Below, piece after piece: positions 1-64,000 of a stretch of DNA of 64,000 nucleotides. Numbering within the stretch: position 1 is the first letter of the stretch; the number at the start of each line of letters is the position of its first letter. The position numbers and the translations under genes were made by a program. The stretch spans positions 205 through 64,204 of the forward strand of contig CADAWC010000030.1 of assembly GCA_902791475.1 (NCBI GenBank), written 5' to 3'. The notes beneath the pieces are model-generated. The model was not told the origin of the DNA and ran no database searches. It saw only the letters and a program-made list of their open reading frames with translations. The DNA is from Fibrobacter succinogenes (lineage in GTDB: Bacteria > Fibrobacterota > Fibrobacteria > Fibrobacterales > Fibrobacteraceae).

Positions 1-1255
1 GCTCGTGACGAGCCGCGACATCATTACGCTCTGGGTCGCCCGCATGGTGCTCTTCAGCCAGGAAAACATGGGCACGGTTCCGTTCCACACGGTGTACATC
101 CACCCGAAGATTTTGGACGGCAATGGCATGACCATGAGCAAGTCCAAGGGCAATGGCGTGGACCCGATGGACATCGAAAAGAAGTACGGCACGGACGCTC
201 TCCGCTTCGTGATGGCAAGCCTCTGCACCGACAACCAGGACGTTCGTCTCCCGGTGAAAAAGGAAAAGCAGGAAGATGGTTCTGTCATCAACACGAGCGA
301 AAAGTTCGAAATTGGTCGTAATTTCTCGAACAAGCTCTGGAACGCTTGCCGCTTCTTGTTCCCGCACTTGGAACAGGCAGGAGCCCTTTCCAAGGACATG
401 CTCCCGATGGATTCTTCGATTTTCGCTCTCGAAGACCGCTGGATTCTCTCTCGCTTGAACTCCACCATCCAGGACGCAACGAAGATGCTGGAAGAGTTCC
501 ACTTTGCTGAACTCGCCGGTTTCCTCTACCGCTTTGTGTGGGACGACGTTTGCTCCAGCTACTTGGAAATCAAGAAGGCCGTGATCAACAGCGAAACGCT
601 CACCGCCGAAAAGAAGAACGCTATGGCAATCCTCAGCCACGTGCTCCGCGGCGTGATTGACCTGTTGCATCCGGTGATGCCGTTCATCACGGAAGAACTG
701 AACGCAACGCTCTTCCCGGGTTCTGAACGCGTGATTAACAGCGCTTGGCCGAAGGCTGACACGAGCCTCATCGACGATAAGATCGAAGCCGCATTCAACC
801 AGGCATTTGCCGTGGTGGAAAGCGTGCGCGGTGTTCGTGGTCGCTACAACGTAAGCCCGGCTACCAAGCTCAAGGCTGTTGTGAGCGTCGATACCGCCGA
901 AACCGAAGCAAGCGTGAAGGACTGCCAGGCCATCATCACCGAACTCGGCGGCCTCGAATCGTTCTCTGTGGCTGTTAAGGCTGCAAAGCCGAAGTTCAGC
1001 GCAAGCTCCGTGGTGCCGGGTGGCGAACTCTACATCCCGCTGGAAGGTATCCTTGACCCGGCTGCAGAAATTGCACGCCTCGAAAAGGAAATCGAAAAGG
1101 CCAAGGCATTCGCTGCTTCTATCGAACGCAAGTTGTCGAATGAAAAGTTCGTCAATGGAGCTCCGGAAGCTGTCGTGAACGCCGAACGCACCAAGCTCGC
1201 TACACAGCAAGATATCATTGCTAAAAATGAGGCAGCACTCAAAGAGCTGAAGTAA
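1..1255 (+). CDS. valS: Valyl-tRNA synthetase, C-terminal part (5' end outside window)
   Basis: KMSKS-type motif (TMSKSKGNGVDP), YGTDALRF, anticodon-binding region NKLWNACRF / LHPVMPFITEEL and C-terminal coiled coil KLSNEKFVNGAPEAVV typical of ValRS. Confidence 0.97.
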   Translation, partial: LVTSRDIITLWVARMVLFSQENMGTVPFHTVYIHPKILDGNGMTMSKSKGNGVDPMDIEKKYGTDALRFVMASLCTDNQDVRLPVKKEKQEDGSVINTSEKFEIGRNFSNKLWNACRFLFPHLEQAGALSKDMLPMDSSIFALEDRWILSRLNSTIQDATKMLEEFHFAELAGFLYRFVWDDVCSSYLEIKKAVINSETLTAEKKNAMAILSHVLRGVIDLLHPVMPFITEELNATLFPGSERVINSAWPKADTSLIDDKIEAAFNQAFAVVESVRGVRGRYNVSPATKLKAVVSVDTAETEASVKDCQAIITELGGLESFSVAVKAAKPKFSASSVVPGGELYIPLEGILDPAAEIARLEKEIEKAKAFAASIERKLSNEKFVNGAPEAVVNAERTKLATQQDIIAKNEAALKELK

Positions 1256-1262
1256 TGTCACA

Positions 1263-1355
1263 GGATCCTCGCCTACGCGAGGATGACGAAAAAGTCCAGA
1301 GTGACAAAATGCATTGTCATTCTGGAACGTAGCCAACGGCGAAGTGATAGAATCC
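1263..1355. repeat. Two GTCAT-type REP-like palindromes in opposite orientation
   Basis: GGATCCTCGCCTACGCGAGGATGAC (1263-1287) and GTCATTCTGGAACG...GATAGAATCC (1316-1355); same family as other intergenic copies in the window. Confidence 0.75.
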
Positions 1356-1367
1356 ACAGAATATTTC

Positions 1368-1401
1368 AAAACAGGTGTTCCATTTGGAGCACCTGTTTTT
1401 T
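1368..1401 (+). terminator. Rho-independent terminator after valS, probably bidirectional
   Basis: AAAACAGGTGTTCC-ATTT-GGAGCACCTGTTTTTT: stem flanked by A and T tracts between convergent genes. Confidence 0.85.
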
Positions 1402-1432
1402 ATCCATCGCATCTAAAACGTAATTTCAGCAA

Positions 1433-1741
1433 CTAATGCTGTACGTTCTGCAACCGGTTGTACGCATCGAATTGACAACTGCCGACAATTTCATGATTTG
1501 CAATAACGCCTTGAGCGTCCACATTGAATGTGGCTACACAATCGCCATCCGCACGGAATATCGCAACAGAAGTCCCATCTTCATTCTGCGTCTTTTCAGT
1601 AGGTGCACCCCAGTGGCTTTCTAGGATGCTAAACTGTTTGCCGTCCATATAAGTGGCAGCAGCCTTCCCCACAGTTCCCGAGCAACCCGCAGCAAGCAAA
1701 AGAGTGCCCACGCCTATAACGGTTACGACTAATTTTTTCAT
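1433..1741 (-). CDS. Small outer-membrane lipoprotein, unknown function
   Basis: Start at MKKLVVTVIGVGTLLLAAGC (lipobox LAAGC), RBS-like GAGGG upstream; about 102 aa. Confidence 0.75.
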   Translation of the reverse strand: MKKLVVTVIGVGTLLLAAGCSGTVGKAAATYMDGKQFSILESHWGAPTEKTQNEDGTSVAIFRADGDCVATFNVDAQGVIANHEIVGSCQFDAYNRLQNVQH

Positions 1742-1840
1742 ATATCCCTCGTTGTTGACAATGTAATATAAATATACCCCAAAGCATAAACGAACGCATT
1801 GAAAAAAATTTATACATAAACGCCGAAAATAAATTCTCAT

Positions 1841-1872
1841 AAAAAAACAACCCCGGCATAATGAACCGGGGT
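1841..1872 (-). terminator. Rho-independent terminator downstream of purF
   Basis: ACCCCGG...CCGGGGT stem followed by a U tract on the minus strand. Confidence 0.7.
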
Positions 1873-1911
1873 GACAATTTATTTCGTCATGCTCGCGAAA
1901 GCGAGCATCTC

Positions 1912-3390
1912 TTAAGCCTTATCTTCTTCCTTTTCCTTGTCGTGGCAATGGCACGGGCAATGATAGCAGTCACCCGTTTCGGCGTAGTCCTTGCCAGTCC
2001 AGCAGTAAGTGCAAAGGTCTTCTTCCGGGAGGCCGATAGCCTGGATTAAGTCGTCAATGCGCTGGAACGCAAGCGACGTGAGGTTCAGCTTCTTGCGGAT
2101 GTATTCGACCATGTCCTTGTACGGCTGGCCATTCGGATCGGTGTACTTGTCCAAATCAGCATTTTCGCCTTCCTTGTCGCGAATGTAACGGCGCGTGATG
2201 AGGTCGTATTCATTCTTGGAGCGGGAGAAGTTGATGAACTTGCACGGATAAACGAGCGGCGGGCAAGCAATGCGCATGTGCGTTTCCTTGCAGCCCATCG
2301 AATAAAGTTTTGCAGCCTGCTTGCCGAGCTGAGTTCCGCGAACGATAGAGTCGTCACAGAAAACAAGGCGACGGTCCTTGATGAGTCCCGGAATCGGGAT
2401 GAGTTTCATCGAGGCGACGTGTTCGCGTTGGCGCTGGTCCTGCGGCATAAACGAACGTGCCCAAGTCGGTGTGTACTTCACGAACGGGCGGGCAAACTTG
2501 ATGCCGGCTTCGTGTGCATAGCCCAAGGCGTGAGACGTACCGGAATCCGGAATACCGCAAGCGGCATCGGCTTCGGTCGGGGTGCGCTTGGCAAGAGCGG
2601 AACCGCAACGGTAACGGGTCATTTCCACGTTACGTCCTTCGTAACTGGAGGCCGGGTAACCGTAATACACCCAGAGGAACGAACAAATTGCCATTTTCTT
2701 GCGCGGCGGAACGAGCACCGTTTCGCCATCCGGCGTGAGCTCGACGACTTCACCAGGGCCAAGGTCACGAACGTATTCGTAACCGAGGTTCGGGAGAGCG
2801 CAGCTTTCTTGCAAGGCAATCATCGCGCCATCCTTCTTGCCGAGGATGACAGATGTACGGCCCCACTTGTCGCGGCACGCATAAAAACGCCCCGCGCTAT
2901 CCATAATCAGCACGGAGCAACTTCCCTGAACTTTGTCCTGAACGTACTTGAGACCGTCAATAATTGAATCCTGTGTCGCGATAAGCGCTGAAACAACTTC
3001 GGTCGGACCGACCATGCCACTCGTTGTCGAGAACTGGAGCTGCATGCAGTTGTTGCGGAAAAGTTCATTCTTAATATCTTCAATGTTCGTGATGAGACCA
3101 ACAGTCACAATCGCGAATGTTCCCAGCTTGGAGGTCATGACGAGCGGCTGCGGGTCCGTGTCAGAGATGACGCCTAAGCCAACCTTGCCGGAAAAATGTG
3201 TTAAATCGTGTTCAAACTTACTGCGGAATGGAGTGTTCTGGATGTTGTGAATCGAGCGATGGAAAACACCATCCGATTTCAAAACAGCCATACCGCCGCG
3301 GTGAGTGCCAAGGTGAGAATGGTAGTCGGTTCCGTAAAAGAGATCGCAAACGCAATCTTCTTTGGAAATAACACCACAAAAGCCGCCCAT
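1912..3390 (-). CDS. purF: Amidophosphoribosyltransferase (variant lacking the N-terminal Cys)
   Basis: Ntn domain plus PRTase motif VFCDDSIVRGT, IPDSG, Fe-S ligand-type Cys (AICSF, YPCKF, CTYCW); start taken at MGGFCG. Confidence 0.92.
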   Translation of the reverse strand: MGGFCGVISKEDCVCDLFYGTDYHSHLGTHRGGMAVLKSDGVFHRSIHNIQNTPFRSKFEHDLTHFSGKVGLGVISDTDPQPLVMTSKLGTFAIVTVGLITNIEDIKNELFRNNCMQLQFSTTSGMVGPTEVVSALIATQDSIIDGLKYVQDKVQGSCSVLIMDSAGRFYACRDKWGRTSVILGKKDGAMIALQESCALPNLGYEYVRDLGPGEVVELTPDGETVLVPPRKKMAICSFLWVYYGYPASSYEGRNVEMTRYRCGSALAKRTPTEADAACGIPDSGTSHALGYAHEAGIKFARPFVKYTPTWARSFMPQDQRQREHVASMKLIPIPGLIKDRRLVFCDDSIVRGTQLGKQAAKLYSMGCKETHMRIACPPLVYPCKFINFSRSKNEYDLITRRYIRDKEGENADLDKYTDPNGQPYKDMVEYIRKKLNLTSLAFQRIDDLIQAIGLPEEDLCTYCWTGKDYAETGDCYHCPCHCHDKEKEEDKA

Positions 3391-3613
3391 ATAAGACTCC
3401 TGGATAGAAAAGGATTTTCCACGCACAAAAATAGAAATCTTGAGCCATCTGCAAAGACTAAACCTGAAAAATTTTTATTTCAACCGCCGGGCAGCCCCCG
3501 CAAATAGCCATATTTTTTGCTTACGCCCCAAATTGGAATAACGCCTTATTTTGATTTGGGACCTTTTGAGTATATATTGGTATAAAAGCATACATTTTCA
3601 GAAGGGGAAGCAT

Positions 3614-4363
3614 ATGGAAATTAAAGCCGTACGCATGTTTGACCATGGTTTCATGAACCAGGCGTTTGCCTTTGGCGGTGAAGAAGGCAAGGACAAGTTC
3701 GACGAACAGATCATCTACCGCAGCAGTCTGCAAAATTTTCTCATCGACACCGGGAGCGAAGTCATCCTCGTCGATACAGGGTTCGTCAACGATTTTGAAG
3801 CGCCCGAAAAGAAACTCGGCGCACCGCTTTACATGGGCGAAAAGCTAAAGGACTACACCAAAGCCTTTGCGGAACTCGGCTACAGGCCCGACCAGGTCAC
3901 TAAAATTCTCATCACGCACAAGCACCCGGACCATTCTGCCGCCATCCAGTACTTCAAAAACGCGATGGTGTTCGTCTCGCCCGAAGATGCCGACGCCATG
4001 AAACTCGAAGGCCCGCACATCGTGCGTTGTACATACAAGGACGGGCCTTACCACAACTTCCCGAAATGCGAAAAAATCGCAAACGGAATCTATTTCATTG
4101 AAGCGAAGGGACACACCAAAGGCAACAGCATCATCGTCGCCGAAAACGACGGGCTCTTTTACATGATGCACGGCGACGTGACCTACTGCGATGCCGCCCT
4201 CAAGGCAAACAAATTAAGCATCGTTTTTGAAGACATCATTGCCGCCCGCGAAACGCTCGACCGTGTCCGCGAATTTATCGCCAACAACCCGACCGTCTAC
4301 CTTTCGACGCATTGTCCCGAAGGCTACGAAAATCTCGAAATGAAGCGCGTAATGAAGCTGTAG
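3614..4363 (+). CDS. Metallo-beta-lactamase-fold hydrolase, AHL-lactonase-like family
   Basis: LVDTG, THKHPDH (HxHxDH), GHTKG, GDVTY, C-terminal STH; RBS GAAGGGGAAG before ATG 3614. Confidence 0.8.
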   Translation: MEIKAVRMFDHGFMNQAFAFGGEEGKDKFDEQIIYRSSLQNFLIDTGSEVILVDTGFVNDFEAPEKKLGAPLYMGEKLKDYTKAFAELGYRPDQVTKILITHKHPDHSAAIQYFKNAMVFVSPEDADAMKLEGPHIVRCTYKDGPYHNFPKCEKIANGIYFIEAKGHTKGNSIIVAENDGLFYMMHGDVTYCDAALKANKLSIVFEDIIAARETLDRVREFIANNPTVYLSTHCPEGYENLEMKRVMKL

Positions 4364-4367
4364 AAAG

Positions 4368-5312
4368 TTACTTAAAAACTTTCTTGAGAAGGCGCCACCA
4401 GTTGCCTAGTGTTCCCGGTTTTGCCACGCGATTCAGCGAGACATCCTTGAACGGCGACTGCATATAGCGGCGCCACCATTCGTGCGCCAAGAGCACATCG
4501 TAGTATTTCCAGGGCTTGCCCGCACCCGTCCAATGTATCACGGACGGGTCGTCAAACGCTTCGCGAACTTCTTTGGCAGAATACAGCGCTGTCATTCGCT
4601 TGGCATGTTTGATGTTGCTCATCGTCACGTTGTAGCGACACGGGATAAAGCCGATTTTGCCATAGCACACGTAATTCAGAATCAGCTGGTCAGCAGGATC
4701 AAGCGGCGCAAATTCCTTTTTGCCCACAAGCGCCAAGCACTTGCTTTCCACATCGTCTTCGCGCATGGCCTTGAGGTTCATCAAAAGCACACCGCTATTC
4801 ACGTAATAGTCCATGCCAGGAATTCCACTTTGCTTGAGCCAGCGATTGCGATCGCTCTTTTTAATTTGCGCCCAAACGACAGGCACGCCCGCCATGTAAA
4901 TTCCGTCCATCGGCGTTTCAAAAAGTTCTCGCAAATCCGTGCGCACCATCGTATCAGTATCGAGGTACAGAACCTTATCCAAAAGCGGCAACACCGACGG
5001 CGCTTTTAAGCGATAAAGTGCAGGCGTTGTTACGGAATGCACCATCCCGACCTTACCACTGTACTGGATTGCATTATCCTTAAAATAAGGCGACATGTCC
5101 ACAAGCGTCACAGAGCAGTTCTTACGTGAATTTTCGCGGCACTTTAACAAACGTTCACGATTTTCTTCGGTCACGTTATCCGAAAGGAAACAGTAAAAAT
5201 CGTAGTATGTCCCCTCGCCCGCCGTCTCAATAGCAGACGTCATGACAACAGCCATGGCATTCACCTGGTTATTGTCGCTCGAAAGGATAATCGGAATGTG
5301 AACGTTTTCCAT
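4368..5312 (-). CDS. Glycosyltransferase family 8
   Basis: YRL, YLDTD (DxD), YVNSGVLLMNL, DQLILN, HWTGAGKPW. Confidence 0.92.
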   Translation of the reverse strand: MENVHIPIILSSDNNQVNAMAVVMTSAIETAGEGTYYDFYCFLSDNVTEENRERLLKCRENSRKNCSVTLVDMSPYFKDNAIQYSGKVGMVHSVTTPALYRLKAPSVLPLLDKVLYLDTDTMVRTDLRELFETPMDGIYMAGVPVVWAQIKKSDRNRWLKQSGIPGMDYYVNSGVLLMNLKAMREDDVESKCLALVGKKEFAPLDPADQLILNYVCYGKIGFIPCRYNVTMSNIKHAKRMTALYSAKEVREAFDDPSVIHWTGAGKPWKYYDVLLAHEWWRRYMQSPFKDVSLNRVAKPGTLGNWWRLLKKVFK

Positions 5313-5333
5313 GTCGTTTTACTCCAAGAATCT

Positions 5334-6350
5334 TTAGAAAAGCTTGCCCAGGATTTCCAAAGGCTTCACGAGGAAAGGCATTTTCTTGTACAGCCAAGCA
5401 AGAGACTTTGCAAACGCGTAAGAGCGGATGATGTAAGCGCCTGCAGCACCGATCTTGTTCGTCTGGTACATGAACGCATCCTTCGCATGCGCAATCACGT
5501 CATCGTAATACTCGTTGATGTGAATGGACTTGTCCGCATTTACCGTCACAGGGAGGTTCTTCAAGTTCGTATAAAAGTCCTTACGCAAAATTTTCGGCAA
5601 AAAGATGTTCATCGATTCCGGCACCTTGCGGCCACGCGTATCGATAATGCGCGAACCGAAGAAGTGCAATACTTTCGCCGTCGGCAAGAAGCGGTTACCG
5701 TAAGCCAGCTGGCAGTTCCAACCGCCATCCATCTTCTTCGTTACGTAACCGAACTTAAAATTCGTTTCGGCAAGCGAAGCCATATCGTACGGAAAGTTCT
5801 TGGAAACGCAATAGAGCCACAGTTCGTGCCAAGTCTTGAAGAACTCGCGGGCTTCCGGCGTATCGGCGGCAAACATCACGCCCCCGTTGAAAATTTCGTC
5901 GTTCAGAATCGGCGAAAAGCCCATCATCTTCGCGTTGTTCAAGACCTTCTTACGGTTAATCGCCTTCGACAAGTTCGTGTGGAAGTCGAGCACGGCATAA
6001 ATGCCACCACGCCATTCGTCCGGAATCGAGAGGTCATCGACAATCGCGATGTCCGAATCCATGTACAAGAAGTCGCCATCGACCACATTACGCATCACCG
6101 TCTTGAGGTAACGAGAGCGAAGCATCGGCGTAAACTTTTCATCAAGCGTCAAGACCTTGAGTTCATCGACAGCATCCTTCAAGACCGCACGCGGTCCCGT
6201 CAGAGTTTCAGCCGTCTTGTCATCGGTCAAAAGCGTCACGAACGCATTCGGGTTATGCACTCGCAGCGAAGCAATCGCCACAAGCGTCTGCTCGCAGAAA
6301 AAGTCCTTCGGGGAACTCGTCAACACAAAAAGATATTTCACAGAAGGCAT
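5334..6350 (-). CDS. GT-A fold glycosyltransferase (GT8-like)
   Basis: FLYMDSD DxD motif, FNGGVMF, late DM and LHF motifs; lies within the glycan operon. Confidence 0.7.
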   Translation of the reverse strand: MPSVKYLFVLTSSPKDFFCEQTLVAIASLRVHNPNAFVTLLTDDKTAETLTGPRAVLKDAVDELKVLTLDEKFTPMLRSRYLKTVMRNVVDGDFLYMDSDIAIVDDLSIPDEWRGGIYAVLDFHTNLSKAINRKKVLNNAKMMGFSPILNDEIFNGGVMFAADTPEAREFFKTWHELWLYCVSKNFPYDMASLAETNFKFGYVTKKMDGGWNCQLAYGNRFLPTAKVLHFFGSRIIDTRGRKVPESMNIFLPKILRKDFYTNLKNLPVTVNADKSIHINEYYDDVIAHAKDAFMYQTNKIGAAGAYIIRSYAFAKSLAWLYKKMPFLVKPLEILGKLF

Positions 6351-6352
6351 AA

Positions 6353-7168
6353 TTATCCTTGAAGCTTAAGAGGTTCCTTGTTTTCGTAAGCGGCGAGTCT
6401 ACTTTCGACAGAGCCACGCGGGGCGTTCCTGAGAAAAACCTTGATACGTTGCCACAGCGGACGCCAGCTGCCGTTCGTCACGTGAATTGCAAAAGGCTTG
6501 ACCTTGGATTCATTAATGCTCGGCAAGAACACATCGCCTGGGTAAATAGTAATCCCTTCGGAAAGTTTTTGCATTTCGTTCTTGTACACAAAGCCAAACT
6601 GCTGGGCGGCATGGGCATAAACGCACGGCGAAATATTCTTGATATTCAATTCACCATTCGGCAAAATGAACTTTTCCGTCTCGTAATATTCCATGCACTT
6701 TTTAAGGAACGGGTGCCCCGCTTCGCCACCGAAAATAGCGGCCTGCAAAGCAATCCCCGGAATTACCATCTGGTTCGGGTCTTTTTTAGTTCCATCTTCG
6801 TTCAAGAATCTCCAGGACCTGTTTTTCTTATAGTGCGAAGTAAATTCAATGCTCGAAAAATAGCGGTTGTCCAGGAACGGATCAAAACTCTGGTACATGA
6901 AAACGTCTGTATCGCAGTAAATGCCACCCTCGTGGTAAACCGCATAAAGACGGATGTAATCGCTAATAAAAGCCCATTTAGAAACGCTTTCCGCTTCACG
7001 GAGGTACGGAATACTTTCAATAATATCCTTGCACTTATCAATATCCCACTTTACAATTTCATAGTCAGGGCAATGCCTCTTCCAGCTAGAAACGCAAAGT
7101 TCCGAAAGCGGGGAAAGCGGGGCGTTATTCTTAGAAAACCAAATCAGATGTAATTTTTTAGGAATCAT
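6353..7168 (-). CDS. Glycosyltransferase, GT32/capsular polysaccharide synthesis type
   Basis: MIPKKLHLIWF start, WAFISDYIRLYAVYHEGGIYCDTDV. Confidence 0.9.
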   Translation of the reverse strand: MIPKKLHLIWFSKNNAPLSPLSELCVSSWKRHCPDYEIVKWDIDKCKDIIESIPYLREAESVSKWAFISDYIRLYAVYHEGGIYCDTDVFMYQSFDPFLDNRYFSSIEFTSHYKKNRSWRFLNEDGTKKDPNQMVIPGIALQAAIFGGEAGHPFLKKCMEYYETEKFILPNGELNIKNISPCVYAHAAQQFGFVYKNEMQKLSEGITIYPGDVFLPSINESKVKPFAIHVTNGSWRPLWQRIKVFLRNAPRGSVESRLAAYENKEPLKLQG

Positions 7169-7207
7169 TGCTATAATTTACGAAATTACGCTCCGCAATG
7201 TGCAAGG

Positions 7208-8665
7208 CTATACATTTTTTGGCGGTTTTTCGGCAGCTCGCTTGATGACCAGATAAACGAGAGATGCGGTTGTCACCACAAAGATGGCGATTTTCTGCCA
7301 CATTTCAGGCTCGAATCCGGTATTCAGGAGCACAAACAAGGCAAGCAAGGCAATCGCCCACGCCAACTGCACCCACAGCCCACGGCGATAAGGCCAAATT
7401 CCGTTTTTCAAAAGCTCGGCGTTCATCCAAATGCCCTGGAAAATTTGGAAACTGAGTGTCGAAATCGCAGCACCGACCAAGCCAAATTTCGGGATTAGCA
7501 ACAAGTTCATGGACACCGCCAAAATAAGCGAATAGACATTCAACTTCAGCAAGAACTTGCTCTTGCCCATTCCATTAAGCACCATACCTGTAAAGCAGAA
7601 CGACCCATCGAACAATCCCGCAAAAAGAAGGATTCCAAGGACTTCCGGATTTTGGACAAAAGATTTACCGGCAAGCATCAAGGTCTCTTCCGGGAAAAGC
7701 ACAATAAAGAATCCAATGCCAATCTGAATCGTCGAAATCAACGACACGCAATAAGAATACACATGCGGAAGTCCCAGTTTCATTCGTTCCGGCTCCATCC
7801 CCGCCACAACCGGGAAGAGGATGGAATTGAAATTCTGGCGCACCGTCTTAATCGCATTGGAAATCGTCACCATGATGGCATAGACACCAGCGTATTCAGG
7901 ACCTAGCAACACGAGGACCATCCAAAGGTCAGCTCTCAACAAGAACGCGACGACAAATTCAGAAAAGCCAATCGGCAGCGAAAACGAAAGCAGCGCCTTA
8001 GGAATCTTTTCGGACGAGAACCACTTCATTCCAGGGAACTGGCGCGGCATCAAGCGCATATAAATCAAGACCGCAATGCAATTGGCGCACAGCAAGCCGA
8101 TCGGAAGCGAATAGACCTTGTCACCCGTAATAAAGTAAATAATCAAGGCAAAAAGCGGTGCAAAGGTAAAAACGGCGAAATCGTTAATGAATATGCGATA
8201 CTGCGGTTTACGATTTCCTTCCGACGCCCCCGCAAAAATCAAGTTAAACACCCACGGGACAATGGACATGATGTACAGGATTATTTCCGTCGAAGAAAGC
8301 GATTCAAGCCCCGAGAATATCGTGTAAGAGCCCGTCAAAGCCATCACGACAATCACCGCAAACACAAGGAGCGCATAATAAAATCCAAGACGAAGCGACG
8401 GTGCAATCCCTTCATACGCCACACGGTTATAAAGCTTGTTCTGCGGAATGTACCAGGTCAAGCCCTTGTCCAAGCCAAGCACAGCTGCACGGCTCATCAT
8501 CGACACCCAAAGCTGGGTGGATATATAAATACCAAAAGCCTCTTTCCCAAAATAACGCGCCACCACAAAATTCAACGCCGGGCCAGAAACCTTAAGCACA
8601 GCGCCGATAATGTTGAGGATGGAACTTTTCAGCAAAAATTTCTGATCATTCTCAGCAGAAGACAT
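7208..8665 (-). CDS. Oligosaccharide flippase (Wzx/MOP superfamily)
   Basis: About 12-14 hydrophobic segments, G..YAGVY, LLIPKFGLVGAAIST motif. Confidence 0.85.
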   Translation of the reverse strand: MSSAENDQKFLLKSSILNIIGAVLKVSGPALNFVVARYFGKEAFGIYISTQLWVSMMSRAAVLGLDKGLTWYIPQNKLYNRVAYEGIAPSLRLGFYYALLVFAVIVVMALTGSYTIFSGLESLSSTEIILYIMSIVPWVFNLIFAGASEGNRKPQYRIFINDFAVFTFAPLFALIIYFITGDKVYSLPIGLLCANCIAVLIYMRLMPRQFPGMKWFSSEKIPKALLSFSLPIGFSEFVVAFLLRADLWMVLVLLGPEYAGVYAIMVTISNAIKTVRQNFNSILFPVVAGMEPERMKLGLPHVYSYCVSLISTIQIGIGFFIVLFPEETLMLAGKSFVQNPEVLGILLFAGLFDGSFCFTGMVLNGMGKSKFLLKLNVYSLILAVSMNLLLIPKFGLVGAAISTLSFQIFQGIWMNAELLKNGIWPYRRGLWVQLAWAIALLALFVLLNTGFEPEMWQKIAIFVVTTASLVYLVIKRAAEKPPKNV

Positions 8666-9540
8666 TAATGCACCTTTTCAATATCTTTCAGAACGTTCAG
8701 CAAGACTTCAGACGAAGCTAGATAATTTGTATAGACAAATATTTTCTTTTTACGGGATCCCTTGCAGACCGAATTCGTCGATGCGTTTTCCATGTGGTAA
8801 ATCTTCAACGCCGGATTGTAAACCATGAGCATCTTGTCACGGAGCATTTCTGCGTAAAGGATATCTTCTTCCTGGTACATGAACGTTCCCGAATTCAAGC
8901 CGTCGTAACGGGCTACATAGTCGGGCGAAAACACAAGGCAGCAGCCGTGCAATTCCACATTGACTTGGCGGCGGTCATTAGCGGGTTGGTAGCTGTTCGG
9001 CCCAGGTCCCAGGCGATCAGCAAAGAACGAGTACCAAGTGTCTAAAAAGCCCAAATGCAGAATGTTTCTCACGCGGATTCGGCGCCAGCGCGCCCTTTTG
9101 CGCTCGAGTTCTGCAACCGTCATCAGCTTGTCTTTGACAGGGTTTGCGTTAATCCCATTCGGGCAATGGATTTCAGGGCCTAAAACGGCAAAATGGCTTT
9201 GCTCATATTCATCCAGAATGACCTTGTAAAAATCATCTTGAATCAAGTACGTATCGTTATTCAACATCACGATAAAATCGCACTTCTTTTCGTTTTTCAA
9301 AAAGCGAAAACCCACATTGTTCCCGCGTGCAAAGCCTAGATTTTCTTCGTTCAAAATGACAGACACGTGAGCTTTGCCTTCAAACAACGCCTTTACTTGA
9401 GGCCCAGACTTATTCGGAGAGCAATTATCGACAACGACAATCTCAAAATCATCGGTATCAATCCGTTCCAGGATCGATGCGACGCACTTTTCTGTTTCAG
9501 CGACAACATTATAGTGAAGTACAACAAAGCCTAGACGCAT
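8665..9540 (-). CDS. Glycosyltransferase family 2
   Basis: IVVVDNCS, NLGFARGNNVG, MLNND, HGCCLV, FMYQEEDIL. Confidence 0.92.
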   Translation of the reverse strand: MRLGFVVLHYNVVAETEKCVASILERIDTDDFEIVVVDNCSPNKSGPQVKALFEGKAHVSVILNEENLGFARGNNVGFRFLKNEKKCDFIVMLNNDTYLIQDDFYKVILDEYEQSHFAVLGPEIHCPNGINANPVKDKLMTVAELERKRARWRRIRVRNILHLGFLDTWYSFFADRLGPGPNSYQPANDRRQVNVELHGCCLVFSPDYVARYDGLNSGTFMYQEEDILYAEMLRDKMLMVYNPALKIYHMENASTNSVCKGSRKKKIFVYTNYLASSEVLLNVLKDIEKVH

Positions 9541-9646
9541 CTCTGTCCTTTTTAGAAAACATAATTTTATGCAAAATTAAAAAAATTTCGGTATAAAAAC
9601 ATAATATTCCCGTTTTTCCGTTTCATCTTTTACTACATTATACGGC

Positions 9647-10159
9647 ATGGTAAAATTCAGTCAAACTTCTTGGCAATACGGCACTCTTTCGGACACGCTT
9701 GATATTTTGCGTTATGCGCCAATGTCCTTGTCCGTCGGAACGAACGCCGTTCTATACTACACGTTGCCCAAGAACATTGAATCTGGCGAGTTTATCCGCT
9801 ACACCATTATGGCGGGTTTCAGAAAATTAAGTTGGACTGGCATCATTGGAGCGGTCACACCGGGCAAGACGAACAACGTCATCGAAATCGCAGTACGCCT
9901 TGGTGAAGGCCCATTCCGTGGTTTTACCGCCACGCACAAGTTTGATTCCGTCAAGGGAATGACGACCTGCTTTGACGACCTCTCGTTCCAGGGATGCAAG
10001 GATTTTGCTGAAGATACGTTCGCAATTGTCATGAACACCGCTAGCTTGGTTTACGCCATGAAGGCTAGAGAAATGGCTCGCGAACAAATCGCATTTATTG
10101 AAGCAAAGAAGAAAACGCAGGCTTTTGAAGCGTTAGACCAGTCCGCAACCGCCGGATAA
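9647..10159 (+). CDS. Hypothetical protein
   Basis: 170-aa ORF, 4 bp upstream of the UbiD gene, plausible codon usage; no motif recognised. Confidence 0.65.
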   Translation: MVKFSQTSWQYGTLSDTLDILRYAPMSLSVGTNAVLYYTLPKNIESGEFIRYTIMAGFRKLSWTGIIGAVTPGKTNNVIEIAVRLGEGPFRGFTATHKFDSVKGMTTCFDDLSFQGCKDFAEDTFAIVMNTASLVYAMKAREMAREQIAFIEAKKKTQAFEALDQSATAG

Positions 10160-10163
10160 CATC

Positions 10164-12077
10164 ATGTACAAGTCCCTCGAACAGGCCCTGCTGGATTTGG
10201 AAAAAGCGGGAATGCTCCAACGTATTCACGCCGAAGTCAATCCACACTTGGAAATGGCCGAAATCGCGAGGGAAAATTTTAGGCAAGGTGGCCCAGCACT
10301 TCTTTTTGAACATGTCAAAGGGAGCAGGTTTCGCGCCGCCTGTAACATTTTCGGAAGCGACGAACGATTCAATTTTCTGTTCCGAGATGGCTTTGAGCAG
10401 ACAAAAATCGCCGTTCAATTCAAATCAAATCCGGTCAAGTTTTTCAAAAACGCCTTAAAACGCCCAACGCCTTCGGAACTGCTGCGATTGTTCAAGGCGG
10501 CTGGTGCAGGTATCAAATCGCTCCCTAGACGTTCCGGCAGCATCAAGGACTTCGAAGAATGCCACCTTAGCGACTTGCCTCAGCTGGTCAGCTGGCCGCT
10601 AGACGGCGGAGCGTTTATCACGCTCCCGCAAGTCGCCACACGCCCGAGCGAAAATGCAAGCGTCATGCAGACGAACGTAGGCATGTACCGCATCCAGATT
10701 TCAGGCAATGAGTACGTCCCGAACGAAGAAAGCGGATTGCATTACCAAATCAAACGAGACATTGCAAGGCACCACCAAAAGGCTCTCGAAGAAGGTCGCC
10801 CGCTCAAGGTGAGCATTTTCATTGGCGGACCTCCATCGCACACATTTGCAGCCGTGATGCCCATGCCCGAGAACCTCTCGGAACTGCTTTTCGCAGGCAT
10901 GCTCGGCAACCGCCGCTTCCGTTACTTTGAACATGACGGTTACCTTGTCTCTAGCGATGCCGACTTTTGTATTTTAGGAGAACTCGAACCCGGTTTAAAA
11001 CCCGAAGGTCCATTTGGCGACCACATCGGCTATTATTCCGGCAAACACGATTTTCCTTGTATGAGAGTCCAAAAAGTGCTTTGCAAAAAGAACGCCATTT
11101 TTCCGTTCACGGTCGTCGGTCGCCCGCCCCAAGAAGATACACTCTTTGGCAAGTTCATTCACGAAATCACAAAGCCGATGGTCCCCGCTTCGCTCCCGGG
11201 CGTTTACGGGATTCACGCGGTCGATGATGCTGGCGTACACCCGCTTTGCCTAGCGCTCGGTTCTGAAGCGTTCCAGCCATACGTGAGCCCCGAAGAACGC
11301 GAGCCCATGGAACTTTTAAAGACGGCGAACGCGCTGCTCGGATTCAACCAAGCGAGCCTCACCAAGTATTTGCTGATTGCCGCAAAAGAGGACGACGCGG
11401 GAATCTCTGCAGACACGAAAGCCGTCGCAAATAAAACCGCCGCGAGCCTCGATGTAAACAACATTCCAGCGTTCTTCGGACACGTTCTTGAACGCGTCCA
11501 TTTCGACCGCGATTTACATTTCCAGACGGCGACGACCATCGACACGCTTGATTACACCGGCACAAGCCTCAACCACGGTTCCAAAGTCGTGATTGCAGCC
11601 GCGGGCGCAAAGATTCGCGAACTCCGCAACAATCCGAGCGATCTTGAAACGCTTACGCTCCCGCAAGGATTCAAGAACGCAACCATCGTGATGCCCGGCG
11701 TGTTCATGATCGATGGCCCGGCGATTCTTGAGAACAACGAGAAGTCCGCGACTCTCGAACAACTCAAAAACACCCTCGCCCATTGGGAATTCCGCGAGAA
11801 CTATCCCTGGATTTCCATCATCGACGAAGACGCCCGTAACGCATGCAATGGTGCAAACAACATTTTGAGCGATTTTCTCTGGCTCACGTTCACGCGCTCC
11901 GACCCCGCTCAAGACATTTACGGTCTCGACGAAGTTGTCGAAAACAAACATTGGAAATGCAAGGCGCCACTGATTATCGACGCCCGCATCAAGCCGCACC
12001 ATCAAAAGCAGCTGACAGTTCCCGCCGAAATTACCGATAAGGCAAAGAAAATTCTCAAGGACGCAGGAGTTCTATAA
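10164..12077 (+). CDS. UbiD-family (prFMN-dependent) decarboxylase, probably menaquinone/futalosine-pathway type
   Basis: GGPALLFE, DGGAFITLP, NVGMYRIQ, EGPFGDHIGYYS, GRPPQED, LIIDARIKP. Confidence 0.9.
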   Translation: MYKSLEQALLDLEKAGMLQRIHAEVNPHLEMAEIARENFRQGGPALLFEHVKGSRFRAACNIFGSDERFNFLFRDGFEQTKIAVQFKSNPVKFFKNALKRPTPSELLRLFKAAGAGIKSLPRRSGSIKDFEECHLSDLPQLVSWPLDGGAFITLPQVATRPSENASVMQTNVGMYRIQISGNEYVPNEESGLHYQIKRDIARHHQKALEEGRPLKVSIFIGGPPSHTFAAVMPMPENLSELLFAGMLGNRRFRYFEHDGYLVSSDADFCILGELEPGLKPEGPFGDHIGYYSGKHDFPCMRVQKVLCKKNAIFPFTVVGRPPQEDTLFGKFIHEITKPMVPASLPGVYGIHAVDDAGVHPLCLALGSEAFQPYVSPEEREPMELLKTANALLGFNQASLTKYLLIAAKEDDAGISADTKAVANKTAASLDVNNIPAFFGHVLERVHFDRDLHFQTATTIDTLDYTGTSLNHGSKVVIAAAGAKIRELRNNPSDLETLTLPQGFKNATIVMPGVFMIDGPAILENNEKSATLEQLKNTLAHWEFRENYPWISIIDEDARNACNGANNILSDFLWLTFTRSDPAQDIYGLDEVVENKHWKCKAPLIIDARIKPHHQKQLTVPAEITDKAKKILKDAGVL

Positions 12078-12080
12078 GCA

Positions 12081-13745
12081 ATGCGTTTAAATTCATTTTC
12101 CAACATCTTACAGGCGCCTCTTTTTTCTTTTGTCATCGCATTAATTTGTGCGTCAAGTTTTACACATGCTTACGAGAATGGATGCGGAACCGCAAAAGTT
12201 ATCCAGAACCTTATAAATTATCAAAAGAACCCGTATTACGCCTCCACTCTTGTTAACGAAGATAAATGCGGAATTGAGAAATATTACGATACCGTTTACA
12301 CGATTGAAACGCCACATTTCCAAGTGATGTACGTTTTGACGGGTCCCCACGCCACCACCAAAGCATTTGCCGACACTACAGCAGCGAGCATGGAAAAAGC
12401 ATGGGATTTTTATATCAACAAACAAAACATGCGTAAGCCTAAAGGTCCAAGCAAAAGCCATCATTTTCAGCAAGACGTTAAAGAAGGCTTATACCCCGTT
12501 GAAATCGTTGATGTCGACCAAATTCGAGACGGACAAATTTTCTTTGGAGGTTCAATCGCATGCGGAGCCTGCTTCGCCGTAACAGTTCCCATGAACAACG
12601 CTACATCATCACAAATATTCATGGATAACGATTTCTATTACGGAGCCTCATACAATAGCCAAAAAGAAACGATTATCAACGATGGCGACACTTGCTATTA
12701 TTCTAAAGCAAACATTCCTCTCTATAATAACACCTATAGTTTTTATTATACGGACGAATGGGCAAAAGGCCTCCACCTTACATCTTTCCACGAATTTTAT
12801 CATGCAGTGCAACTAAGTTATCTGAACATGTACTCCAATCAAACATTCTGGTTTGAAGCTTCTGCTACAGGGTACGAAGAAGTTACCAATCCCGATGTAG
12901 ACGATTATTTCAGATATATGCCCTCGTTTTTCAGTAAGATGGGCGAACCTCTCTCCGCCACCTTCCAAAATTACGGAGCATCGACTTTATTCCTTTATCT
13001 CTATAACAAAGTTTCAAAGAGCCTCGACAAATCCATTTGGGAAAACTTTGCCAAGAATCCTTCAAAAGATTTCGAAGCCCAGCTAGAAGCTTCGTTAAAA
13101 GAGAACAAACTAGATGCGGATAGCATATTCCACGACTATTCAGTCCATCTTTCTCTTTCTGGGCAAAGAAGCAAATCCATTTCCAAAAAAGAATGGATCA
13201 ACGAAGATCAATCCAACTGGACTCCAGCAATATTCCGCAATTACGACACAATAAAGCCAGAACTAGAAAGCCTTGCATTTGAATTTTACCACAATCAGCA
13301 AAGCAACCAAAATAGCGATTTAACCAACTTTATCGGCAAAGCATCAGTCATTACATTTTACGATGGCAAAGCGACAATCCATAAAATCAGCAGTAACAAA
13401 ACGCTAGACAGCCTTTCATCGACATTATCGCAAAGCGATTCTACGTTGTGGATTTTCAGCCGTTTCGGGAAATCAGAAAGCATTCCCATTACAAACAACA
13501 CAGCAGCACCACATGCATTCCCTGTTCCATGGCGCGAAGGTTCGCTCTGCTTTGCACCACTCCCCCGCGACAAAAAATTCATTGAAATCCGCAACAGGCG
13601 CGGTGATTTAGTCTCGCAAGAAAAATACGACGGAACCTCATTCTGTCTGCAAGAAGACCAAGTCAAATCGATGATGGCTCCGGGTATTTACCGCTTCCGC
13701 GTTGGGAATAAAGGCAAAACCACCAGCTTTATGGTGATGTATTAG
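12081..13745 (+). CDS. Secreted HExxH zinc metalloprotease-like protein with a C-terminal sorting-like domain
   Basis: Signal peptide, FHEFYHAVQ followed by WFEASATGYEE, C-terminal IEIRNRRG...APGIYRFRV beta-domain. Confidence 0.65.
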   Translation: MRLNSFSNILQAPLFSFVIALICASSFTHAYENGCGTAKVIQNLINYQKNPYYASTLVNEDKCGIEKYYDTVYTIETPHFQVMYVLTGPHATTKAFADTTAASMEKAWDFYINKQNMRKPKGPSKSHHFQQDVKEGLYPVEIVDVDQIRDGQIFFGGSIACGACFAVTVPMNNATSSQIFMDNDFYYGASYNSQKETIINDGDTCYYSKANIPLYNNTYSFYYTDEWAKGLHLTSFHEFYHAVQLSYLNMYSNQTFWFEASATGYEEVTNPDVDDYFRYMPSFFSKMGEPLSATFQNYGASTLFLYLYNKVSKSLDKSIWENFAKNPSKDFEAQLEASLKENKLDADSIFHDYSVHLSLSGQRSKSISKKEWINEDQSNWTPAIFRNYDTIKPELESLAFEFYHNQQSNQNSDLTNFIGKASVITFYDGKATIHKISSNKTLDSLSSTLSQSDSTLWIFSRFGKSESIPITNNTAAPHAFPVPWREGSLCFAPLPRDKKFIEIRNRRGDLVSQEKYDGTSFCLQEDQVKSMMAPGIYRFRVGNKGKTTSFMVMY

Positions 13746-13853
13746 TAGGAAGTAGACAGTAGACGGTAGGAAGGAGTAATCCTCGAAGCCGTCATCTAGA
13801 AGCAGTCATCCTCAAGCTCGTCATCCTGAGGAGCAAAGCGACGAAGGACCTAG
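13744..13853. repeat. Heptamer-period array followed by tandem GTCAT-type REP units
   Basis: GTAGGAA GTAGACA GTAGACG GTAGGAA, then GTAATCCTCGAAGC / GTCATCTAGAAGC / GTCATCCTCAAGC / GTCATCCTGAGGAGCAAAGCGACGAAGGACCTAG. Confidence 0.75.
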
Positions 13854-13886
13854 TTATTTCTCGTTATTAAGCAAACGTTAGAATTA

Positions 13887-15509
13887 CTACAAACATTCCC
13901 CGATCCACGGGAACAAATTATTCTTTTGTTCTAGCTTTTTGAGCAATTTCGTGTCGGGATTAGCCTTCACCGCTTCTTTATAAAGTGCACAGACATTTTC
14001 ATAATGTCCATTCAAACGGTTGCGTGCGTAATCCGCCGCCGAATTGTTATGAATCATGAACGCCCAGTCCGAAGCCTGGAACAACACGAGTTCGCGCGCC
14101 ATCTGTGCCAAGAAACGCTTCACCATCGTAGCCTTTGAGCTGCGCGTATTCCCAACAGCACTTCCAGAAGCCTTCCCTGCTACTTTAGAAATGCGCGACT
14201 TCAAATCGTCCATCATCTTACGCATTCTAAAGAACATCGGGTACTGGAAAGCGACTTCATCGTTCATCCAGACTTCACCAAAGCCGCCCTCGCCCCACGA
14301 CGAGAAAATAGGCTTGTGAATGTCTTTATCCGCAGGCTCGCGAATCGAATCTTCAAGAGAAGCCATCTCGACCACGCTCGAGCTTGCCGCGCGTTCAAAC
14401 ATTTTCTCGATGAACAGCGGACCTTCGAACCACCAGTGTCCAAAAAGTTCCGCATCGTACGGGCAAAGAATCGAGACCTTATTGCCATCCATGTTCGGAA
14501 GCAAGCTCGACACAGTCGCTTCGCGATTGGCGACAAAAAGTCGCGCGTGGTCTTCAACCAAGCGGAGCGCATTCCACGGACGATAAATTTTCTTGTCTTC
14601 ACTTCCCGTGATGCGGTAATACTTGAGGCCCGTTTCGATATGTGCGCCCGCCGCCAAGAAGTAATCGCCTAGATACTCGCTCTCGCGTTCGTGAGCAATG
14701 TCCTTAAAGAACTCGCGGTATTCTGGATGCCCCGGATAGCCCGTTTTGCGGCTCCAGACTTCCATGGAACTGCTCTGTTCACGGCCCATGCAATAAAGCC
14801 CTGCCGGAGTCTTGATAGGCGAGAACACGCCATACTTCGGTGCAGGCTTTGCCAAAAGCACGCCATGCGTTTCCAGGAAGAAATACTTGAATCCGTATTC
14901 CGCAAGAATCGCATCCAAGCCTTCAAAATAACCACACTCCGGGAGCCACAGCCCACGAGGCTTTTTGCCAAAAGCGTCCTCAAAAGCACGAACGGTAATC
15001 TTCAGCTGCAAGCGTATCGCTTCGACATCGTTCTGGTACGCTGGCAAAAACGGGTGCGTCCCCACGCATGTGAGCAAGTTGATTTTTCCAATCTGCTCCA
15101 AGCGCTTTAACGCAGGTACAATTTCACAACCGCAATCGCGCTCCCACGTGTTGATGAGCGCAAGCTGCCTGCGGTAATAAAAATCCACCACTTCCATAAG
15201 CTCGGAATTGCCCTGGAAGCGGACTTTTTCGCGTTCAATCAGTTCAAGCTGTTTGTGCAAATGCGCCGAAAAACGGGTAAGCAAAAGCTTATCCGTAAGC
15301 ATTGCCAAAAGCGCCGATGAAACGCTAAAATTTAGAGTGCCCGGCACGCCCTTTTCTTCCAGACGGTTGAGCATCTGGATGATGGGCAAATACGTCTCCG
15401 CCATAGCCTCAAAAAACCAGTTCTCTTCCAAGAACCGGTCAAAAGAGGGTTCACGCACAAAAGGTAAATGTGCGTGAAGCAAAAGATGTACACGACCAGG
15501 CTTCGCCAT
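13887..15509 (-). CDS. GH57 1,4-alpha-glucan branching enzyme (DUF1957-containing)
   Basis: HAHLP, WFFEAMAETYLP, GLWLPECG (nucleophile Glu), PYDAELFGHWWFEG (acid/base Asp), LFQASDWAF. Confidence 0.93.
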   Translation of the reverse strand: MAKPGRVHLLLHAHLPFVREPSFDRFLEENWFFEAMAETYLPIIQMLNRLEEKGVPGTLNFSVSSALLAMLTDKLLLTRFSAHLHKQLELIEREKVRFQGNSELMEVVDFYYRRQLALINTWERDCGCEIVPALKRLEQIGKINLLTCVGTHPFLPAYQNDVEAIRLQLKITVRAFEDAFGKKPRGLWLPECGYFEGLDAILAEYGFKYFFLETHGVLLAKPAPKYGVFSPIKTPAGLYCMGREQSSSMEVWSRKTGYPGHPEYREFFKDIAHERESEYLGDYFLAAGAHIETGLKYYRITGSEDKKIYRPWNALRLVEDHARLFVANREATVSSLLPNMDGNKVSILCPYDAELFGHWWFEGPLFIEKMFERAASSSVVEMASLEDSIREPADKDIHKPIFSSWGEGGFGEVWMNDEVAFQYPMFFRMRKMMDDLKSRISKVAGKASGSAVGNTRSSKATMVKRFLAQMARELVLFQASDWAFMIHNNSAADYARNRLNGHYENVCALYKEAVKANPDTKLLKKLEQKNNLFPWIGECL

Positions 15510-16711
15510 TATTCCGTGCGCTTCACCACGATCGGGACGATTGTCGTCGGGAAATCGCCATCCTTATCGGTCGCAAAGACTGGGATAATCTTCGTCACGT
15601 CCGGGAGGTCTTCTTCAAAGCTGAAGGTGCCATCCGAGTTGAGCGGGAACGGTTCGCCACGCACCTGCAAGTGCGCATCCGGACGCGTGCCACCGTAGAC
15701 GATCAAGCGGGTTTTCACCCACAAGAAGAAGTCCTTGCCGTAGTTCACGGAATCCTTCGGGAGTTCAAGCTTGTTGCTCTTGAGAGCGGCACTAGAAAGT
15801 GCGCCAGAGAACATGGAGCCCGAAGAGCTCGAAAGCGATTCAAGCCAGTTCTTTGCAGACATCGAAGAAAGTCCCGAACTGCCAAAGCCACCGAGAGTTG
15901 CCCCGCCGAGGGAAGCGCGGACAAATACGTTGTCTGTATTCACTTCGGAACCTTCGAGCGTGAACGTTTGCATCGGGCCTGCTTCGACGAGCGGTTCAAA
16001 CTTGCCAGCGGCAACAACGCCAAGAGCTGCAGCGCAGTTCTGAGTAGCCTTGTTTTCCACATACCAGCTACGGGCGTCTGCCGGAACTTCGATATCGTGG
16101 AACTTGAGCTTCTTGTTGCGCTTCACGGTCAAGTCGTTCGAGATGTCGAACAAGCGAAGCACAAGCTTGCCCTTGCCCTTCTTGGCAGCCTTGATGCGTT
16201 CTTCGGAAACTTCCCAGAAGGCCTGCATCCAGTTCGGATCCTTCTGCATAAGCACGAGGTATTCGGCATCAAAGGATTGCGGCAGAGCTTCCGGAGCAGC
16301 AGATTTTGCAACCTTAGCCTTCGGAGTTTCTACAACTTCAACTTCGACCTTCTTGGCCTTCGTTGCAGCCTTCACGACCTTCTTAGCAGCGGCAACAGAC
16401 TTTTCCGTCTTTGCAGAAACCTTAGCGGTCTTTGTTGCAGTCTTTGCAGCCGGCTTTTCAGCCTTTTCGGCCTTAGCCTTTACGGTCTTCTTTGCCGGAG
16501 CGGCCTTAGCAGCAACCTTTTCTACTGTTGTGCTCGGCTTCTTGGCAACAACCTTCTTTTCGGCAGGAGCTTTCTTCGTAGCAGCCTGCGTCTTTTCAGT
16601 CTTTTCTGCTGTAGCCTTTTTGGCTACAGTCTTCTTTTCAGAAACCTTTGTAGAAGCCGTCTTCTTAGCGGCGGTCTTCTTTACTTCCTCTTCATTCTTC
16701 TTAGTAGCCAT
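15509..16711 (-). CDS. DUF4912-family protein with a Lys/Ala/Thr-rich histone-H1-like N-terminus
   Basis: RBS AGGAG before MATKK; LMQKDPNWMQAFWE and LIVYGGTRPDAHLQV..PLNSDGTFSF motifs; KKTAAKK-type repeats. Confidence 0.8.
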   Translation of the reverse strand: MATKKNEEEVKKTAAKKTASTKVSEKKTVAKKATAEKTEKTQAATKKAPAEKKVVAKKPSTTVEKVAAKAAPAKKTVKAKAEKAEKPAAKTATKTAKVSAKTEKSVAAAKKVVKAATKAKKVEVEVVETPKAKVAKSAAPEALPQSFDAEYLVLMQKDPNWMQAFWEVSEERIKAAKKGKGKLVLRLFDISNDLTVKRNKKLKFHDIEVPADARSWYVENKATQNCAAALGVVAAGKFEPLVEAGPMQTFTLEGSEVNTDNVFVRASLGGATLGGFGSSGLSSMSAKNWLESLSSSSGSMFSGALSSAALKSNKLELPKDSVNYGKDFFLWVKTRLIVYGGTRPDAHLQVRGEPFPLNSDGTFSFEEDLPDVTKIIPVFATDKDGDFPTTIVPIVVKRTE

Positions 16712-16733
16712 TTCGATCTCCTTCTGTTGAATC

Positions 16734-17978
16734 TTATTGACCACGGGTTTTACCCCAACTTCCGACACCGAGCAAACCTAGACGAATACCAATATAGGAT
16801 TCACTCCAGTTGCGGTCATCGTCCGTCAGGCGAACGCCCCCCTGAATGGCCAAATCCAGCATAGTTCCCTTTCTACCAAGAGGGAAACCAGCACCGATGG
16901 ATCCACCAATTTCAGAAACATCTTGAACATACCAGTTCTTGAACCAAGCACCGGCTCTATAGGTAATGCGTTTCCAGTACGAATCGTAGAAAATATCACT
17001 ACCATCGCGCTGGTAACCGACAGAAATATTAAAATCGTTCTGCGTCTTGGTCACCTTGGACAAATTCCAGCTACCTGCTGCATTTTCGATGTCCTTATCC
17101 CAGGCTCGCCATGCAATATCGGCCATCACATTGTGGCGCTTGTTAAAGCGGTAATTGACACCCGTTGCAAGCATTGCCGGCACTCGGATTTCACGAGTAT
17201 GCTTAGTCGGAACAAGCGTATCGATTTCACTGAATCTGAAATTATACTCCAAGTCATTCTTGAGCGTGTACGGAGTCGTGAACGAGAAGAAATACGAAGC
17301 CATGCGACCGCGGTATTGAGCAGCAAAGGTGTAGTAAGCCGGATGGTTCTTGATTTCCCAGTCGCCACTCACGTAATCCGAAATATCCGTATCGGTTGTT
17401 GCCCAGGCATCATTCTCTCCAATAGCACTGTTATCCGGGCCAAGCGTAAGTTCACGCGTAAAGCTACCCATCACAAAATGAGCCGAGGCGCCCAACGAAA
17501 TCGCACGGTAGAACGGGAGTCGAATAGCATAAGTCGGCACCAGTTCATAAATACTGCTCTGGTACTCAATTTTTGCTTTTTGGTTCTCTTCCTGATTTTC
17601 AAAATCTTCGCGCATCGAGCCCGCATAATGCTGCCACAGCGAAACACCGAATGTACCAAAATCGCCCATCGGGAACGAGAGGTTCATGGAAGGCATCGAG
17701 AGATTCGTCTTCGTATAATGGGATTTCGATCGATCTGCGGTCGAAACATCAAGCAAGAAGTTCAAGTTCAGCGCGACTTTAGAATCAAAAGCCTGACGAG
17801 CCGGGTTCACCACAGAAACACCTTCGGCATCACCCGTCTTTGCGTTACCCGCAAAACCACGACCAGCCATGGCGGCAGAGCCACCTGCGATCTGTTCCTG
17901 GCCCATAGCTTCAAGGCCAATCATCGACGCAAAGGAAAAACTCGAAACACAAAGTAAAGCACTAATAAACTTTTTCAT
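16734..17978 (-). CDS. Outer-membrane beta-barrel protein (FadL/TodX-like)
   Basis: Signal peptide, AAMAGRGFAG and VVNPA N-terminal motifs of the FadL/PorV-like clan, alternating amphipathic strands. Confidence 0.6.
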   Translation of the reverse strand: MKKFISALLCVSSFSFASMIGLEAMGQEQIAGGSAAMAGRGFAGNAKTGDAEGVSVVNPARQAFDSKVALNLNFLLDVSTADRSKSHYTKTNLSMPSMNLSFPMGDFGTFGVSLWQHYAGSMREDFENQEENQKAKIEYQSSIYELVPTYAIRLPFYRAISLGASAHFVMGSFTRELTLGPDNSAIGENDAWATTDTDISDYVSGDWEIKNHPAYYTFAAQYRGRMASYFFSFTTPYTLKNDLEYNFRFSEIDTLVPTKHTREIRVPAMLATGVNYRFNKRHNVMADIAWRAWDKDIENAAGSWNLSKVTKTQNDFNISVGYQRDGSDIFYDSYWKRITYRAGAWFKNWYVQDVSEIGGSIGAGFPLGRKGTMLDLAIQGGVRLTDDDRNWSESYIGIRLGLLGVGSWGKTRGQ

Positions 17979-19381
17979 TATTCCTCCCCGCGCTTGGAAG
18001 CGAGCCAAAGCTTAAGTCGAGCGGGTTTGTCCTTGATCGAAGAAAAATCATAGCGTGAGAAATCCGAATACGGGAAGGCAACATAAGTCGTATCCCCTTT
18101 AGAATTGATGTACCTATTCGCATAGGTAGTTTCATTTTCCAAAAGTATCGGAAGATCAAACATCATGGACATCTTGAACGAACGTCCATCGCTAGCTCTA
18201 TTAATGAAATCGCGCACGCCCGCTGTCACCTGCAGCGAAAGAGAATCACCTTCATGGAATACAAGGTTTTGATGTCCCTTCTTAACAACAAGGGAGTCAT
18301 TGAACTTGATATAGGATTCAGTGCTGCGCACTACCTTATCAGCGCTATCCGCATACGTGACCGAAACAACTCTAACAGGCAACCCAAGCTCATTTTCGCC
18401 CATGGAATCATCTCTGTAGAATGTCAATTCAGCCATGATGACCGCCTGGCGCACATCAACGCCATTGCCATCTTCGTAAGGGAATTTATCGCCATAAAAA
18501 TCAGACAAAGCCTTCATAATCGGCTTAGACGGAAACTCCACAACCAGTGAATCGTAAACACCACTGTGCAAAACAAGGCAGTCCGAACATTCTTCGCGAT
18601 TCGATGTCATGGTCGCCGCACGGTTAGCACGATAACCCTTGTACGAGTTATTCTTCATTTCCACCATGTACAAAAGGGGGCTCACCAAAAGGCCGCTACC
18701 CGGACCATAAAAACGATAAACATGCGAAGCTTCAGGAGCCGAAATTCTCAACTGCAAACGACGATTGCCAGAATTCTTGCGGACATCATCGACAAACGCA
18801 CTCGGCATGTCAAGAATCAAAAGCGAGTCCTTCTTGGTAATAGAAACAGAAAGCGTCGTATCGGCCTTCTTTTTCGTTTTCCAAGACTTGAGCTCATTCA
18901 TCCAGACTGTATCGACAACCGATTCCAAAGCATAGTAATCGGCAGTATTCAGCTTTTCCGAAACAATCCAGCTAACATTCAGTTTCAAATCTTCTTCGAT
19001 CGGCAAGACATTCGAGGGCAAATTCTTAAACTTATAAAAGCCATCGAAAAGGTAAAGCGACAAATAAGCTTTTGCGGAATCAGCCTCTTTCATGTCGGCC
19101 AAGAAAGCGCTATCAATTGCAAAATCAAAAACGGCATCATGCACCAAGCCCGAAGCAGCCCCTAAAAAGCCACGAGACGAAGCGGTATGAGGAAGCGTAT
19201 CCCTGTATAATTTTGCAGATTCAGGTTTAAGGCCATCGACTTCCACCATCTGGACTTTATAACTGCTAGGCATCCCCTGGTCAGAAAGCCAGCTAGACAA
19301 GCCATCGTCATCCGAATCGAACAAGCAGGATGACAAGAACATCGCTAAAAGCGGGAATAGGATAAATGTTTTCTTTTTCAC
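17978..19381 (-). CDS. Lipoprotein of unknown function (possibly DUF4270-like)
   Basis: GTG start, lipobox FLSSC; stop overlaps the next start (operon). Confidence 0.7.
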   Translation of the reverse strand: MKKKTFILFPLLAMFLSSCLFDSDDDGLSSWLSDQGMPSSYKVQMVEVDGLKPESAKLYRDTLPHTASSRGFLGAASGLVHDAVFDFAIDSAFLADMKEADSAKAYLSLYLFDGFYKFKNLPSNVLPIEEDLKLNVSWIVSEKLNTADYYALESVVDTVWMNELKSWKTKKKADTTLSVSITKKDSLLILDMPSAFVDDVRKNSGNRRLQLRISAPEASHVYRFYGPGSGLLVSPLLYMVEMKNNSYKGYRANRAATMTSNREECSDCLVLHSGVYDSLVVEFPSKPIMKALSDFYGDKFPYEDGNGVDVRQAVIMAELTFYRDDSMGENELGLPVRVVSVTYADSADKVVRSTESYIKFNDSLVVKKGHQNLVFHEGDSLSLQVTAGVRDFINRASDGRSFKMSMMFDLPILLENETTYANRYINSKGDTTYVAFPYSDFSRYDFSSIKDKPARLKLWLASKRGEE

Positions 19382-19448
19382 TCAGAACTCCGAGTATTGC
19401 TTGTAAATAAATTTCGCCCATAATATAGCAAAAACGCCGTTGGGAAAT

Positions 19449-19590
19449 TAGACGAAAGAACGGACCTTCGGTCCTACAGACGAAAGACGAGAGATAGACG
19501 GTAGGAAGTAGGCAGTGGTTAGTAAGCAGGAAAGTCAAAAGAATGTTCTAATTGCAATCCTAACCACCAACCACTAATCACTAACCACTA
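19449..19590. repeat. Heptamer-period repeat cluster with a UUCG hairpin
   Basis: AGACGAA/AGACGAG units around GGACC-TTCG-GTCC, then GTAGGAA GTAGGCA GTGGTTA GTAAGCA and CTAACCA CCAACCA CTAATCA CTAACCA. Confidence 0.75.
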
Positions 19591-19629
19591 AATTGCTATA
19601 TTTGCCTCGTAAAATTCAAGAGGATTATT

Positions 19630-20970
19630 ATGTCTCAGTTTAACGCTCATTTTAGAAACATCAACGGCGACGATACCTACCCGCTGACCGACGTCATTTA
19701 CCGCAGCAAGGTGGACGGTAGCCTGCTCGAAGTCGAACACGACCGCGCAGCACTCGCCAGCCGCAGCCCGGAAGAATGGAAGAAGCTCTTTGCCGAACGC
19801 CGCATGAGCTTTAAGCCCGAAGACATGAGTGGTATTTGGAGCAAGCGCGAAATGGTGCTCCCGGATATTCCGGTCGAAGACATCGTCACCATGCGCGAAG
19901 GCTGGAGCCCGCTCTTTGACGCAGCTCCGCTCGCCAAGGAACTCGGCATCGGAAGCCTCAAGGTAAAGCTTTGCGGCAACTCCCACACAGGTTCTTTCAA
20001 GGACCTCGGCATGACGGTTCTCGTGAGCCAGGTGAACCACATCATCAAGAAGGGCATCCACCCGATTGACGCCGTTGCTTGCGCTTCCACCGGTGATACT
20101 TCTGCAGCCCTCAGCGCCTACTGCGCCAAGGCAGGCATTCCTTCCATCGTGTTCCTCCCGGCCGGCAAGACCAGCACTGCACAGCTCATCCAGCCAATCT
20201 CTAACGGCAGCATCGTGCTAGCTCTCGACACCGACTTTGACGGTTGCATGAAGATCGTTCAGGAAGTTACGAAGGACAACCGCATTTACCTCGCCAACTC
20301 CATGAACAGCCTCCGCGTCGAAGGCCAGAAGACAATTTCTCCGGAAATCTGCCAGGAACTCGGCTGGACGGTGCCTGACACCGTGATTATCCCGGGCGGT
20401 AACCTCGGAAACGTGAGTGCACTCGCTAAGGGCTTCGAAGACTGCAAGGCCATGGGCCTCATCGACCGCATCCCGCGCATCATCGTCGCTCAGGCCGAAA
20501 ACGCCAATCCGTTCTACCAGGCATACGAACGTGGCTTCGACAAGCTCGTTCCGGTTCAGGCGAAGAAGACACTCGCATCTGCCATCCAGATCGGTAACCC
20601 GGTCAGCTACCCGAAGGCAGTTCGCGCCATCCAGAAGACAAACGGCATGGTCGTAAGTGTCTCTGAAGAAGAACTCGCGAACGCCGCCCACCGCGGCGAC
20701 CGCATCGGTCTCTACTGCTGCCCGCACACGGGTGTCGCTCTCGGCGCTCTCGAAAAGCTCGTCGCCGCAGGCAAGATTGCTAAGGACGAAAACGTCGTCG
20801 TCATCAGCACGGCACACGGCCTCAAGTTCACGGAATTCAAGGTCGGTTACCACGAACAGAAGCTCGAAAACATCGCAAGCAAGTACGCTAACCCGGTGTT
20901 CAAGGCTCCTGCCGAAATCGGTGCCGTTATGGACATCCTCACGAAGGAAATGGCAGCAAGACGCCGCTAA
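19630..20970 (+). CDS. thrC: Threonine synthase
   Basis: PLP-lysine motif HTGSFKDLG, CASTGDTSAA, NSMNSLRVEGQKT, PGGNLGN, ISTAHGLKF. Confidence 0.95.
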   Translation: MSQFNAHFRNINGDDTYPLTDVIYRSKVDGSLLEVEHDRAALASRSPEEWKKLFAERRMSFKPEDMSGIWSKREMVLPDIPVEDIVTMREGWSPLFDAAPLAKELGIGSLKVKLCGNSHTGSFKDLGMTVLVSQVNHIIKKGIHPIDAVACASTGDTSAALSAYCAKAGIPSIVFLPAGKTSTAQLIQPISNGSIVLALDTDFDGCMKIVQEVTKDNRIYLANSMNSLRVEGQKTISPEICQELGWTVPDTVIIPGGNLGNVSALAKGFEDCKAMGLIDRIPRIIVAQAENANPFYQAYERGFDKLVPVQAKKTLASAIQIGNPVSYPKAVRAIQKTNGMVVSVSEEELANAAHRGDRIGLYCCPHTGVALGALEKLVAAGKIAKDENVVVISTAHGLKFTEFKVGYHEQKLENIASKYANPVFKAPAEIGAVMDILTKEMAARRR

Positions 20971-20979
20971 TAGACACTT

Positions 20980-21007
20980 GTCATGCCCGCCACCGAGCGG
21001 GCATCTC
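20980..21007. repeat. GTCATGCCCGC-type REP-like palindrome
   Basis: GTCATGCCCGCCACCGAGCGGGCATCTC; near-identical ends at 42626 and 48418. Confidence 0.8.
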
Positions 21008-21013
21008 CCTTTC

Positions 21014-21041
21014 AAAAGCTCGCCAGTCGGCGAGCTTTTTT
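21014..21041 (+). terminator. thrC terminator
   Basis: AAAAGCTCGCC-AGTC-GGCGAGCTTTTTT. Confidence 0.9.
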
Positions 21042-21087
21042 GCAATCTCAAGAAGGCGATCCCGCCAATTGTAAGACGAGAAATTAT

Positions 21088-21160
21088 GGATCCTATCGCC
21101 TTCGGCTCCAGGATGACAGCTTCGGCATGGATCCTATCGGCTGACGCATCCAGGATAACA
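21088..21160. repeat. Two tandem GGATCC...CCAGGATGAC REP-like units
   Basis: GGATCCTATCGCCTTCGGCTCCAGGATGAC and GGATCCTATCGGCTGACGCATCCAGGATAAC. Confidence 0.7.
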
Positions 21161-21180
21161 GGCTGCGGAATGTCAATGCA

Positions 21181-21322
21181 TAAAAAAAAAGAGAAAGGGC
21201 TCTAGAAGAGCCCTTTCCTAAGAAGGAGAAAATATTGAGCGGTTTCCAGAACCTTGAACCTATCAGGAGGGGAGCAATGATAAAGTCGTTTCAGGATTTA
21301 CCTTTCCAACCATTCTCAACAC
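21181..21322 (-). ncRNA. Candidate small RNA (long stem-loop with CU-rich loop plus intrinsic terminator)
   Basis: Minus strand: TATATT -10-like box near 21326-21331, pairing TTGAG/CTCAA, GGTT/AACC, CCTGAA/TTCAAGG, TATCA/TGATA, then terminator GAAAGGGCTCT...AGAGCCCTTTC + U tract. Confidence 0.5.
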
Positions 21323-21465
21323 TCTAAATATACCAATTTGATAGGGGTCCGGTTCTTTCGTTTTTCTTATTTCTTCACTTAATAAAATTTACCTTTCTTA
21401 CCTTTTACTACCAACAATAAATTTTGATTTACAATCAGTATAAAATTAGTTAGAACAAAGTAATT

Positions 21466-22773
21466 TTATTCTTCCCTGAAGATGATTTTGCATTTCGGAA
21501 CGAAGCGGAATCCACCACGACGATGGCGTTCGATTTCGAAGTACTTCTTCACACCTTCACTCGGATGTTCCGGATCGTCAGAGCCATTGATATGGGCAAT
21601 AACGCGGTTCAACCTGCTCTCGAAGTTCGGGCGAAGGGGGTCCATGCAAATAGCCGGATCGCGCTTGAATTCGCGGTTTTCGTATTCTTCACGGCCGGTC
21701 ACAGTGTATTCGCGGAGCAAGTTGCGGAGGATTCGAGCCGGAACGTTACGCATGAGGTGTTTGCTGTTCACGGAAATCGAGTCATCGCTCTTGTAGTACA
21801 CGATTGTGACGGAATCGTTCATAGCATCGAGGAGCTGTTCATGAGCCTTCTGGATCGGAGCCCAAGCTTCGAATTCCTGCTTCACGACAGAGCTCATGAG
21901 CTTAAGGAACGGTTCGGAAGCGTTCACGTTAGCCTTGAAATTAAATTCAAGAATATAAGCCGGAGCACCGTAGTAGCAATCCTTTTCGATGAGGAGGGCG
22001 CCAGTCTTCGGGTCGCGGATGTCGGTCAGAGAACGGACGCAGCCAATGCTCTTTTCGACGTCGTTCTTCCATTCGAGGTTGTGTTCCTTGATGCAGTCTT
22101 CAAACGTTGCATGACGGCCAACAAGTTCACCCTTGATATAGACGCCGCCGTCTTCCTTCATTTCGGCAGGGACTCTATTTTCAAGAGCTTCAATAAACGA
22201 GGTCTGCGTGGCAAGGTAGCTAATGTGTTCGTATGCAGGCGTGTTCAAGAGGAGAGGTCCGATGTTGATCATGCTGCGGATCCAGCGCATCGGGTTCGCG
22301 GCGAGCACACCCGGAGTCTCGAACTGGAACGTGAAGTCCACCCTGCGATTGCCATCAATAACGTCGTTACGGAGGATGTTTGCCTTCGTAAGGAACGGGT
22401 AACGTTTCGGGATGATTTCCAAGCAGAGTTCGCGAGCATCTTCAGCAGAGTAGAACGAAGAGACGAACGGCAAGTAGGAGCGGAGAACGCTACGAGCGGG
22501 AACTGCTTCAAATGCAGCGCAACGCTTCACGATGCGTTCGATGAATTCATCAGGATTTTCACCGCGTTCGTACAACCACGCGACGATGTTGTCCATTATG
22601 AAACGGTAAGCGCTTTCATCTACGTATGAATCTTCGAAGTACAAATCATTTAGGAGTTTCACGTTGAATCGCGAATCTCGTTTGACCAAGGTCAAAATGT
22701 CCTTGACCGGGTAAGACATCAGTAATTCAATGTGTGCTAGCTGAAGGAATAGATTTGAAACCATTTCACTCAC
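21466..22773 (-). CDS. Putative transcriptional regulator with C-terminal winged-helix domain and unrecognised N-terminal sensor region
   Basis: C-terminus RNVPARILRNLLRE..GREEYENREFKRDP..NFESRLNRV..IERHRRGGFRF resembles the OmpR-like wHTH of GAF-sensor regulators. Confidence 0.55.
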   Translation of the reverse strand: MSEMVSNLFLQLAHIELLMSYPVKDILTLVKRDSRFNVKLLNDLYFEDSYVDESAYRFIMDNIVAWLYERGENPDEFIERIVKRCAAFEAVPARSVLRSYLPFVSSFYSAEDARELCLEIIPKRYPFLTKANILRNDVIDGNRRVDFTFQFETPGVLAANPMRWIRSMINIGPLLLNTPAYEHISYLATQTSFIEALENRVPAEMKEDGGVYIKGELVGRHATFEDCIKEHNLEWKNDVEKSIGCVRSLTDIRDPKTGALLIEKDCYYGAPAYILEFNFKANVNASEPFLKLMSSVVKQEFEAWAPIQKAHEQLLDAMNDSVTIVYYKSDDSISVNSKHLMRNVPARILRNLLREYTVTGREEYENREFKRDPAICMDPLRPNFESRLNRVIAHINGSDDPEHPSEGVKKYFEIERHRRGGFRFVPKCKIIFREE

Positions 22774-22873
22774 CTCACTTGTTCATAAAAATTCATTAGC
22801 TATATTTATAATATAGCAATCAAATATTAAAAAGTATATACAAAGAGCTACATATCTACATATAAAAGCGAAA

Positions 22874-24793
22874 ATGGCTGAAATTCACCTTTTATCCGAT
22901 GAAATCATCAATAAAATTGCTGCTGGCGAGGTCATTGAGCGCCCTGCATCGGCTGTCAAGGAACTTATAGAGAACGCAATCGACGCCGGAGCAACCCGAA
23001 TTCAAGTCCAGATTGAACAAGGTGGAAAGAAAAAAATCCAGGTCACAGACAACGGTAAGGGCATGGGAGCCGCCGATTTGGATCTGTGCTACCTCCGCCA
23101 CACTACATCCAAACTAACAAACGCAGACGACTTATTCCACCTCCATACAAATGGTTTCCGCGGTGAAGCAGTCGCCTCCATCGCAGCCGTTTCGAAGCTG
23201 ACCATCACGAGTGCCACGCAAGAAGGCGAAAGTGGCCGTATCGTCGTGAAGGGTGGCGAAGTTATCGAAAAAGAAGATATCCAGGCAAGCCGTGGCACCA
23301 CGTTTCTCGTTGAAGATTTGTTTTACAACACGCCCGTGCGCCGCACGTTCCTCGGCAGTGAAACGTCCGAGTGCTCCCGCATTTTAGACATTGTATTAAA
23401 GACCGCCATTTCGCACCCGGAAATCCGTTTTGACTATAAAGTTGGCGATAGGACGGTCTTCACAGGCGTTCCCGGAGAACTCCGCAGCCGCATCGCCGAA
23501 GCCATCGGTTCCAAGGTCGCCAAGGGTCTGCTCCCCGTTGATTACACCGAAGCAGGCGTCCATGTGACAGGCTATATCTCGCCCACGACCGAAACGAACG
23601 GCAAACGCAACCACCAGTTCCTTTTCATGAGGAACCGCCCCATCGAAAACAAGATGGTAAGCAAGGCTGTTTCGCAAGCGTACGAGCCGTATGGAGCACA
23701 GTGCAAGCCCGTAACGGTACTGTTCCTCGACATGCCGGACATGGAATTCGACATCAACGTGCACCCAGCCAAGCGTGAAGTCCGTTTCGCTAACGGGAAC
23801 TTGGTGTTCCTTGTCGTCACGCACGCCATCCGCGATACGTTTACTAAGGATTTGGAAGCGCACTCCCCCATCATCGACTTGAGCGATGAATTTATGGGAG
23901 GCCCGGCACCTGCAGCAGCTCCGGCCGTAAAGTCCGAGATGCCGGGAACTTTCGAGATGCCGGCACAGCCGCAAAACGACTTGCCATGGGAAAATCCGTT
24001 CCAGCAGGCAAAGCCATACGCCGCAGCATCTCAGCAGCCAAGTTTTGCAAGCAAGCCTTACACTCAACCGGCAAAACCTGCAAACACGCTTTCGGACAAA
24101 AAGTCTAAATACGACGTAAGCGACGATGTTCAGGATCTCTTTTCGCTCCCTGAATACGGCAAGATTATTTCGCTGGAACCCGACCACAGTAAGCCCGCTC
24201 CGCCTCCCGAGACGCCGTGGGCGCCGCCCTCGTTCTTCCAGATTGCAAACACGTATATCGCCGGCGAAGATTCCAATGGTCTATTGATTATCGACCAGCA
24301 CGCCGCCCACACGCGAGTGCTCTTTGAACAGGCAATGGAATCGCTCCAGAACAACATCATGCAGGACAGCCAGGAACTCCTGTTCCCGGAACTCATCGAC
24401 CTTTCCAAGCAAGAGAAAGAAATCTTCCGAAACGTCGATGAGCAACTGCGCAAGCTCGGATTCTTTGTCGAGCCGTTCGGAGGCGACACCTACCAGATCC
24501 GCTCGATTCCTAGTGCTCTCCCGCTTTCGCGTGCCGCCAAAGCGGTTCACGACTTCTTGAACGATGTCGACGAAAACGACACCAAGAATGACATGGTCAA
24601 GTTCCAGGAAGCAATTGCGAAATCCTGGGCAAAGACGAATGCTTACCAGGCGGGCGACAAGCTCAAGCCCGAAGAAATCACGGCACTCGTCGGCCAGTTG
24701 ATGATTACGCAGGATCCGCTCAAGTCCCCGTTCGGGAGCCCGACGCTCATGCGCTTAACGCTTGAGGAACTGAGCAAGAAATTCAGACACTAG
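22874..24793 (+). CDS. mutL: DNA mismatch repair protein MutL
   Basis: KIAAGEVIERPASAVKELIENAIDAGA, DNGKGM, RHTTSK, GFRGEAVASI, DINVHPAKREV. Confidence 0.97.
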   Translation: MAEIHLLSDEIINKIAAGEVIERPASAVKELIENAIDAGATRIQVQIEQGGKKKIQVTDNGKGMGAADLDLCYLRHTTSKLTNADDLFHLHTNGFRGEAVASIAAVSKLTITSATQEGESGRIVVKGGEVIEKEDIQASRGTTFLVEDLFYNTPVRRTFLGSETSECSRILDIVLKTAISHPEIRFDYKVGDRTVFTGVPGELRSRIAEAIGSKVAKGLLPVDYTEAGVHVTGYISPTTETNGKRNHQFLFMRNRPIENKMVSKAVSQAYEPYGAQCKPVTVLFLDMPDMEFDINVHPAKREVRFANGNLVFLVVTHAIRDTFTKDLEAHSPIIDLSDEFMGGPAPAAAPAVKSEMPGTFEMPAQPQNDLPWENPFQQAKPYAAASQQPSFASKPYTQPAKPANTLSDKKSKYDVSDDVQDLFSLPEYGKIISLEPDHSKPAPPPETPWAPPSFFQIANTYIAGEDSNGLLIIDQHAAHTRVLFEQAMESLQNNIMQDSQELLFPELIDLSKQEKEIFRNVDEQLRKLGFFVEPFGGDTYQIRSIPSALPLSRAAKAVHDFLNDVDENDTKNDMVKFQEAIAKSWAKTNAYQAGDKLKPEEITALVGQLMITQDPLKSPFGSPTLMRLTLEELSKKFRH

Positions 24794-25921
24794 TTCGCTA
24801 GAAGTCTTACCGACATCCAGAGCCTTGCGGAGACGCAAGGCTATTTCGTCTGCAGACCCAATATCTTGCTGGAAAAGTGCATCGACAATAGCATCGGCCA
24901 TGCGGTCGTTCAGCTTATGGCGAATGATAAATTCCGGAGTCACGCCGCAGCCAAAAATTGCATTCGGGAGCGACAGGAATTCGGACTTGACCATAAACTT
25001 GCCCATGGCGTACGTGAGGAAATCCGGCATCGTACAAGCGGCAAACGGAATCCCGACACAAGCCATTTCAAGCGTACTCGTACCAAACGACGTAATCGCC
25101 GCCGAATATGCCGAGTAAAAATTCAAACGTTCACTAATAAGCTTTGGAGCCACAACGACTTTTAGCCAGCTCGGTAGGCGCCCGTCATAAAGCTTTTCAA
25201 GCGCCACCAAAAGCGGCACTTCCAAATGTTCACGCGAAGCAACGACAATCACATCTGGGAGCGGTCCCACATTGCGTTCCGCCCACACATTGCGATACCT
25301 TTCAGCAACCGTTACAAAAGATGGCAAGTTGCGCAGAGCGCTATCACGGCGGCTTCCCGGCAAAAGCAACATGTCAGACCGAGGTTCAACCTGGTCATAA
25401 ACCCAACCTGCAATCGGATGCTTGATACGAACCGTTTCAACGCCCATCTGCTGGTAAGCCTTTGCTTCAATATCAAAGAATACCGCCAAACGGATATTGT
25501 TAGCTTGCTTAAAGAGGCTTGCCCGCTTGGATTTCCACGCCCAGACCTGCGGAGGCGCCACATAAAGCATGGGCTTTCCCCACTTTTTAGCAAGACGCGC
25601 AAGCTTCATGTTAAAGCCAGGATAGTCAATCGCCACAATGCCAAGGCATTTCTTGGATTCTGCGGCATCGCTCAAGACTTCAAAAATGTTCTTTAACGAG
25701 AAATACTTCGGCACCACATCGCCCACGCCCGAAACCGGGAGTTCGTTGTAATCCCACAAGGGCTGTAACCCTTTCTCCTGCATCAACGGACCGCCCAAGC
25801 CAATGACCTTAAAGCCCTGCTGCACGGCAGTCGACACCATCTCGGCGCCAATCATGTCGCCGGAATCCTCCCCTGCACAGAAGAGGATATAAGGAGAATT
25901 TTCTTCGTTAACGTTTTGCAC
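24755..25921 (-). CDS. lpxB: Lipid-A-disaccharide synthase
   Basis: AGEDSGD, IDYPGFN, YVAPPQVWAWK, LLPGSR, GTSTLE, SLPN. Confidence 0.93.
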   Translation of the reverse strand: MQNVNEENSPYILFCAGEDSGDMIGAEMVSTAVQQGFKVIGLGGPLMQEKGLQPLWDYNELPVSGVGDVVPKYFSLKNIFEVLSDAAESKKCLGIVAIDYPGFNMKLARLAKKWGKPMLYVAPPQVWAWKSKRASLFKQANNIRLAVFFDIEAKAYQQMGVETVRIKHPIAGWVYDQVEPRSDMLLLPGSRRDSALRNLPSFVTVAERYRNVWAERNVGPLPDVIVVASREHLEVPLLVALEKLYDGRLPSWLKVVVAPKLISERLNFYSAYSAAITSFGTSTLEMACVGIPFAACTMPDFLTYAMGKFMVKSEFLSLPNAIFGCGVTPEFIIRHKLNDRMADAIVDALFQQDIGSADEIALRLRKALDVGKTSSELVSEFLAQFLKR

Positions 25922-28900
25922 GATTCGATACCCAAACCTTCAGAGCGCCCAAATCTGTTTTAAGCCACTGCAACAATTCCTGAGTATATACAACTTTATA
26001 TTTTTTTAGGACAACGACATGTTCAAATCCGGAATCTGCCTCCAAATGGAACACCATTTGGCACCCATGGCAGTACTCATCGGCCAAATTGGCCTTCATT
26101 TCGACATCTAGCTTGTCCAAAAATTCATCTGTCAGCATGCCGACGGTGAAATTTGCATGGATGTAATCCACCATGTCGCAACGCACGCGGTCAAGCTGAA
26201 TCACTTCTTCGACGATAATCTGGTAGCCATCGCGGTCGCGCTGCTGTTCCAAGACACCCTTCACAAGCACGCGGTCATCGACAGAAACCGTATCGCGCAA
26301 GCGTTCCCAGACGTCCTTCTTGAAGAACATTTCGATTTCACCCTGGAAATCCTGGATTGCGCCAGAGCCAATCGTATCACCGCGCTTTGTTTCGATGGAG
26401 CGCATGCGAATAACGACACCGCCCACAACAACCGTATCGCCCACATAGCGGGTGATTTCGTCTTCCGAGAGCGAGCAGCTCGTAAATCCCTGTAATTCCG
26501 GGCGGAACTCGTCAAGCGGATGCCCAGAGAGGAAAAGCCCGAGCACGCTGCGTTCCTTGTTGAGCATTTCCATCGCCGTCCATTCTTCGGCTTCTTCCAG
26601 AACTTCGGCAGTGTTCGGCATGGCGGCAGGGCCACCCAAGTCAAACAGAGAGACCTGGCCTTTGGCCTTGTCTTCCTGACTGCGCATAGCGACTTCCAAA
26701 GCGCGGTCCACTGTCGCGACCTGCACAGCACGGCTACCCGGCAAATCGTCCAAGGCGCCCGCCATGATCAAGCATTCCAAAACCTTCTTGTTAAGCGGCG
26801 GGCGTTTTTCAGGCTGGGCCGCCTGGTATTCCGTCACACGCTTGCAAAAATCAAAAATATCCTTGTAGATGCCACGACGTTCGCGTTCCGCGACCACGTC
26901 TTCGACAACAGCAATACCCACGTTGCGGATACCCGCAAGACCGTAAAGAATCTGGCCCTTCGTATTCGCCGAGAACACGCCCAAAGACGTATTGATGTTC
27001 GGCGAAAGGACTTCGATACCGAGGCGCTTGCATTCCAAAATGATGGTCACCGTATCTTCGGTCTTACCCATCTTAGAAGTCATGGATGCCGCCATGTATT
27101 CCGGACCGTAATGCGTCTTGAGGTACGCCGTCTGGTAAGCCACGTAAGCGTAAGCAGCAGCATGGCTCTTGTTAAATGCGTATCCGCAGAACGGGAGCAC
27201 GGCATCCCAGACCTTCTGGATCATCGCCTTGTCGTAGCCCTTGTCCAAGCACTTCTGGAAGAATTCCGGCTCGAGCTTCGCCATCTTTTCCGGCATCTTC
27301 TTAGCCATGATACGGCGGATGTTGTCAGCGCCACCCAGCGAGTAGCCACCCAAAATCTGGGCAAGCTTCATCACCTGTTCCTGGTACACGATAACGCCGT
27401 ACGTTTCGCCAAGCACCTGTTCCAAGTCCGGATGGTAGCAGTCAATCTCTTCCTTACCGTTCTTACGGGCAATGAAGTGCGGAATCTGGTCAATCGGCCC
27501 CGGACGGTACAGGGCGTTCATAGCGATAAGGTCAAAGATTCGGGTCGGCTTCAGTTCGCGCAGGTACTTCTGCATACCCGGAGATTCGAACTGGAACACA
27601 GTTGTCGTAAGGCCCTTGCCCAAGAGATCAAACGTTGCCTTGTCATCAATCGGAATCTTGTTCATCACAAGCTTGATGTTGCGGTTCTGTTCGACCATCT
27701 TCACCGTATCCTGAATGATGGACAAGTTGATAAGCCCAAGGAAGTCCATCTTCAAAAGTCCGATGTCTTCGGCGTAGTGCTTATCGTACATCACCACCGG
27801 CGTATCTTCCGGGGCGGCACGATACAATGGCGCAAGGTTGTAAATCGGAGTCGGCGTAATCACCACGCCGCAAGCATGCACGCCCGTCTGGCGCGGCAAA
27901 TCTTCAAGCTTTTTCGCGACTTCCCACAAGTTCTGGTAACTAGCACGGCTGTTGATCATCGCCTGCAAAGGTTCCGGGCTGTAACCGTCTTCGAGGTTGT
28001 TGCCCTTCTTGTCCTTACCCGTCCAGGCCTGCTTTAGGCTAAAGTTCAAAGTGCGCTGCGGGAATAGCTTTGTAATGCCCTTTGCTTCGGCAGGCGGAAT
28101 CCCGAGCACGCGCGCAACGTCCGTAATCACCGCCTTCGACTTGAGCATACCGTAGGTAATAATCTGGCCCACGCACTCCTTGCCGTACTTGTCCGTCACG
28201 TACTGGATCACGCGGCCACGGTCTCGGTCCGCAAAGTCCGTATCGATATCCGGCATGGACACACGTTCCGGGTTCAGGAATCGTTCAAAAAGGAGGTCGA
28301 AAGTAAGCGGGTCAATGTCGGTAATACCGATGATGTAAGTGACCAAGGAACCAGCAGCAGAACCACGCCCCGGGCCCACGGGAATGCCATGTTCACGGGA
28401 CCAGTTGATGAAGTCCCACACAATGAGCAAGTAGCCCGCAACGTTCATGTTACGGATACAGTTAAGCTCCTTGTACATGCGCTTGCCCACGTTCGTTTCG
28501 TGAGCCGGGAACTTAAAATCTTCATCGGGGAATCGCCACTTCAAGCGTTCATTGCAAAGGTGGATGATATAGATATCGGAATCGGAACCCGGTTTGCACC
28601 AGCGGTGAACGTTCTTGTCCCATGCCTTCTGATCATCGGCATCGAAGAATTCCGGCTGCGAGAGGCGGTCGATTTCTGCATTGTCCGCATCGGTCAGCGC
28701 ATCTTCGGCAATGCCTTTTTCGGCACAGTAATTTGCCTTGACCTTCTTTTTGCGGTCCTTGATGACGCCCTTGAGTTCTCGTTCGCGGACGACCGGATAT
28801 TCCGCATCGTATTCCGCCTTCATGATGGCCTTGATGTTCTGGTATTCCTCGGAAGCGAGGAATTCATCAGGAATCTTGAAACGCGGCCAGAATTCATCAC

Positions 28901-29765
28901 CGATACCGGTTTTCACGGTAAAGTTACAGCGTTCGGCAATTTTCACCGTATTTTCGATGGCGCCCGGAATATGCCCGAACAGCTCCACCATTTCCTTTTC
29001 GGTACGGAAATAGAACTTTTCCGTCGGGAAGCGCTTGTCTTCAAAACCGTTCAGCGTGACCTTAAGCGAGATGCAGCGCAGAATCTTGTGCGATGTGGCG
29101 TCTTCGGGCTTAATGTAATGGACATCGCCCACGGCAACGACTTCACGACCGTACTTTTTCGCCAGTTCCACGTTGAATTCGTTCACGTGCTTTTGCTGCG
29201 GAATCCCGTTATCGCAAACAGAGATATACAGGTGGTCGTGGTCAAAAATCTCGTTCAGGCGGTCCATGTACTCGAGCGCAAGGGAATCCCTGCCCGAAGC
29301 CACATTCTGGCCGTAACGGCTAAAATAATCGCCCGCAATGGCGATAATACCTTCCTTAAATTCGTTAATCGTCTCGAGCGGCACGGACGGGATTTCTGCC
29401 CAGCGCTCCCCGTCTTCGTAGCGGTAACTCACAATGCGGAGCAGATTGTAATAGCCCTTTTCGTTCTCGACGAGGAGCGTCAATCGTTCAAATGTTGTCG
29501 GATCTTTCTGGCTTGCACTCGGCGTATCCACGTAAATGTGGCAGCCATAAACAGTCTTGACCGGCGGGAGGCCCTGTTCCTTACGCTTTTTGTTCAGTTC
29601 CTTGCCACGCGTCTGGATTTCAAGAATACCAAACATGGCACCATGGTCCGTCAAAGCAACAGCAGGTGCGTTTTCTGCCGCAGCAGCCGCCAAAATATCA
29701 TCAAGTCGGGCCGAAGCCTGCAAAATCGAAAATTCAGAATGAGTCTGTAAATGAACGAACGCCAT
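25908..29765 (-). CDS. dnaE: DNA polymerase III alpha subunit
   Basis: PHP domain, GPGRGSAAGS, ERFLNPERVSMPDIDTDF, LLKMDFLGL, FQFES, AFNKSHAAAY, OB fold. Confidence 0.98.
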   Translation of the reverse strand: MAFVHLQTHSEFSILQASARLDDILAAAAAENAPAVALTDHGAMFGILEIQTRGKELNKKRKEQGLPPVKTVYGCHIYVDTPSASQKDPTTFERLTLLVENEKGYYNLLRIVSYRYEDGERWAEIPSVPLETINEFKEGIIAIAGDYFSRYGQNVASGRDSLALEYMDRLNEIFDHDHLYISVCDNGIPQQKHVNEFNVELAKKYGREVVAVGDVHYIKPEDATSHKILRCISLKVTLNGFEDKRFPTEKFYFRTEKEMVELFGHIPGAIENTVKIAERCNFTVKTGIGDEFWPRFKIPDEFLASEEYQNIKAIMKAEYDAEYPVVRERELKGVIKDRKKKVKANYCAEKGIAEDALTDADNAEIDRLSQPEFFDADDQKAWDKNVHRWCKPGSDSDIYIIHLCNERLKWRFPDEDFKFPAHETNVGKRMYKELNCIRNMNVAGYLLIVWDFINWSREHGIPVGPGRGSAAGSLVTYIIGITDIDPLTFDLLFERFLNPERVSMPDIDTDFADRDRGRVIQYVTDKYGKECVGQIITYGMLKSKAVITDVARVLGIPPAEAKGITKLFPQRTLNFSLKQAWTGKDKKGNNLEDGYSPEPLQAMINSRASYQNLWEVAKKLEDLPRQTGVHACGVVITPTPIYNLAPLYRAAPEDTPVVMYDKHYAEDIGLLKMDFLGLINLSIIQDTVKMVEQNRNIKLVMNKIPIDDKATFDLLGKGLTTTVFQFESPGMQKYLRELKPTRIFDLIAMNALYRPGPIDQIPHFIARKNGKEEIDCYHPDLEQVLGETYGVIVYQEQVMKLAQILGGYSLGGADNIRRIMAKKMPEKMAKLEPEFFQKCLDKGYDKAMIQKVWDAVLPFCGYAFNKSHAAAYAYVAYQTAYLKTHYGPEYMAASMTSKMGKTEDTVTIILECKRLGIEVLSPNINTSLGVFSANTKGQILYGLAGIRNVGIAVVEDVVAERERRGIYKDIFDFCKRVTEYQAAQPEKRPPLNKKVLECLIMAGALDDLPGSRAVQVATVDRALEVAMRSQEDKAKGQVSLFDLGGPAAMPNTAEVLEEAEEWTAMEMLNKERSVLGLFLSGHPLDEFRPELQGFTSCSLSEDEITRYVGDTVVVGGVVIRMRSIETKRGDTIGSGAIQDFQGEIEMFFKKDVWERLRDTVSVDDRVLVKGVLEQQRDRDGYQIIVEEVIQLDRVRCDMVDYIHANFTVGMLTDEFLDKLDVEMKANLADEYCHGCQMVFHLEADSGFEHVVVLKKYKVVYTQELLQWLKTDLGALKVWVSNRAKR

Positions 29766-29790
29766 GCTTGCAATTTAGCATTTTGAAATC

Positions 29791-29814
29791 AAAAAATCCC
29801 GGACGAGTCCGGGA
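29791..29814 (-). terminator. Terminator of the LamG lipoprotein gene
   Basis: TCCCGGAC/GTCCGGGA stem with a U tract on the minus strand. Confidence 0.7.
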
Positions 29815-29837
29815 CCTTTACAAGATTTATTTAAAGA

Positions 29838-31556
29838 CTACTTAGATTCTGTCGTATCAGCCACAGGAGTTTCAACCTTCACAGCAGCCGTATCCTTATC
29901 TTCCTTGATTGGGATAATAATAACCACCGAATCCTTTACATCTTCCTTGGGCTGAGCCTTTTGTTCATCCTCTTCTACGTTCTTCACTTCCACTTTCACT
30001 TCGTAACGCGGAACGGTAGAGATTCTGAGCTGGTCGAAATCACCAGAAGTCGTCAAAGGATCACTCTGAGCAAGACGTTCCATGCAGCAACCGGACTTAC
30101 GGCCAATCACAATGAGGTTTTCGCTTTCACGACCACGTGCAGCAGGTTCATAACCTTTCTCATGAGCCTCGCTTGCAATCATTTCGCCATTGACCCAAAG
30201 GCTCATGAAGCCATCGCCCCACTGACCGGCAATCAGGTTCCAATCCTTCTTGAGAGTCATCTTGCCATAAGTAAAGTAATGCGTATCGGAATGATTTTTC
30301 TGGAAGAAAAGGGTATCAAATCTTACGAAGAAATGAATTCTGGCACCGTCATTACCTAGAAGAGTGTGTGAAAACTTTTCATCGAAATCTTCACCCGGAC
30401 GGAACCAAAATTCCACTGTGCCGGCAGGCATTTCGTCAATCAGGTTAATCCCAGTCTGGATGCTTTCGCCATCCTTGAGGGAAATAGCCTTACCGCAGAC
30501 GCCTTCCACCAGCGTACCTTCTTCGTATTCCGCATCCAGTTCGTCGAAATAAAGAGTCTTGTCATCCATAGCCAAAGCAGGAGCCTTGCAAACGATATCG
30601 TCCTTCTTTACGGTATCCGTTGCAACGGTATCTTCCTTGACTACATCCTCCTTGACAACAGTGTCCTTTTCGTCAACCGGATTTACCTTAGCAGTCACAG
30701 AATCCGGCAAGGCGTAACGATTGATGTTCGAGATACGGAACTGGTCGAAAGAACCCGACGTGGTCATAGCCTCGTACTGCCCTGGCCCCTCCATGCAGCA
30801 ACTAGACTTATAACCAATCACGACGAGATTTTCGAACGGAATATCGCGCTGTGCAGGCACATAACCCTTGTCATGCTCCCAATAACCGACAAGTTCGCCA
30901 TTGAGCCACAAGCTCATGTAGCCATTTCCCCATTGGCCAGCGATCAAGTTCCAGTCATTTTCCTTAAGCTCAGCCTTACCCTGCACATAGTAATGCTGGT
31001 TGTGATGATTCTTCTGGAAGAAGAGTTCACCTTTCTTGTAGAAGAAATGAATTCGAGCACCATCGTTGCCAAGAAGCGTTCTTGCATCCTTGTCAAAGAA
31101 GTCTGCATTCGGGCGGAACCAGAATTCGACTGTTCCAACACTCATAGAATCAATCAAATTCACGCCAAGCGGAGCCACCTGACCGTCGCTCAACTTGAGA
31201 GCCTTTCCGCAAACACCTTCGACCTGTTCACCTTCGTCAAAGAGGGATTCCAGTTCATCAAGAAAACGGGTGTTCTCGTCCATTTTAAGAGCCGGAGCTG
31301 CGCAACGGATATTGGAACGAGTCGAAGTTCCAATAACAGGAGCACCTTCCTCCTTTGAAAGGGAATCGAAGTAGCTCGCAATACTGCCACTTTCATCGAT
31401 TCGAGCCCACATGCCCTTGGCGTCATTCTTCAAATAGACACCTTCATTTTCGGTAGAGGCGATTGGATCTGTATAGTTGGTATCAGAGCATCCCGCAACG
31501 AATGCTCCCATTGCCACCAGGGATCCAGCCAGCCATTTTGTCATCTTACCACTCAT
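29838..31556 (-). CDS. Lipoprotein with two tandem LamG/concanavalin-A-like domains
   Basis: Lipobox FVAGC; twice-repeated unit C(A/K)APAL.MD...GVCGKA..L.DG...GTVEFWFRP...WNLIAGQWG.G.MSLW.NGE...FDQ.RIS. Confidence 0.8.
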   Translation of the reverse strand: MSGKMTKWLAGSLVAMGAFVAGCSDTNYTDPIASTENEGVYLKNDAKGMWARIDESGSIASYFDSLSKEEGAPVIGTSTRSNIRCAAPALKMDENTRFLDELESLFDEGEQVEGVCGKALKLSDGQVAPLGVNLIDSMSVGTVEFWFRPNADFFDKDARTLLGNDGARIHFFYKKGELFFQKNHHNQHYYVQGKAELKENDWNLIAGQWGNGYMSLWLNGELVGYWEHDKGYVPAQRDIPFENLVVIGYKSSCCMEGPGQYEAMTTSGSFDQFRISNINRYALPDSVTAKVNPVDEKDTVVKEDVVKEDTVATDTVKKDDIVCKAPALAMDDKTLYFDELDAEYEEGTLVEGVCGKAISLKDGESIQTGINLIDEMPAGTVEFWFRPGEDFDEKFSHTLLGNDGARIHFFVRFDTLFFQKNHSDTHYFTYGKMTLKKDWNLIAGQWGDGFMSLWVNGEMIASEAHEKGYEPAARGRESENLIVIGRKSGCCMERLAQSDPLTTSGDFDQLRISTVPRYEVKVEVKNVEEDEQKAQPKEDVKDSVVIIIPIKEDKDTAAVKVETPVADTTESK

Positions 31557-31771
31557 TATTTTCTCCTACAAGGCGGTTTAACGATTTGACTATTTGTAAA
31601 TTATCTATTAAATCCTTTCTTGGCAATTTCTCATCCAACCTATTTTTGTATATTTCAGTTTACAAAGGCTTTTTTTTATCATCATGATACACTTTCCTAT
31701 AAAAACGTGCTAAAAATAATGTATTTTGACATCGTACAAATTATTTGTATCATGAAAAGGGCCCCAAAAAG

Positions 31772-32881
31772 ATGAGCAATACCGACCAAAAAGACCTTGA
31801 AAAAGCACCAAAAATTGCAATTGATGCGCGCATGGTAAACAAGTCCGGTATTGGTACCTGTATCCAGCACTGGCTCAAGGATGTCGGCTATTCCATCGCC
31901 CTCGGCGACCCCAAGAAACTGGAACCTTACGATAACATTCCCAAACACATCCGCTTTATCAGTAGCATATATGGTTACAAGGAACAGCTCAAATTTCCGT
32001 ACCGAGCACTTTATCGTGAAAAGCCCGATATTTTGCATGTACCGCACTGCAATGTACCGCTATTCTATCGTGGCAAGATGCTCGTGACCATTCACGACCT
32101 CACCCACCTCGTCTACCCCGAATTTTTGCCGTTCAAGCTCGTCCACTATTATTTCAAGTTCATTTTCTGGTTTATCAGCAAGCGCGCCGACAAGATTATT
32201 ACCGTTTCCGAAAGCACCAAGCGCGACCTTTTGCGATTCTACAAGATGGACGAATCCAAAATTACAGTCATCCCGCTCGGCGTTGGCAAGGAATTTGTCA
32301 AGAAATCACATGCCGAAATTGATTATCTATACGACAAATTCAACATTCCGCGCGACAAGAAGATTTTGCTCTACGTCGGGAACCTGCTCCCACACAAGAA
32401 CTTGAACAAGCTTTTAGAGGGATTTGCCCAAATGCAGGGGCGTGAAAATTGCCGCCTCGTTCTTGTCGGGAAAGCCTTCGACGGCCGCTCCAAAGCGACT
32501 TGCGAAAAAGAACTCGGCATTGAAGAATTCACAATCCATGCGGGAATGGTTTCACAAGAAGACCTCGTGAATTTTTACAACCTCGCCGATCTCTTTGTAT
32601 TGCCTTCGCTGTACGAGGGATTTGGCCTCCCCGTGCTCGAATCGCTCGCTTGCGGCACGCCCGTGGTTTGTTCCAACACCTCTTCACTCCCAGAAGTGGG
32701 CGGCAAAGTCGCCAAGTATTTCGACCCAGAAGACGCCTCCAGCATCGCCCGCACTCTCGAAAATTCTATTGATGACAAAGGCAAGCACGATGATGAAATT
32801 GCGGAATGGGTCTGCCATTTCACTTGGGAAGCTTGCGCGCAAAAAATAAAGGCGCAACTTTGCGCCTTGTATAAAGAATAA
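31772..32881 (+). CDS. Glycosyltransferase family 4 (group 1)
   Basis: IAIDAR, SGIG, TIHDL, TVSESTK, YVGNLLPHKNL, PSLYEGFGLPVLESLACGTPV. Confidence 0.93.
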   Translation: MSNTDQKDLEKAPKIAIDARMVNKSGIGTCIQHWLKDVGYSIALGDPKKLEPYDNIPKHIRFISSIYGYKEQLKFPYRALYREKPDILHVPHCNVPLFYRGKMLVTIHDLTHLVYPEFLPFKLVHYYFKFIFWFISKRADKIITVSESTKRDLLRFYKMDESKITVIPLGVGKEFVKKSHAEIDYLYDKFNIPRDKKILLYVGNLLPHKNLNKLLEGFAQMQGRENCRLVLVGKAFDGRSKATCEKELGIEEFTIHAGMVSQEDLVNFYNLADLFVLPSLYEGFGLPVLESLACGTPVVCSNTSSLPEVGGKVAKYFDPEDASSIARTLENSIDDKGKHDDEIAEWVCHFTWEACAQKIKAQLCALYKE

Positions 32882-32886
32882 AGATT

Positions 32887-33576
32887 TTACTTTTTGAGTT
32901 TCGTCAGGAATCCGTACTGGAACGGGATAAAGTACGAATGGCTCAACAAGTTCGGCATGAACTTGAGCTGTTTGCGGATGCCCACGATGCGTTCCACTTC
33001 GAGACCGTTTTCCTTCGCAAAGCGCACAAAGCTCTTCTTTGTCCAGAACGTCTTGTGGTTGATATCGAGAACGCCGAGCGCATGTTCGCCTTCGTCCGGC
33101 TTAAAATAGCGGAAATCTCTCGTGATGATAATCTTGAGGAGGTTTTCGATGCAAATAAAGTTCGGCAAAGAAACGAGAATATGGCCATCGGGATTCAAAT
33201 GTTTCTTGCAGAAATTGATTAAATCCACCGGATCGTTCACATGTTCCAAGACATCGCACATGACCACCAAGTCAAACTTGCGGTCCTCGGTATATTCCTC
33301 ATAAAATCCATGATGGTATTCGTTGAAGCCTCCCGGGACCTTGTCAATCGTCTGTGCATCGGTACGCTCTTCGGGTTCGATAGCAACTTTGTAAGAATCC
33401 TTGGGGTAAATAACGTAATTCATTCCGGCGCCCGCCCCAATTTCAAGAACGCTCCTAGCATCCTTCGGGACAAGCGTAGCAACATCATAACGAATCTTAT
33501 TGCGATACATAAAAACCTTTTTTCTTAAATATAAATTTTTCGAAATCAAAAATGCTATTTTTGCAATCAATGGCAA
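32887..33576 (-). CDS. Class I SAM-dependent methyltransferase
   Basis: VLEIGAGAG, FDLVVMCDVLEHVNDP, L.PDGHILVSLPN, H..FWTKKS. Confidence 0.88.
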   Translation of the reverse strand: MPLIAKIAFLISKNLYLRKKVFMYRNKIRYDVATLVPKDARSVLEIGAGAGMNYVIYPKDSYKVAIEPEERTDAQTIDKVPGGFNEYHHGFYEEYTEDRKFDLVVMCDVLEHVNDPVDLINFCKKHLNPDGHILVSLPNFICIENLLKIIITRDFRYFKPDEGEHALGVLDINHKTFWTKKSFVRFAKENGLEVERIVGIRKQLKFMPNLLSHSYFIPFQYGFLTKLKK

Positions 33577-34511
33577 CCGATAAGACAGGCAAAAAGCTCT
33601 TTGTCAAGCGAATAATCCAGCTTCTCGTAAGCATTGGTGGTTTTGCCTACATATTCTACAAAATCCCGCTCAGCGAAGTCATCGACAATTGGAATATCAG
33701 TATGACGCCGTGGATTTTGGCAATGCTTGTCGCGGCAACGCTCGTCATGGCAATCCAGGCGAACCGCTGGAAAGGGCTTTCGGTACAAGGTCCAAAAATT
33801 CCGTTCAAGACATACTACGCCTACACCGCCATGGGATACTTTTTCAACAACCTGCTCCCGACCGGTTTTGGTGGCGACGCCGTGAAGTCCCTAGCATTTG
33901 GAAAGAAATTTAACCAGACCAGTCAATCCGTTTCGGCTGTATTGCTCGCCCGCATCCAGGGACTACTCGCTATGTTCCTCTGTTTTTTCTTAGCACTCCC
34001 CTTTGCACTGAACCAAGCCGAAATTCCCATCGCCTACACCATCACGATGACAGTTGCGTTGCTCGCCTGCATGGTCATTGTCGTGCTCTGCCTGTTTTCG
34101 GACAAAATACCGGTTCCCCATTTTTTAACCGACCGACTCGCCTTTATTCCCAAATTGCAAAACAGCCTCTCTATATATAGGAAGCATAAAAAGCAAATTT
34201 TGCTCTCGTCACTCGATTCGCTGTGGTTACAGTTACTGACGTTGTTTATAGCCTATGCCTATTTCCGGGCGGTCGGAGTCGATATCGACATCAGCATTCT
34301 AGTCGTATTCACTAGCATCACTACCGTTATTTCGATGGTTCCGATTTCACTCAACGGCATCGGTGTCCGCGAAGGGACTCAAGTGGCCCTGTTCACGGGC
34401 ATTCTTGGAATTCCGGCATCGGTCGTGCTGTCCGCCGGGCTGCTAGGCTACATTCCGCTACTGTTCCAGGCCGCCCAAGGTGCGGTCGTGCTCCTCGCTC
34501 GGAAAAAATAA
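33570..34511 (+). CDS. Lysylphosphatidylglycerol-synthase TM / UPF0104 flippase-like membrane protein
   Basis: RW motif, FFNNLLPTGFGGD, PISLNGIGVREG. Confidence 0.85.
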   Translation: MATDKTGKKLFVKRIIQLLVSIGGFAYIFYKIPLSEVIDNWNISMTPWILAMLVAATLVMAIQANRWKGLSVQGPKIPFKTYYAYTAMGYFFNNLLPTGFGGDAVKSLAFGKKFNQTSQSVSAVLLARIQGLLAMFLCFFLALPFALNQAEIPIAYTITMTVALLACMVIVVLCLFSDKIPVPHFLTDRLAFIPKLQNSLSIYRKHKKQILLSSLDSLWLQLLTLFIAYAYFRAVGVDIDISILVVFTSITTVISMVPISLNGIGVREGTQVALFTGILGIPASVVLSAGLLGYIPLLFQAAQGAVVLLARKK

Positions 34512-34529
34512 AGCATCTCCTTTTTATAC

Positions 34530-34557
34530 AAAAAATCCCCGCCAAGGCGGGGACTTT
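34530..34557. terminator. Bidirectional terminator between convergent genes
   Basis: AAAAAA-TCCCCGCC-AA-GGCGGGGA-CTTT. Confidence 0.75.
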
Positions 34558-34577
34558 AGACTTCGCTTTTCGAAGAA

Positions 34578-35216
34578 TTATTCTTCAGCGAGAGCTTCCT
34601 TATATTCATCGACGGTAGCGATATACTCGTCAATCATATCCTGCTTGGAATCCAAGTGAGCGAGAATCTTTTCGAGGTGTTCCTTGGAGAACACGGTCTT
34701 GAGCTGACGGGAAGCATGGCCCTTGTAGCCCCATTCCTTGAGAATTTCGTCGGTCACCACGAAGGAATCGTCGAGGGAGACAAAACGCATCGGACCGTAG
34801 ACAGCCCAGTTGTGTTCCATCTGCATGCATTCCGGTTCTTCCATTTCCGGGTTTGCCATGTAGCGCTGCACGTGACGGGTACGCACATCCTTGATCTTGT
34901 CGATACGCATATAACCCATGATGAGGTACTTGTTGCGCATTTCAGAATCGCTCAAGCCTTCGTAACGGGTACCGAAAAGAATGTAACGGCTCTTGCTCTT
35001 CACGATTGTGTTGATAGCCTTCACATTGTAGCAGCTCATCAGACCATAGGTGCTGGTTTCATAGTTCGGTTCGTAAAGAAAACCCTTTTCATTTTCATTC
35101 AGCTGGTCGCGGACAGGCATTTCGGACTGATGGCTAGTTTCGACATAAAGCAGGCTACCCGCCATGTTGCCACGGTAGTCTTGCCAACCTTCGAGATTGA
35201 TCTGTGTTTTCGGCAT
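34578..35216 (-). CDS. Conserved-looking hypothetical protein
   Basis: 212-aa ORF with strongly biased codon usage; no confident family. Confidence 0.75.
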   Translation of the reverse strand: MPKTQINLEGWQDYRGNMAGSLLYVETSHQSEMPVRDQLNENEKGFLYEPNYETSTYGLMSCYNVKAINTIVKSKSRYILFGTRYEGLSDSEMRNKYLIMGYMRIDKIKDVRTRHVQRYMANPEMEEPECMQMEHNWAVYGPMRFVSLDDSFVVTDEILKEWGYKGHASRQLKTVFSKEHLEKILAHLDSKQDMIDEYIATVDEYKEALAEE

Positions 35217-35318
35217 TTTATAAATCCACTCAAATAGTTTAAAGTTCGAAAATTAAAACGAGTACAAGCGGACCGAGTACGGTTCGTCAGTAACAATTAT
35301 CAAAATACAATTTACTTA

Positions 35319-36128
35319 TTAAAAAGTCAATGACTCCGCCGAAATATTGTCCATTCCAAAGCGAAAAGCGCCTTTTTTGAAGAATTCTGCGGTATCAGTC
35401 GTCAAATAATGCACAGAACCACCCTTCGAAAGTCGTTTTTCCATGTCCACATGTCGCTTGAGGTAGTCCAAAGTCTTGTCGGCGACAATATCGCCCTGGA
35501 CCACCAAGCGGACGTGCGGTGGAAGTGCGGCCCGAATTTCTTCTTCGAGGAGCGGGTAATGCGTGCAGGCAAGTAAAACTGTATCGATTTCAGGGTCAGC
35601 CGCAAGCAGCTGGTCCACGTCCTTTTTCACGAAGAATCGGGCACCCTCGGTCCCGCGTTCGCCATATTCCACCAACGGAACCCACATCGGGCAGGCATGC
35701 TGCGTCACCTTCAAGTTCGGGAAAAAGTGGCTGATTTCAAGAACGTAGCTGTTCGAAGAGACCGTCCCCGCGGTGGCAAAAATGCCGATATGCCCCGTCT
35801 TCGAGAAGTTCCCAATCTCTTCGGCGGTCGGGCGGACAATGCCCAAGACGCGACGGTCCGGGAATTCTACCGGAAGCACCTGCTGCTGGATGCTGCGGAG
35901 CGCTTTTGCCGACGCCGTGTTGCAAGCGAGAATCACCAGCGGGCATCCGCGGTGGAAAAGTTCACGCACGGACTGGAGCGTGTAGCGGTAAATCGTCTCG
36001 AAACTGCGGGAGCCATACGGCGCACGGGCGTTGTCCCCCAAATACAGGTAATCGTACTGCGGGAGCGTGTGGCGAAGCTTCTGCAAAATCGTGAGCCCGC
36101 CAAAACCAGAATCAAAGACGCCGATCAT
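35319..36128 (-). CDS. murI: Glutamate racemase
   Basis: IGVFDSGFGG, GDNARAPYG, ACNTASA, LACTHYP. Confidence 0.96.
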   Translation of the reverse strand: MIGVFDSGFGGLTILQKLRHTLPQYDYLYLGDNARAPYGSRSFETIYRYTLQSVRELFHRGCPLVILACNTASAKALRSIQQQVLPVEFPDRRVLGIVRPTAEEIGNFSKTGHIGIFATAGTVSSNSYVLEISHFFPNLKVTQHACPMWVPLVEYGERGTEGARFFVKKDVDQLLAADPEIDTVLLACTHYPLLEEEIRAALPPHVRLVVQGDIVADKTLDYLKRHVDMEKRLSKGGSVHYLTTDTAEFFKKGAFRFGMDNISAESLTF

Positions 36129-38388
36129 AAGCTTCTTCCATCATTTTACGGACATACGGGAGCAGTTCGTGGCGCGGGTCCATTTCATCGCCGCCGTGAG
36201 TTTTCTTGAATTCGACCGTATCTATCGGTTCAAGAATCTTGATGTTCACCGGGTGATGCTTGGAATCCTTGCGGTGTTCCCAGAGCAAGTCAGAACCACG
36301 AGTGACCATCGGCAATATAATTGCGTTTGCCTCGACGGCAAGTCTAAAGCAACCGCTCTTGAAAGCGACCATGCCATCGCGCTTGCTGCGGGTACCTTCC
36401 GGGAAAACGAAGAGTCTCGGCATCTTGCCCGACTGGATAGCCTTTTGGATAATCGCAGCGCCGCCGCCCTTTTCGCGGTCGATAAAGACGCAACCGAGCT
36501 TGTGCATCCAGAAGTTCAGAATCGGGATGCGCTGCAACTGCGTCTTCGCGATAAAGCCCACGGTACGCTGCAAGGCCAAAAACGCAAGCGGGATATCCAG
36601 GTACGAACGGTGGTTGCCCATCACGAACACCGGGCGAGTCCAGTCCACTTTCGCAAGTTGCGCCTGGTCTTCAATCGTCAAATCCACACGCAAGACTTTC
36701 ATGCAGAAGCGGGAGAAGACCTGCACCTTTTCTTCAAGCCAAGGATCCAAGTCTTTACGACGGAAAATGTACATGAATGCAATCTTGAAAATATATTCGA
36801 GCATAAACGCAAAAATTCTTGCCGCTCCATATATCTTAAATAACATAACTGGCATATTACACTCTGTTTTTGAATTTTCCCTGGGCAAAAAACGAGACCG
36901 TTTGAGTTTCGTCAGGCGCCCTTTCCAATATCTACGTTTGCAATATAGCAAAACCAAAAAAGATTCAGCCCGCGTGACCCCGACGTAAAACAATCGGCGT
37001 TCCTCATCGAGCTGTTTTTGACGCTCTTTACGCGTGCCCAAGCATGAACCTGGCGTAAGCCCCTCGGACATTCCCGCATAATAGACCACCGCATACTGGA
37101 GCCCCTTGGACGCATGGACTGTTTCCACATGGATTCCATTTTCAAGGACTTCGCCCTCCCCCTCTACGTTACCTGCCTCCGACACGACCGTCCCTGCGAT
37201 CGGGAGATGCGCATCGCGAAGCGCTTCTTCGTAATATAGGCGTTGCCTATTATAGCGCACGAGGATTGCAAAGTTTTTCCATTGGAGGTCATAACTTTCG
37301 CGGAGCAACTTGATGCTCGTGATGATTTTTTGCATTTCTTCGACAGGGTCTTCACTCACCCAGATTTCGGGTTCACGGTTTTCCTTAAAAATCGGCGAGC
37401 CGCCCGAGCCATTCATGTTGCCCGCACGCAAGACCTTCCGCAAGTGGATAGGCTTGTTTTCAAAAATCCTATTCGAAAAATGTAAAATGTTCGCGACCGA
37501 ACGATAATTCCATTCCAAGCGAATCAGAGAGCTCTCCTTGAAGTCATCGCGGAAACGGTTGATATTCCCGATATCGGCCCCACGGAATCCGTAAATGGCC
37601 TGGTCATCATCGCCCACAACAAACAACGACTTGCGCTCACCCAGCAGCGCTTTGACGAGTCGGTACTGCGACGGGTTGATGTCCTGATATTCATCGACAA
37701 GAATTTCGGTCCATTGATTTTGGAAATATGCGCGCGCCGACTCGTGATTTTCGAGCAAGTTTATCGCCTGGTAGATGAGGTCTTCGAAGACGACTTGACC
37801 CGATTCCAAGATGCGATTATGCAATGGTTCAAGTTTTTTGAGGAGCTTCGCGGGATGTGCATCCGAGAAAAGCTCTTCGCGCGAGAAGCGGAATTTTCGA
37901 CCGCCGAAACGCCTCCCGACTTTTGCGAGTTCCTGCATAAACGATTTGTCCGACGATTCCGTCGGGACCGGCATTTTCTTGAATCCGACAAGTTCGTACG
38001 CCGGGCAAGAGCTGCAAGCGCCCGCCCCACCTGTCATCCCGGATTCATTCCGGGATCGCCATTCTTCATCATGTTTAACAGTAACCTTAGATTTAAGAAT
38101 AAACAGCGCAAGCGAGTGGAATGTGCAGAGCCGCACACCCGCATTCGGGAAGAGCTTTTGCACACGTTCCCGCATTTCGGCTGCAGCCTTCGCCGTAAAC
38201 GTGAGCGCCAAGATTTTCTCGGGTTCAACGCCCGACATAATCCGGTACTGGATTCGCTTGGTCAAGACCGAAGTCTTTCCCGAACCTGCCCCTGCTAAAA
38301 TTAAAAGTTGTCCGTTCTTTTCATGATCGTGGAGTACCGCCGCACGTTGGTCGGAGTTCAACCCGACCAAAAGACTTTCTACATCCAT
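36112..38388 (-). CDS. Fusion: compact UvrD/Rep SF1A helicase + 1-acyl-sn-glycerol-3-phosphate acyltransferase (PlsC)
   Basis: AGAGSGKT, TFTAKAA, DEYQD, GDDDQAIYGFRGA, NYRS, TVHASKGLQY, EERRLFYVGVTRAE; then NHRSYLD, FIAK, FIDR, FPEGTRS in the same frame. Confidence 0.88.
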   Translation of the reverse strand: MDVESLLVGLNSDQRAAVLHDHEKNGQLLILAGAGSGKTSVLTKRIQYRIMSGVEPEKILALTFTAKAAAEMRERVQKLFPNAGVRLCTFHSLALFILKSKVTVKHDEEWRSRNESGMTGGAGACSSCPAYELVGFKKMPVPTESSDKSFMQELAKVGRRFGGRKFRFSREELFSDAHPAKLLKKLEPLHNRILESGQVVFEDLIYQAINLLENHESARAYFQNQWTEILVDEYQDINPSQYRLVKALLGERKSLFVVGDDDQAIYGFRGADIGNINRFRDDFKESSLIRLEWNYRSVANILHFSNRIFENKPIHLRKVLRAGNMNGSGGSPIFKENREPEIWVSEDPVEEMQKIITSIKLLRESYDLQWKNFAILVRYNRQRLYYEEALRDAHLPIAGTVVSEAGNVEGEGEVLENGIHVETVHASKGLQYAVVYYAGMSEGLTPGSCLGTRKERQKQLDEERRLFYVGVTRAESFLVLLYCKRRYWKGRLTKLKRSRFLPRENSKTECNMPVMLFKIYGAARIFAFMLEYIFKIAFMYIFRRKDLDPWLEEKVQVFSRFCMKVLRVDLTIEDQAQLAKVDWTRPVFVMGNHRSYLDIPLAFLALQRTVGFIAKTQLQRIPILNFWMHKLGCVFIDREKGGGAAIIQKAIQSGKMPRLFVFPEGTRSKRDGMVAFKSGCFRLAVEANAIILPMVTRGSDLLWEHRKDSKHHPVNIKILEPIDTVEFKKTHGGDEMDPRHELLPYVRKMMEEAYDRRL

Positions 38389-38452
38389 GTTTTTTGCGCC
38401 CCTTAAGCGCGAGGTTCATATAGCAAAGGATATAGACAACGGATATAGCAAA

Positions 38453-39463
38453 CTATTGAGCGTTCTTTGCGAATTCTGACGGTACGGGCTTGTGCCCCAC
38501 CAAAAATGCGACCGCGCCAAACAAACTCAAAATCAAACTTACAAAATAAGCGAGCAACTGAATCACAACTGATTCAAGTCCAGGCACGCCAGCACGCGCA
38601 AAAAGCGACTGCGCCAAAAATTCACGCGGACCAAAACCGCCAATCGAAATCGGGAGCGCACTCACAATAGCGACAAGCGGAATGTAATAGAAATACCAAG
38701 ACATCGAGAGGTTCACACCCACAGCAATTCCGCAGAAAAAGTGCACAAAGATGCGGAGCGACTGAGTGACCGTCGAAAGGCAAACGATGTTCACCCAAAG
38801 TTTCTTGGAGCGGAACTTCTGGAAACGTTCAAACATGCGCAACAAGCGTGTCTCGATTTTTTCGGGCAACACCTTCCCTGCCATGCGGCAAAAGAACTTG
38901 CCAATGCGACGGCTCAAAAGCCCTGCAAACATCACGCAAAAGCCCATAAAAATCCAAACCGACGGCCACATGAACGCCCGCTGTTCAGGATCGTGTACAA
39001 AGAACAACACACCGACCGCAAGCGCAAACAATGTAATAAAGAAAAGACCGAACAAACGATCGAATACCGTAGCCGTAAAACCTGCACCGACAGTATCTTG
39101 ACCGCCCTGCACACGGATATCGTAAACTTTCTTGGCATCGCCGCCGACGTTTCCCGGCATAAAGTTGTTAAAGAAAAGCCCCACATGATAAAGCTTGAGG
39201 AGCTTTCCGTACGTCATATGAACGCCCTGTTTTTCAAGCAAGAGTTTCCACTGATAACAGGCCGTAAAGTTAGAAACCGCAAGGCAAAGAAGCGCGAGCA
39301 CCAGCGGGAGTACACTGTTGTTCTCGAACAATTTATAAAGGTCATTTACGCTCCATTCCGGGTCACTCACAATGTTTTGATAAACAAAGTAAGCAGGAAC
39401 AAGCGTTACCACCAGTTTCAAACAAAAAATAAGTACAGATTTTATCTTCGGATTCAACTTCAT
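38453..39463 (-). CDS. Lysylphosphatidylglycerol-synthase TM / UPF0104 flippase-like membrane protein
   Basis: FFNNFMPGNVGGD, DRLFG, LPISIGGFGPRE. Confidence 0.85.
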   Translation of the reverse strand: MKLNPKIKSVLIFCLKLVVTLVPAYFVYQNIVSDPEWSVNDLYKLFENNSVLPLVLALLCLAVSNFTACYQWKLLLEKQGVHMTYGKLLKLYHVGLFFNNFMPGNVGGDAKKVYDIRVQGGQDTVGAGFTATVFDRLFGLFFITLFALAVGVLFFVHDPEQRAFMWPSVWIFMGFCVMFAGLLSRRIGKFFCRMAGKVLPEKIETRLLRMFERFQKFRSKKLWVNIVCLSTVTQSLRIFVHFFCGIAVGVNLSMSWYFYYIPLVAIVSALPISIGGFGPREFLAQSLFARAGVPGLESVVIQLLAYFVSLILSLFGAVAFLVGHKPVPSEFAKNAQ

Positions 39464-40605
39464 TTTCGTACGCCACCCTCAACCGTACGTTGCAACAACT
39501 CTAGAGTTTCGCGAGCAGAATTTTCCCAACTGAACGTAAGCGCATAACGTTTTGCATTCTGACCAAGAGCCGCGCGCAATCCTGCATCGCCATAAATCTT
39601 TTCCATTGCAGAAGCGCATGCGGCCGCATCTCCCGACGGGAACAGAATTCCCGTCTCGCCGTCACGGACGCTATCGCAGAGTCCCGGCACATCCGACGCA
39701 ATCGTCGTCTTGCAGAGCTGCGCCGCTTCCATCACCGTGAGGCCCCAGCCTTCCTTGTAGCTCGTCTGCAACAGCGCAAGCGAAGACGAAAGCAGTTCGT
39801 ACTTGCGAGCGGCAGGCACAAAACCCGTCAGTTCCACCTTGCCATCCAGGCCGTGCGACTTGATCCAGGCCGGGAGCTTTTTCAAAAGCGGACCACCGCC
39901 CACAATTTTCAACTGGACTTCGGGATGCGACTTCGAGAATTTTTCAAACGCTTCAAGCGCCGTCCAAATTCCCTTATAACGGTGCACACGCGAAAGCCAA
40001 ATGAAATACGGGTTCGCCGTATTCTCACAAGATTCCGCAATACCAGTCGCAAGGTCCGCGCACTCCGCAACTTTAGGTTTTTCCGAACCATTATAAATCA
40101 CGGAAATTCGGCTTTCGTCCACGCCAATTTCGGCGAGCTCTTTCTTGGTACTCGGACTCACCACCACAAAATTCTGTGTGCGGTAAAAGAACGGGATAAT
40201 GCGTTCAAAGAACCAGACGCCAAACGCGACCGGGAAAATCGCTTCAGCAAAAATCGACTTCCGCCACAAGTGATGCATCTGCACCAGGAGCGGCTTGCGG
40301 ACGAACCAGTGGGCAAAGACCGGCAACTTGTTCAAATCTTCAACAACAACGTCAAAGTTGAATTCGCGGTCAAGCTTCTTCAGATTCAGCGCCACCGTGA
40401 GCTGGAACATCAAATCGCCACCCTTGCGGATGACCTGAATTCCATCAACAACTTCGCGTTCTTTGGCTCCCGGAAATGTCGTCGTAAACAGGACCACCGT
40501 GTGGCCCATTTCTACAATCTTTCCGAAAATGCGATGCAAATGCTTTTCGGCGCCGCCGGCAGCCGGATGCATGCGATCCCGGTAATTTACGACGAGAATT
40601 TTCAA
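39460..40605 (-). CDS. Glycosyltransferase family 4
   Basis: GGAE, VSPSTKKEL, YNG, KEGWGLTVMEA, ASDVPGL.DSV.DGETG. Confidence 0.92.
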   Translation of the reverse strand: MKILVVNYRDRMHPAAGGAEKHLHRIFGKIVEMGHTVVLFTTTFPGAKEREVVDGIQVIRKGGDLMFQLTVALNLKKLDREFNFDVVVEDLNKLPVFAHWFVRKPLLVQMHHLWRKSIFAEAIFPVAFGVWFFERIIPFFYRTQNFVVVSPSTKKELAEIGVDESRISVIYNGSEKPKVAECADLATGIAESCENTANPYFIWLSRVHRYKGIWTALEAFEKFSKSHPEVQLKIVGGGPLLKKLPAWIKSHGLDGKVELTGFVPAARKYELLSSSLALLQTSYKEGWGLTVMEAAQLCKTTIASDVPGLCDSVRDGETGILFPSGDAAACASAMEKIYGDAGLRAALGQNAKRYALTFSWENSARETLELLQRTVEGGVRK

Positions 40606-40613
40606 GCAATCAC

Positions 40614-41390
40614 CTAAGGCTTACGACCGATCACGCCAATGCAAAGCTGCGTGTAGTGCATCACCGGCACAGACTGGAGGCTATCCAAAATCTTGTCCTT
40701 AATCTTCTGGTAAGCCGTTCCGTCGAGCGGATACTTCGGGAGTTCAATACCGAACTTGAAGCAGAGTTCGCGCAGAATGCGGTAGAAAAGATTCGGGCGC
40801 ATCCAGTCGCCATAAGCATAAACACATTCGAAGCCAGCGTCACGCATGAGCTTCTTGAGCTGACCCATCGTGAACTGTTTTTCCCAACCGGCAAACCACT
40901 TGTCGAGCGCAATCAAGATATGCTTGATAATCGTATACGGGTGGACCGTCTGTGGCACGTCACAAAGGCAGCAACCGCCGTGCTTGACGATGCGGAAGTT
41001 CTCTTGCAAGAGCGGGAGCGAATCCTTGAAATGTTCGGCCAAGCCCTGATGGAACACCAGGTCAAAAGTATTATCCGGGAACGGGGACTTGAAAGCGTCG
41101 CCACGAACCAAGTGCAAATTCTTGAGACCTTCACTCTCGCGGAGCGAATTGACAATTTTCAAGCTATTGTCGGCAAAATCGAGCACATAGACATCGGCGC
41201 CCAAACGAGCAAGTTCAGCACTGTCGCGGCCGGTACCTGCACCGACCTCCAGCACCTTCAAGCCCTCGAGCTTAAAATTCTTCTTAATAGCTTCTATAAT
41301 AGACGGCGAAGACGGATAGACTTTGTCCATGTCGTTCTTGCGCTGCCAAAAACGGTTCCATACGGATTGATCGGGCTCTTTTATTGACAT
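40614..41390 (-). CDS. Class I SAM-dependent methyltransferase
   Basis: VLEVGAGTG, GDAFKSPFPDNTFDLVFHQGLAEHF. Confidence 0.9.
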   Translation of the reverse strand: MSIKEPDQSVWNRFWQRKNDMDKVYPSSPSIIEAIKKNFKLEGLKVLEVGAGTGRDSAELARLGADVYVLDFADNSLKIVNSLRESEGLKNLHLVRGDAFKSPFPDNTFDLVFHQGLAEHFKDSLPLLQENFRIVKHGGCCLCDVPQTVHPYTIIKHILIALDKWFAGWEKQFTMGQLKKLMRDAGFECVYAYGDWMRPNLFYRILRELCFKFGIELPKYPLDGTAYQKIKDKILDSLQSVPVMHYTQLCIGVIGRKP

Positions 41391-41418
41391 AACGGGGATA
41401 ATATATGAAAAAATGAGA

Positions 41419-41524
41419 GTAGGAAGTAGACGAGAGACGAGAGACGAGAGACGAAAGACGAGAGATTGTAATTAGAAACGCACTTGTCATCCTGAGCGAA
41501 GTGTAACAAAGTCGAAGGACCTAG
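41419..41524. repeat. (AGACGAR)5 heptamer array plus GTCATCCTGAGCGAAG REP-like element
   Basis: AGACGAG x3, AGACGAA, AGACGAG at 41428-41462; GTCATCCTGAGCGAAGTGTAACAAAGTCGAAGGACCTAG at 41486. Confidence 0.8.
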
Positions 41525-41739
41525 TAAAACATATTCCAAAATGAAACACACGACTTTACATTTTCTATTCGGCTAGAGTAGATTGCCTCGTTCAACTTGT
41601 CACGTTTTGAAAAATTTGTTATATTTTTACGACAATTTTGTAAAATTACGACAAAAATATTGGACATTCTCGGCGTCAAAAACCGCGAAACCGACATTTA
41701 AAGGACTTTTTGTAAAAAATTTGGAAAATTTTACACAAT

Positions 41740-41755
41740 TGGCACGCAACTTGCT
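41740..41755 (+). promoter_or_regulatory. Sigma-54 (-24/-12) promoter
   Basis: TGGCACG-CAAC-TTGCT exactly matches TGGCACG-N4-TTGCW, 36 bp upstream of the sigma-factor ATG. Confidence 0.8.
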
Positions 41756-41791
41756 TTAAAAAAGCGATATTATAAGGGCAAGGTTTTTAAA

Positions 41792-42604
41792 ATGCATATT
41801 GATTCTACCGATACTACTCTCAAAAGATACTTAGAAGACATCCGTCGTACCGCACCCCTATCCCGCGAAGAAGAACAGATTCTTTTCCAGAAAGCTAAAG
41901 AAGGCGACAAAATCGCCCGTAAAAAATTGATTTCTGCAAACATGCGTTTTGTGCTCAAAGTCGCCATCCAGTACCGCGGCTGCCCGATTCCGCTTCCGGA
42001 CTTGGTCAGCGAAGGCGCTATGGGTCTCGTCCGCGCAATCGAATCCTTCGAACATACTCGTGGTCTTAAATTCATCAGTTACGGCGTTTGGTGGATCAAG
42101 GCATATATTACCCGTGCCATTAACGAACAGGGCAACCTCATCCGCTTGCCAGCAAACCAGCACCTCCGCGTGCGCAAGGCTTTGCACGAACAGTCCCGCG
42201 GTAAGGAAATCAACGAAGAAATCCGTGAATTGATCCAAATCGGTCAGCGCGGCGTTTCGTTCGATAGCCCGCTCAAGGCAGACTCCAAGGCTACATACGC
42301 CGAAGTCCTCCCGGACAGTGGAGCCTCGAACCCGGAAGCCGATTCCGAAATCCAGAGCGTCGAAGCCTTGGCCCGCGACCTCATGGAACAGCTCCCGGAA
42401 CGCGAAGCCCGAGTCATCACCGGCATTTTCGGTATCAACCAGGAAGCTCCGCAGACCCTCCGCGAAGTGGGCGAATCCATGAACATCTCCCACGAACGTG
42501 TGCGTCAGTTGCGTGACCAGGCTCTCCGCCGCATCCGCAAGTACAATAGCAAGGACTTCTTGCAAGAAAAGAAAGACGCATTCTTGGCTGCGATTAATAA
42601 GTAG
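41792..42604 (+). CDS. RNA polymerase sigma-70 factor, short RpoD/SigA-like type lacking region 1.1
   Basis: Region 1.2 YLEDIRRTAPLSREEE, region 2 SANMRFV..DLVSEGAMGL..RGLKFISYGVWWI, region 4 TLREVGESMNISHERVRQL. Confidence 0.93.
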   Translation: MHIDSTDTTLKRYLEDIRRTAPLSREEEQILFQKAKEGDKIARKKLISANMRFVLKVAIQYRGCPIPLPDLVSEGAMGLVRAIESFEHTRGLKFISYGVWWIKAYITRAINEQGNLIRLPANQHLRVRKALHEQSRGKEINEEIRELIQIGQRGVSFDSPLKADSKATYAEVLPDSGASNPEADSEIQSVEALARDLMEQLPEREARVITGIFGINQEAPQTLREVGESMNISHERVRQLRDQALRRIRKYNSKDFLQEKKDAFLAAINK

Positions 42605-42625
42605 TTAAAAGCCAAAATTAAACTT

Positions 42626-42660
42626 GTCATGCCCGCTTGCGCAAGCGGGCATCTCCTTTT
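42626..42660 (+). repeat. GTCATGCCCGC REP-like palindrome doubling as probable terminator
   Basis: GTCATGCCCGCTTGCGCAAGCGGGCATCTCCTTTTT. Confidence 0.75.
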
Positions 42661-42673
42661 TATGGCGAATGCG

Positions 42674-43834
42674 CTATCGGCAGGCGTTTAGCACGTCGGT
42701 CACGATGCTGTCCATGAAAATCCAGCCACGGCCGACAAGCTTCAGGATTCCGCCATCGAGCGTCGCAAAACCCTTCTTGACCCATTGTTCATAGCCTTCC
42801 GGCGAAACAGAAATTCCGTCTGCGGCAAGCGCGTTCAAGTCAAGGCCGGAGCGTTGGCGTAGCGAAAGCCACACGCGTTCCGTCAAGATATCGTCTGCAT
42901 CGAGGTCGTCATACGTGAGCGCGGAATCTGGCGAATCCGCCTTCACGTAATCGCGCCAACGCGGATACATCTCTGGAGCGCAGAAACGGCGACCGTCAAA
43001 ATAGCTGTGCGCCCCCGGCCCGAAGCCAATGTACTCGCCGCGATTCCAGTAGTTCATATTATGCAAGCTTTCATCGCCCGGCTGAGCAAAATTCGAGACT
43101 TCGTAACGCGCGAAGCCTTTTTTCTCAAGAATCTCGACGCCACCAAGATACATCGGCTCGTACAAGCTCTCGTCAATTTTTTCTTCGCCACGCGATACGC
43201 GACCGCCCAAAAGCGTCCGCTCGCCCACATTCAATCCGTAAAAGCTCAAGTGCCCAAGCGGAAAGTCCGACAAACGGTCTACGTCGTTCAAAAAAGAATC
43301 CACCGATTGTCCCGGCAAATCAAACATCAAGTCCGCCGAAACTTTCGCCCGCGGAAGCGAGGTCAGCAACCGCAGCGCTTCAAAGCCACGTTCCACCGTG
43401 TGCCTGCGGCCAATGCGGTCCAAGAGCGTTTGCGAAAACGTTTGGAGACCAAGACTAAAGCGACGTACACCACATGAAAGCGCCGTCTGCACAGATTCTT
43501 CGGTACACGATTCCGGATTGAATTCCATCGAGACTTCATCGAGGGCATCTACGCGGACTCCACACGACGCAAGCACTGCGAAAATCCGCTCCAGGCACTT
43601 ACCCGGCAAAATCGAGGGCGTTCCGCCACCGAGATAAAGCGTTCGCGCTTGCGAAAGAACGTTTTGGGATGACGCCGAATGCGATACAGGATACGCCGCC
43701 GCAAAAGCACGGATTTCACGCTCCAACAAGCCTGCATATTCCTCGAAAAGCCGAGCATTCGCAGGCATCACGCGGAAGTCGCAGTAATCGCAAATTTTTG
43801 CGCAAAACGGAACGTGAATATAAATACCGAACAT
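42674..43834 (-). CDS. hemW: Radical SAM heme chaperone HemW (HemN-like)
   Basis: IYIHVPFCAKICDYCDF (CxxxCxxC), YLGGGTPS, YEVSNFA, HNMNYW, GFGPGAHS. Confidence 0.85.
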   Translation of the reverse strand: MFGIYIHVPFCAKICDYCDFRVMPANARLFEEYAGLLEREIRAFAAAYPVSHSASSQNVLSQARTLYLGGGTPSILPGKCLERIFAVLASCGVRVDALDEVSMEFNPESCTEESVQTALSCGVRRFSLGLQTFSQTLLDRIGRRHTVERGFEALRLLTSLPRAKVSADLMFDLPGQSVDSFLNDVDRLSDFPLGHLSFYGLNVGERTLLGGRVSRGEEKIDESLYEPMYLGGVEILEKKGFARYEVSNFAQPGDESLHNMNYWNRGEYIGFGPGAHSYFDGRRFCAPEMYPRWRDYVKADSPDSALTYDDLDADDILTERVWLSLRQRSGLDLNALAADGISVSPEGYEQWVKKGFATLDGGILKLVGRGWIFMDSIVTDVLNACR

Positions 43835-43891
43835 AAAACTACGATAAACGAACTTTTACCGCAAAAATATAACTTTTTTCACCTTATCCCC

Positions 43892-43920
43892 TTTACAATT
43901 GGAATTTTTATTTCTATAAT
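43892..43920 (+). promoter_or_regulatory. Sigma-70-type promoter of tRNA-Gly copy 1
   Basis: TTTACA-17 bp-TATAAT; similar blocks precede copies 2 and 3. Confidence 0.75.
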
Positions 43921-43931
43921 TGGGTCACCTC

Positions 43932-44004
<73 letters not shown>

Positions 44005-44059
44005 CTAAAATAAAAAGCCTAGCGTCAAGCTAGGCTCTTTTGTTTTATACACAGAATTA

Positions 44060-44227
44060 GACGAGGACCCGAGAAGAGGGGCCGCATAATTTGACTCGTG
44101 GGCGAAGCCCGTGGAGGCAAATTTTGCGCTTGACGCGAACGCAGGGAGCGCAAGCCCGAAGGGTTGGCAAGCAGCCGCGAAGCGGGGACTGATTGCCAAC
44201 AATCCCTTTTCCCGCTCTAAAATAAAA
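44060..44227 (+). repeat. tRNA-associated hairpin element E1 ending in a duplicate of the tRNA 3' end
   Basis: Three C-GAA-G hairpins in longer stems; 44203-44227 is identical to 43991-44015 (25 bp). Confidence 0.8.
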
Positions 44228-44402
44228 GAACCACTTTGAGAGTGGTTCTTTTATTTTTGTGTTGATAAGGGTCGGATGTTCGACCCCTTGGGGGTCGAGG
44301 GAGCGACAAAATTCTTTCGCGGCTCTCAAAAAAAAATTTCACTTTTTTCAGCCATCACCCCTTTATAACTACAAATTTTATTTCTATATATGGGTCACCC
44401 TC

Positions 44403-44475
<73 letters not shown>

Positions 44476-44530
44476 CGAAAACAAAGAAGACGTCCTAACG
44501 ACGTCTTTTTTGTTTTATACTGAAATTGAC

Positions 44531-44700
44531 TGGACACGAGACCCCTCGGGGTCGAGGGTGCGACAAAATTCGGCTCATGCACGAAGTGCGAAGAGACGAA
44601 TTTTGCGCTTGACGCGAACGTAGTGAGCGCAAGCCCGAAGGGTCAAAGGCCAGCCGCGAAGCGGGGACTGGACTTTGACATTCCCATTCCCGCTCTAAAA
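44531..44700 (+). repeat. tRNA-associated hairpin element E2 ending in a tRNA 3'-end remnant
   Basis: Starts with TCGGGGTCGAGGGT (14 nt identical to the tRNA variable loop/T-stem), covarying stems vs E1, ends TCCCATTCCCGCTCTAAAA. Confidence 0.8.
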
Positions 44701-44760
44701 AAGAGAACCACCTACAAGGTGGTTTTCTTTTTTTATATCGTCGTAATTTGGACGAGGACC

Positions 44761-44910
44761 CGTTCCCGCCGAAGCATCCATCATCAAGCGAGGTTCAAGA
44801 TTTTCGATTTTGAAGTTCTTCTTGGATCTTGTTTTCGACCTCAGCGCTTTTTTGGCGGTATTTTTGGAGTTTTTAGAGTTCTTGCGGGAGTTGTTGTTCA
44901 TTTTTGACAT
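44761..44910 (-). pseudogene. 5' fragment of a LEPR-XLL-motif secreted protein, truncated at a tRNA-associated element
   Basis: MSKMNNNSRKNSK...KKNFKIENLEPRLMMDASAG; frame then runs into the reverse complement of the element start GGACGAGGACCC. Confidence 0.7.
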
Positions 44911-45024
44911 AGAGATTGCCTTTGACGCACCGATGTGCATCGATTTTTATTAAACTTTTGGATAGGAATTCCCTCCATCGGGAATTCCATAGATAAACTT
45001 TTGGGAAAATTTGTTAGGAGAGAA

Positions 45025-46218
45025 TTACTCCAATTTTACACAGCGAACGGAAGACCCACGAATTTTAGCCGCTTTGTTATTCCTGGTAGGACCATAATCA
45101 CCATCTGATGCAACAAAACCGGAATGAACATGAGAATTTTCTTTCCCTTCGAATTCCTCAGGAAGAAACCAATACTCACCACCTCTTAAATCTTCAAACT
45201 TTCCCTCAGAGGACCTTAATCCAGCACCGGTTAGGGATAAGCCACTATAATTATTCCCCGCAAAGCCATAGGATGAACGAGTCCCCCGAATTCCATACGA
45301 ATTCGTTTCAGCATGCCAAGCGATGTAAAAATCCAGGTCGGTCATCAATCGCCAGCCCTCAGGGCAAATGCCTCGATGATTTTCTTCAATTAAATCAGCA
45401 CAGCTTTCGGTATTGCAACGGCTCGGCAACTGCATCATTTCGGCCCACTGGTAAAGCCCACCAAATTCATCACACTTGGTGGTGTCATTGTTGTAGCAAT
45501 AACGTTCAATCACTTTATCATCTTTTTGGTCTTCTGTACCAAGAACCATCTTGCCGATATTCAAGTTTTCGGCCATAATGGTCACGGAATCCTTTTTACC
45601 TAGATAATCTTCCCCAATAATTTTTATGTAATAGTAACTACGGCCATTGCGCGGGTCGGTAAATTGCTTGTATTTTCCTTCACCACCTACACGCCAATCT
45701 TCAGCCAAGGTTTTTGAATGATCGAAAGGCACATACTCGCTGCTAGAGGAATCGTCATTGCGAGAGCTCGAAGAGCTCGTGGCAATCACCTTACTACTAG
45801 AGGAGGATTGCTTACTGCTACTGCTCAGGATGACGGAAGAAGAAGAAACCGTCTTGACGGAAGACGACGAAGCAATCTTTTGGCTAGAACTTGATGGATC
45901 CCCTTCGCTTCGCTTCGAGGATGACGATAAGGCTTTATTCGAAGATGACGATTTCACGTCATTGCGAGGAGTCGAAGAGGACGAAGCAATCTTTTTACTA
46001 CTACTTGAAAGGCGATTCCCGCTTGAAGCGGGAATGACAGATGAAGAGGACGAAGACGACACATTATCGTCATTCGCGGAAGTACCGCTGTCGCCGCCGC
46101 AGGCGGCAAGGGCTATGGTAAGAAGAAATGTAAGGAAAAATCGTATGGATCCCCTACGCTTCGCTTCGAGGATGACTGGTCGAGAAAGACATTTCGCCGT
46201 TGCTTCAAAATTTCTCAT
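45025..46218 (-). CDS. FISUMP (Fibrobacter succinogenes major paralogous domain) lipoprotein
   Basis: RBS AAGGAG, lipobox LAAC, Ser-rich linker, FTDPRNGRSY, MAENLN, FGGLYQW, RGICPEGWR, SVRCVK. Confidence 0.92.
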   Translation of the reverse strand: MRNFEATAKCLSRPVILEAKRRGSIRFFLTFLLTIALAACGGDSGTSANDDNVSSSSSSSVIPASSGNRLSSSSKKIASSSSTPRNDVKSSSSNKALSSSSKRSEGDPSSSSQKIASSSSVKTVSSSSVILSSSSKQSSSSSKVIATSSSSSRNDDSSSSEYVPFDHSKTLAEDWRVGGEGKYKQFTDPRNGRSYYYIKIIGEDYLGKKDSVTIMAENLNIGKMVLGTEDQKDDKVIERYCYNNDTTKCDEFGGLYQWAEMMQLPSRCNTESCADLIEENHRGICPEGWRLMTDLDFYIAWHAETNSYGIRGTRSSYGFAGNNYSGLSLTGAGLRSSEGKFEDLRGGEYWFLPEEFEGKENSHVHSGFVASDGDYGPTRNNKAAKIRGSSVRCVKLE

Positions 46219-46420
46219 TCTGTACTCCTTTTTCTGCAGCATGTGCTATTTTCACACGCTGCAGACCTCATCCATATACCCAATTGCACGATAAAATAGA
46301 AAAAAGCTACATGTAACAATTCATCCAGTCAAAGAATTATCGCGCATAAAATTTTTTCACTTTTTTCGGCACTCACCCCTTTATAACTACTAATTTTATT
46401 TCTATATATGGGTCACCCTC

Positions 46421-46493
<73 letters not shown>

Positions 46494-46516
46494 TTTCTTT
46501 TTTTATATCGTAATTT

Positions 46517-46775
46517 GGACGAGGACCCGAGAAGAGGGTGCGACTAAACAACGAGATGCACGAAGTGCCTACGAGTTGTTTAGGAATTATCGCGTAGCGA
46601 TAAGCCAGGCGTTACGGGCTGGCGCCTGAAGCCCGTTAGAAGGGGTGATGGAAGACCCGGCGATTAGCCTCAAAATAAGCGACCCCGGAATAAAAGCAAC
46701 CAAGGCGAACGCTGCGAAAATACTTGTATTTTCATAGCTGAGCCGAAGGGCTTTGTACTTGTACAAATCCGGGGT
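46517..46775 (+). repeat. tRNA-associated hairpin element E3 with extended palindromic module
   Basis: GGACGAGGACCC...GAGGGTGCGAC start as in E1/E2; TAAACAAC/GTTGTTTA, GCAC-GAA-GTGC, TTATCGC-GTA-GCGATAA, ACCCCGGA/TCCGGGGT. Confidence 0.7.
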
Positions 46776-46823
46776 GACATTGTGGCCGGGGCTGCAATCA
46801 GGGGGAGGCCTCCCCCATCCAAA

Positions 46824-48365
46824 CTATAGTTTCATATCGCTCAGGCGAGTGCTTTCCACGCGGTCAAATTCCAGTTGGATTTCGGCAGAGGGTTCCTTGG
46901 TCAAGAGGCTCACGACGACAATCGTCACGAAGGAGAGGATAAAGCCCGGCACGAGTTCGTAAATCTGGAAGATTTCGGCGGAGAATCCGGAGAGGTAGAA
47001 TTTCCAGATAAACGTCGTAAGGCCACCCACGAGCATACCCGCAACAGCAGCCGGAAGTGTCGTACGCTTCCAAAAGAGAGCAAGCAACATAATCGGGCCA
47101 AACGTTGCGCCGAAACCGCCCCAGGCAAAGCTCACGAGGCTCATCACCACATCAAGGAAACTCTTGCCGTGTTTCACGCCATCGGCACTCGGAGCCCCCT
47201 GCATAGCGACAAGCACTGCGACAAGCGTAATCACCACGACCACGCCGCGACTCACCCACATCACTTCCTTGTTGCTTGCGTTCTTGCGGAACAAGTGCTT
47301 GTAAAGGTCGTTACTGAATGCAGATGCAGACACGAGGAGCTGGGAGTCTGCGGTACTCATGATTGCAGCGAGGATGGCTGCCATAAGGATGGCAGCAATC
47401 GCCGGGTGGCAAAGAGCCTGGCAGAGAATCATGAAAATGCGTTCCGGATCATCAACGGTGATGCCGTGAGCCGTCACGTAATAGCGGCCGAGGAGAGCAA
47501 TCATCACGACTGCGGCAAGGCAGATAATCACCCAAGTCATAGCAATGCGGCGAGAATCCTTGATTTCTTCGGCGTTCTTGATGGACATGAAGCGCACAAG
47601 GATGTGCGGCATGCCAAAGTAGCCAAGTCCCCACGAGAGGCTTGAAATCAGCGCAATAAGGCCAATGGACTTGCCCGTCGTTGCATTCGTGAAAAGGCTC
47701 ATCAAGTACGGATTCTGGGCATTCACGGCGTCAATCGTTGAAGCAAAACCGCCCGAGCCGCTCATGATCATCAGCGGAATCACGAGGACTGCGATAAGCA
47801 TCATCGAAGCCTGGATAAAGTCCGTCCAGCACACGGCAAAGAAGCCACCCATAAACGTGTAACTCACCACCACGACCGCACCAAGGATAAGCCCCGTCGT
47901 GTAGTTCATACCAAAGATGGTTCCGAACAACTTAGCGCAGGCGACAAAGCCCGAAACCGTGTAGAACAGGAAAAACACGAGAATGAAAATCGAGGCTATC
48001 ACGCGGATGATACCCTTATTGTCGCGGAAACGGTTCGAGAAAAAGTCCGGGAGAGTAATGGAGTCACCGCAGAAATGGCTGTACTTGCGGAGCCTGCGAC
48101 CGACGATTTTCCAGTTGAAGTACGTACCGATAACAAGACCGATACCAATCCAAGCTTCGGAAAAACCGCTCACGAACACGGCGCCCGGGAGGCCCATCAG
48201 CATCCAGCCGCTCATGTCAGACGCCTGCGCAGACATGGCGACCACCCACTTGTTCATGCCGCGGTTGCCGAGGTAATAGGCGTTCAGGCTGTTCGCCTTG
48301 CGAGAGAAATACGCTCCGATGCCAAGCATCATCAGCAAGTAAAGAATAAAGACGACTAACGTCAT
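46824..48365 (-). CDS. putP: Sodium/proline symporter
   Basis: YYLGNRGM, AMSAQASDMSGWMLMGLPG, ITLPDFFSNRF, LGYFGMPHILVRFM, AAIMSTADSQLL, IYELVPGF. Confidence 0.95.
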   Translation of the reverse strand: MTLVVFILYLLMMLGIGAYFSRKANSLNAYYLGNRGMNKWVVAMSAQASDMSGWMLMGLPGAVFVSGFSEAWIGIGLVIGTYFNWKIVGRRLRKYSHFCGDSITLPDFFSNRFRDNKGIIRVIASIFILVFFLFYTVSGFVACAKLFGTIFGMNYTTGLILGAVVVVSYTFMGGFFAVCWTDFIQASMMLIAVLVIPLMIMSGSGGFASTIDAVNAQNPYLMSLFTNATTGKSIGLIALISSLSWGLGYFGMPHILVRFMSIKNAEEIKDSRRIAMTWVIICLAAVVMIALLGRYYVTAHGITVDDPERIFMILCQALCHPAIAAILMAAILAAIMSTADSQLLVSASAFSNDLYKHLFRKNASNKEVMWVSRGVVVVITLVAVLVAMQGAPSADGVKHGKSFLDVVMSLVSFAWGGFGATFGPIMLLALFWKRTTLPAAVAGMLVGGLTTFIWKFYLSGFSAEIFQIYELVPGFILSFVTIVVVSLLTKEPSAEIQLEFDRVESTRLSDMKL

Positions 48366-48417
48366 AAGACCTCCGTTAAATTTTTTATAAAAATTAAAAA
48401 TATTCTGCTATAAAAAG

Positions 48418-48499
48418 GAGATGCCCGCTCGGAGGCGGGCATGACAGAATTAAAAGGCGGGCATGACAGAATTAAAAGGCGAACATGACAACTTTAAAC
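48418..48499. repeat. REP-like palindrome with its right arm amplified as 22-bp tandem repeats
   Basis: GAGATGCCCGCTCGGAGGCGGGCATGAC then GGCGGGCATGACAGAATTAAAA x2 plus one degenerate copy. Confidence 0.8.
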
Positions 48500-48537
48500 A
48501 GCGGGCACGTTCGCATTAAATGACGAGCATGACGACA

Positions 48538-49260
48538 TTACAGTTCACGGAGTTGGCGGTTATAGACGATGCGCTTGCCTTTTACGCCATCGGTTGCGCA
48601 AATGTGGTCTACGGGAGGCTTGAGCAAGTTCGCCACGAGATGAGCGGCAACGGTCTCTGCTCGCACCGGACGAAAATGCGCCGGTACCCATTCTGGGTGC
48701 GCACCGAAAAGCTTTTGCATCAACTCTTCGCCAAAGCGCTTGTCCTTGTGCTTGCCCAAGAGCAGTGACGGACGCACGAGCGTAAGCGATTCAAAACCCA
48801 TCATCGTGAGGCCTTCTTCGAGTTGACCTTTCAAGCGGTTGTAGAAGAACGGCGAGTGTGAATTTGCGCCCATGGCGCTCACGCACAGAAAATGCTTGAC
48901 GCCCTGGCGCTTTGCCAAAGCAGCAAGCGTTAGCGGCAAACGCAAATCGACCTTTTCCTGAGCGGGTTTACTCCCCGCCTGCTTGAGCGTCGTACCCAGG
49001 CAGCAAACCACGGCATCGCAACCGGTAAAGTTCTTGCAAACGCTGGATGCCCATTGTTCTTCGGGTTTTGCGCTAAGCAAGGCATCAAAATCCACCGCCT
49101 CAAAATTGAACTTCGATACGCCATTAAAAATGCCCAGCGCATTCAAGTCTGGGACCGAACGCACCGGGCAAAAAACGCTATCAACCTCGTCCAACTGGGC
49201 TAGCAGCTGAGCGACATTTTTTCCAACAAGACCAGTAGAACCGAGGAGCGCTATTCTCAT
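48538..49260 (-). CDS. NAD(P)-binding oxidoreductase (YraR/HTATIP2-like atypical SDR)
   Basis: LGSTGLVG, CCLGTTLKQAGS, VSAMGANSHSPFFYNRLKG, RPSLLLG. Confidence 0.88.
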   Translation of the reverse strand: MRIALLGSTGLVGKNVAQLLAQLDEVDSVFCPVRSVPDLNALGIFNGVSKFNFEAVDFDALLSAKPEEQWASSVCKNFTGCDAVVCCLGTTLKQAGSKPAQEKVDLRLPLTLAALAKRQGVKHFLCVSAMGANSHSPFFYNRLKGQLEEGLTMMGFESLTLVRPSLLLGKHKDKRFGEELMQKLFGAHPEWVPAHFRPVRAETVAAHLVANLLKPPVDHICATDGVKGKRIVYNRQLREL

Positions 49261-50330
49261 TGAGCAGATTCGTCCACTTCGTCTCTCGGCACCATCCAAC
49301 CGACTTCATCGCCACGAACCGGGAGGGCTGTTACAGCACCGGCTTCGTCAACAATCACAGCGATACCCGACAGGTAATTGACCCAGCGGAACGGATTTTC
49401 ATACACCTTCAAGTTGATGGTTCTGTTTGAGACAAAAGCAATAAGCGGTTCGACAAGCATGTCATGGCTTACAAGCACGCTCACGCGCTTCCAACTAGGT
49501 ATGTTCGCCACAATGACTTCGTTCACGAACTGGTTTCCGCGTTCGAACAAATCGTAGAAATAAGTTGCAACGACGACGCCAACAGTACTTGCATACGAGT
49601 AAGGTGCTCCATAAGAATATTGAGCGATGTACTTCGGGTTACCACCCTTGCTCGAAACGAGAGCATCCAAAGAGTCACTCGGAACCGTCAAGAAATAGCT
49701 ACCATTGATGGCATCCCACGTCACGACCTCAGCCGTTTCGCCACGACCAGCAGCGATGTTTTCGCAAGTCGCTCTTGTGCGCAAGAAGTTCGTCGAAGCG
49801 TAATAGAACGATTCTTCGCTCACCAACTTTTCGCCAAGAGTCTTAGCCATCTTGATTCCAATCGGGGTCAGAGACGATTCCGTCCCCAAATTATTTTTTT
49901 CGCGCTTGGAATGGCGAATCACAAAAGCAATCTTGCTCGTCTTCGGCACGGCCTTATAGACATCGCCCATGTCGTAGAAGCCATCTTCATCCGGTGTCAA
50001 AGCAAGTGCACCCGGAGTCGTCGCAAAAGTAAACGGACCATTCACAAGGGCCGTACCTGCGCTGGAACTGGACTGAACTATCGCATCAGACGAACTTGCC
50101 GGAACGCCAGGATTTACAACAGAGGAACTAGAAACGGGAGCCGAAATATTTTCGCTCGAAGAAGACTGGGTATCACCAGGCTGACCTTGCGACTGGTCTA
50201 CACTAGACGAAGATACAGCCCCAGCATTCGGAGCGACGGGTATAGAAGACGAATCGTCGCCACAACCGGCAAACATGCAAAGCCCGACAAAAAGGGCGCT
50301 CACAAGATACTTAGCGGAAATATTTTTCAT
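49257..50330 (-). CDS. Lipoprotein with histidine-phosphatase superfamily domain
   Basis: Lipobox FAGC, Ser-rich linker, FVIRHSKR (RH motif), LTPIG, RTRAT, LVSHD. Confidence 0.75.
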   Translation of the reverse strand: MKNISAKYLVSALFVGLCMFAGCGDDSSSIPVAPNAGAVSSSSVDQSQGQPGDTQSSSSENISAPVSSSSVVNPGVPASSSDAIVQSSSSAGTALVNGPFTFATTPGALALTPDEDGFYDMGDVYKAVPKTSKIAFVIRHSKREKNNLGTESSLTPIGIKMAKTLGEKLVSEESFYYASTNFLRTRATCENIAAGRGETAEVVTWDAINGSYFLTVPSDSLDALVSSKGGNPKYIAQYSYGAPYSYASTVGVVVATYFYDLFERGNQFVNEVIVANIPSWKRVSVLVSHDMLVEPLIAFVSNRTINLKVYENPFRWVNYLSGIAVIVDEAGAVTALPVRGDEVGWMVPRDEVDESAQ

Positions 50331-50564
50331 TTTCAAAAAATCCTTATATACTAACATTGAAATTTAGATTTTTCCGAAAAATTTCCTCGTAAAAATTTCC
50401 TAAACACGGCAAAACTATGTATATTTAGGGCATCACTTTTATCAGAGGCTGGATGTTATCTAGTAAATATTGGTTCATTGTTTAGCGCCTTGGAAGACAA
50501 ATGTTTTCAAGGCGGTCTTCCAAGGTGTTTGTGCCGATTCACACAAAAATTTTGGAGATAAACA

Positions 50565-51188
50565 ATGAAAAAATACAATATCCGCACGGAACAACCGCGC
50601 GACTTTAAAATCGTCGAAAATCTCATCCGAGAAGCATTCTGGAACGTTTACCGTCCCGGCTGCGTGGAGCATTTTGTCCTCCACCATTACAGGAACGACC
50701 CAAACTTTATCCCGGAACTCTCACTCGTCATGGAAGTTGACGGACAAATTATCGGACACGTAATGTACGCGTGGTCGAAAATCGATGATGACGACGGACG
50801 CAAAATCCGCATGATGACATTCGGGCCCATCAGCATCCATCCGGACTACAAGCGACAGGGCTACGGCAAGGCACTCCTCGACTATTCCATGGAACTCGCC
50901 CGCCAAATGGGCGCAGGTTGCCTGCTCATCGTCGGAAACATCGGATTCTACGGCAAAAGCGGATTCGTCTCCGCTTACACCAAGGGCATCCGCTACGCCG
51001 ACAACCCGAACAGCGACGCGCCATACTTCTTGTGCAAGGAACTCGACGAGGGGTTCTTGGACGGAGTGACAGGCTCGTACAAAGACCCCGAGGGCTACTT
51101 CGTGACCGAGCGAATGCCCGAAGAATTCGAGAAGTACGAGGCAAGCTTTCCACCTAAGGAAAAGCTAGTACTCCCCGGACAATTGTAA
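50565..51188 (+). CDS. GNAT N-acetyltransferase (YhbS-like)
   Basis: REAFW, LSLVMEVDGQIIGHV, FGPISIHPDYKRQGYGKALL, VGNIGFYGKSGF. Confidence 0.9.
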   Translation: MKKYNIRTEQPRDFKIVENLIREAFWNVYRPGCVEHFVLHHYRNDPNFIPELSLVMEVDGQIIGHVMYAWSKIDDDDGRKIRMMTFGPISIHPDYKRQGYGKALLDYSMELARQMGAGCLLIVGNIGFYGKSGFVSAYTKGIRYADNPNSDAPYFLCKELDEGFLDGVTGSYKDPEGYFVTERMPEEFEKYEASFPPKEKLVLPGQL

Positions 51189-51409
51189 TCAATAGTCGAC
51201 AAGTCATAATAAGACGCGCGACGACGCAATCGGAACGCGCGGAAAAAAGCAACGGCAGCTCGCGAGAGGCGGGCTGCACTTTTATTTAAAACTTACACAT
51301 TCTAAAAAGACTTACAAGCTAGGTTTACAGAATTAACGTATTGCAAATCTCGTAAAAATTTCTAAACTTTTCCTTGGATTAAATAACCAACACCAGGCAG
51401 GTTAGATTT

Positions 51410-53884
51410 ATGGCTAAAACTACCAAGAAAGCAAGTGACATTACCGTGCTCGGTACCGATGCGGAAGCCTTCCGCAAGGCATTTACCGACCACATCCACC
51501 ACACGCTCGCCCGCAGCAAATACACGGTGACGGACCACGAAAAGTTCCTCGCTGTGGCTTACGCCGTGCGTGACCGTCTTGTTGACCGTTGGATCAAGAC
51601 GCAGAACACCTATTACGAAAAAGACGTCAAGCGCGTCTATTACCTCTCTCTCGAATTTTTGATTGGCCGTACGCTCGGCAACTCCGTGTTGAACCTCGAC
51701 GTCGAAAACGCCGTGACGGAAGCTCTTGACGAAATCGGCATGACGCTCGAAGAACTCCGCGAACAGGAAGTGGACGCAGGGCTTGGCAACGGCGGTCTTG
51801 GCCGCTTGGCAGCTTGCTTCCTTGACTCCATGGCAACGCTCGAGCTTCCGGCAACCGGTATGGGCATCCGTTACGAATACGGCATGTTCAGCCAGAAGAT
51901 TGTGAACGGCGAACAGGAAGAACAGCCGGACAACTGGCTGCGTCTCCCGAACCCGTGGGAAATCGCACGCCCGGCTAACGCCATCAAGGTGCCGTTCTAC
52001 GGCTACGTGGTCAGCTGGATGGACGAAAATGGTCGCCTCCGCAACCGTTGGGAAACGAAGGACTACGTGATGGCCCTCCCGTACGATACGCCGATCCCGG
52101 GTTACAAGAACAACACGGTGAACAACCTCCGCCTCTGGAGCGCCAAGTCCGCTGACGACTTCGGTCTTAGCTACTTCAACAACGGTGACTACATCGCCGC
52201 TGTGCAGGACATGGAACTTTCCGAAACGATTTCCAAGGTCTTGTACCCGAACGACGCGTCCATGAACGGTAAGGAACTCCGCCTCAAGCAGCAGTACTTC
52301 CTCTGCTCAGCTTCTTTGCAGGACATCATCAAGCGCTTCAAGAAGCTTCACAACAACGACTGGAAGCTCTTCCCAGAAAAGGTCGCCATCCAGTTGAACG
52401 ATACGCACCCGGCAATCTCTATCGCCGAAATGATGCGCATCCTCCTCGACATCGAAAACCTCGAATGGGACGAAGCTTGGGACATCGTGACACACACGTT
52501 CGCTTATACGAACCACACGCTCATGCCGGAAGCTCTTGAAAAGTGGCCGGTCAGCTTGTTCGAAAAGCTCTTGCCGCGTCACCTCCAGATCATTTACGAA
52601 ATCAACGCTCGTTTCCTCCGCATGGTCTCCATGAAGTGGCCTGGCGACAACAACCGTCTCGCCCGCATGAGCCTTATCGAAGAAGGCGGCTGCAAGATGG
52701 TCCGCATGGCATACCTCTCCATCGTGGGTTCGTTTGCTGTGAACGGCGTGGCAGCACTCCACTCCGACCTCCTCAAGACGACGCTCTTCAAGGACTTCTA
52801 CGAACTGTGGCCTGAAAAGTTCAACAACAAGACGAACGGCGTGACGCCGCGTCGTTGGGTCCGCAAGGCTAACCCGGCTATGTCCAAACTCATCTCTTCT
52901 AAGATTGGTGAATCCTGGGTCAAGGATTTGGACGATTTGAAGAAACTCGAAAAGTTCGCCAAGGACGCCGATTTCCAGAAGAAATTCATGGAAGTCAAGA
53001 AGCAGAACAAGGAACGCCTTGCCAAGTACCTCAAGGCCACGCAGAATGTCGATGTCGACACGAACACGTTCTTCGACGTGCAGGTCAAGCGTATTCACGA
53101 ATACAAGCGCCAGCTTTTGAACATTCTCCATGCCATCCACCTTTACATCCAGGTGAAGGACGGCAAGGAAATCATGCCGCGCACCATCATGATCGGTGGT
53201 AAGGCCGCTCCGGGTTACTGGATGGCCAAGCAGATTATCCGTCTTGCAAACGCCGTGGCTTCTATCATCGACGCTGATCCGGATTGCAAGGGCAAGCTCA
53301 AGATGGTGTTCCTCGAGAACTACCGCGTGTCCTTCGCCGAAAAGATCATCCCGGCCGCAGACCTTTCCGAACAGATTTCTACCGCCGGCACCGAAGCTTC
53401 GGGTACGGGTAACATGAAGTTTGCCTTGAATGGCGCACTCACAATTGGCACGCTCGACGGCGCTAACGTGGAAATGAAGGAAGAAGTCGGCGACGACAAT
53501 ATCTTCATCTTCGGTCTCACCGTTGAAGAAGTGACGGACCTTCTCGCTAAGGGTTACCGTCCGCGCGACTTCTACGAGCATGACGATGATCTCCGCCGCG
53601 TGATTGACCTCATCGCTTCTGGCTTCTTCAGCCCGGATCATCCGGAAACCTTCAAGCACATTGCAGAAAAGCTCTTGTCGCATGACCCGTACATGCTCTG
53701 CGCAGACTTCCGCAGCTATGTGGATATGCAGAAGAAGGTTGCCGATGCTTACCAGGACAAGAAGCACTGGGCGGAAATGGCAATCCTCAACGTCGCTCGC
53801 ATGGGCAAGTTCAGCTCTGACCGTACCATCAAGCAGTACGCCGAAGAAATCTGGAACGCCAAGCCGTGCAGCATTGAGCTGTAA
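51410..53884 (+). CDS. glgP: Glycogen/maltodextrin phosphorylase
   Basis: GLGNGGLGRLAACFLDS, LYPND, QLNDTHP, NKTNGVTPRRW, QVKRIHEYKRQ, PLP motif EASGTGNMK. Confidence 0.97.
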   Translation: MAKTTKKASDITVLGTDAEAFRKAFTDHIHHTLARSKYTVTDHEKFLAVAYAVRDRLVDRWIKTQNTYYEKDVKRVYYLSLEFLIGRTLGNSVLNLDVENAVTEALDEIGMTLEELREQEVDAGLGNGGLGRLAACFLDSMATLELPATGMGIRYEYGMFSQKIVNGEQEEQPDNWLRLPNPWEIARPANAIKVPFYGYVVSWMDENGRLRNRWETKDYVMALPYDTPIPGYKNNTVNNLRLWSAKSADDFGLSYFNNGDYIAAVQDMELSETISKVLYPNDASMNGKELRLKQQYFLCSASLQDIIKRFKKLHNNDWKLFPEKVAIQLNDTHPAISIAEMMRILLDIENLEWDEAWDIVTHTFAYTNHTLMPEALEKWPVSLFEKLLPRHLQIIYEINARFLRMVSMKWPGDNNRLARMSLIEEGGCKMVRMAYLSIVGSFAVNGVAALHSDLLKTTLFKDFYELWPEKFNNKTNGVTPRRWVRKANPAMSKLISSKIGESWVKDLDDLKKLEKFAKDADFQKKFMEVKKQNKERLAKYLKATQNVDVDTNTFFDVQVKRIHEYKRQLLNILHAIHLYIQVKDGKEIMPRTIMIGGKAAPGYWMAKQIIRLANAVASIIDADPDCKGKLKMVFLENYRVSFAEKIIPAADLSEQISTAGTEASGTGNMKFALNGALTIGTLDGANVEMKEEVGDDNIFIFGLTVEEVTDLLAKGYRPRDFYEHDDDLRRVIDLIASGFFSPDHPETFKHIAEKLLSHDPYMLCADFRSYVDMQKKVADAYQDKKHWAEMAILNVARMGKFSSDRTIKQYAEEIWNAKPCSIEL

Positions 53885-53981
53885 TTAGGTATCAGGTTAT
53901 AGGGGATAGGTATTAGGTCAGTTAGGCACCGAAGGTGCGATTATAAAAACCTAAAACCTGTAACCTAACACCTACAACCTT
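53885..53981. repeat. TAGG-/ACCT-rich ~7-bp-period arrays flanking a GCACC-GAA-GGTGC hairpin
   Basis: TTAGGTA TCAGGTT ATAGGGG ATAGGTA TTAGGTC ... AAACCTA AAACCTG TAACCTA ACACCTA CAACCTT. Confidence 0.7.
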
Positions 53982-54017
53982 AAAAAAAGTTCCGCGATGA
54001 AAGTCGCGGGCTTTTTT
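53982..54017. terminator. Bidirectional terminator after glgP
   Basis: AAAAAAAGTTCCGCGA-TGAAAG-TCGCGGGCTTTTTT. Confidence 0.85.
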
Positions 54018-54038
54018 AGTGACGAATAATTGTTTCGT

Positions 54039-54977
54039 TTAGGATGACGCTGTAGAAATTGTCGCGAGCTTGACGGCGTTCGCGGCGCTTTGCGCGGCTC
54101 GCCTACCCCATTCAGAACAGGCTCCCGCCATTAGTTTCAAAAAGAACTTGTGTTCATTTTCGAGCGAATCCGAAATATGGATAACCTCGCCATTTTCGTC
54201 ATGCGGTGCAAGGCTCACCGAGTAATCGCTCGCCGGACATTCCGTGCTACGCGCAAATTCTACAGAAATTGTCCGCACATCGATATCGCTATTGCGGTCT
54301 ACAATAAAGTCGAGTTCAGCCCCAGCATGAGCGCCTTTTACAATGCTTATTTGCATTTGCGCACGGTCTTCGTTTTTCGAAATCGTGAACTTATCCACTT
54401 GCAAGTCGTCATAGTTAAACATCGAAAGGCAAAGACTCAAGTCATGCACCAGCAAATCGAGCGCCACGTTCACATCGCGGCAACGCGCAGAATACTTGTG
54501 TTCGCGACGGAATTCCAAACGGAACGACGAATCCGCGCATTTCCTCATGCGGGCGGCATTCCCAGAGGCTCCGATTTCATTCATAAAATGTTTGCGGAAA
54601 TTCAAGAACACCGAATTAAAACATTCCGACTGAGCCACAAATAAAATCACATTATTGCGGATAGCCAAATCCACCAATTCTTGCGCTTGCGCACCAAGCG
54701 TTGCTAGCGGTTTTTCTACAAATACGGAGATTCCACGTTTCAAACAAAGCTTTGCATACTCGTAATGCGTTGTTGCCGGAGATGCAATTACGGCAAAATC
54801 AATTTTTTTGTTCGAAATAAATTCATCGACAAGCGAAGTACGCACATTCCTTGCGCCATCTAAATCTTCCAAGTCAAAAATTTTTAAAAACTGTACACCG
54901 GAATATTCAAAAAATTTACGATGGCGTTCGCCCATGGTGCCATTGCCAAACAGCACTGCCTTGTAATCTCTTCTCAT
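54039..54977 (-). CDS. Gfo/Idh/MocA-family oxidoreductase
   Basis: GNGTMGERH, IASPATTHY, VFVEKPLA, DLLVHDL. Confidence 0.85.
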   Translation of the reverse strand: MRRDYKAVLFGNGTMGERHRKFFEYSGVQFLKIFDLEDLDGARNVRTSLVDEFISNKKIDFAVIASPATTHYEYAKLCLKRGISVFVEKPLATLGAQAQELVDLAIRNNVILFVAQSECFNSVFLNFRKHFMNEIGASGNAARMRKCADSSFRLEFRREHKYSARCRDVNVALDLLVHDLSLCLSMFNYDDLQVDKFTISKNEDRAQMQISIVKGAHAGAELDFIVDRNSDIDVRTISVEFARSTECPASDYSVSLAPHDENGEVIHISDSLENEHKFFLKLMAGACSEWGRRAAQSAANAVKLATISTASS

Positions 54978-54984
54978 GGAATTT

Positions 54985-55854
54985 CTACTCTTTCGGTTCA
55001 GAGTACTTTGTACTCTTTTCCATGTACATTCGCTTATCCGCAATTTCCATAGCCTGCATAAAGCTAAGCGATGGTGACAGAATTTCGCAAGAACCAAGCG
55101 AAATGCAAATCGGCTTACCCTTCAAGAGCAACGCACGAGAAACTTCATTCATATTGTCGATATACTTTTTGCATTCTTCTTGCGTCGTATTCGGGAGCAC
55201 AAGGAAGAACTCGTCACCACCCACGCGGAACATTACCGCTTTTTCTGGGAGCACCACGCGGAACAGCGATGCCGTCAGGCGAATCAGTTCATCACCGATG
55301 GCATGTCCGTACGTATCGTTCGTTTTCTTTAAACCGTCGCAGTCCGCAGAAATCACGCACATCGGGCACATCTCTGGCTTTACAGGACTCGAAACCCACT
55401 CTTCGAAATAATTACGGTTGTACAAGCCCGTGAGCATGTCGGTGTGGGCATACTTTTCGAGTTTCTTTTCGAGCAAGACTTTTTCGGTCACGTTGTTGAT
55501 AAGACCGACAATACCAATAATATTGCCATCGTCATCGCGAACCGGATTCTTGATGAGTTCCAAAAATTCAGTCACGCCATCCTGATTGATTTCAATGACG
55601 TACTGCGTTCCCTTGCCTGTACGGAGAATTTCGCGATCCTGTTCCATCGCGAGTTTTGCATTTTCCTTATCCTTGCGGATATCCAGGTCGGTCTTGCCGG
55701 CAATATCCCACGAAGGATCCTCGGCACCTTGAAGGTGGCGCCAGTAATGCGTCGAAAAAACGTAGCGGCATTCGGTGTCCTTGAAGAAAATATTCGATGG
55801 AATCTCTTTCAAGATTTTCTTGAACAAGTCATAGTCAATCTTCATTACGTCCAT
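54985..55854 (-). CDS. PAS-domain diguanylate cyclase
   Basis: IFFKDTECRY..GKTD PAS; HTDMLTGLYNR, DCDGLKKTNDTYGHAIGD, RVGGDEF. Confidence 0.92.
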   Translation of the reverse strand: MDVMKIDYDLFKKILKEIPSNIFFKDTECRYVFSTHYWRHLQGAEDPSWDIAGKTDLDIRKDKENAKLAMEQDREILRTGKGTQYVIEINQDGVTEFLELIKNPVRDDDGNIIGIVGLINNVTEKVLLEKKLEKYAHTDMLTGLYNRNYFEEWVSSPVKPEMCPMCVISADCDGLKKTNDTYGHAIGDELIRLTASLFRVVLPEKAVMFRVGGDEFFLVLPNTTQEECKKYIDNMNEVSRALLLKGKPICISLGSCEILSPSLSFMQAMEIADKRMYMEKSTKYSEPKE

Positions 55855-55998
55855 GGGACACTCCTTCTCCACCGAAAATCCATACAACGATACTATTTTA
55901 ATTTAGCTTTCACCAGATACTATTGCAACCGGCACCCTCAAAGATTTATATTTGAAATTGGAATATTCAAGGGCAAAACACCCGTTTTTGAGGAATTT

Positions 55999-56502
55999 AT
56001 GGACATCAAAAAAACGAACGCCGCCCGCATTTTGGACAGGCAGAAGATTCAATACGAACTTATCCCATACAAGGTTGACGAAAACGATCTCGGGGCACAG
56101 CACGTGGCCGACAGCCTGGGCGAAGATATCAACCAGGTTTTCAAGACGATTCTTGTGCATGGCGACAAAACCGGTTACCTTATCTGTGTTGTACCCGGCA
56201 ACCTAGAAGTTGACTTGAAGGGTGCCGCCAAAGTAAGCGGCAACAAGAAAATCGACACCGTCCCGCTCAAGGATTTGACTCCGCTGACGGGTTACATTCG
56301 TGGCGGTTGCAGCCCACTCGGACTCAAAAAGAACTACCCCATTTTCATTCACGAAACAGCGATGCAGTTCCCGTACATTTACGTGAGCGCAGGCGAACGT
56401 GGTTTGCAGTTGAAAGTGGCGCCGGCGGACTTGGTTAAGGCTACGCGAGCAACGGTTGGCGTGATTGCACGTGTCCACCCGGAAGATCCAGACGCAAAGT
56501 AA
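55999..56502 (+). CDS. ybaK: Cys-tRNA(Pro) deacylase YbaK
   Basis: KKTNAARILD, VFKTIL, TGYIRGGCSPLG, SAGERG; RBS GAGGA before ATG 55999. Confidence 0.93.
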   Translation: MDIKKTNAARILDRQKIQYELIPYKVDENDLGAQHVADSLGEDINQVFKTILVHGDKTGYLICVVPGNLEVDLKGAAKVSGNKKIDTVPLKDLTPLTGYIRGGCSPLGLKKNYPIFIHETAMQFPYIYVSAGERGLQLKVAPADLVKATRATVGVIARVHPEDPDAK

Positions 56503-56526
56503 TTAGAAAAGTAAGGGGTTGGTTTT

Positions 56527-57567
56527 ATGGTATATAAGTTCATCGCAGCAGTGGGAATCGTCGCTTTGGCAGCATGTTCTGGAGACAAAATTTGCGAGCC
56601 TCCCATTCCCGCTGAAAGTTCCGCGGATTCCTCTTCTTCTGTCATTCCCGCCGAAAGTTCCGCGGAGTCCTCCTCATCCGTCATTCTGAGTGGCGACAGC
56701 CGCGATGATTCGGCTGGCTCATCAACCAAATCCAGTGACTCTAGGAATTCCTCAAGCAGCGCGGCAGGTCAATCTTCGAGCAGTTCCGAAACGGTTTCCT
56801 CAAGCAGCTCGGAAACAACTTCTTCAAGCAACGCCGAACCCGTAGCACAATACCTCTGGCATGATGAATTCGACGGCGAGACAATTGACACAAGCAAATG
56901 GACATTCGAAATCGGAACGGGCGCAGGCGGCTGGGGCAACAACGAATGGGAATATTACACAAGCCGTAAAGAGAACGCCTACATCAAGGACGGCGTCTTG
57001 CACATTCGCGCCCAAAAAGAGGACTACGAAGGCCAAAAGTACACGTCCGCGCGCATGATAACCAAAGACAAGTTCGCCTTTACTTACGGCACCGTAGAAG
57101 CGCGCATCGCGCTCCCGACTGGCAAGGGAATCTGGCCTGCATTTTGGATGCTCGGACAAAACATCGACGAAGTGAGCTGGCCCGCCTGTGGCGAAATTGA
57201 CATCATCGAAGCGGTCAATACGGAAAACAAAATCTACGGCACAAACCATTGGGCAAACGGAGCCGAATACGCGACCTACGGTAACAACACAGGCGATTAC
57301 CGCAACCAAAAATTCGAACTCGACATCACGCAGTTCCACACGTACAAATTCACGTGGGACGAGAAATACATCCGCATGTTCGTCGATGACTTCATGTACC
57401 ACGAAATTCTAATTGAAAACAACGAGGGCGACACAGAAGAATTTCACAAGCCGTTCTTCTTCTTGCTGAATGTCGCCGTGGCTGGCAACTGGCCCGGTTT
57501 TGAAGTAGACGATTCGCAGTTCCCGAACGAAATGCTCGTCGATTACATTAGAGTGGTTAGTGATTAG
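56527..57567 (+). CDS. GH16 beta-glucanase (laminarinase-like) lipoprotein
   Basis: Lipobox LAAC, WHDEFDG, GWGNNEWEYY, GIWPAFWMLG, catalytic GEIDIIE, DYIRV. Confidence 0.93.
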   Translation: MVYKFIAAVGIVALAACSGDKICEPPIPAESSADSSSSVIPAESSAESSSSVILSGDSRDDSAGSSTKSSDSRNSSSSAAGQSSSSSETVSSSSSETTSSSNAEPVAQYLWHDEFDGETIDTSKWTFEIGTGAGGWGNNEWEYYTSRKENAYIKDGVLHIRAQKEDYEGQKYTSARMITKDKFAFTYGTVEARIALPTGKGIWPAFWMLGQNIDEVSWPACGEIDIIEAVNTENKIYGTNHWANGAEYATYGNNTGDYRNQKFELDITQFHTYKFTWDEKYIRMFVDDFMYHEILIENNEGDTEEFHKPFFFLLNVAVAGNWPGFEVDDSQFPNEMLVDYIRVVSD

Positions 57568-57596
57568 TGGTTGGTGGTTAGTAAGCAGTAGAAAGT
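57552..57596. repeat. GTGGTTA-type heptamer array overlapping the GH16 stop codon
   Basis: GTGGTTA GTGATTA GTGGTTG GTGGTTA GTAAGCA GTAGAAA. Confidence 0.8.
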
Positions 57597-57602
57597 TTGC
57601 TG

Positions 57603-58286
57603 CTACTGCAAATCCACACACTTTATTTCGGACGGAGCTGTAAAGCCGTCGTTCTTGATGCAATAGGCATAACGGTAACCGTCGTGCAAATTGATTTCTC
57701 GGAATGAATATTCCGGGCGCTTGCCGTCGTGAAATAGCGTCACATTCTCGAGTTCGTCCATGTGTAGCGCAAACATGTCCGGCATAAGCGACAGGCCACG
57801 ACCTGTCACTTTCATATAACATTCCTTAAGCGTCCACAGTCTGTAAAACGCCTCGGACTGCGCTTCAAGCGTTTCGAAATTCTTGATCCATGCAGATTCT
57901 TCGGGCTTGAAAAAACGCTCGGCGAGCTTGCCACGGTCGCCCTTGATAAATTCCACATCGCAGCCGACTTCAAATGGCGAAATCACGCACATCACGCGCT
58001 CGCCCGAATGAGACAAATTAAAATGCACTTCCGGGAAATCCACCAAATACGGCTTGCCATTTTCGCCATACGCAATATGATTGTCCGCTCCATCAAACCC
58101 GGCATCGCGACACGCCCGCTTAAGCAAAAGTCCAACGCCGAGCGATTGCATTTTCCCTTTAGGGAACTTAAACGACATTGCTTTTTTTTGGCGATATTCG
58201 GGAACTTGCCCCAAAAAACACTCAAAAACGGACGTTTCTTTCAACGCAGAAATATCGGCAATATATACTCGGGTCGTCACAAACAC
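57603..58286 (-). CDS. 4'-phosphopantetheinyl transferase (Sfp-type)
   Basis: GKPY, HFNLSHSG, VGCDVE, LWTLKECYMK; exact start uncertain. Confidence 0.88.
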   Translation of the reverse strand: MFVTTRVYIADISALKETSVFECFLGQVPEYRQKKAMSFKFPKGKMQSLGVGLLLKRACRDAGFDGADNHIAYGENGKPYLVDFPEVHFNLSHSGERVMCVISPFEVGCDVEFIKGDRGKLAERFFKPEESAWIKNFETLEAQSEAFYRLWTLKECYMKVTGRGLSLMPDMFALHMDELENVTLFHDGKRPEYSFREINLHDGYRYAYCIKNDGFTAPSEIKCVDLQ

Positions 58287-58364
58287 AAAAAAAATATAAA
58301 AATCTGACTTTCTACCATTTATTTATATAGTTTAAAAAGAGCACAATTAAGCAAGGAGAATTTT

Positions 58365-58526
58365 ATGGCAAAATACAAGTGCGATGCATGCGGTTACATT
58401 TATGACCCCGCTGTAGGCGATCCGGATAACGGCATTGCGCCGGGTACAGCTTTCGAAGACATCCCCGATGATTGGACCTGCCCCATTTGCGGTGTCGGCA
58501 AGGACATGTTCGTTAAAGAAGAATAA
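58365..58526 (+). CDS. Rubredoxin (53 aa; below ORF-track cutoff)
   Basis: [15 protein letters not shown]...[17 protein letters not shown]: two CxxCG knuckles; RBS AAGGAG. Confidence 0.96.
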
Positions 58527-58598
58527 AATTCATATATATTTTCACTTTGACAAATCTTTTGTAGAATCCTATTTTAGATATTAAAATGGGATTTTTTT

Positions 58599-61307
58599 AT
58601 GAAATGGATTTTTCCAGTATTTTGTGCAAGTATCTTCTTCAGTTGTTCCGAGAGCGGCACTTCGTCGTCAGCGGCACCGTATTTTTTCATTCAAGAAGAT
58701 ACAAAGCACGATGGGATGATGCTTGTAAATCCTAAGGACTCTACGGTAAAACTGAGTTCCAAACTCACTGCGGATTTCAACTACAAATTTTCAATTGGCA
58801 AGCACGAAATCACCTGCAGTGAATACAGCAAATTCATCAAAAAAAATTATTGCGAAAAACTGGAATATCCCGTAACAAATATCACCTTTTTTGACGCCAT
58901 ACTTTTTGCAAACGAGAAAAGTAAAAGCGAAAATTTGGACACAGCCTACAGCTACACAAGCTTAGCTTTTGATTCTGAAGGCCATTGCACCGGAATGCTC
59001 GGCTATGAATTCCATGCCGACCGCGATGCGTACAGACTCCCAACAGAAGCCGAATGGACTCTTATTGCCACGCAAAGTTGGGATCCGTCTACCGCATGGA
59101 CCGCCAATAATTCTGGCTACGCATTGCACGAACCTTGCACCGCAGATACGCTCAACGACTTTTGCGACTTTGCCGGGAACGCCATGGAATGGATCAATGA
59201 CTGGATGGGCAATCTCCGCGATACCTCGGTTACAAATTACGTAGGAGCTCCTGATGGCGGAAACATTGGAGAACGCGTTATAAAAGGCGGAAGCTACCGT
59301 AACGAAGTTTCAAAAATTTCACTCGACAACCGCGGCGACATCTATACCGTTACATCATCCACCAAAGCCGCCTACATAGGATTCAGAATCGCTTTCGGAA
59401 AAATTCCAAACGCAGTCTGGATGAGCGACAAAGGGGATGTAACGTCTCAGCCCATCAATATTTTATCGACTTCAGCACAACTAAAAGCATCTACAAACAC
59501 GCATTTGAACAAACTCATTTTTCGCAATGAAGAAACGGGCTACATCGCATTCATCAACTTTGCAAACGGCAAGCCCATCGTTAAAGAAATCGGCGATTCC
59601 ATAGACGCCTACCACCCCACACTTTCACCAGACGGGAAATACGTTGCATTTTCAACAAAGTTTGAAGGCATCTCGGGCACATCTGAAGTTTATGTGCGCA
59701 GTCTAGATTCTACAAGCGCAAAAAACATTAAACTTGATGTCAAAAGTGCAGCAATCCCACGCTGGCGCGTTGTCGATGGCGATACAGAAATAGTCTATGT
59801 AACAACAGCCGACATCAACACCGACGAAGCCAACTGGAAAAAAGCATCGACATGGAGCGTCACGTTTGCCAAAGGGAAATTCGGAACACCCAAGAAACTT
59901 TTCGACGGGACATTCAACGGAGGCATCAGTGCTGACGGCAAGCTCGCAGTCTCGGGTGCAAGACTCCTCCGTGCAAATGTAAACGGCAAGAACAAAACAT
60001 GGTATAACGAAGAACAAGCGTGCAACGCATCGCTCTCGAGCATCACAAAGAAAACTCTGTTCCTAGATTTTAGCGGAAAAACGGGCAACCAATTTGCAGG
60101 GCACAAGTACACAACGCACGAACAACTCTTGATCGCCGATAGCACGGGCAAGCTCGTAAAAATGATTCCCGCCCCGAAAGGCTACACATTCGACCATACT
60201 GAATGGGTACAAAATAGCGCAAACCTAGCCATAGCAACGCTTACCGCCGCAGATGGATCACACCCCAAAATCGTACTCGTCAACACAAAAGACTCCAGCA
60301 TCACCGAAATCGCAAGCGGAAAAGAGCTATGGCAACCTGATTTGTGGACAGGCACTCTCCAAGATTTCGAAACAACTCTGAACGTCGATAGCGCCGGCAT
60401 GTACGAACTCAACTCGCCCTTCACTGGCGACCTGAGCCCCATGAAAACGCGCTATGACTTGGAAATGCTCTACGCACATCGCGATTCCATCAACGTCCTT
60501 TTGTCCGGTTCATCGAGGCCTTGGGCAGGATTAAGCCCAACAGTCTTAAACAGGAGAAAAGGCATATTCTCCATCAATGCCGCCAACCCCGCCGTAGACT
60601 TATCTGTCGCCAAAAGAATTCTATTCCGTTACGGAGCAAATTTCTTGCCCAAATTAAAAGTCGTTGCCGTTTCCCTAGATTTAGACATTCTGTTCTGGCG
60701 TTATTATGAAAATCCAAATTACTGGGAATATATTTATTTAAAATCCACAGGTTTTGTTTACGACGAAGCTCATGATTTTTGGCCTGACGGATACCCCAAA
60801 GGTCTATACGAACTCACCCGCGATTCTTATGGTTCCGACGAAGAAAGCCGACAGCAAGAACAAGAAAATCTCGGCAGTATTCAAGCACCGGACGATGGTT
60901 GGCAAGGTAACCCCGTTTATGTCGATTCGGCTTATATGGACGGCATGAACAGAGAACCTGCCGACATGTTACTCGAAGAAGTTGAAGATTTCATCAAGGA
61001 AGCGGAAAGCAAAAATCTATACCTTATCGGAATCATCTTCCCGCAATCCCCGGATTACAGAGAAACGGGAGCATTCGGGCGATATGGCCTACGGCGATCG
61101 GTTGCACAAGAGATGATTGATAAAATCAAGAAATACGAAGAAAAATACCCGCACTTTAAATTGATGGACGAGAACAAAATGGGCAACCATGATTACGGAG
61201 ATGAAATGGCATACAACTGCGATCATCTTTCTTACAAAGGTGCCGAAAAACTTACAAACCGTCTTGATTCGCTAATCCAAACACTCGATATCAATTGGGA
61301 TAAGTAA
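58599..61307 (+). CDS. TIGR02171-type Fibrobacter paralogous lipoprotein (FGE-sulfatase-like + TolB-like propeller + SGNH-like C-terminus)
   Basis: Lipobox FFSC, YRLPTEAEW, DFAGNAMEW, RVIKGGSY, GFRIA, HPTLSPDG, YNCDHLS. Confidence 0.85.
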   Translation: MKWIFPVFCASIFFSCSESGTSSSAAPYFFIQEDTKHDGMMLVNPKDSTVKLSSKLTADFNYKFSIGKHEITCSEYSKFIKKNYCEKLEYPVTNITFFDAILFANEKSKSENLDTAYSYTSLAFDSEGHCTGMLGYEFHADRDAYRLPTEAEWTLIATQSWDPSTAWTANNSGYALHEPCTADTLNDFCDFAGNAMEWINDWMGNLRDTSVTNYVGAPDGGNIGERVIKGGSYRNEVSKISLDNRGDIYTVTSSTKAAYIGFRIAFGKIPNAVWMSDKGDVTSQPINILSTSAQLKASTNTHLNKLIFRNEETGYIAFINFANGKPIVKEIGDSIDAYHPTLSPDGKYVAFSTKFEGISGTSEVYVRSLDSTSAKNIKLDVKSAAIPRWRVVDGDTEIVYVTTADINTDEANWKKASTWSVTFAKGKFGTPKKLFDGTFNGGISADGKLAVSGARLLRANVNGKNKTWYNEEQACNASLSSITKKTLFLDFSGKTGNQFAGHKYTTHEQLLIADSTGKLVKMIPAPKGYTFDHTEWVQNSANLAIATLTAADGSHPKIVLVNTKDSSITEIASGKELWQPDLWTGTLQDFETTLNVDSAGMYELNSPFTGDLSPMKTRYDLEMLYAHRDSINVLLSGSSRPWAGLSPTVLNRRKGIFSINAANPAVDLSVAKRILFRYGANFLPKLKVVAVSLDLDILFWRYYENPNYWEYIYLKSTGFVYDEAHDFWPDGYPKGLYELTRDSYGSDEESRQQEQENLGSIQAPDDGWQGNPVYVDSAYMDGMNREPADMLLEEVEDFIKEAESKNLYLIGIIFPQSPDYRETGAFGRYGLRRSVAQEMIDKIKKYEEKYPHFKLMDENKMGNHDYGDEMAYNCDHLSYKGAEKLTNRLDSLIQTLDINWDK

Positions 61308-61397
61308 AATCAGGGCGTTGCTTGATTTTACGACGTATTTTAAGTATATTCATATACAAGTTAAAAAATCCGACCATCAAAACAGGATTTCGTTTTT

Positions 61398-64000
61398 ATG
61401 AAGAGACTGTCTGCAATAGCTCTTTTTGCAAGTCTGTTAATCGGCTGCTCCGATAGCGTCACATCCTCGAATGATTCTAACACGATTTTCGTTAATAAAG
61501 ATGAAAACCATGCTGGGATGATGCTCGTAACAGCCAAGACGTCATCGACCCAAATGGGATCTAAACTGACGGTCCATTTTTCATACGATTTTTCAATCGA
61601 CAAACATGAAGTCACCTGCGGAGACTACGCCAAGCAAATAAAAACCAATTGTGACAATTCCGAATTGCCAATAACCAACGTCACCTTTTTTGACGCCGTA
61701 CTTTTCGCAAACAAAAAAAGCAAAGCAGAAAAACTGGATACAGCCTATAGCTATACAAGCGCAACGTTTGATTCAGAAGGGCATTGCACAGACTTGATAG
61801 GCTACGCATTTCATGCAGACCGAGACGCCTACAGACTCCCCACTGAAGCAGAATGGACTCTCGTAGCCACAAAGAACTGGAATCCGCAAAAAAGTTGGAA
61901 CGCAGGCAATTCCGATTACAAATTACACAAGCCCTGCACAGCAATTCCAAACGAAGACATCTGCGACCTTGCAGGAAACGCCGTAGAATGGGTTAACGAC
62001 TGGAAGGGAACCCTACCCGACACATCCATAACAAACTACGTAGGCGCTCCTGACGGAGGCAACATCGGCGAACGAGTTTTAAAAGGCGGAAGCTACCGTA
62101 ACGAAGCCGCAACTATACTACTTGAAAACCGCGGCGACGTTTACACCGTTACGTCTTCAACAAAAGCAGCTTATGTCGGTTTCAGACTAGCTTTCGGGAA
62201 AATCCCGGACGCAGTTTGGGTGAACGGTCAGAGAAAAACGACCTCCAATCCTATTAACATACTCACAGCATCTGCCCAGCTAAAGAAAACAACTCAGACA
62301 TACCAGAACAAGCTCGTATTCCGCAACGATGAAACAGGCAACATCGCTTTCGTAAACTTCGCAAATGCGACCCCTTCGGTCACGGAAATTTATGACACAC
62401 TCGATGCATACCACCCCACGCTTTCTCCCGACGGAAACTTTGTCGCATTTTCAACAAAATACGAGGGAATCCCAGGAAAATCAGAGCTCTACGTTCGTGA
62501 TTTAAATTCTAGCGAATCTAAGAAAATAAAGCTCGATGTAGAAAGTGCCGCAATTCCACGCTGGCGCGTAGTCGGAGCCGATACAGAAATCGTTTACGTA
62601 TCAAGCACAGAAAACAACTCTGACGAAGCTTCTTGGAAAAAAGGCTCCACTTGGAGCGTACCTTTTGCCAACGCTAAATTCGGCAAACCACAAAAATTAT
62701 TTGATGGAACATTCAACGGGGGCGTCAGCACCAATGACAAGTTCGCCATTTCTGGTGCAAGACTACTCCGCGCACGCGTAAACGGCAAATACGAAACATG
62801 GTACAACAAAGAACAAGCATGCAACGCATCGTTCTCTGAACTTACAAAACAAACCTTGTTCCTAGACTTTGGTGGAGAAACGGGAAAAAAATTTTCCGGC
62901 AAAAAATACACCACCCATGAGCAACTTCTAATTGCTGACAGCACCGGTAAACTCGTAAAGATGATTCCGGCACCCAAAGGTTACACCTTTGACCATACCG
63001 AATGGGTGAGCAACAAAGAACATCTAGCCATCGCAACACTCACTGATATTAATGGGGCTCATTCAAAAATCGTTCTAATCAACACAAAAGATTCTAGCAT
63101 CACAGAAATTGCTAACGGCTCTGAATTATGGCATCCAGACTTCTGGACAAAAAATTTTCCAAACATCGAAACAACGCTTGACTTAGACAGTGCAGGCCAA
63201 TACGAACTCAACGCACCATTCACAGACCACAGAACCACAACATTGACTCGCTATGAGATGGAAACACTTTACAAATACCGCGATTCTGTCAATGTTTTAA
63301 TTTCTGGTTCCTCTAGATCATGGGCAGGAGTAAATCCCTTAATTTTGAACAACTCTCAGAAGGGAATTTTTGCAATCAACATGGGAAACTCCGCCGTAGA
63401 TTTATCTGTTGCTAAAAGAATTTTCTTTGGATACGGAGTAAATCTCTTACCGAAATTCAAAGTTGCAGTTGTTTCATTAGATTTGGACATTATATTTGTG
63501 CGATACAACATAGAGCCCAATTACTGGGAACTTGTTTACAGGCAAACACCAGGTTTTACTTACGATGAGACTCATGGATTTTGGGAAAACGGATATCCCA
63601 ACGGCTTATACGAGCTCACTTGCGAAGCTTACACAACCAACATTGAAAAGAAAGCGCTGCAACAAGACTTACTAGGACACATTCAATTCCCTGCTACCGG
63701 CTGGCAAGGAAGCGAAATTCTAGGCGACTCCACCTACATGGACTCTTTCAATAAAAATCCAGCAAACATGTTGCTTGAACAAATTGAAGATTTAATCCAA
63801 GAAGCCCAAAAACATAACATCATTCTCATCGGAATTATCTACCCGCAATCCCCAGATTACAGGAAAACCGGAGCTTTCGGGCGATATGGCCTACGCCGAT
63901 CGGTCGCCAAAGAAATGATTGATAAAATCAAGAAATACGAAGAAAAATATCCTCTCTTTAAATTGATGGACGAAAACAAAATGGGCGACCACGATTACGG
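61398..64000 (+). CDS. Second TIGR02171-type lipoprotein (runs off window end)
   Basis: MKRLSAIALFASLLIGCS start; collinear similarity with the upstream paralogue (YRLPTEAEW, GGNIGERV.KGGSYRNE, YHPTLSPDG, GAFGRYGLRRSVA). Confidence 0.85.
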   Translation, partial: MKRLSAIALFASLLIGCSDSVTSSNDSNTIFVNKDENHAGMMLVTAKTSSTQMGSKLTVHFSYDFSIDKHEVTCGDYAKQIKTNCDNSELPITNVTFFDAVLFANKKSKAEKLDTAYSYTSATFDSEGHCTDLIGYAFHADRDAYRLPTEAEWTLVATKNWNPQKSWNAGNSDYKLHKPCTAIPNEDICDLAGNAVEWVNDWKGTLPDTSITNYVGAPDGGNIGERVLKGGSYRNEAATILLENRGDVYTVTSSTKAAYVGFRLAFGKIPDAVWVNGQRKTTSNPINILTASAQLKKTTQTYQNKLVFRNDETGNIAFVNFANATPSVTEIYDTLDAYHPTLSPDGNFVAFSTKYEGIPGKSELYVRDLNSSESKKIKLDVESAAIPRWRVVGADTEIVYVSSTENNSDEASWKKGSTWSVPFANAKFGKPQKLFDGTFNGGVSTNDKFAISGARLLRARVNGKYETWYNKEQACNASFSELTKQTLFLDFGGETGKKFSGKKYTTHEQLLIADSTGKLVKMIPAPKGYTFDHTEWVSNKEHLAIATLTDINGAHSKIVLINTKDSSITEIANGSELWHPDFWTKNFPNIETTLDLDSAGQYELNAPFTDHRTTTLTRYEMETLYKYRDSVNVLISGSSRSWAGVNPLILNNSQKGIFAINMGNSAVDLSVAKRIFFGYGVNLLPKFKVAVVSLDLDIIFVRYNIEPNYWELVYRQTPGFTYDETHGFWENGYPNGLYELTCEAYTTNIEKKALQQDLLGHIQFPATGWQGSEILGDSTYMDSFNKNPANMLLEQIEDLIQEAQKHNIILIGIIYPQSPDYRKTGAFGRYGLRRSVAKEMIDKIKKYEEKYPLFKLMDENKMGDHDY

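Follow-up and report, generated by a model that had tools for sequence, protein, structure and literature searches.

A MutL lacking most of the endonuclease metal ligands in Fibrobacter succinogenes and the class Fibrobacteria

Introduction

The MutL of Escherichia coli and similar bacteria is a matchmaker that does not nick DNA itself and works together with MutH, Dam and UvrD. Reviews divide bacterial mismatch repair into E. coli and its relatives, in which MutH is combined with a non-nicking MutL, and the rest, in which MutL makes the nick (PMC8744996, PMC2965676). In the gammaproteobacteria the loss of the MutL nuclease coincided with the gain of MutH, and the E. coli MutL also stimulates Vsr (PMC2292703). 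The endonuclease-type MutL is represented by the proteins of Bacillus subtilis (3gab, 3kdk), Neisseria gonorrhoeae (NgoL, 3ncv), Aquifex and Thermus, and in eukaryotes by PMS2 and MLH3. The zinc ligands of the B. subtilis protein are H464, E468, C573, C604 and H606, while the E. coli protein is without the sub-structure that carries motif V (PMC2965676).

Here we describe a MutL from a Fibrobacter succinogenes-type genome in which most of these ligands are replaced. The gene lies in a stretch of 64,000 nucleotides from contig CADAWC010000030.1, referred to as the window, and positions given without a contig are those of the window.

Results

The mutL gene and its product

The open reading frame at 22874..24793 of the forward strand encodes a protein of 639 residues and is a bona fide MutL, kept by selection. 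It scores 487.9 bits against the TIGR00585 profile, for which the curated cut-off is 180, and has the three-domain architecture of the family, with HATPase_c_3, DNA_mis_repair and MutL_C each above its Pfam cut-off. Over the C-terminal domain it shares 100% identity with the MutL of F. succinogenes S85 and with many independent assemblies, so the motif readings do not stem from a sequencing error. HMMER was used to set the motif positions by aligning the protein with the C-terminal domain of B. subtilis MutL (3gab, E 6e-23), and motif VI was placed by alignment within Fibrobacterota. The features of the gene are as follows.

22874..23878, forward strand: N-terminal GHKL ATPase and transducer domain, residues 1-335 (Pfam)
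23879..24223, forward strand: Pro/Ala/Gln-rich flexible linker, residues 336-450 (sequence)
24224..24790, forward strand: C-terminal dimerisation and putative former endonuclease domain, residues 451-639 (MutL_C, 1.4e-31)
24293..24328, forward strand: motif II remnant DQHAAHTRVLFE, residues 474-485, against DQHAAQERIKYE in B. subtilis (HMMER)
24371..24388, forward strand: motif III (clamp motif) QELLFP, residues 500-505, against QEMIVP in B. subtilis (HMMER)
24629..24637, forward strand: motif IV position AKT, A586-K587-T588, against S-C-K in B. subtilis (HMMER)
24725..24742, forward strand: motif V position SPFGSP, residues 618-623, against CPHGRP (HMMER)
24776..24790, forward strand: motif VI remnant KKFRH (alignment within Fibrobacterota)

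The ATP-site residues E30, N34, D59, R96 and K300, the counterparts of E29, N33, D58, R95 and K307 in E. coli, are intact, and they are unvarying among 20 nuclease-less MutL proteins compared. The endonuclease-type motif II, DQHA(X)2E(X)4E, is disrupted by the replacement of the ligand Glu (E468 in B. subtilis) with T480, and D474 and E485 of the motif are still present. At the motif IV position, where (A/S)C(K/R) would be expected, the ligand Cys is replaced by K587, and in place of the motif V sequence C(P/N)HGRP the Cys, His and Arg are changed to S618, F620 and S622. The residues equivalent to the five B. subtilis zinc ligands are H476, T480, K587, S618 and F620, so that four of the five are replaced. 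The endonuclease-type motif III, QxLLxP by the clamp-binding definition (PMC2965676), is present as QELLFP. In motif VI, F637 is found in 97% of the Fibrobacteria sequences and without exception in those from the other classes; the terminal Arg has been lost.

The alignment agrees with a first-pass annotation of the sequence, which had reported a Thr for the first Glu of motif II, SPFGSP for CPHGRP and a retained clamp-like SQELLFP, and all the motif positions that it named do fall inside its interval of 24290-24752. The SWAK that it placed at the ACK/ACR site indeed spans the motif IV position, the exact counterpart being AKT with K587 in the Cys column. Its proposal that this MutL cannot nick is likewise backed by strong sequence evidence, as the ligand columns are both changed and unconstrained in the class. 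The Fibrobacter MutL most likely does not nick DNA, and to call Fibrobacteria-type proteins "DNA mismatch repair endonuclease MutL", as automatic naming does, is probably wrong.

The AlphaFold (AF2) model of the C-terminal domain has a pLDDT of 90.8 and finds its best fold match in the B. subtilis domain (3kdk, TM 0.70-0.76), with a TM of 0.53-0.57 against the E. coli domain (1x9z). The motif V loop, with P619 and G621, is kept in the Fibrobacteria MutL. Sequence and model both indicate that the scaffold is that of a nicking-type MutL minus the catalytic metals and not a remodelled E. coli domain.

Conservation within Fibrobacterota

A search for MutL_C found the domain in 280 of the 296 Fibrobacterota genomes, and the motifs were compared in 61 genomes of the phylum, 31 of them from the class Fibrobacteria, and in another 20 Fibrobacter species. 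None of the 51 class-Fibrobacteria genomes sampled (families f1-f8) has the motif IV Cys or the Cys and His of motif V, whereas all 30 sampled from the other classes (f12-f20) have DQHAAHERxxxE, ACG or ACH (mostly as FACG) and CPHGRP. The lineage without the MutL nuclease site is the class Fibrobacteria and not the phylum Fibrobacterota; the alignment of Fibrobacterota C-terminal domains that the first-pass annotation had suggested shows the loss in every genome sampled from the class but not in the other classes, which are canonical. Such a sharp boundary offers a natural comparison for finding out what accompanied the loss of the nuclease.

Motif II differs among the sub-lineages of the class, being DQHAAH[T/S] in the genus Fibrobacter, DQNAAHQ and similar variants in f1-f4, NQQAAHE in f6-f7 and part of f5, and DQRAAHE in f8. 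The Glu column accordingly holds T or S in the genus and mostly Q, with some K, S or T, elsewhere in the order, and most members of f5-f8 still have E there, while the class consensus of motif V is [STA]-P-x-G. The variants are consistent with a metal site that was lost once, ancestrally, and has since drifted under relaxed constraint.

Within Fibrobacteria the most frequent residue accounts for 29-39% of sequences at four of the ligand columns, among them the H476 column with Gln at 29%, and for 68% at S618; D474 is retained in 58% of the class members. The surrounding positions Q475, A478, H479, R481, E485, Q500-L-L-F-P505, F535, G536, P546, L609, P615, P619, G621 and F637 are 94-100% conserved. 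No Fibrobacteria-specific conserved cluster of Asp, Glu, His or Cys that might replace the lost ligands was found in the class alignment, and the lack of constraint at the ligand columns argues against a re-built metal site. The clamp motif is found as QELLFP, QQLLFP or QQILFP in 60 of the 61 Fibrobacterota sequences, the exception being QRLLIP; its Q, LL and P show little or no variation throughout the phylum, and F504 is invariant in Fibrobacteria and conserved at 93% in the other classes. The dN/dS estimates from 21 Fibrobacter species are 0.05 (N-terminal domain), about 0.10 (C-terminal domain) and 0.27-0.36 (linker), and they are rough as dS is near saturation. Fibrobacter MutL's C-terminal domain is under purifying selection.

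Nuclease-less MutL proteins in other phyla

About 38 of the 150 nearest MutL representatives at 50% identity are nuclease-less, with one such cluster named as Calditrichia. In a named sample of 80 MutL proteins, the site is absent in all six clear Bacteroidota and in one Lentisphaerales metagenome-assembled genome (L124), and it is canonical in Bacillota, Pseudomonadota, Acidobacteriota, Planctomycetota, Chloroflexota, Verrucomicrobiota, Ignavibacteriota, Fidelibacterota and Latescibacterota. The Bacteroidota types include Chitinophaga, Cytophagales, Saprospiraceae, Ferruginibacter and Bacteroidales. The Bacteroidota, Lentisphaerales and Calditrichia proteins resemble those of Fibrobacteria in having lost the same three motifs, often with S-P-x-G at motif V, and in keeping the clamp motif; the three motifs read DPAAAHE, AASR and SPSGRP in the Lentisphaerales protein and DQHRAHE, FANK and DPSGNP in the Calditrichia proteins P0146 and P0271. 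No MutH was found in the seven genomes with a nuclease-less MutL that were searched, namely the six Bacteroidota and the Lentisphaerales genome.

MutL trees were built from the N-terminal domain (NTD) and from the C-terminal domain (CTD) with the ligand columns removed. Fibrobacteria and Bacteroidota form separate clades on both, with NTD/CTD support of 98/86 and 99/97, respectively, which rules out a common origin of the two by descent or transfer. The Bacteroidota MutL is sister to the canonical Ignavibacteriota, so the losses are convergent. The Lentisphaerales MutL is in turn sister to two canonical Verrucomicrobiota sequences (support 86 for NTD, 94 for CTD), and the placement of both groups beside canonical sisters implies at least three independent losses.

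Two side observations were made in these comparisons. One or two rhomboid-protease genes in the same direction lie directly downstream of mutL in four of the six Bacteroidota loci (L105, L116, L117 and L163), a conserved pairing that is seen in Bacteroidota and not in Fibrobacter. A further group of MutL proteins (P0166, P0182, P0188, P0224, P0240, P0243, P0253, P0257, P0262-P0264 and P0268) has G-D-P-H-G-R-P or H-D-[VI]-H-G-R-P for C-P-H-G-R-P and is otherwise canonical in its motifs; the Asp in place of the Cys may be an alternative metal ligand.

Candidate repair partners

The gene at 22874-24793 is the sole MutL in the genome by profile search, and a second mutL, which the first-pass annotation had named beforehand as evidence against its reading, is absent. 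Those of the further TIGR00585 matches that were examined were rejected as HtpG and a GHKL ATPase beside a Dcm-like methyltransferase. The latter, a MORC or BbrUII/HgiDII-like protein of 558 residues, follows a Dcm-type C5 methyltransferase in a restriction-modification-type pair (G000:C37:6028-8791, locus L002:342-3105), and it is because of this ATPase that the MutL profile has its second-best match. A single MutS was found in the genome; it has all of domains II-V and carries a clamp-like motif, QMDLF, at its C-terminus. This MutS1 is also the single MutS_V match.

The partner search was confined to named nuclease families, three of which, mutH, nucS/endoMS and vsr, had been put forward in the first-pass annotation. 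MutH, with which an E. coli-type MutL would co-occur, gave no match in this genome at E<=1. The genome is 94.8% complete, so that a gene absent here could be missing from the assembly alone, but the outcome for MutH was the same over 208 class genomes, of which 15 have MutH-family matches. Nearly all of these are open reading frames of 440-560 residues, commonly 470-490, and most contain two MutH-like domains and are Sau3AI-like; with so sporadic an occurrence they were rejected as a class-wide MutL partner. Genomes with the two-domain Sau3AI-like protein include G126, G170, G192, G195, G225, G227, G232 and G233, and G225 has two tandem copies. No true NucS/EndoMS was found, the only matches being sub-threshold ones to a protein of about 140 residues that is YraN-like by its motifs. 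MutS2/Smr was likewise rejected, since the sole Smr in the genome is a small stand-alone open reading frame.

Two vsr genes are present outside the window (G000:C37:21366-21806 and G000:C1:97154-97852, both forward strand). Vsr occurs in 133 of the 208 class genomes and in about 90% of the Fibrobacter species, but in only 12 of the 31 class genera, and so cannot be the general answer for the class. The C37 vsr does not adjoin a methyltransferase; it is flanked by a MutT-like NUDIX gene and a membrane protein on one side and by the gene of a 1166-residue protein on the other, which is followed by a UvrD-like open reading frame of 1177 residues in a RecBC/AddAB-like cluster. Helicases of the UvrD family number at least five in the genome. 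The one within the window, a UvrD/PcrA-family protein (767-residue open reading frame), lies 13 kb downstream of mutL at 37537-38361 on the reverse strand (G000:C30:37741-38565).

The genes around mutL were compared in nine class genomes, and no neighbour is common to the whole class. Nor does a recognisable nuclease lie beside mutL in these nine, except for an unrelated PD-(D/E)XK transposase-family gene in one. Divergent from mutL in the window, across a gap of about 100 bp, is a gene for a hypothetical protein of 435 residues (21466-22773, reverse strand), and this adjacency extends across the order Fibrobacterales, to Fibrobacter, most other Fibrobacteraceae genera, f2 and f3. The protein has farther paralogues elsewhere in the phylum, its last 110 or so residues are nearly invariant, and no Pfam or NCBIfam match was found for it. 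Its AF2 model (pLDDT 85.6), with an N-terminal half that is weakly H-NOX-like (E 0.03), does not look like a nuclease, and the protein was rejected as a nuclease candidate on the model.

On its other side mutL overlaps the oppositely oriented lpxB (24755-25921, reverse strand) at the 3′ ends by 39 bp (24755-24793), with dnaE (25908-29765, reverse strand) directly upstream of lpxB; in family f4 (G238) dnaE and mutL are co-directional neighbours. In genome G083, a MutL that seemed to be fused to an extra domain was rejected as such, the frame of 1153 residues being an overlapping frame in GC-rich DNA and the MutL ending normally.

Discussion

The reading that we favour, at a probability of roughly 0.45, is that the Fibrobacter MutL is a nuclease-dead, clamp-bound and ATP-driven matchmaker that uses pre-existing breaks. 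MutS on a mismatch would recruit MutL, which would bind the sliding clamp via QELLFP and would load a UvrD-type helicase at an existing break in the new strand, either a 3′ end or an Okazaki-fragment gap. The E. coli MutL acts in this manner on pre-nicked substrates without MutH. The ligands are lost and the constraint is relaxed at their columns while the rest of the protein is under purifying selection, and a single MutS and a single MutL are accompanied by neither MutH nor NucS; from this we infer the inability to nick, the clamp binding and the use of pre-existing breaks. The reading does not sit well with the survival of D474, H476 and E485 in the genus Fibrobacter, and a pathway from pre-existing breaks alone would serve the leading strand poorly; a partner from outside the named nuclease families would, moreover, have escaped the search. 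The three surviving residues, together with the predicted nuclease-type fold and its motif V loop, might instead mean that MutL still nicks through a re-built or minimal metal site formed by these or other residues. We hold this to be very improbable, as D474 is kept by little more than half of the class, Gln is the top residue in the H476 column, and the class has no new conserved cluster of Asp, Glu, His or Cys. That mutL is decaying into a pseudogene or was produced by faulty assembly is refuted by the intact frame, the identical sequence in many assemblies, the intact gene in 280 of the 296 phylum genomes and the dN/dS of 0.05-0.10.

A serious, if somewhat unlikely, alternative to the matchmaker is that MutL recruits and activates a dedicated nuclease that was not recognised, a MutH analogue from an unrelated or uncharacterised family. 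The loss of the site is ancient and class-wide, yet MutS and MutL stay under selection; in the gammaproteobacteria the same loss was paired with the gain of MutH, and at least three independent losses suggest that a substitute was available. The searches speak against it: the MutH-family matches are Sau3AI-like and restricted to 15 of 208 class genomes, the NucS matches are weak and point to a YraN-like protein of 140 residues, the sole Smr is small and stands alone, Vsr is missing from most genera, and no conserved nuclease adjoins mutL in the nine genomes compared, the divergent neighbour not being nuclease-like. It is more improbable still that post-replicative correction is weak or absent and that MutS and MutL are kept for tasks in which MutL does not have to nick, such as the rejection of homeologous recombination or the stimulation of Vsr in very-short-patch repair. 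Vsr is stimulated by MutL in E. coli, two vsr genes are present here and most of the class genomes and Fibrobacter species have one, and Fibrobacter carries many restriction-modification genes, including the Dcm-like methyltransferase. However, the 19 of the 31 class genera without Vsr still keep a nuclease-less MutL, and MutL and MutS have both strictly retained their clamp motifs, which points to a coupling with replication.

Fibrobacteria, like the sampled Bacteroidota, fit neither of the two groups into which the reviews place bacterial mismatch repair, and this misfit puts the source of the strand cut, and hence strand discrimination, in question. Nothing on a nuclease-less MutL outside the MutH-bearing gammaproteobacteria, Fibrobacter and Bacteroidota included, was found in the openly searchable full-text literature, although an earlier description is possible. 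New in this work are the boundary at the class, the convergent losses, the analysis of selection and the negative outcome of the searches for a nuclease. In our estimate the chances are about even that Fibrobacteria and, independently, Bacteroidota and some Lentisphaerota and Calditrichota carry out replication-coupled repair with a dead MutL and no MutH, in which the incision would come from clamp-marked pre-existing ends alone or from a nuclease family that has yet to be tied to repair. If this is true, bacteria would have a third way of repairing mismatches. Bacteroidota are a dominant phylum of the gut and of the environment with good genetic tools.

Comparison with known MutL types

The Fibrobacter MutL combines traits of both described types. 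With the endonuclease-type proteins it shares the order of the domains, the fold of the C-terminal domain, with the motif V loop as far as the model indicates, the clamp motif QxLLxP and a host genome without MutH, and its C-terminal domain is most similar in sequence to this type (B. subtilis, E 6e-23); it departs from them in that the equivalents of E468, C573, C604 and H606 and the Arg of HGRP are replaced. It resembles the E. coli-type MutL in lacking the metal site while keeping, as judged from sequence, the ATPase, the dimerisation domain and the clamp-binding motif, and its presumed role is to activate other enzymes. Unlike in the E. coli type, MutH is absent from the Fibrobacter genome and generally from the class, and the model shows neither the shortened motif II helix nor the loss of the motif V sub-structure. 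The loss of the metal site in Fibrobacteria is independent of that in the gammaproteobacteria.

Follow-up and report, generated by a model that had tools for sequence, protein, structure and literature searches.

Fibrobacter and its relatives are predicted to encode one conserved protein of 758 residues in which a stripped-down UvrD-type helicase is followed by the acyltransferase PlsC. The copy described here lies on a contig of Fibrobacter succinogenes, within a stretch of 64,000 nucleotides that was analysed as a whole (the window). Its reading frame is open throughout all 758 residues and consists of three parts, the helicase, an 18-residue loop and the PlsC acyltransferase. A reading of the sequence alone (the sequence-only reading) had proposed that helicase and acyltransferase share a single frame, and Pfam finds both domains in it: UvrD-helicase (PF00580) is matched over its full profile at residues 10-284 (E 1e-65), UvrD_C is matched in two pieces, and Acyltransferase (PF01553) covers residues 580-695 (E 4.5e-25, 88 bits against a cut-off of 23). 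The AF2 model of the protein (pLDDT 85, pTM 0.77) has a PcrA/UvrD-like core and the two N-terminal helices of PlsC, with disordered loops exactly where subdomain 2B would be and at the helicase/PlsC junction. Coordinates of all features are collected in Table 1.

Table 1. The helicase-PlsC fusion gene, its parts and its neighbours, in window coordinates.
Feature	Residues	Position	Strand	Remarks
Whole fusion ORF (P0001)		36112..38388	-	758 aa + stop
Compact UvrD/PcrA/Rep-type SF1A helicase module	1-505	36874..38388	-	Subdomains 1A, 1B, 2A; without 2B; without C-terminal Tudor-like extension
Walker A / motif I, GAGSGKT	33-39	38272..38292	-	K38 in 123/123 homologues having that column
Motif TFTAKAA	63			Motif location
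1B-like helical region	~101-195	37804..38088	-	Unalignable to UvrD 1B
Motif II, DEYQD	232-236	37681..37695	-	Invariant in 124/124
Motif VGDDDQAIYGFRGA	258			Motif location
Motif NYRS	294			Motif location
Motif IV region, AILVRYNRQ	374-382	37243..37269	-	UvrD alignment and motif location
Short loop replacing subdomain 2B	398-415	37144..37197	-	pLDDT <50 at 407-410
Motif V, TVHASKG	423-429	37102..37122	-	H425, K428, G429 invariant
Motif EERRLFYVGVTRA	462			Motif location
Fusion linker LPRENSKTECN	501-511 (~11 residues)	36856..36888	-	Follows conserved helicase C-terminal SRF motif
ATG codon of M512, ancestral PlsC start	512	36853..36855	-	Start Met of unfused PlsC in L001 and L003 aligns here
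PlsC N-terminal amphipathic two-helix membrane-anchor motif	512-565	36694..36855	-	Model helices 514-542, 544-565
PlsC/LPLAT catalytic domain	566-758	36115..36693	-	Blocks I-IV
Block I, NHRSYLD	592-598	36595-36615	-	N592, H593, D598 invariant in 124/124
Block II, GCVFIDR	632-638		-	R638 invariant in 124/124
Block III, FPEGTRS	662-668	36385-36405	-	P663-R667 invariant in 124/124
Block IV, IILPMV	690-695		-	Motif location
MurI, glutamate racemase-like Asp/Glu racemase, downstream		35319..36128	-	Overlaps fusion ORF by 17 nt
Stand-alone LPG_synthase_TM (flippase-like / YbhN-like) membrane protein, upstream		38453..39463	-	Synteny kept in L010
GT4-family glycosyltransferase		39460..40605	-	Synteny kept in L010
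Class I SAM-dependent methyltransferase		40614..41390	-	Synteny kept in L010

The same Pfam architecture recurs in over 120 full-length homologues, with identities of 96-65%. The junction was checked by its conservation across independent assemblies. A fragment spanning it lies in a single open frame in 55 of the 56 sampled genomes of the window's family (f1), representing 7 genera, and also in one genome (G136) of the sister family f3, so that a frameshift or assembly error does not account for the fusion. Among 124 fused homologues no catalytic residue of either half varies, and conservation is higher in the helicase core than in the PlsC half.

The helicase motifs Q, I, Ia, II, III, IV, V and VI are all present, and are invariant across the compact helicase family and the 124 fused homologues; together with the full-profile Pfam match this agrees with the earlier view that the SF1A motifs are intact. 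In the alignment to E. coli UvrD (3lfu/2is1), residues 1-100 correspond to UvrD 1-100, residues 195-397 to 183-374 and residues ~415-502 to ~550-634. UvrD ~375-550 is thereby left without a counterpart, and thus subdomain 2B (~175 aa) is replaced by ~18 residues. The sequence-only reading had recognized the loss of 2B from a gap of about 40 residues, and indeed 40 residues separate the end of AILVRYNRQ (382) from TVHASKG (423); both the alignment to UvrD and the loop at the 2B site, which measures 5-33 aa in 124/124 fused homologues, bear it out. The 1B-like segment is 34 to 132 aa long among homologues and includes a variable low-complexity insert at residues ~105-130; in the model it forms helices at 144-160, 170-174 and 180-196, with a low-confidence loop at 110-125. 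After motif VI, CKRRYWKGRLTK aligns to UvrD AETRRLYGKEVY (...RRLYGKE...), which we take to be the strand-separation pin, and is modelled as a beta-hairpin of two strands (485-488 and 491-494). The helicase half ends with ...SRFLP (~aa 502) and is directly followed by PlsC, with no C-terminal extension or Tudor-like RNA-polymerase-binding domain.

UvrD, PcrA and Rep (PDB 2is1, 3lfu, 1pjr, 1uaa) are the best matches in sequence as well as in fold, and share the motifs and the 1A/1B/2A fold; in a Foldseek search with the helicase module, PcrA 1pjr (E 2e-34), UvrD and Rep were the best matches. The fusion helicase differs from them in the ~18 aa that stand for 2B, in an unalignable 1B of variable length, in the missing C-terminal extension and in being joined to a membrane enzyme. 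Its scores also fall far short of the NCBIfam equivalog cut-offs, with 300.9 bits against 911 for PcrA, 278 against 951 for Rep and 258 against 1144 for UvrD. The same genome further encodes AddA/RecB-like helicases and two UvrD/PcrA paralogues of canonical type, 852 and 804 aa long, which possess 2B and long C-terminal tails. The compact helicase, the third UvrD/PcrA-type paralogue, is thus an extra helicase.

The 2B subdomain is a regulatory switch of UvrD, Rep and PcrA helicases. According to PMC3720892, PcrA-s of M. pneumoniae (MPN340) is a natural SF1A helicase without 2B and is highly active, and Rep without 2B unwinds faster than the wild type; the literature quoted there is in line with the earlier statement that Rep without 2B is an active monomeric helicase. 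In mycobacterial UvrD1, deletion of 2B unmasks helicase activity (abstract of PMC13646824). Engineered deletions of this kind show that autoinhibition is relieved once 2B is gone. PcrA-s and the fusion helicase are both natural SF1A helicases without 2B, but PcrA-s is soluble and arose as a duplicate of PcrA specific to its species, whereas the fusion helicase belongs to a multi-family Fibrobacterota clade and is fused to PlsC; the two losses of 2B are unlikely to be homologous. A natural helicase of this kind is already known, in the form of PcrA-s, while a literature search found no published precedent for a UvrD-PlsC fusion.

As first read, the acyltransferase downstream of the helicase is complete, with blocks I-IV all present. 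Residues 527-728 align to residues 22-221 of T. maritima PlsC (5kym; E 5e-18). With this protein and E. coli PlsC it shares the HX4D, GxxFIxR and FPEGTR motifs, block IV, the two-helix motif and a length of ~245 aa. It differs in bearing a 511-aa N-terminal helicase extension, in sharing, in the window's family, an operon-like block with genes for a methyltransferase, a GT4 glycosyltransferase and a YbhN-like protein, and in narrowly missing the TIGR00530 (AGP_acyltrn) cut-off (91.9 vs 102.95 bits), which the best standalone paralogue misses too (94.6). In the PlsC tree, the fused half and the standalone PlsC of 10 other Fibrobacterota genomes form a clade (96/96). Its standalone members come both from genomes that have the helicase and from genomes that do not, and the three remaining PlsC-like paralogues of the genome described here (C2, C8 and C17) fall outside it. 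By this tree, the PlsC half is orthologous to the standalone PlsC that almost all sampled genomes of the phylum carry. As to which of the paralogues is the housekeeping PlsC, the NCBIfam scores do not settle the matter, and the tree favours the fused copy as the phylum-wide orthologue.

The “hydrophobic helix” noted earlier between the two domains is neither a linker nor a transmembrane segment; it is the N-terminal two-helix motif of PlsC itself. This region aligns with the N-termini of unfused PlsC proteins. Its maximum Kyte-Doolittle hydropathy over 19 residues is 1.51, and for this reason the motif is regarded as amphipathic and not as a clear transmembrane helix. It fits the definition of a monotopic anchor given in PMC10146087, and membrane insertion is predicted. 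That paper, citing Robertson 2017, describes PlsC as a monotopic membrane protein with a cytoplasmic N-terminus that is anchored by the N-terminal two-helix motif, in keeping with the membrane association that the sequence-only reading had ascribed to it. Since the N-terminus of PlsC is cytoplasmic, a helicase fused to it N-terminally would sit at the inner face of the membrane.

The linker between the two halves is poorly conserved, is 12-18 aa long among homologues and is modelled with low confidence. The position of M512, within the conserved motif MPV[IM]LF[RK]I, is Met in 120 of 124 homologues. Free PlsC could conceivably be produced from an internal start at this codon. No clear Shine-Dalgarno sequence was found upstream of M512 in the junction sequence, and the conservation of M512 is uninformative on this point, because the Met sits within a conserved helix-start motif.

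From the methyltransferase gene, which is probably the first of an apparent operon, to murI, the five genes are spaced by an 8-nt gap, a 4-nt overlap, a 64-nt gap and a 17-nt overlap, and no convincing terminator was found between them. This spacing is the only evidence that speaks for the co-transcription proposed earlier. Conservation of the methyltransferase/GT4/flippase-like context does not reach beyond the family (L010), and the adjacency of murI is not conserved even there. Around solitary and adjacent helicases, no conserved partner was found except plsC. The sole other neighbour that recurs is a divergently transcribed response-regulator/HATPase_c_2 gene, in two genomes of family f4. 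In the envelope proteome of F. succinogenes S85 nothing was assignable to the fusion. FSU_0064 encodes a PlsC on its own, within a fab cluster, and FSU_2283 (UvrD/REP), which adjoins a large “conserved domain protein”, is probably AddA-like.

In another order of the same class, helicase and plsC are separate, translationally coupled genes. They overlap by 4 nt in L001 (ATGA) and L011, and in L003 the helicase ends with ...KKKD-TAG and is directly followed, in frame, by the TTG TTA ATG of plsC; the two genes are adjacent in L002, L009 and G144. Two separate ORFs in relatives, which the sequence-only reading had named as evidence against a fusion, thus do occur outside the order. They show how the fusion arose and do not refute it. 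The compact helicases, whether fused, adjacent or solitary, fall into one clade (99/94 support), a family of roughly 30 clusters at 50% identity, and the linkage to plsC spans deeply diverged lineages (~35% identity). The helicase is missing from many genomes of the phylum and lies apart from plsC in families f2, f5, f9 and f11, and apparently in f12, where the match is only partial, in a 510-aa frame. Thus, the pairing is not obligatory for either partner.

Genome contigs were also searched for the locus by pattern. Because the patterns were generic UvrD motifs, 79 of the 80 loci returned were ordinary UvrD genes of other phyla, and only L011 was informative. Every unfused member of the family closes with a short tail that is basic and hydrophobic/aromatic, its net charge ranging from +1 to +8. 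An amphipathic membrane-targeting helix was considered for these tails and rejected: their composition is suggestive, but their hydrophobic moments are no higher than those of shuffled tails.

We consider it probable that the fusion is a genuine, vertically inherited bifunctional protein, and that it arose by loss of the stop codon between a compact 2B-less helicase gene and the downstream plsC of the lineage, to which it was coupled. The two-helix motif would embed in the cytoplasmic leaflet and place the whole polypeptide on the inner face of the cytoplasmic membrane. There, the C-terminal half would acylate a lysolipid, most likely 1-acyl-glycerol-3-phosphate, and the N-terminal half would be an ATP-driven 3'-5' single-strand DNA translocase/helicase. 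As it lacks both the autoinhibitory 2B and the RNA-polymerase-binding tail, this helicase should be active as a monomer but could not make the contacts through which UvrD, Rep or PcrA work with partners. Co-localisation and 1:1 co-expression, and not shared chemistry, would join the two activities, and the helicase would in effect be tethered to sites of membrane synthesis. Most likely, then, the bifunctional protein keeps a helicase that is free of autoinhibition at the membrane's inner face.

Whether coupling itself was selected is more doubtful. It is possible that the helicase has to do its work at the membrane alongside PlsC, and that first the pair and then the fusion were selected as a dedicated module, with possible roles in DNA/RNA processing at sites of membrane synthesis, in chromosome segregation or a replication hand-off, or in DNA uptake or export. 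Linkage to plsC is the only conserved feature of the neighbourhood and runs from translational coupling to fusion, which at least 7 genera have kept without exception and without change in either active site; the pTM for a chain of two modules hints at defined inter-domain packing, and the tails of the unfused members could bind membranes. However, the hydrophobic moments of these tails give no such indication, many relatives can dispense with the helicase and several have it unlinked from plsC, and no partner genes for uptake, segregation or similar roles lie nearby. Moreover, the linked and fused cases all belong to one class, and therefore inheritance, not repeated selection, could explain the linkage. 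There is an analogy in E. coli K-12, where plsC, originally named parF and described as a partition locus, follows parC directly on the same strand, so that here too the gene of a DNA-transaction enzyme immediately precedes plsC. ParC is, however, a subunit of a type II topoisomerase and not an SF1 helicase, and the genes are 233 nt apart and unfused; we regard this arrangement as of independent origin and as an analogy only. A literature search on parF as plsC found nothing relevant.

It is very improbable that the helicase half is not a working helicase, and that it instead senses nucleic acid or nucleotide as an ATPase and, by regulating the acyltransferase, couples lipid synthesis to replication or growth state. 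The only point in its favour is that the halves are physically fused, the PlsC half being orthologous to the phylum-wide PlsC; but no DNA-contacting or unwinding element has been lost, since motifs Ia, III and V are conserved, as is the hairpin aligned to UvrD, and most of the phylum has PlsC orthologues that function with no such helicase. An anti-phage role, as a Gabija GajB-like or other UvrD-type defence helicase, is less probable still. The PADLOC GajB models match at 224 bits, but this is generic UvrD homology, weaker than the match to PcrA (301 bits). No GajA-like (OLD/TOPRIM nuclease) gene is adjacent, the neighbours being MurI, LPG_synthase_TM, GT4 and the methyltransferase, and the locus, far from being part of a variable island, lies in conserved core synteny with lipid/envelope genes. 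An artefact, in the form of a frameshift from sequencing or assembly, or a decaying gene with a pseudogenised junction, is effectively refuted, since the fusion is conserved in the same single frame across more than 120 independent assemblies, with invariant catalytic residues and no internal stops.

The bifunctional protein that we favour bears on helicases, on membranes and on gene fusion. A whole natural clade without 2B provides ready-made test cases for the control of 2B-less motors in vivo. By the welding of the helicase to the phylum-wide PlsC orthologue in one order, a DNA motor would be permanently tethered to the membrane, which is unusual among SF1A enzymes and would limit the DNA that it can reach. 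The locus also represents a stepwise Rosetta-stone fusion, from solitary genes through adjacent genes with an ATGA overlap and an in-frame TAG-ATG to the fused gene. More speculatively, and rather unlikely at present, the compact 2B-less helicases of Fibrobacterota might generally be membrane-proximal nucleic-acid motors that depend on PlsC at sites of membrane growth, the pair having been selected first and the complex later fixed by fusion. If so, replication, segregation or DNA transfer would be coupled to envelope synthesis, a direct DNA-phospholipid link of the sort long suspected from parC-plsC of E. coli. If the coupling is neutral, the fusion cautions against inferring function from fused operon neighbours; if it is functional, it would offer a handle on how bacteria coordinate DNA transactions with membrane growth.

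The fusion ORF encodes a protein in which Pfam places a complete UvrD-helicase N-terminal domain at aa 10-284 (E 1e-65), a UvrD_C domain split into two pieces, and the PF01553 acyltransferase domain at aa 580-695 (E 4.5e-25). The motifs listed in the sequence-only reading were all found at the positions it had assigned. PcrA, Rep and UvrD are the top NCBIfam matches, each in three separate stretches and all three far under their cut-offs (301 bits vs 911 for the PcrA equivalog), and AGP_acyltrn is the best match of the C-terminal part. An AlphaFold2 model based on 36 aligned sequences has high confidence (mean pLDDT 85.1, pTM 0.77), with disorder only at an insert in subdomain 1B (110-125), the 2B-site loop (400-412) and the domain junction (505-512). 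Its best structural matches in Foldseek are PcrA, UvrD and Rep (E 2e-34 and below).

Features in and around the helicase-acyltransferase fusion gene (positions in the window)
Feature	Position	Strand	Remark
Methyltransferase (class I)	40614-41390	-	first of five-gene block
GT4 glycosyltransferase	39460-40605	-	five-gene block
Stand-alone LPG_synthase_TM (flippase-like)	38453-39463	-	five-gene block
Fusion ORF	36112..38388	-	open for 758 codons
Low-complexity insert in 1B	37999-38076	-	aa ~105-130
MurI	35319-36128	-	after fusion gene, five-gene block
212-aa ORF	34578-35216	-	downstream of murI
Stand-alone LPG_synthase_TM, paralogue	33552-34511	+	flippase-like / YbhN-like
Methyltransferase (class I)	32887-33576		adjoins LPG_synthase_TM paralogue

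More than 120 full-length proteins, from 96% down to 65% identical, share this Pfam architecture, several of them from named Fibrobacter isolates. Of the 56 genomes sampled from the window's family (f1), which span seven genera, 55 match a junction-spanning fragment (aa 416-758) in a single unbroken frame ~700-820 codons long, and so does one genome of the sister family f3 (G136). The single f1 genome lacking a match, G146, is 98% complete; the gene may be truly lost there or fall in a gap of the assembly. When 124 fused homologues are aligned, the catalytic helicase residues Q14, K38, D232, E233, Q263, R296, R378, H425, R465 and R473 and acyltransferase residues N592, H593, D598, R638 and P663-R667 are invariant, whereas the loop at the 2B site (5-33 aa) and the linker at the junction (12-18 aa) vary freely, indicating that both halves are under purifying selection. 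The fusion is thus upheld as a real gene, and given this conservation an assembly artefact appears very unlikely as its source.

The helicase half had been proposed to lack subdomain 2B, and alignment to E. coli UvrD (phmmer against PDB sequences) bears this out. Residues 1-100 correspond to UvrD 1-100, 195-397 to 183-374, and ~415-502 to ~550-634, so that UvrD ~375-550, the 2B subdomain, is represented by about 18 residues (398-415). Subdomain 1B (aa 101-195) is not alignable to UvrD by sequence and is helical in the model; its length is very variable among homologues (34-132 aa). It carries a Gly/Ser/Cys-rich insert, disordered in the model, whose length differs greatly among closely related Fibrobacter proteins. 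The helicase half ends about 30 residues past motif VI, and thus the C-terminal tail is absent, in contrast to UvrD, PcrA and the canonical paralogues of the same genome, where it is present. Loss of 2B is not new in kind, since PcrA-s of M. pneumoniae is an already described natural SF1A helicase of this form; here, it defines an entire clade. Rep without 2B and PcrA-s are both active (PMC3720892), and in UvrD1 removal of 2B unmasks helicase activity but abolishes repair function in vivo (PMC13646824).

In the C-terminal half, aa 527-728 align to residues 22-221 of T. maritima PlsC (5kym; phmmer, PDB sequences, E 5e-18), and acyltransferase blocks I-IV are complete (NHRSYLD, GCVFIDR, FPEGTRS, IILPMV). 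The hydrophobic helix noted between the two halves is present, but is really two long helices, 514-542 and 544-565, which correspond to the PlsC anchor motif. The N-terminal two-helix motif of PlsC anchors the enzyme monotopically in the membrane (PMC10146087, citing Robertson et al. 2017). With a maximum hydropathy of 1.51 over 19 residues, the two helices fit better as an amphipathic interfacial anchor than as a transmembrane helix. Since the N-terminus of the PlsC anchor is cytoplasmic, fusing a helicase to it raises no topological problem.

The same genome carries two Aas-like genes and three further PlsC-like genes that stand alone. The fused PlsC half clusters in a tree (96/96) with the best PlsC from each of ten other Fibrobacterota genomes, some of them without any compact helicase; the branching order matches taxonomy, and the three paralogues fall outside the clade. 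The helicase has thus been joined to the orthologue of a phylum-wide standalone PlsC and not to an accessory paralogue. This orthologue is probably the housekeeping copy, which NCBIfam scores by themselves did not discriminate.

Relatives with two separate ORFs, which the sequence-only reading had set against a true fusion, do exist, but outside the order. There the compact helicase is a gene of its own (458-544 aa, ~35% identical), likewise without 2B. Within the same class, several genera of a different order have it directly upstream of a ~240-aa plsC. The two genes overlap by ATGA in L001 (genome G112) and, from ORF coordinates, by 4 nt in L011 (a "Fibrobacteria bacterium" MAG), and are also adjacent in L002, L009 and G144. 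In L003 (G078) the helicase ends in KKKD-TAG and plsC starts in the very next codons of the same frame, where one substitution would give a fusion. M512 of the fusion is the exact alignment counterpart of the start Met in unfused PlsC. The helicase is solitary, with unrelated neighbours, in families f2, f5, f9 and f11; in f12 the only helicase match is a partial one, within a frame of 510 aa, and most other families of the phylum have full-length UvrD homologues only, with no compact helicase.

A maximum-likelihood tree unites the fused and adjacent compact helicases with most of the solitary ones in one clade (99/94); those of f9 and f11 form another compact group, close to the full-length enzymes. 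The tree fits either one or two fusion events for f1 and f3, the solitary f2 gene falling in the same unresolved node. In a whole-library HMMER search, about 30 compact clusters (50% identity) rank ahead of ordinary UvrD/PcrA of 650-800 aa; ten were looked up, and the three that carried an organism name were all Fibrobacterota. The pre-fusion gene pairs and the tree support a stepwise picture, and the fusion is shown to have arisen from a coupled gene pair.

One apparently unfused protein, P0125 (503 aa, on a 3989-nt contig), is nested in the fused clade, through secondary fission or a cut at the contig end. All unfused compact helicases with a usable tail (L001, L003, L005-L009; P0132-P0247) end in 15-55 aa rich in Lys/Arg and Phe/Leu/Trp, with a net charge of +1 to +8; in fused proteins only a neutral linker of ~11 aa remains. 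The tail could be membrane- or nucleic-acid-binding, and its hydrophobic moment is no higher than that of shuffled tails.

The fusion gene is one of five packed minus-strand genes, successively separated by an 8-nt gap, a 4-nt overlap, a 64-nt gap and a 17-nt overlap; no convincing terminator lies among them. The stretch that begins with the methyltransferase and ends with the fusion gene, together with a divergent sigma-factor gene, is syntenic in another f1 genus (L010); MurI lies outside this synteny. The methyltransferase, GT4, flippase-like and MurI context is absent around the unfused pairs, and thus the neighbourhood says little on the helicase. A Gabija-type reading was rejected: PADLOC gave only generic GajB (UvrD-like) matches and no GajA partner.

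Other observations concern the surroundings. Two paralogous LPG_synthase_TM genes (PF03706) lie <5 kb apart, ~28% identical as inferred via one L010 protein matched by both, and each adjoins a class I methyltransferase gene. The 212-aa ORF has no Pfam or PADLOC match. In two adjacent-pair genera a divergent gene for a response-regulator receiver with HATPase_c_2 lies just upstream of the helicase (L001, 4421-5332, minus strand; L003, 9040-9948, plus strand). In E. coli K-12 (L091, NC_000913.3 3162744-3165973) parC is followed on the same strand, after 233 nt, by plsC, and ftsP comes next; here plsC has independently come to stand beside genes for DNA transactions and cell division.

No paper on a UvrD-PlsC fusion was found in a literature search. 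From established knowledge, the two-helix motif would hold the protein against the membrane on its cytoplasmic side, and the helicase half would be a 3'-5' ssDNA motor, which should not be autoinhibited because 2B is absent. We somewhat favour a protein that is bifunctional and membrane-tethered, with nothing but location and stoichiometry connecting its two activities. The main alternative, that a functional coupling was selected and the helicase has to act at the membrane together with PlsC, is less likely; it draws on the exclusively conserved association of helicase and plsC, on the tails of the unfused helicases, which are basic and hydrophobic (without statistical support), and, as analogy, on the parC-plsC arrangement of E. 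coli, plsC being presumably the same gene as parF. As for the favoured bifunctional protein, the partner contacts of UvrD, Rep and PcrA run through 2B and the C-terminal tail, and thus the fusion enzyme probably stands outside those pathways, for which the two canonical paralogues of this genome would remain free.

Follow-up and report, generated by a model that had tools for sequence, protein, structure and literature searches.

A FISUMP lipoprotein gene of Fibrobacter succinogenes, located in the 64,000-nucleotide stretch of DNA analysed here (the window), carries a cluster of short hairpin repeats within its reading frame. We consider it quite probable that members of a family of hairpin repeats, counterparts of the Ssn-related motifs, entered this gene and diversify the tethers of surface lipoproteins. 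In the predicted protein, one half of the Ser-rich linker is repeat-encoded, as are the basic signal-peptide residues.

The FISUMP gene and its product

The FISUMP lipoprotein gene lies on the minus strand (45025..46218). Counted from MRNF, its likely start, it encodes 397 aa, and the longest ORF, of 405 aa, opens at 46242. The start ATG at 46216-46218 is preceded by AAGGAG, and this Shine-Dalgarno and start stretch is kept in the homologues of other species. The product scores 60.7 bits with TIGR02145 (cut-off 41.65) and 47.5 bits with PF09603 (cut-off 33.9), with the FISUMP domain (45034..45666, minus strand) covered by TIGR02145 over residues 193-403 of the 405-aa ORF. A protein in a public collection, P0001, is identical to it.

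The lipoprotein signal peptide, MRNFEATAKCLSRPVILEAKRRGSIRFFLTFLLTIALAAC, was read from the sequence (46099..46218, minus strand). Its hydrophobic core and LAAC were recognized by eye, which places the lipobox Cys40 codon at 46099-46101. There is no in-frame ATG, GTG or TTG between the repeat copy E1 described below and the hydrophobic core; the signal peptide can therefore be made only if E1 is translated. The Ser-rich linker of the mature protein (45739..46098, minus strand) comprises 120 aa, and 181 of its 360 nt are repeat-derived. The repeats in this gene are stop-free, the ORF is a single one with conserved start and lipobox, and the indels among relatives are all in frame; by these features of the sequence, the repeat copies are translated. 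It is noted that the opposite strand is likewise open, over 178 aa, a common property of low-complexity DNA.

Repeat copies in the FISUMP gene

Five intact GTCAT-hairpin-ATC elements and two decayed ones are found in the gene, in two orientations and two phases. The five intact ones had been listed with their peptides in an earlier note on this DNA; re-reading of the sequence confirmed both the positions and the peptides, and added the two decayed copies. E1 (46147-46176, minus strand, sense to the gene) is an ATCCTC-class element, GTCATCCTCGAAGCGAAGCGTAGGGGATCC, which encodes VILEAKRRGS in phase 0, the stretch in which the signal peptide carries its positive charge. Its RNA hairpin is predicted at -8.5 kcal/mol, and identical or near-identical copies are intergenic in this genome and in 29 of the 81 genomes of the genus. 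E2 (46014-46038, minus strand, sense), GTCATTCCCGCTTCAAGCGGGAATC, has a perfect 9-bp stem (-13.6 kcal/mol, z = -4.7) and encodes VIPASSGN, also in phase 0; its core is the Neisseria NTS consensus, loop excepted (consensus from PMC11893778). E3 (45958-45991, plus strand, antisense to the gene) is of the ATTGC class, GTCATTGCGAGGAGTCGAAGAGGACGAAGCAATC, and its complement encodes IASSSSTPRND. The inner stem of E3 is decayed (-5.0 kcal/mol), and the same copy is also present in the orthologue L033 and in the homologues L006 and L008.

In E4 (45896-45925, minus strand, sense), the E1 unit occurs again, in a phase unlike that of E1, and encodes SSSKRSEGD. The two copies are 97% identical over 32 nt, and the similarity of E4 to E1 and to intergenic copies ends at GTCAT and GGATCCAT, which identifies E4 as a separate unit and not as part of a larger duplication. 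E1 and E4 are thus one unit in two phases, with unrelated flanks. E5 (45754-45787, plus strand, antisense), GTCATTGCGAGAGCTCGAAGAGCTCGTGGCAATC, belongs to a linker-specialist subtype of the ATTGC class and gives IATSSSSSRND, with a hairpin of -16.5 kcal/mol (z = -4.0). The two decayed copies lie between E4 and E5. E6 (45806-45834, minus strand; VILSSSSKQS) is a 3'-truncated ATCCT-class element, GTCATCCTGAGC..., whose hairpin is gone; the 15 nt absent from it (CAGTAGCGAAGGATC) are retained in the homologues L008 (genome G005) and L006 (genome G017), where the heads are mutated. E7 (45849-45877, minus strand; KIASSSSVKTV) is what remains of an antisense ATTGC-class element (GATTGCTTCG...) that has decayed and lost its head, and its tail forms a direct repeat with that of E3.

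The repeat family in the genome

The genome was searched for GTC followed by a stem of at least 5 bp starting with AT, a loop, the complement and C. The scan returned 497 sites, compared to 24 in the reversed genome. The family thus numbers about 500 copies. Each opens with the 5' tag (T/C)GTC, has an AT-starting stem around an inner hairpin that varies, and ends in a short tail, CCA or CTCC, on the 3' side. Densities per kb are 0.78 in intergenic DNA, 0.38 in Ser-rich coding DNA and 0.054 in other coding DNA; these counts are approximate, since the gene map is a crude longest-ORF map. Repeats are enriched between convergent genes and between tandem genes, and the three intergenic copies pointed out in the earlier note, near 1263, 13820 and 41486, are true members of the family. 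No cluster in the genome is denser than that of the FISUMP gene, which has 5 copies within 423 nt; the next densest has 3.

The base 5' of GTCAT is T in 332 of 542 cases (61%) and C in 143 (26%), together 88%, and the ATTGC class is mostly CGTC-tagged (41/53). When the AT requirement was dropped from the scan, 183 of the 276 perfect 7-bp hairpins after GTC still started with AT, and the commonest 12-mers after GTCAT fit an AT-starting stem. An 8-bp stem is present in 189 of the 497 elements. The ATGCC, ATTCC and ATCCC classes fit a stem of 8-9 bp with a loop of 4-5 nt; in the ATTGC and ATCCT classes, to which E1 and E3-E5 belong, an outer stem of 5-6 bp is combined with an internal loop and an inner hairpin that varies. 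As a tail, CCA is the commonest in the ATCCT and ATTCT classes and second to CTA in the ATTGC class, while the ATGCC and ATTCC classes end in CTC(C) or CGC rather than CCA. Neighbouring pairs are arranged head-to-tail (21), tail-to-tail (17) or head-to-head (9). Identity between copies stops at the element borders, and the copies are discrete units. A search of Rfam found no family for the repeats, three tRNAs being the sole matches in the window, and literature searches on Fibrobacter REPs, FISUMP and the literal repeat sequence returned nothing relevant.

Tests of chance likeness

A linker rich in Ser codons (TCG, AGC, TCT, TCC) could resemble the repeats merely as a by-product, or the N-terminal region could be non-coding. 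Loops such as CGAAG do give Ser codons on the other strand, and the open frame on the opposite strand would agree with such a reading. However, shuffles of codon order and synonymous resampling (2000 trials each) almost never yield an element, with 0.013 and 0.061 copies expected, respectively, in the FISUMP N-terminal part, which holds 5. The enrichment over codon-shuffled Ser-rich sequence on which the earlier note had staked its proposal is therefore borne out, and it extends to the Ser-rich segments of the genome (33.9 kb), with 13 copies against 0.55-0.81 expected, and to other species, where the post-cysteine linkers of 23 homologue loci contain 23 copies in 9.2 kb against 0.17 expected. 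Near-identical units are also found intergenically, and the ORF, start, lipobox and frame are kept across species, with every indel in frame. Chance likeness through Ser codons is ruled out by the shuffling and resampling, and the wider reading, including a non-coding N-terminal region, is refuted by these results together with the comparison of repeat borders with intergenic copies; we regard it as hardly credible.

A subtype found in coding linkers

The subtype represented by E5 behaves as a linker specialist. Each of the 34 copies found, which come from 19 of the 81 genomes of the genus, sits in a Ser-rich coding linker, and all are read in one frame, as IATSSSSSRND. They span at least 15 protein contexts, and their flanks diverge right at both element borders. 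The inner stem reads Ser-Ser-Ser-Ser-Ser. The E1/E4 type is a generalist, with 25 of 31 sampled copies lacking a spanning ORF.

The stems of these elements were also examined for covariation. Among 17 distinct variants of the E3/E5 type, 93% of cells pair, with changes on both sides at three inner-stem pairs. Between the two main variants of E5, GAGCTC/GAGCTC and GAACTC/GAGTTC, the changes compensate each other. The evidence that this covariation provides for selection on the hairpin is modest, and it may rest on one event.

Variation among relatives

Repeat-containing modules set the syntenic orthologue and metagenomic alleles apart from the window gene. The N-terminal parts of close homologues range from 93 to 181 aa. 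In the allele L031, 114 nt are deleted between the E7 tail and the E3 tail, a deletion mediated by direct repeats that the repeat tails form. The signal peptide of the syntenic orthologue bears another repeat class, and four different signal-peptide cassettes of the subfamily each have a repeat of a differing class at the same place, just past the start codon. N-terminal part and domain can be related to very different degrees: P0003 is 98% identical in the N-terminal part and 78% in the domain, and P0014 is 56% and 98% identical, respectively. Between species, nucleotide identity of the linkers is ~93-95% over the shared stretch, and amino-acid identity of the domains is 55-57%. It should be mentioned that several alleles come from metagenome contigs (k141) and may be chimeras across near-identical linker stretches.

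Several module borders fall on element ends. The gene is mosaic throughout, the repeat-free domain included, which indicates that recombination is not confined to the repeats; a model with repeats at every recombination breakpoint was rejected on this ground. The comparisons of FISUMP linkers among relatives revealed module replacements and no fresh insertion. The indels in these linkers are module-sized and look recombinational, rather than like single fresh insertions, and homologous recombination alone could explain the module replacements. Clean 30-nt, unit-sized indels are found at two sites between species in the single-copy GSCFA-like gene C74:6022-7149, which also has differing element types at one site. 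In-frame, stop-free repeats that are present or absent between orthologues occur in this gene, in FISUMP linkers and in a UvrD helicase gene of the window.

The earlier note had expected repeat-sized indels between orthologous linkers, and a role of repeats as a source of linker variation in this large lipoprotein family. As to indels, the FISUMP linkers differ by modules and by the 114-nt deletion, and clean 30-nt units are seen in the GSCFA-like gene but not in the FISUMP linker. The proposed role is supported, but its extent has to be narrowed to 8 of the 55 FISUMP reading frames in the genome, those of the Ser-rich-linker subset.

Nuclease genes near the repeats

Several small GIY-YIG genes are present in the genome, each bracketed by one repeat class. 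The genes C4:5436-5723 and C27:35214-35495 encode proteins of 96-111 aa with one Pfam GIY-YIG domain each and have repeats on both sides. All 13 homologues in the phylum (12 genomes) are flanked on both sides. In a wider sample from many phyla, a GTCAT hairpin lies within 600 nt of 70 of 80 homologues, as compared to 0 of 80 in the reversed control, and 47 of 80 are flanked on both sides; exact NTS-core hairpins also flank homologues in other phyla. Homologues with 50-60% identity are found in Rickettsiales, Devosia, Rhizobium, Novosphingobium, Rhodopseudomonas and Thioalkalivibrio. A GIY-YIG gene is present in 17 of 28 element-rich and 7 of 53 element-poor genomes, these being raw counts that ignore kinship. 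PDB and NCBIfam searches with the small GIY-YIG proteins gave no match. The published SRM search string finds 60 sites in this genome, compared to 13 in the control, and 0 of the 5 focal copies; as a detector it is too narrow for the Fibrobacter repeat classes.

Origin and possible role of the intragenic copies

Repeat copies have inserted, or been brought along, into the 5' third of the FISUMP gene as discrete units. Most insertions into coding sequence would have been purged. They would persist in disordered Ser-rich tethers and in the n-regions of signal peptides, where 8-12 extra polar residues are probably harmless. Resident copies may then have spread between linkers through recombination combined with mobility at the level of the unit, and the outcome would be diversity in the length and sequence of surface-lipoprotein tethers.

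An account in which the repeats have no intragenic unit mobility, and a few ancient linker modules were spread by homologous recombination or gene conversion with frame and orientation automatically kept, would readily explain why the specialist subtype always has one frame and one orientation, why the linkers of different species are far more similar than their domain identity would lead one to expect, and why N-terminal and domain identities are decoupled. It does not fit easily with a specialist subtype whose flanks, across at least 15 unrelated protein contexts, diverge right at both element borders, with the E1/E4 unit in two phases between unrelated flanks, or with the presence and absence of 30-nt units and the differing types at one site in the GSCFA-like gene, and we consider it unlikely. 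Alternatively, the hairpins could be kept for an action at the RNA or DNA level, with the encoded peptides as a by-product: they could slow translation after the start and so aid targeting, affect mRNA stability, or serve as putative programmed Ssn cut sites bordering cassettes. The perfect and very stable stems of E2 and E5 (z of about -4 to -5) are consistent with this, as are the 93% pairing with its three inner-stem pairs changed on both sides, the compensatory E5 variants, the different repeat classes at the same post-start place in four cassettes, the coincidence of several module borders with element ends, and a repeat density in homologue linkers (2.5 per kb) above that of intergenic DNA. 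On the other side stands uncompensated decay elsewhere: the weak stem of E3, the truncation of E6 and E7, head and stem mutations in the E2 homologue of L031, and a stem mismatch in the paralogue on contig C31. In addition, the compensatory change may be one event inherited by many copies, and mosaic breakpoints also occur inside the domain, far from repeats. We judge an RNA- or DNA-level function to be the reason for the copies with little probability.

Beside the preferred reading, in which unit-like copies entered the gene and were tolerated, we tentatively consider, as a doubtful but attractive extension, that a coding-adapted lineage propagates in Ser-rich linker DNA and, with the resident Ssn-like nucleases, provides single-stranded-DNA cut or recombination sites for cassette exchange. 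The inner stem of such a lineage spells poly-Ser yet stays a perfect palindrome, and the hairpins would then be more than tolerated passengers. If true, this would amount to a repeat-guided diversification of surface proteins, with signal, linker and domain cassettes swapped between paralogues and strains.

REP hairpins are usually deemed intergenic; in this gene they make up half the tether of a surface protein and the charged stretch of its export signal. Repeat DNA, be it selfish or regulatory, has here clearly turned into raw material for proteins. The case would also tie the recently discovered Ssn nucleases, and the hairpins that they target, to a cellulolytic phylum of the gut and rumen and to the diversification of a large family of surface lipoproteins. 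For the annotation of Fibrobacter genomes, it is a warning that intragenic hairpin repeats can lead to wrong start codons, faulty assemblies and misaligned orthologues.

Comparison with known repeat systems

The REP and REPIN elements that occur with RAYT in E. coli and Pseudomonas are short, tagged and abundant palindromes located at gene 3' ends or between genes. The Fibrobacter repeats share with them the subfamilies with compensatory stem changes, but the tag is GTAG there and (C/T)GTC in Fibrobacter. The search of the genome for RAYT gave a sole PF01797 match, C12:10089-10445, which is IS200-like. The hairpins flanking this Y1 transposase are unrelated and no GTCAT element lies within ~2 kb of it, and a RAYT-driven REPIN system was rejected.

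Rickettsia are obligate intracellular bacteria with reduced genomes. Their element RPE-1, reportedly described by Ogata et al. in 2000, is said to consist of palindromic repeats that lie in frame within protein genes and are translated; it is reportedly tolerated in surface-exposed segments, present or absent between orthologues, about 100-150 bp long, and of another sequence family than the Fibrobacter repeats. In-frame translated palindromes and their presence or absence between orthologues are common to both, while the Fibrobacter copies differ in being concentrated in the low-complexity linkers of a paralogous lipoprotein family. The analogy with Rickettsia drawn in the earlier note can be made more specific, in that the repeats agree with the tag definition of the superfamily that contains RPE-4 and RPE-6 (PMC3733652), a link through shared definition only.

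This CGTC/TGTC-tagged REP superfamily (Di Nocera, De Gregorio and Rocco 2013, PMC3733652), with R. conorii RPE-4/RPE-6 and Neisseria dRS3 among its members, is defined by 5' CGTC, often TGTC, by a stem of 8-9 bp that almost invariably opens with A-T, T-A, by a loop of 4-5 nt and by an unpaired 3' tail, mostly CCA; its members mostly form head-to-head dimers, a tendency outside the definition (PMC3733652). The assignment of the Fibrobacter repeats to this superfamily fits their apparent features: the CGTC/TGTC tag, AT-starting stems, a CCA tail in some of the classes, a preference for convergent and unidirectional intergenic regions and no flanked transposase. The superfamily, too, is reported to have copies inside genes and clusters that code for tens of residues (PMC3733652). 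In contrast, the five phyla listed for the superfamily exclude Fibrobacterota (PMC3733652), head-to-head dimers are not predominant in Fibrobacter, the intragenic cases published there come chiefly from genes for replication and repair and not from lipoprotein tethers or signal peptides (PMC3733652), and a coding-only lineage is not described there (PMC3733652). Intragenic REPs are thus already known, and the Fibrobacter case adds the setting in tethers and signal peptides and the coding-only subtype.

The closest comparison is with the Ssn system of Neisseria, in which NTS (CGTCATTCCCGCGMAVGCGGGAATCYRG; NTS/dRS3) and SRM hairpins are cut as single-stranded DNA by small GIY-YIG Ssn nucleases (Chenal et al. 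2025, Nat Commun, PMC11893778). A difference is that most of the classes in Fibrobacter (ATTGC, ATCCT, ATCCTGGAG) have a short outer stem, an internal loop and an inner hairpin that varies, and the SRM search string does not match them; Fibrobacter also has a subtype found in coding linkers only. The likeness lies in a hairpin that both systems place behind a directional (C/T)GTCAT tag, in the NTS core ATTCCCGC...GCGGGAATC shared by E2 and the ATTCC class, loop excepted, in the hundreds of copies, in single-domain GIY-YIG genes bracketed by repeats, and in repeats that cluster at surface-protein genes, with unusually variable neighbour genes. Intragenic NTS amount to 2% in N. meningitidis (PMC11893778), whereas the densest cluster of this Fibrobacter genome is intragenic, which makes Fibrobacter a natural system for the effects of hairpins and nucleases on recombination. 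Judged from these shared sequence features, the repeats fit the description of a Fibrobacter counterpart of Neisseria NTS/dRS3 and the other Ssn-related motifs.

Hairpin elements embedded in the FISUMP lipoprotein gene

The ORF at 45025-46242 on the minus strand carries a FISUMP domain (TIGR02145, 60.7 bits; PF09603, 47.5 bits), and its protein likely starts at the ATG at 46216-46218 (MRNF...), seven bases 3' of AAGGAG, in an SD-plus-start stretch common to homologues of other species. The N-terminus reads MRNFEATAKCLSRPVILEAKRRGSIRFFLTFLLTIALAAC. A lipoprotein-type signal, read from the sequence, ends in LAAC at Cys40 (codon 46099-46101, minus strand) and is followed by a 120-residue Ser-rich linker and the FISUMP domain. 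The earlier note had placed five complete hairpin elements inside this gene, and re-reading of the sequence bears out both their positions and their encoded peptides. E1 (46147-46176) and E2 (46014-46038) are in sense orientation and phase 0, E4 (45896-45925) repeats the E1 unit (30-32 nt, 97% identity) in a different phase, and E3 (45958-45991) and E5 (45754-45787) lie on the strand opposite to the gene. Two additional, decayed copies are present in the linker: E6 (45806-45834) is missing its 3' half, the absent 15 nt being still kept by two homologues, and E7 (45849-45877) is missing its head. With all copies counted, including the decayed ones, repeats account for 181 of the 360 nt that encode the mature linker. 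The reading frame indicates translation of the elements as part of the lipoprotein signal and tether. The predicted hairpins of E2 and E5 are very stable (-13.6 and -16.5 kcal/mol, respectively) while those of E3, E6 and E7 are decayed, which disfavours uniform selection for structure. Around the FISUMP gene lie three tRNA genes, at 43932-44004, 44403-44475 and 46421-46493 (+); two of them are probably duplicates, based on identical scores and the same spurious ORF peptide MGHPRGNSSVGRARPCQGRGRGSESLFP.

Enrichment of the elements in Ser-rich tethers

Elements were defined by GTC, a stem arm that begins with AT and pairs over 5 bp or more, a loop, the complementary arm and a final C. This definition picks out 497 sites in the genome (3.86 Mb) versus 24 in the reversed genome. 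The N-terminal part of the FISUMP gene holds 5 elements, against 0.013 expected after codon-order shuffling and 0.061 after synonymous resampling; under the same controls, 13 are found in the Ser-rich coding segments of the genome (33.9 kb in total), where 0.55-0.81 are expected. The post-cysteine linkers of 23 homologous loci of other species (9.2 kb) contain 23 elements versus 0.17 expected, with at least one in 16 of the 23. The elements are thus strongly over-represented in lipoprotein tethers, and nowhere else in the genome do they cluster as densely as in the FISUMP gene (5 elements in 423 nt), the runner-up having 3. Among copies of the same type, intragenic and intergenic alike, similarity breaks off precisely at GTCAT at one end and at GGATCCAT or GCAATC at the opposite end, borders sharp enough to mark the copies as discrete units. 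The palindromes are genuine copies of a CGTC/TGTC-tagged hairpin-repeat family of the type associated with Ssn, the small GIY-YIG ssDNA nucleases.

A search with the E5 sequence (up to 3 mismatches) across 81 genomes of the genus found this subtype in 19 of them. All 34 examined copies lie in Ser-rich coding linkers, antisense and in one frame, IAT(S/N)SSSSRND, in at least 15 protein contexts, among them several FISUMP subfamilies, a glycoside-hydrolase-like lipoprotein and linkers internal to other proteins; from the element borders outward, the flanking sequences diverge. The inner stem-loop, GAGCTC-TTC-GAGCTC, gives five serines in the frame used, and the changes in the main variant, GAACTC/GAGTTC, compensate each other. 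Since E5 has a stop in one of its six frames and the others give basic or hydrophobic peptides, the exclusive use of the poly-Ser frame points to either selection on the peptide or recombination-driven spread between linkers. The E1/E4 type, by comparison, is generalist: it is found in 29 of the 81 genomes at up to about 25 copies per genome, with 25 of 31 sampled copies outside any spanning ORF. A glycoside-hydrolase-like lipoprotein gene with an E5-type repeat in its linker (WIATNSSSSRND; contig C41 of the source genome, 25185-26853, minus strand) has an apparent frame change at about 26400-26480, owing perhaps to a frameshift, pseudogenization or faulty assembly.

Repeat-sized differences between orthologues

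The syntenic orthologue of the FISUMP gene, L033, identified between a sodium:solute symporter and a radical-SAM gene in the NCBI MAG GCA_034186935.1, is near-identical in DNA to the window across most of the linker. In the signal-peptide region of L033, the place of the ATCCTC-class E1 is taken by a degenerate ATTGC-class element, with near-identical flanks; in neither gene does a start codon lie downstream of its repeat, so both repeats must be translated. The allele L031 is missing 114 nt exactly between the direct GATTGCTTCGTC tails of E3 and E7. In alleles L032 and L034, the E3-E4-E7 block is replaced by a different element, GTCATGCCGGA...TCCGGCATC, read as GDAGTESGMT, and further differing elements follow downstream in L034. 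Close homologues have N-terminal parts of 93 to 181 residues, whose identity is decoupled from that of the domain (98% vs 78% in P0003, 56% vs 98% in P0014 and 90% vs 61% in P0060). The relatives differ by repeat-containing blocks. Some of these mosaics could be assembly chimeras, several alleles being derived from metagenome contigs; the same kind of differences is seen in species-representative genomes and in the paralogue on contig C31. The FISUMP domain is also patchy among relatives, which indicates that recombination is not confined to repeat sites.

The earlier note had made REP-sized indels between orthologues a test of repeat insertion, and such indels are present in a single-copy GSCFA-like gene (contig C74, 6022-7149, plus strand) with two in-frame antisense ATTGC-class elements, a simple one encoding IASPSARND and a composite one encoding IASPGSHAPLGVSVARND. 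Around both sites, the alignment with orthologues from 30 other genomes of the genus is good. At site 1, the simple element is present in G005 and the composite one in G023, exactly 30 nt are missing from G017, and most other species have nothing; at site 2, there is no element, a simple element or double/compound elements, depending on the lineage. The alignments show that the hairpin family makes unit-sized indels in coding DNA. Several orthologues have an in-frame stop or are split at the second site. Elsewhere in the window, a GTCATCCCGGATTCATTCCGGGATC element (38033-38057, plus strand) lies antisense and in frame inside the UvrD-plus-acyltransferase ORF at 36112-38388 (minus strand), encoding RSRNESGMT at about residues 111-119 of the N-terminal UvrD-helicase domain; repair helicases with intragenic REPs are a theme of PMC3733652.

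We propose that insertions would persist at positions that tolerate short polar peptides. Direct repeats derived from the elements, and units held in common, may then promote unequal and inter-allelic recombination, with diversity in tether length and sequence as the likely outcome.

Small GIY-YIG genes bracketed by the elements

Small single-domain GIY-YIG proteins bind the Neisseria repeat CGTCATTCCCGCGMAVGCGGGAATCYRG (NTS) and related motifs (SRM) in single-stranded DNA and cut close to them, and the corresponding genes are typically bracketed by NTS/SRM repeats (Chenal et al. 2025, PMC11893778). The source genome has three intact small GIY-YIG (Ssn-like) genes and one fragment, with one Pfam domain each and a different flanking hairpin class for each: C4:5436-5723 has ATTGC-class elements on both sides, C27:35214-35495 has elements of the ATTCC and ATGCC classes around it, C27:24443-24730 is bracketed by hairpin repeats, and the fragment C7:89197-89334 has the ATCCTGGAG/ATTCTGGAG class in its flanks. 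These different classes suggest several nuclease-repeat pairs within one genome. Elements lie within 400 nt on both sides of 13/13 homologues from 12 other genomes of the phylum, and a GTCAT hairpin lies within 600 nt of 70 of 80 homologues from many phyla (reversed control, 0/80), with exact NTS-core hairpins present among these flanks. Among 81 genomes of the phylum, a strong homologue occurs in 17 of 28 with at least 20 pattern matches versus 7 of 53 with fewer (Fisher's test, P = 2e-5, uncorrected for phylogeny). The published SRM search string matches few Fibrobacter elements and 0/5 of those in the FISUMP gene. Across very distant phyla (including CPR, Rickettsiales, Legionellales, Bacteroidota and Cyanobacteria; loci L144-L223), the small protein is 50-60% identical and its gene is nearly always flanked by GTCATTGCGAG... 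or GTCATTCCCGCG... hairpins, a combination that suggests horizontal spread of a gene-plus-repeat unit.

Comparison with known repeat families

By their mutually complementary stems, the elements can be sorted into several classes: ATGCC, ATCCT, ATTCC, ATTGC, ATTCT and ATCCC. Their density peaks between genes (0.78 per kb), with enrichment between convergent genes, depletion between divergent ones and, in tandem pairs, mostly the orientation of transcription. The base 5' of GTCAT is T in 61% and C in 26%; the tail reads CCA for ATCCT and ATTCT elements, and CTC(C) for those of the ATGCC and ATTCC classes. A 7-nt tandem repeat, (GACGAGA)n, at 41428-41465 directly precedes the intergenic element at 41486, and similar runs precede elements elsewhere (e.g. 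contigs C6 and C8). At 13795-13850, a row of bare element heads (cgtcatctagaagca gtcatcctcaagctc gtcatcctgagg...), which looks like repeated partial copies, is followed by one complete element.

The CGTC-tagged REP superfamily is defined by a CGTC or TGTC tag, A-T pairs opening the stem, a CCA tail and no dedicated transposase; it takes in RPE-4 and RPE-6 of Rickettsia conorii and the Neisseria dRS3, and intragenic copies and clusters have been described (PMC3733652). The Fibrobacter elements fit this definition, with the CCA tail in some of their classes, and Fibrobacterota is not in the phylum list given there. No Y1 transposase tied to the elements was found in the genome, the sole Y1 gene (C12:10065-10517, plus strand) being IS200-like and flanked by its own, unrelated hairpins. 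The presence/absence pattern in the GSCFA-like gene is that of the Rickettsia RPEs, made here by the Fibrobacter hairpin family. Intragenic REPs are already known from the RPEs and PMC3733652, as is the Ssn/SRM system, described in 2025. A literature search found no description of the following features, which are new: Fibrobacterota as a host phylum of the hairpin family; the concentration of elements in Ser-rich tethers and signal peptides of surface lipoproteins, up to the densest cluster of a genome; alternative cassettes for the signal peptide, which differ in the repeat class that they carry; and a linker-only, fixed-frame subtype, the E5 type.
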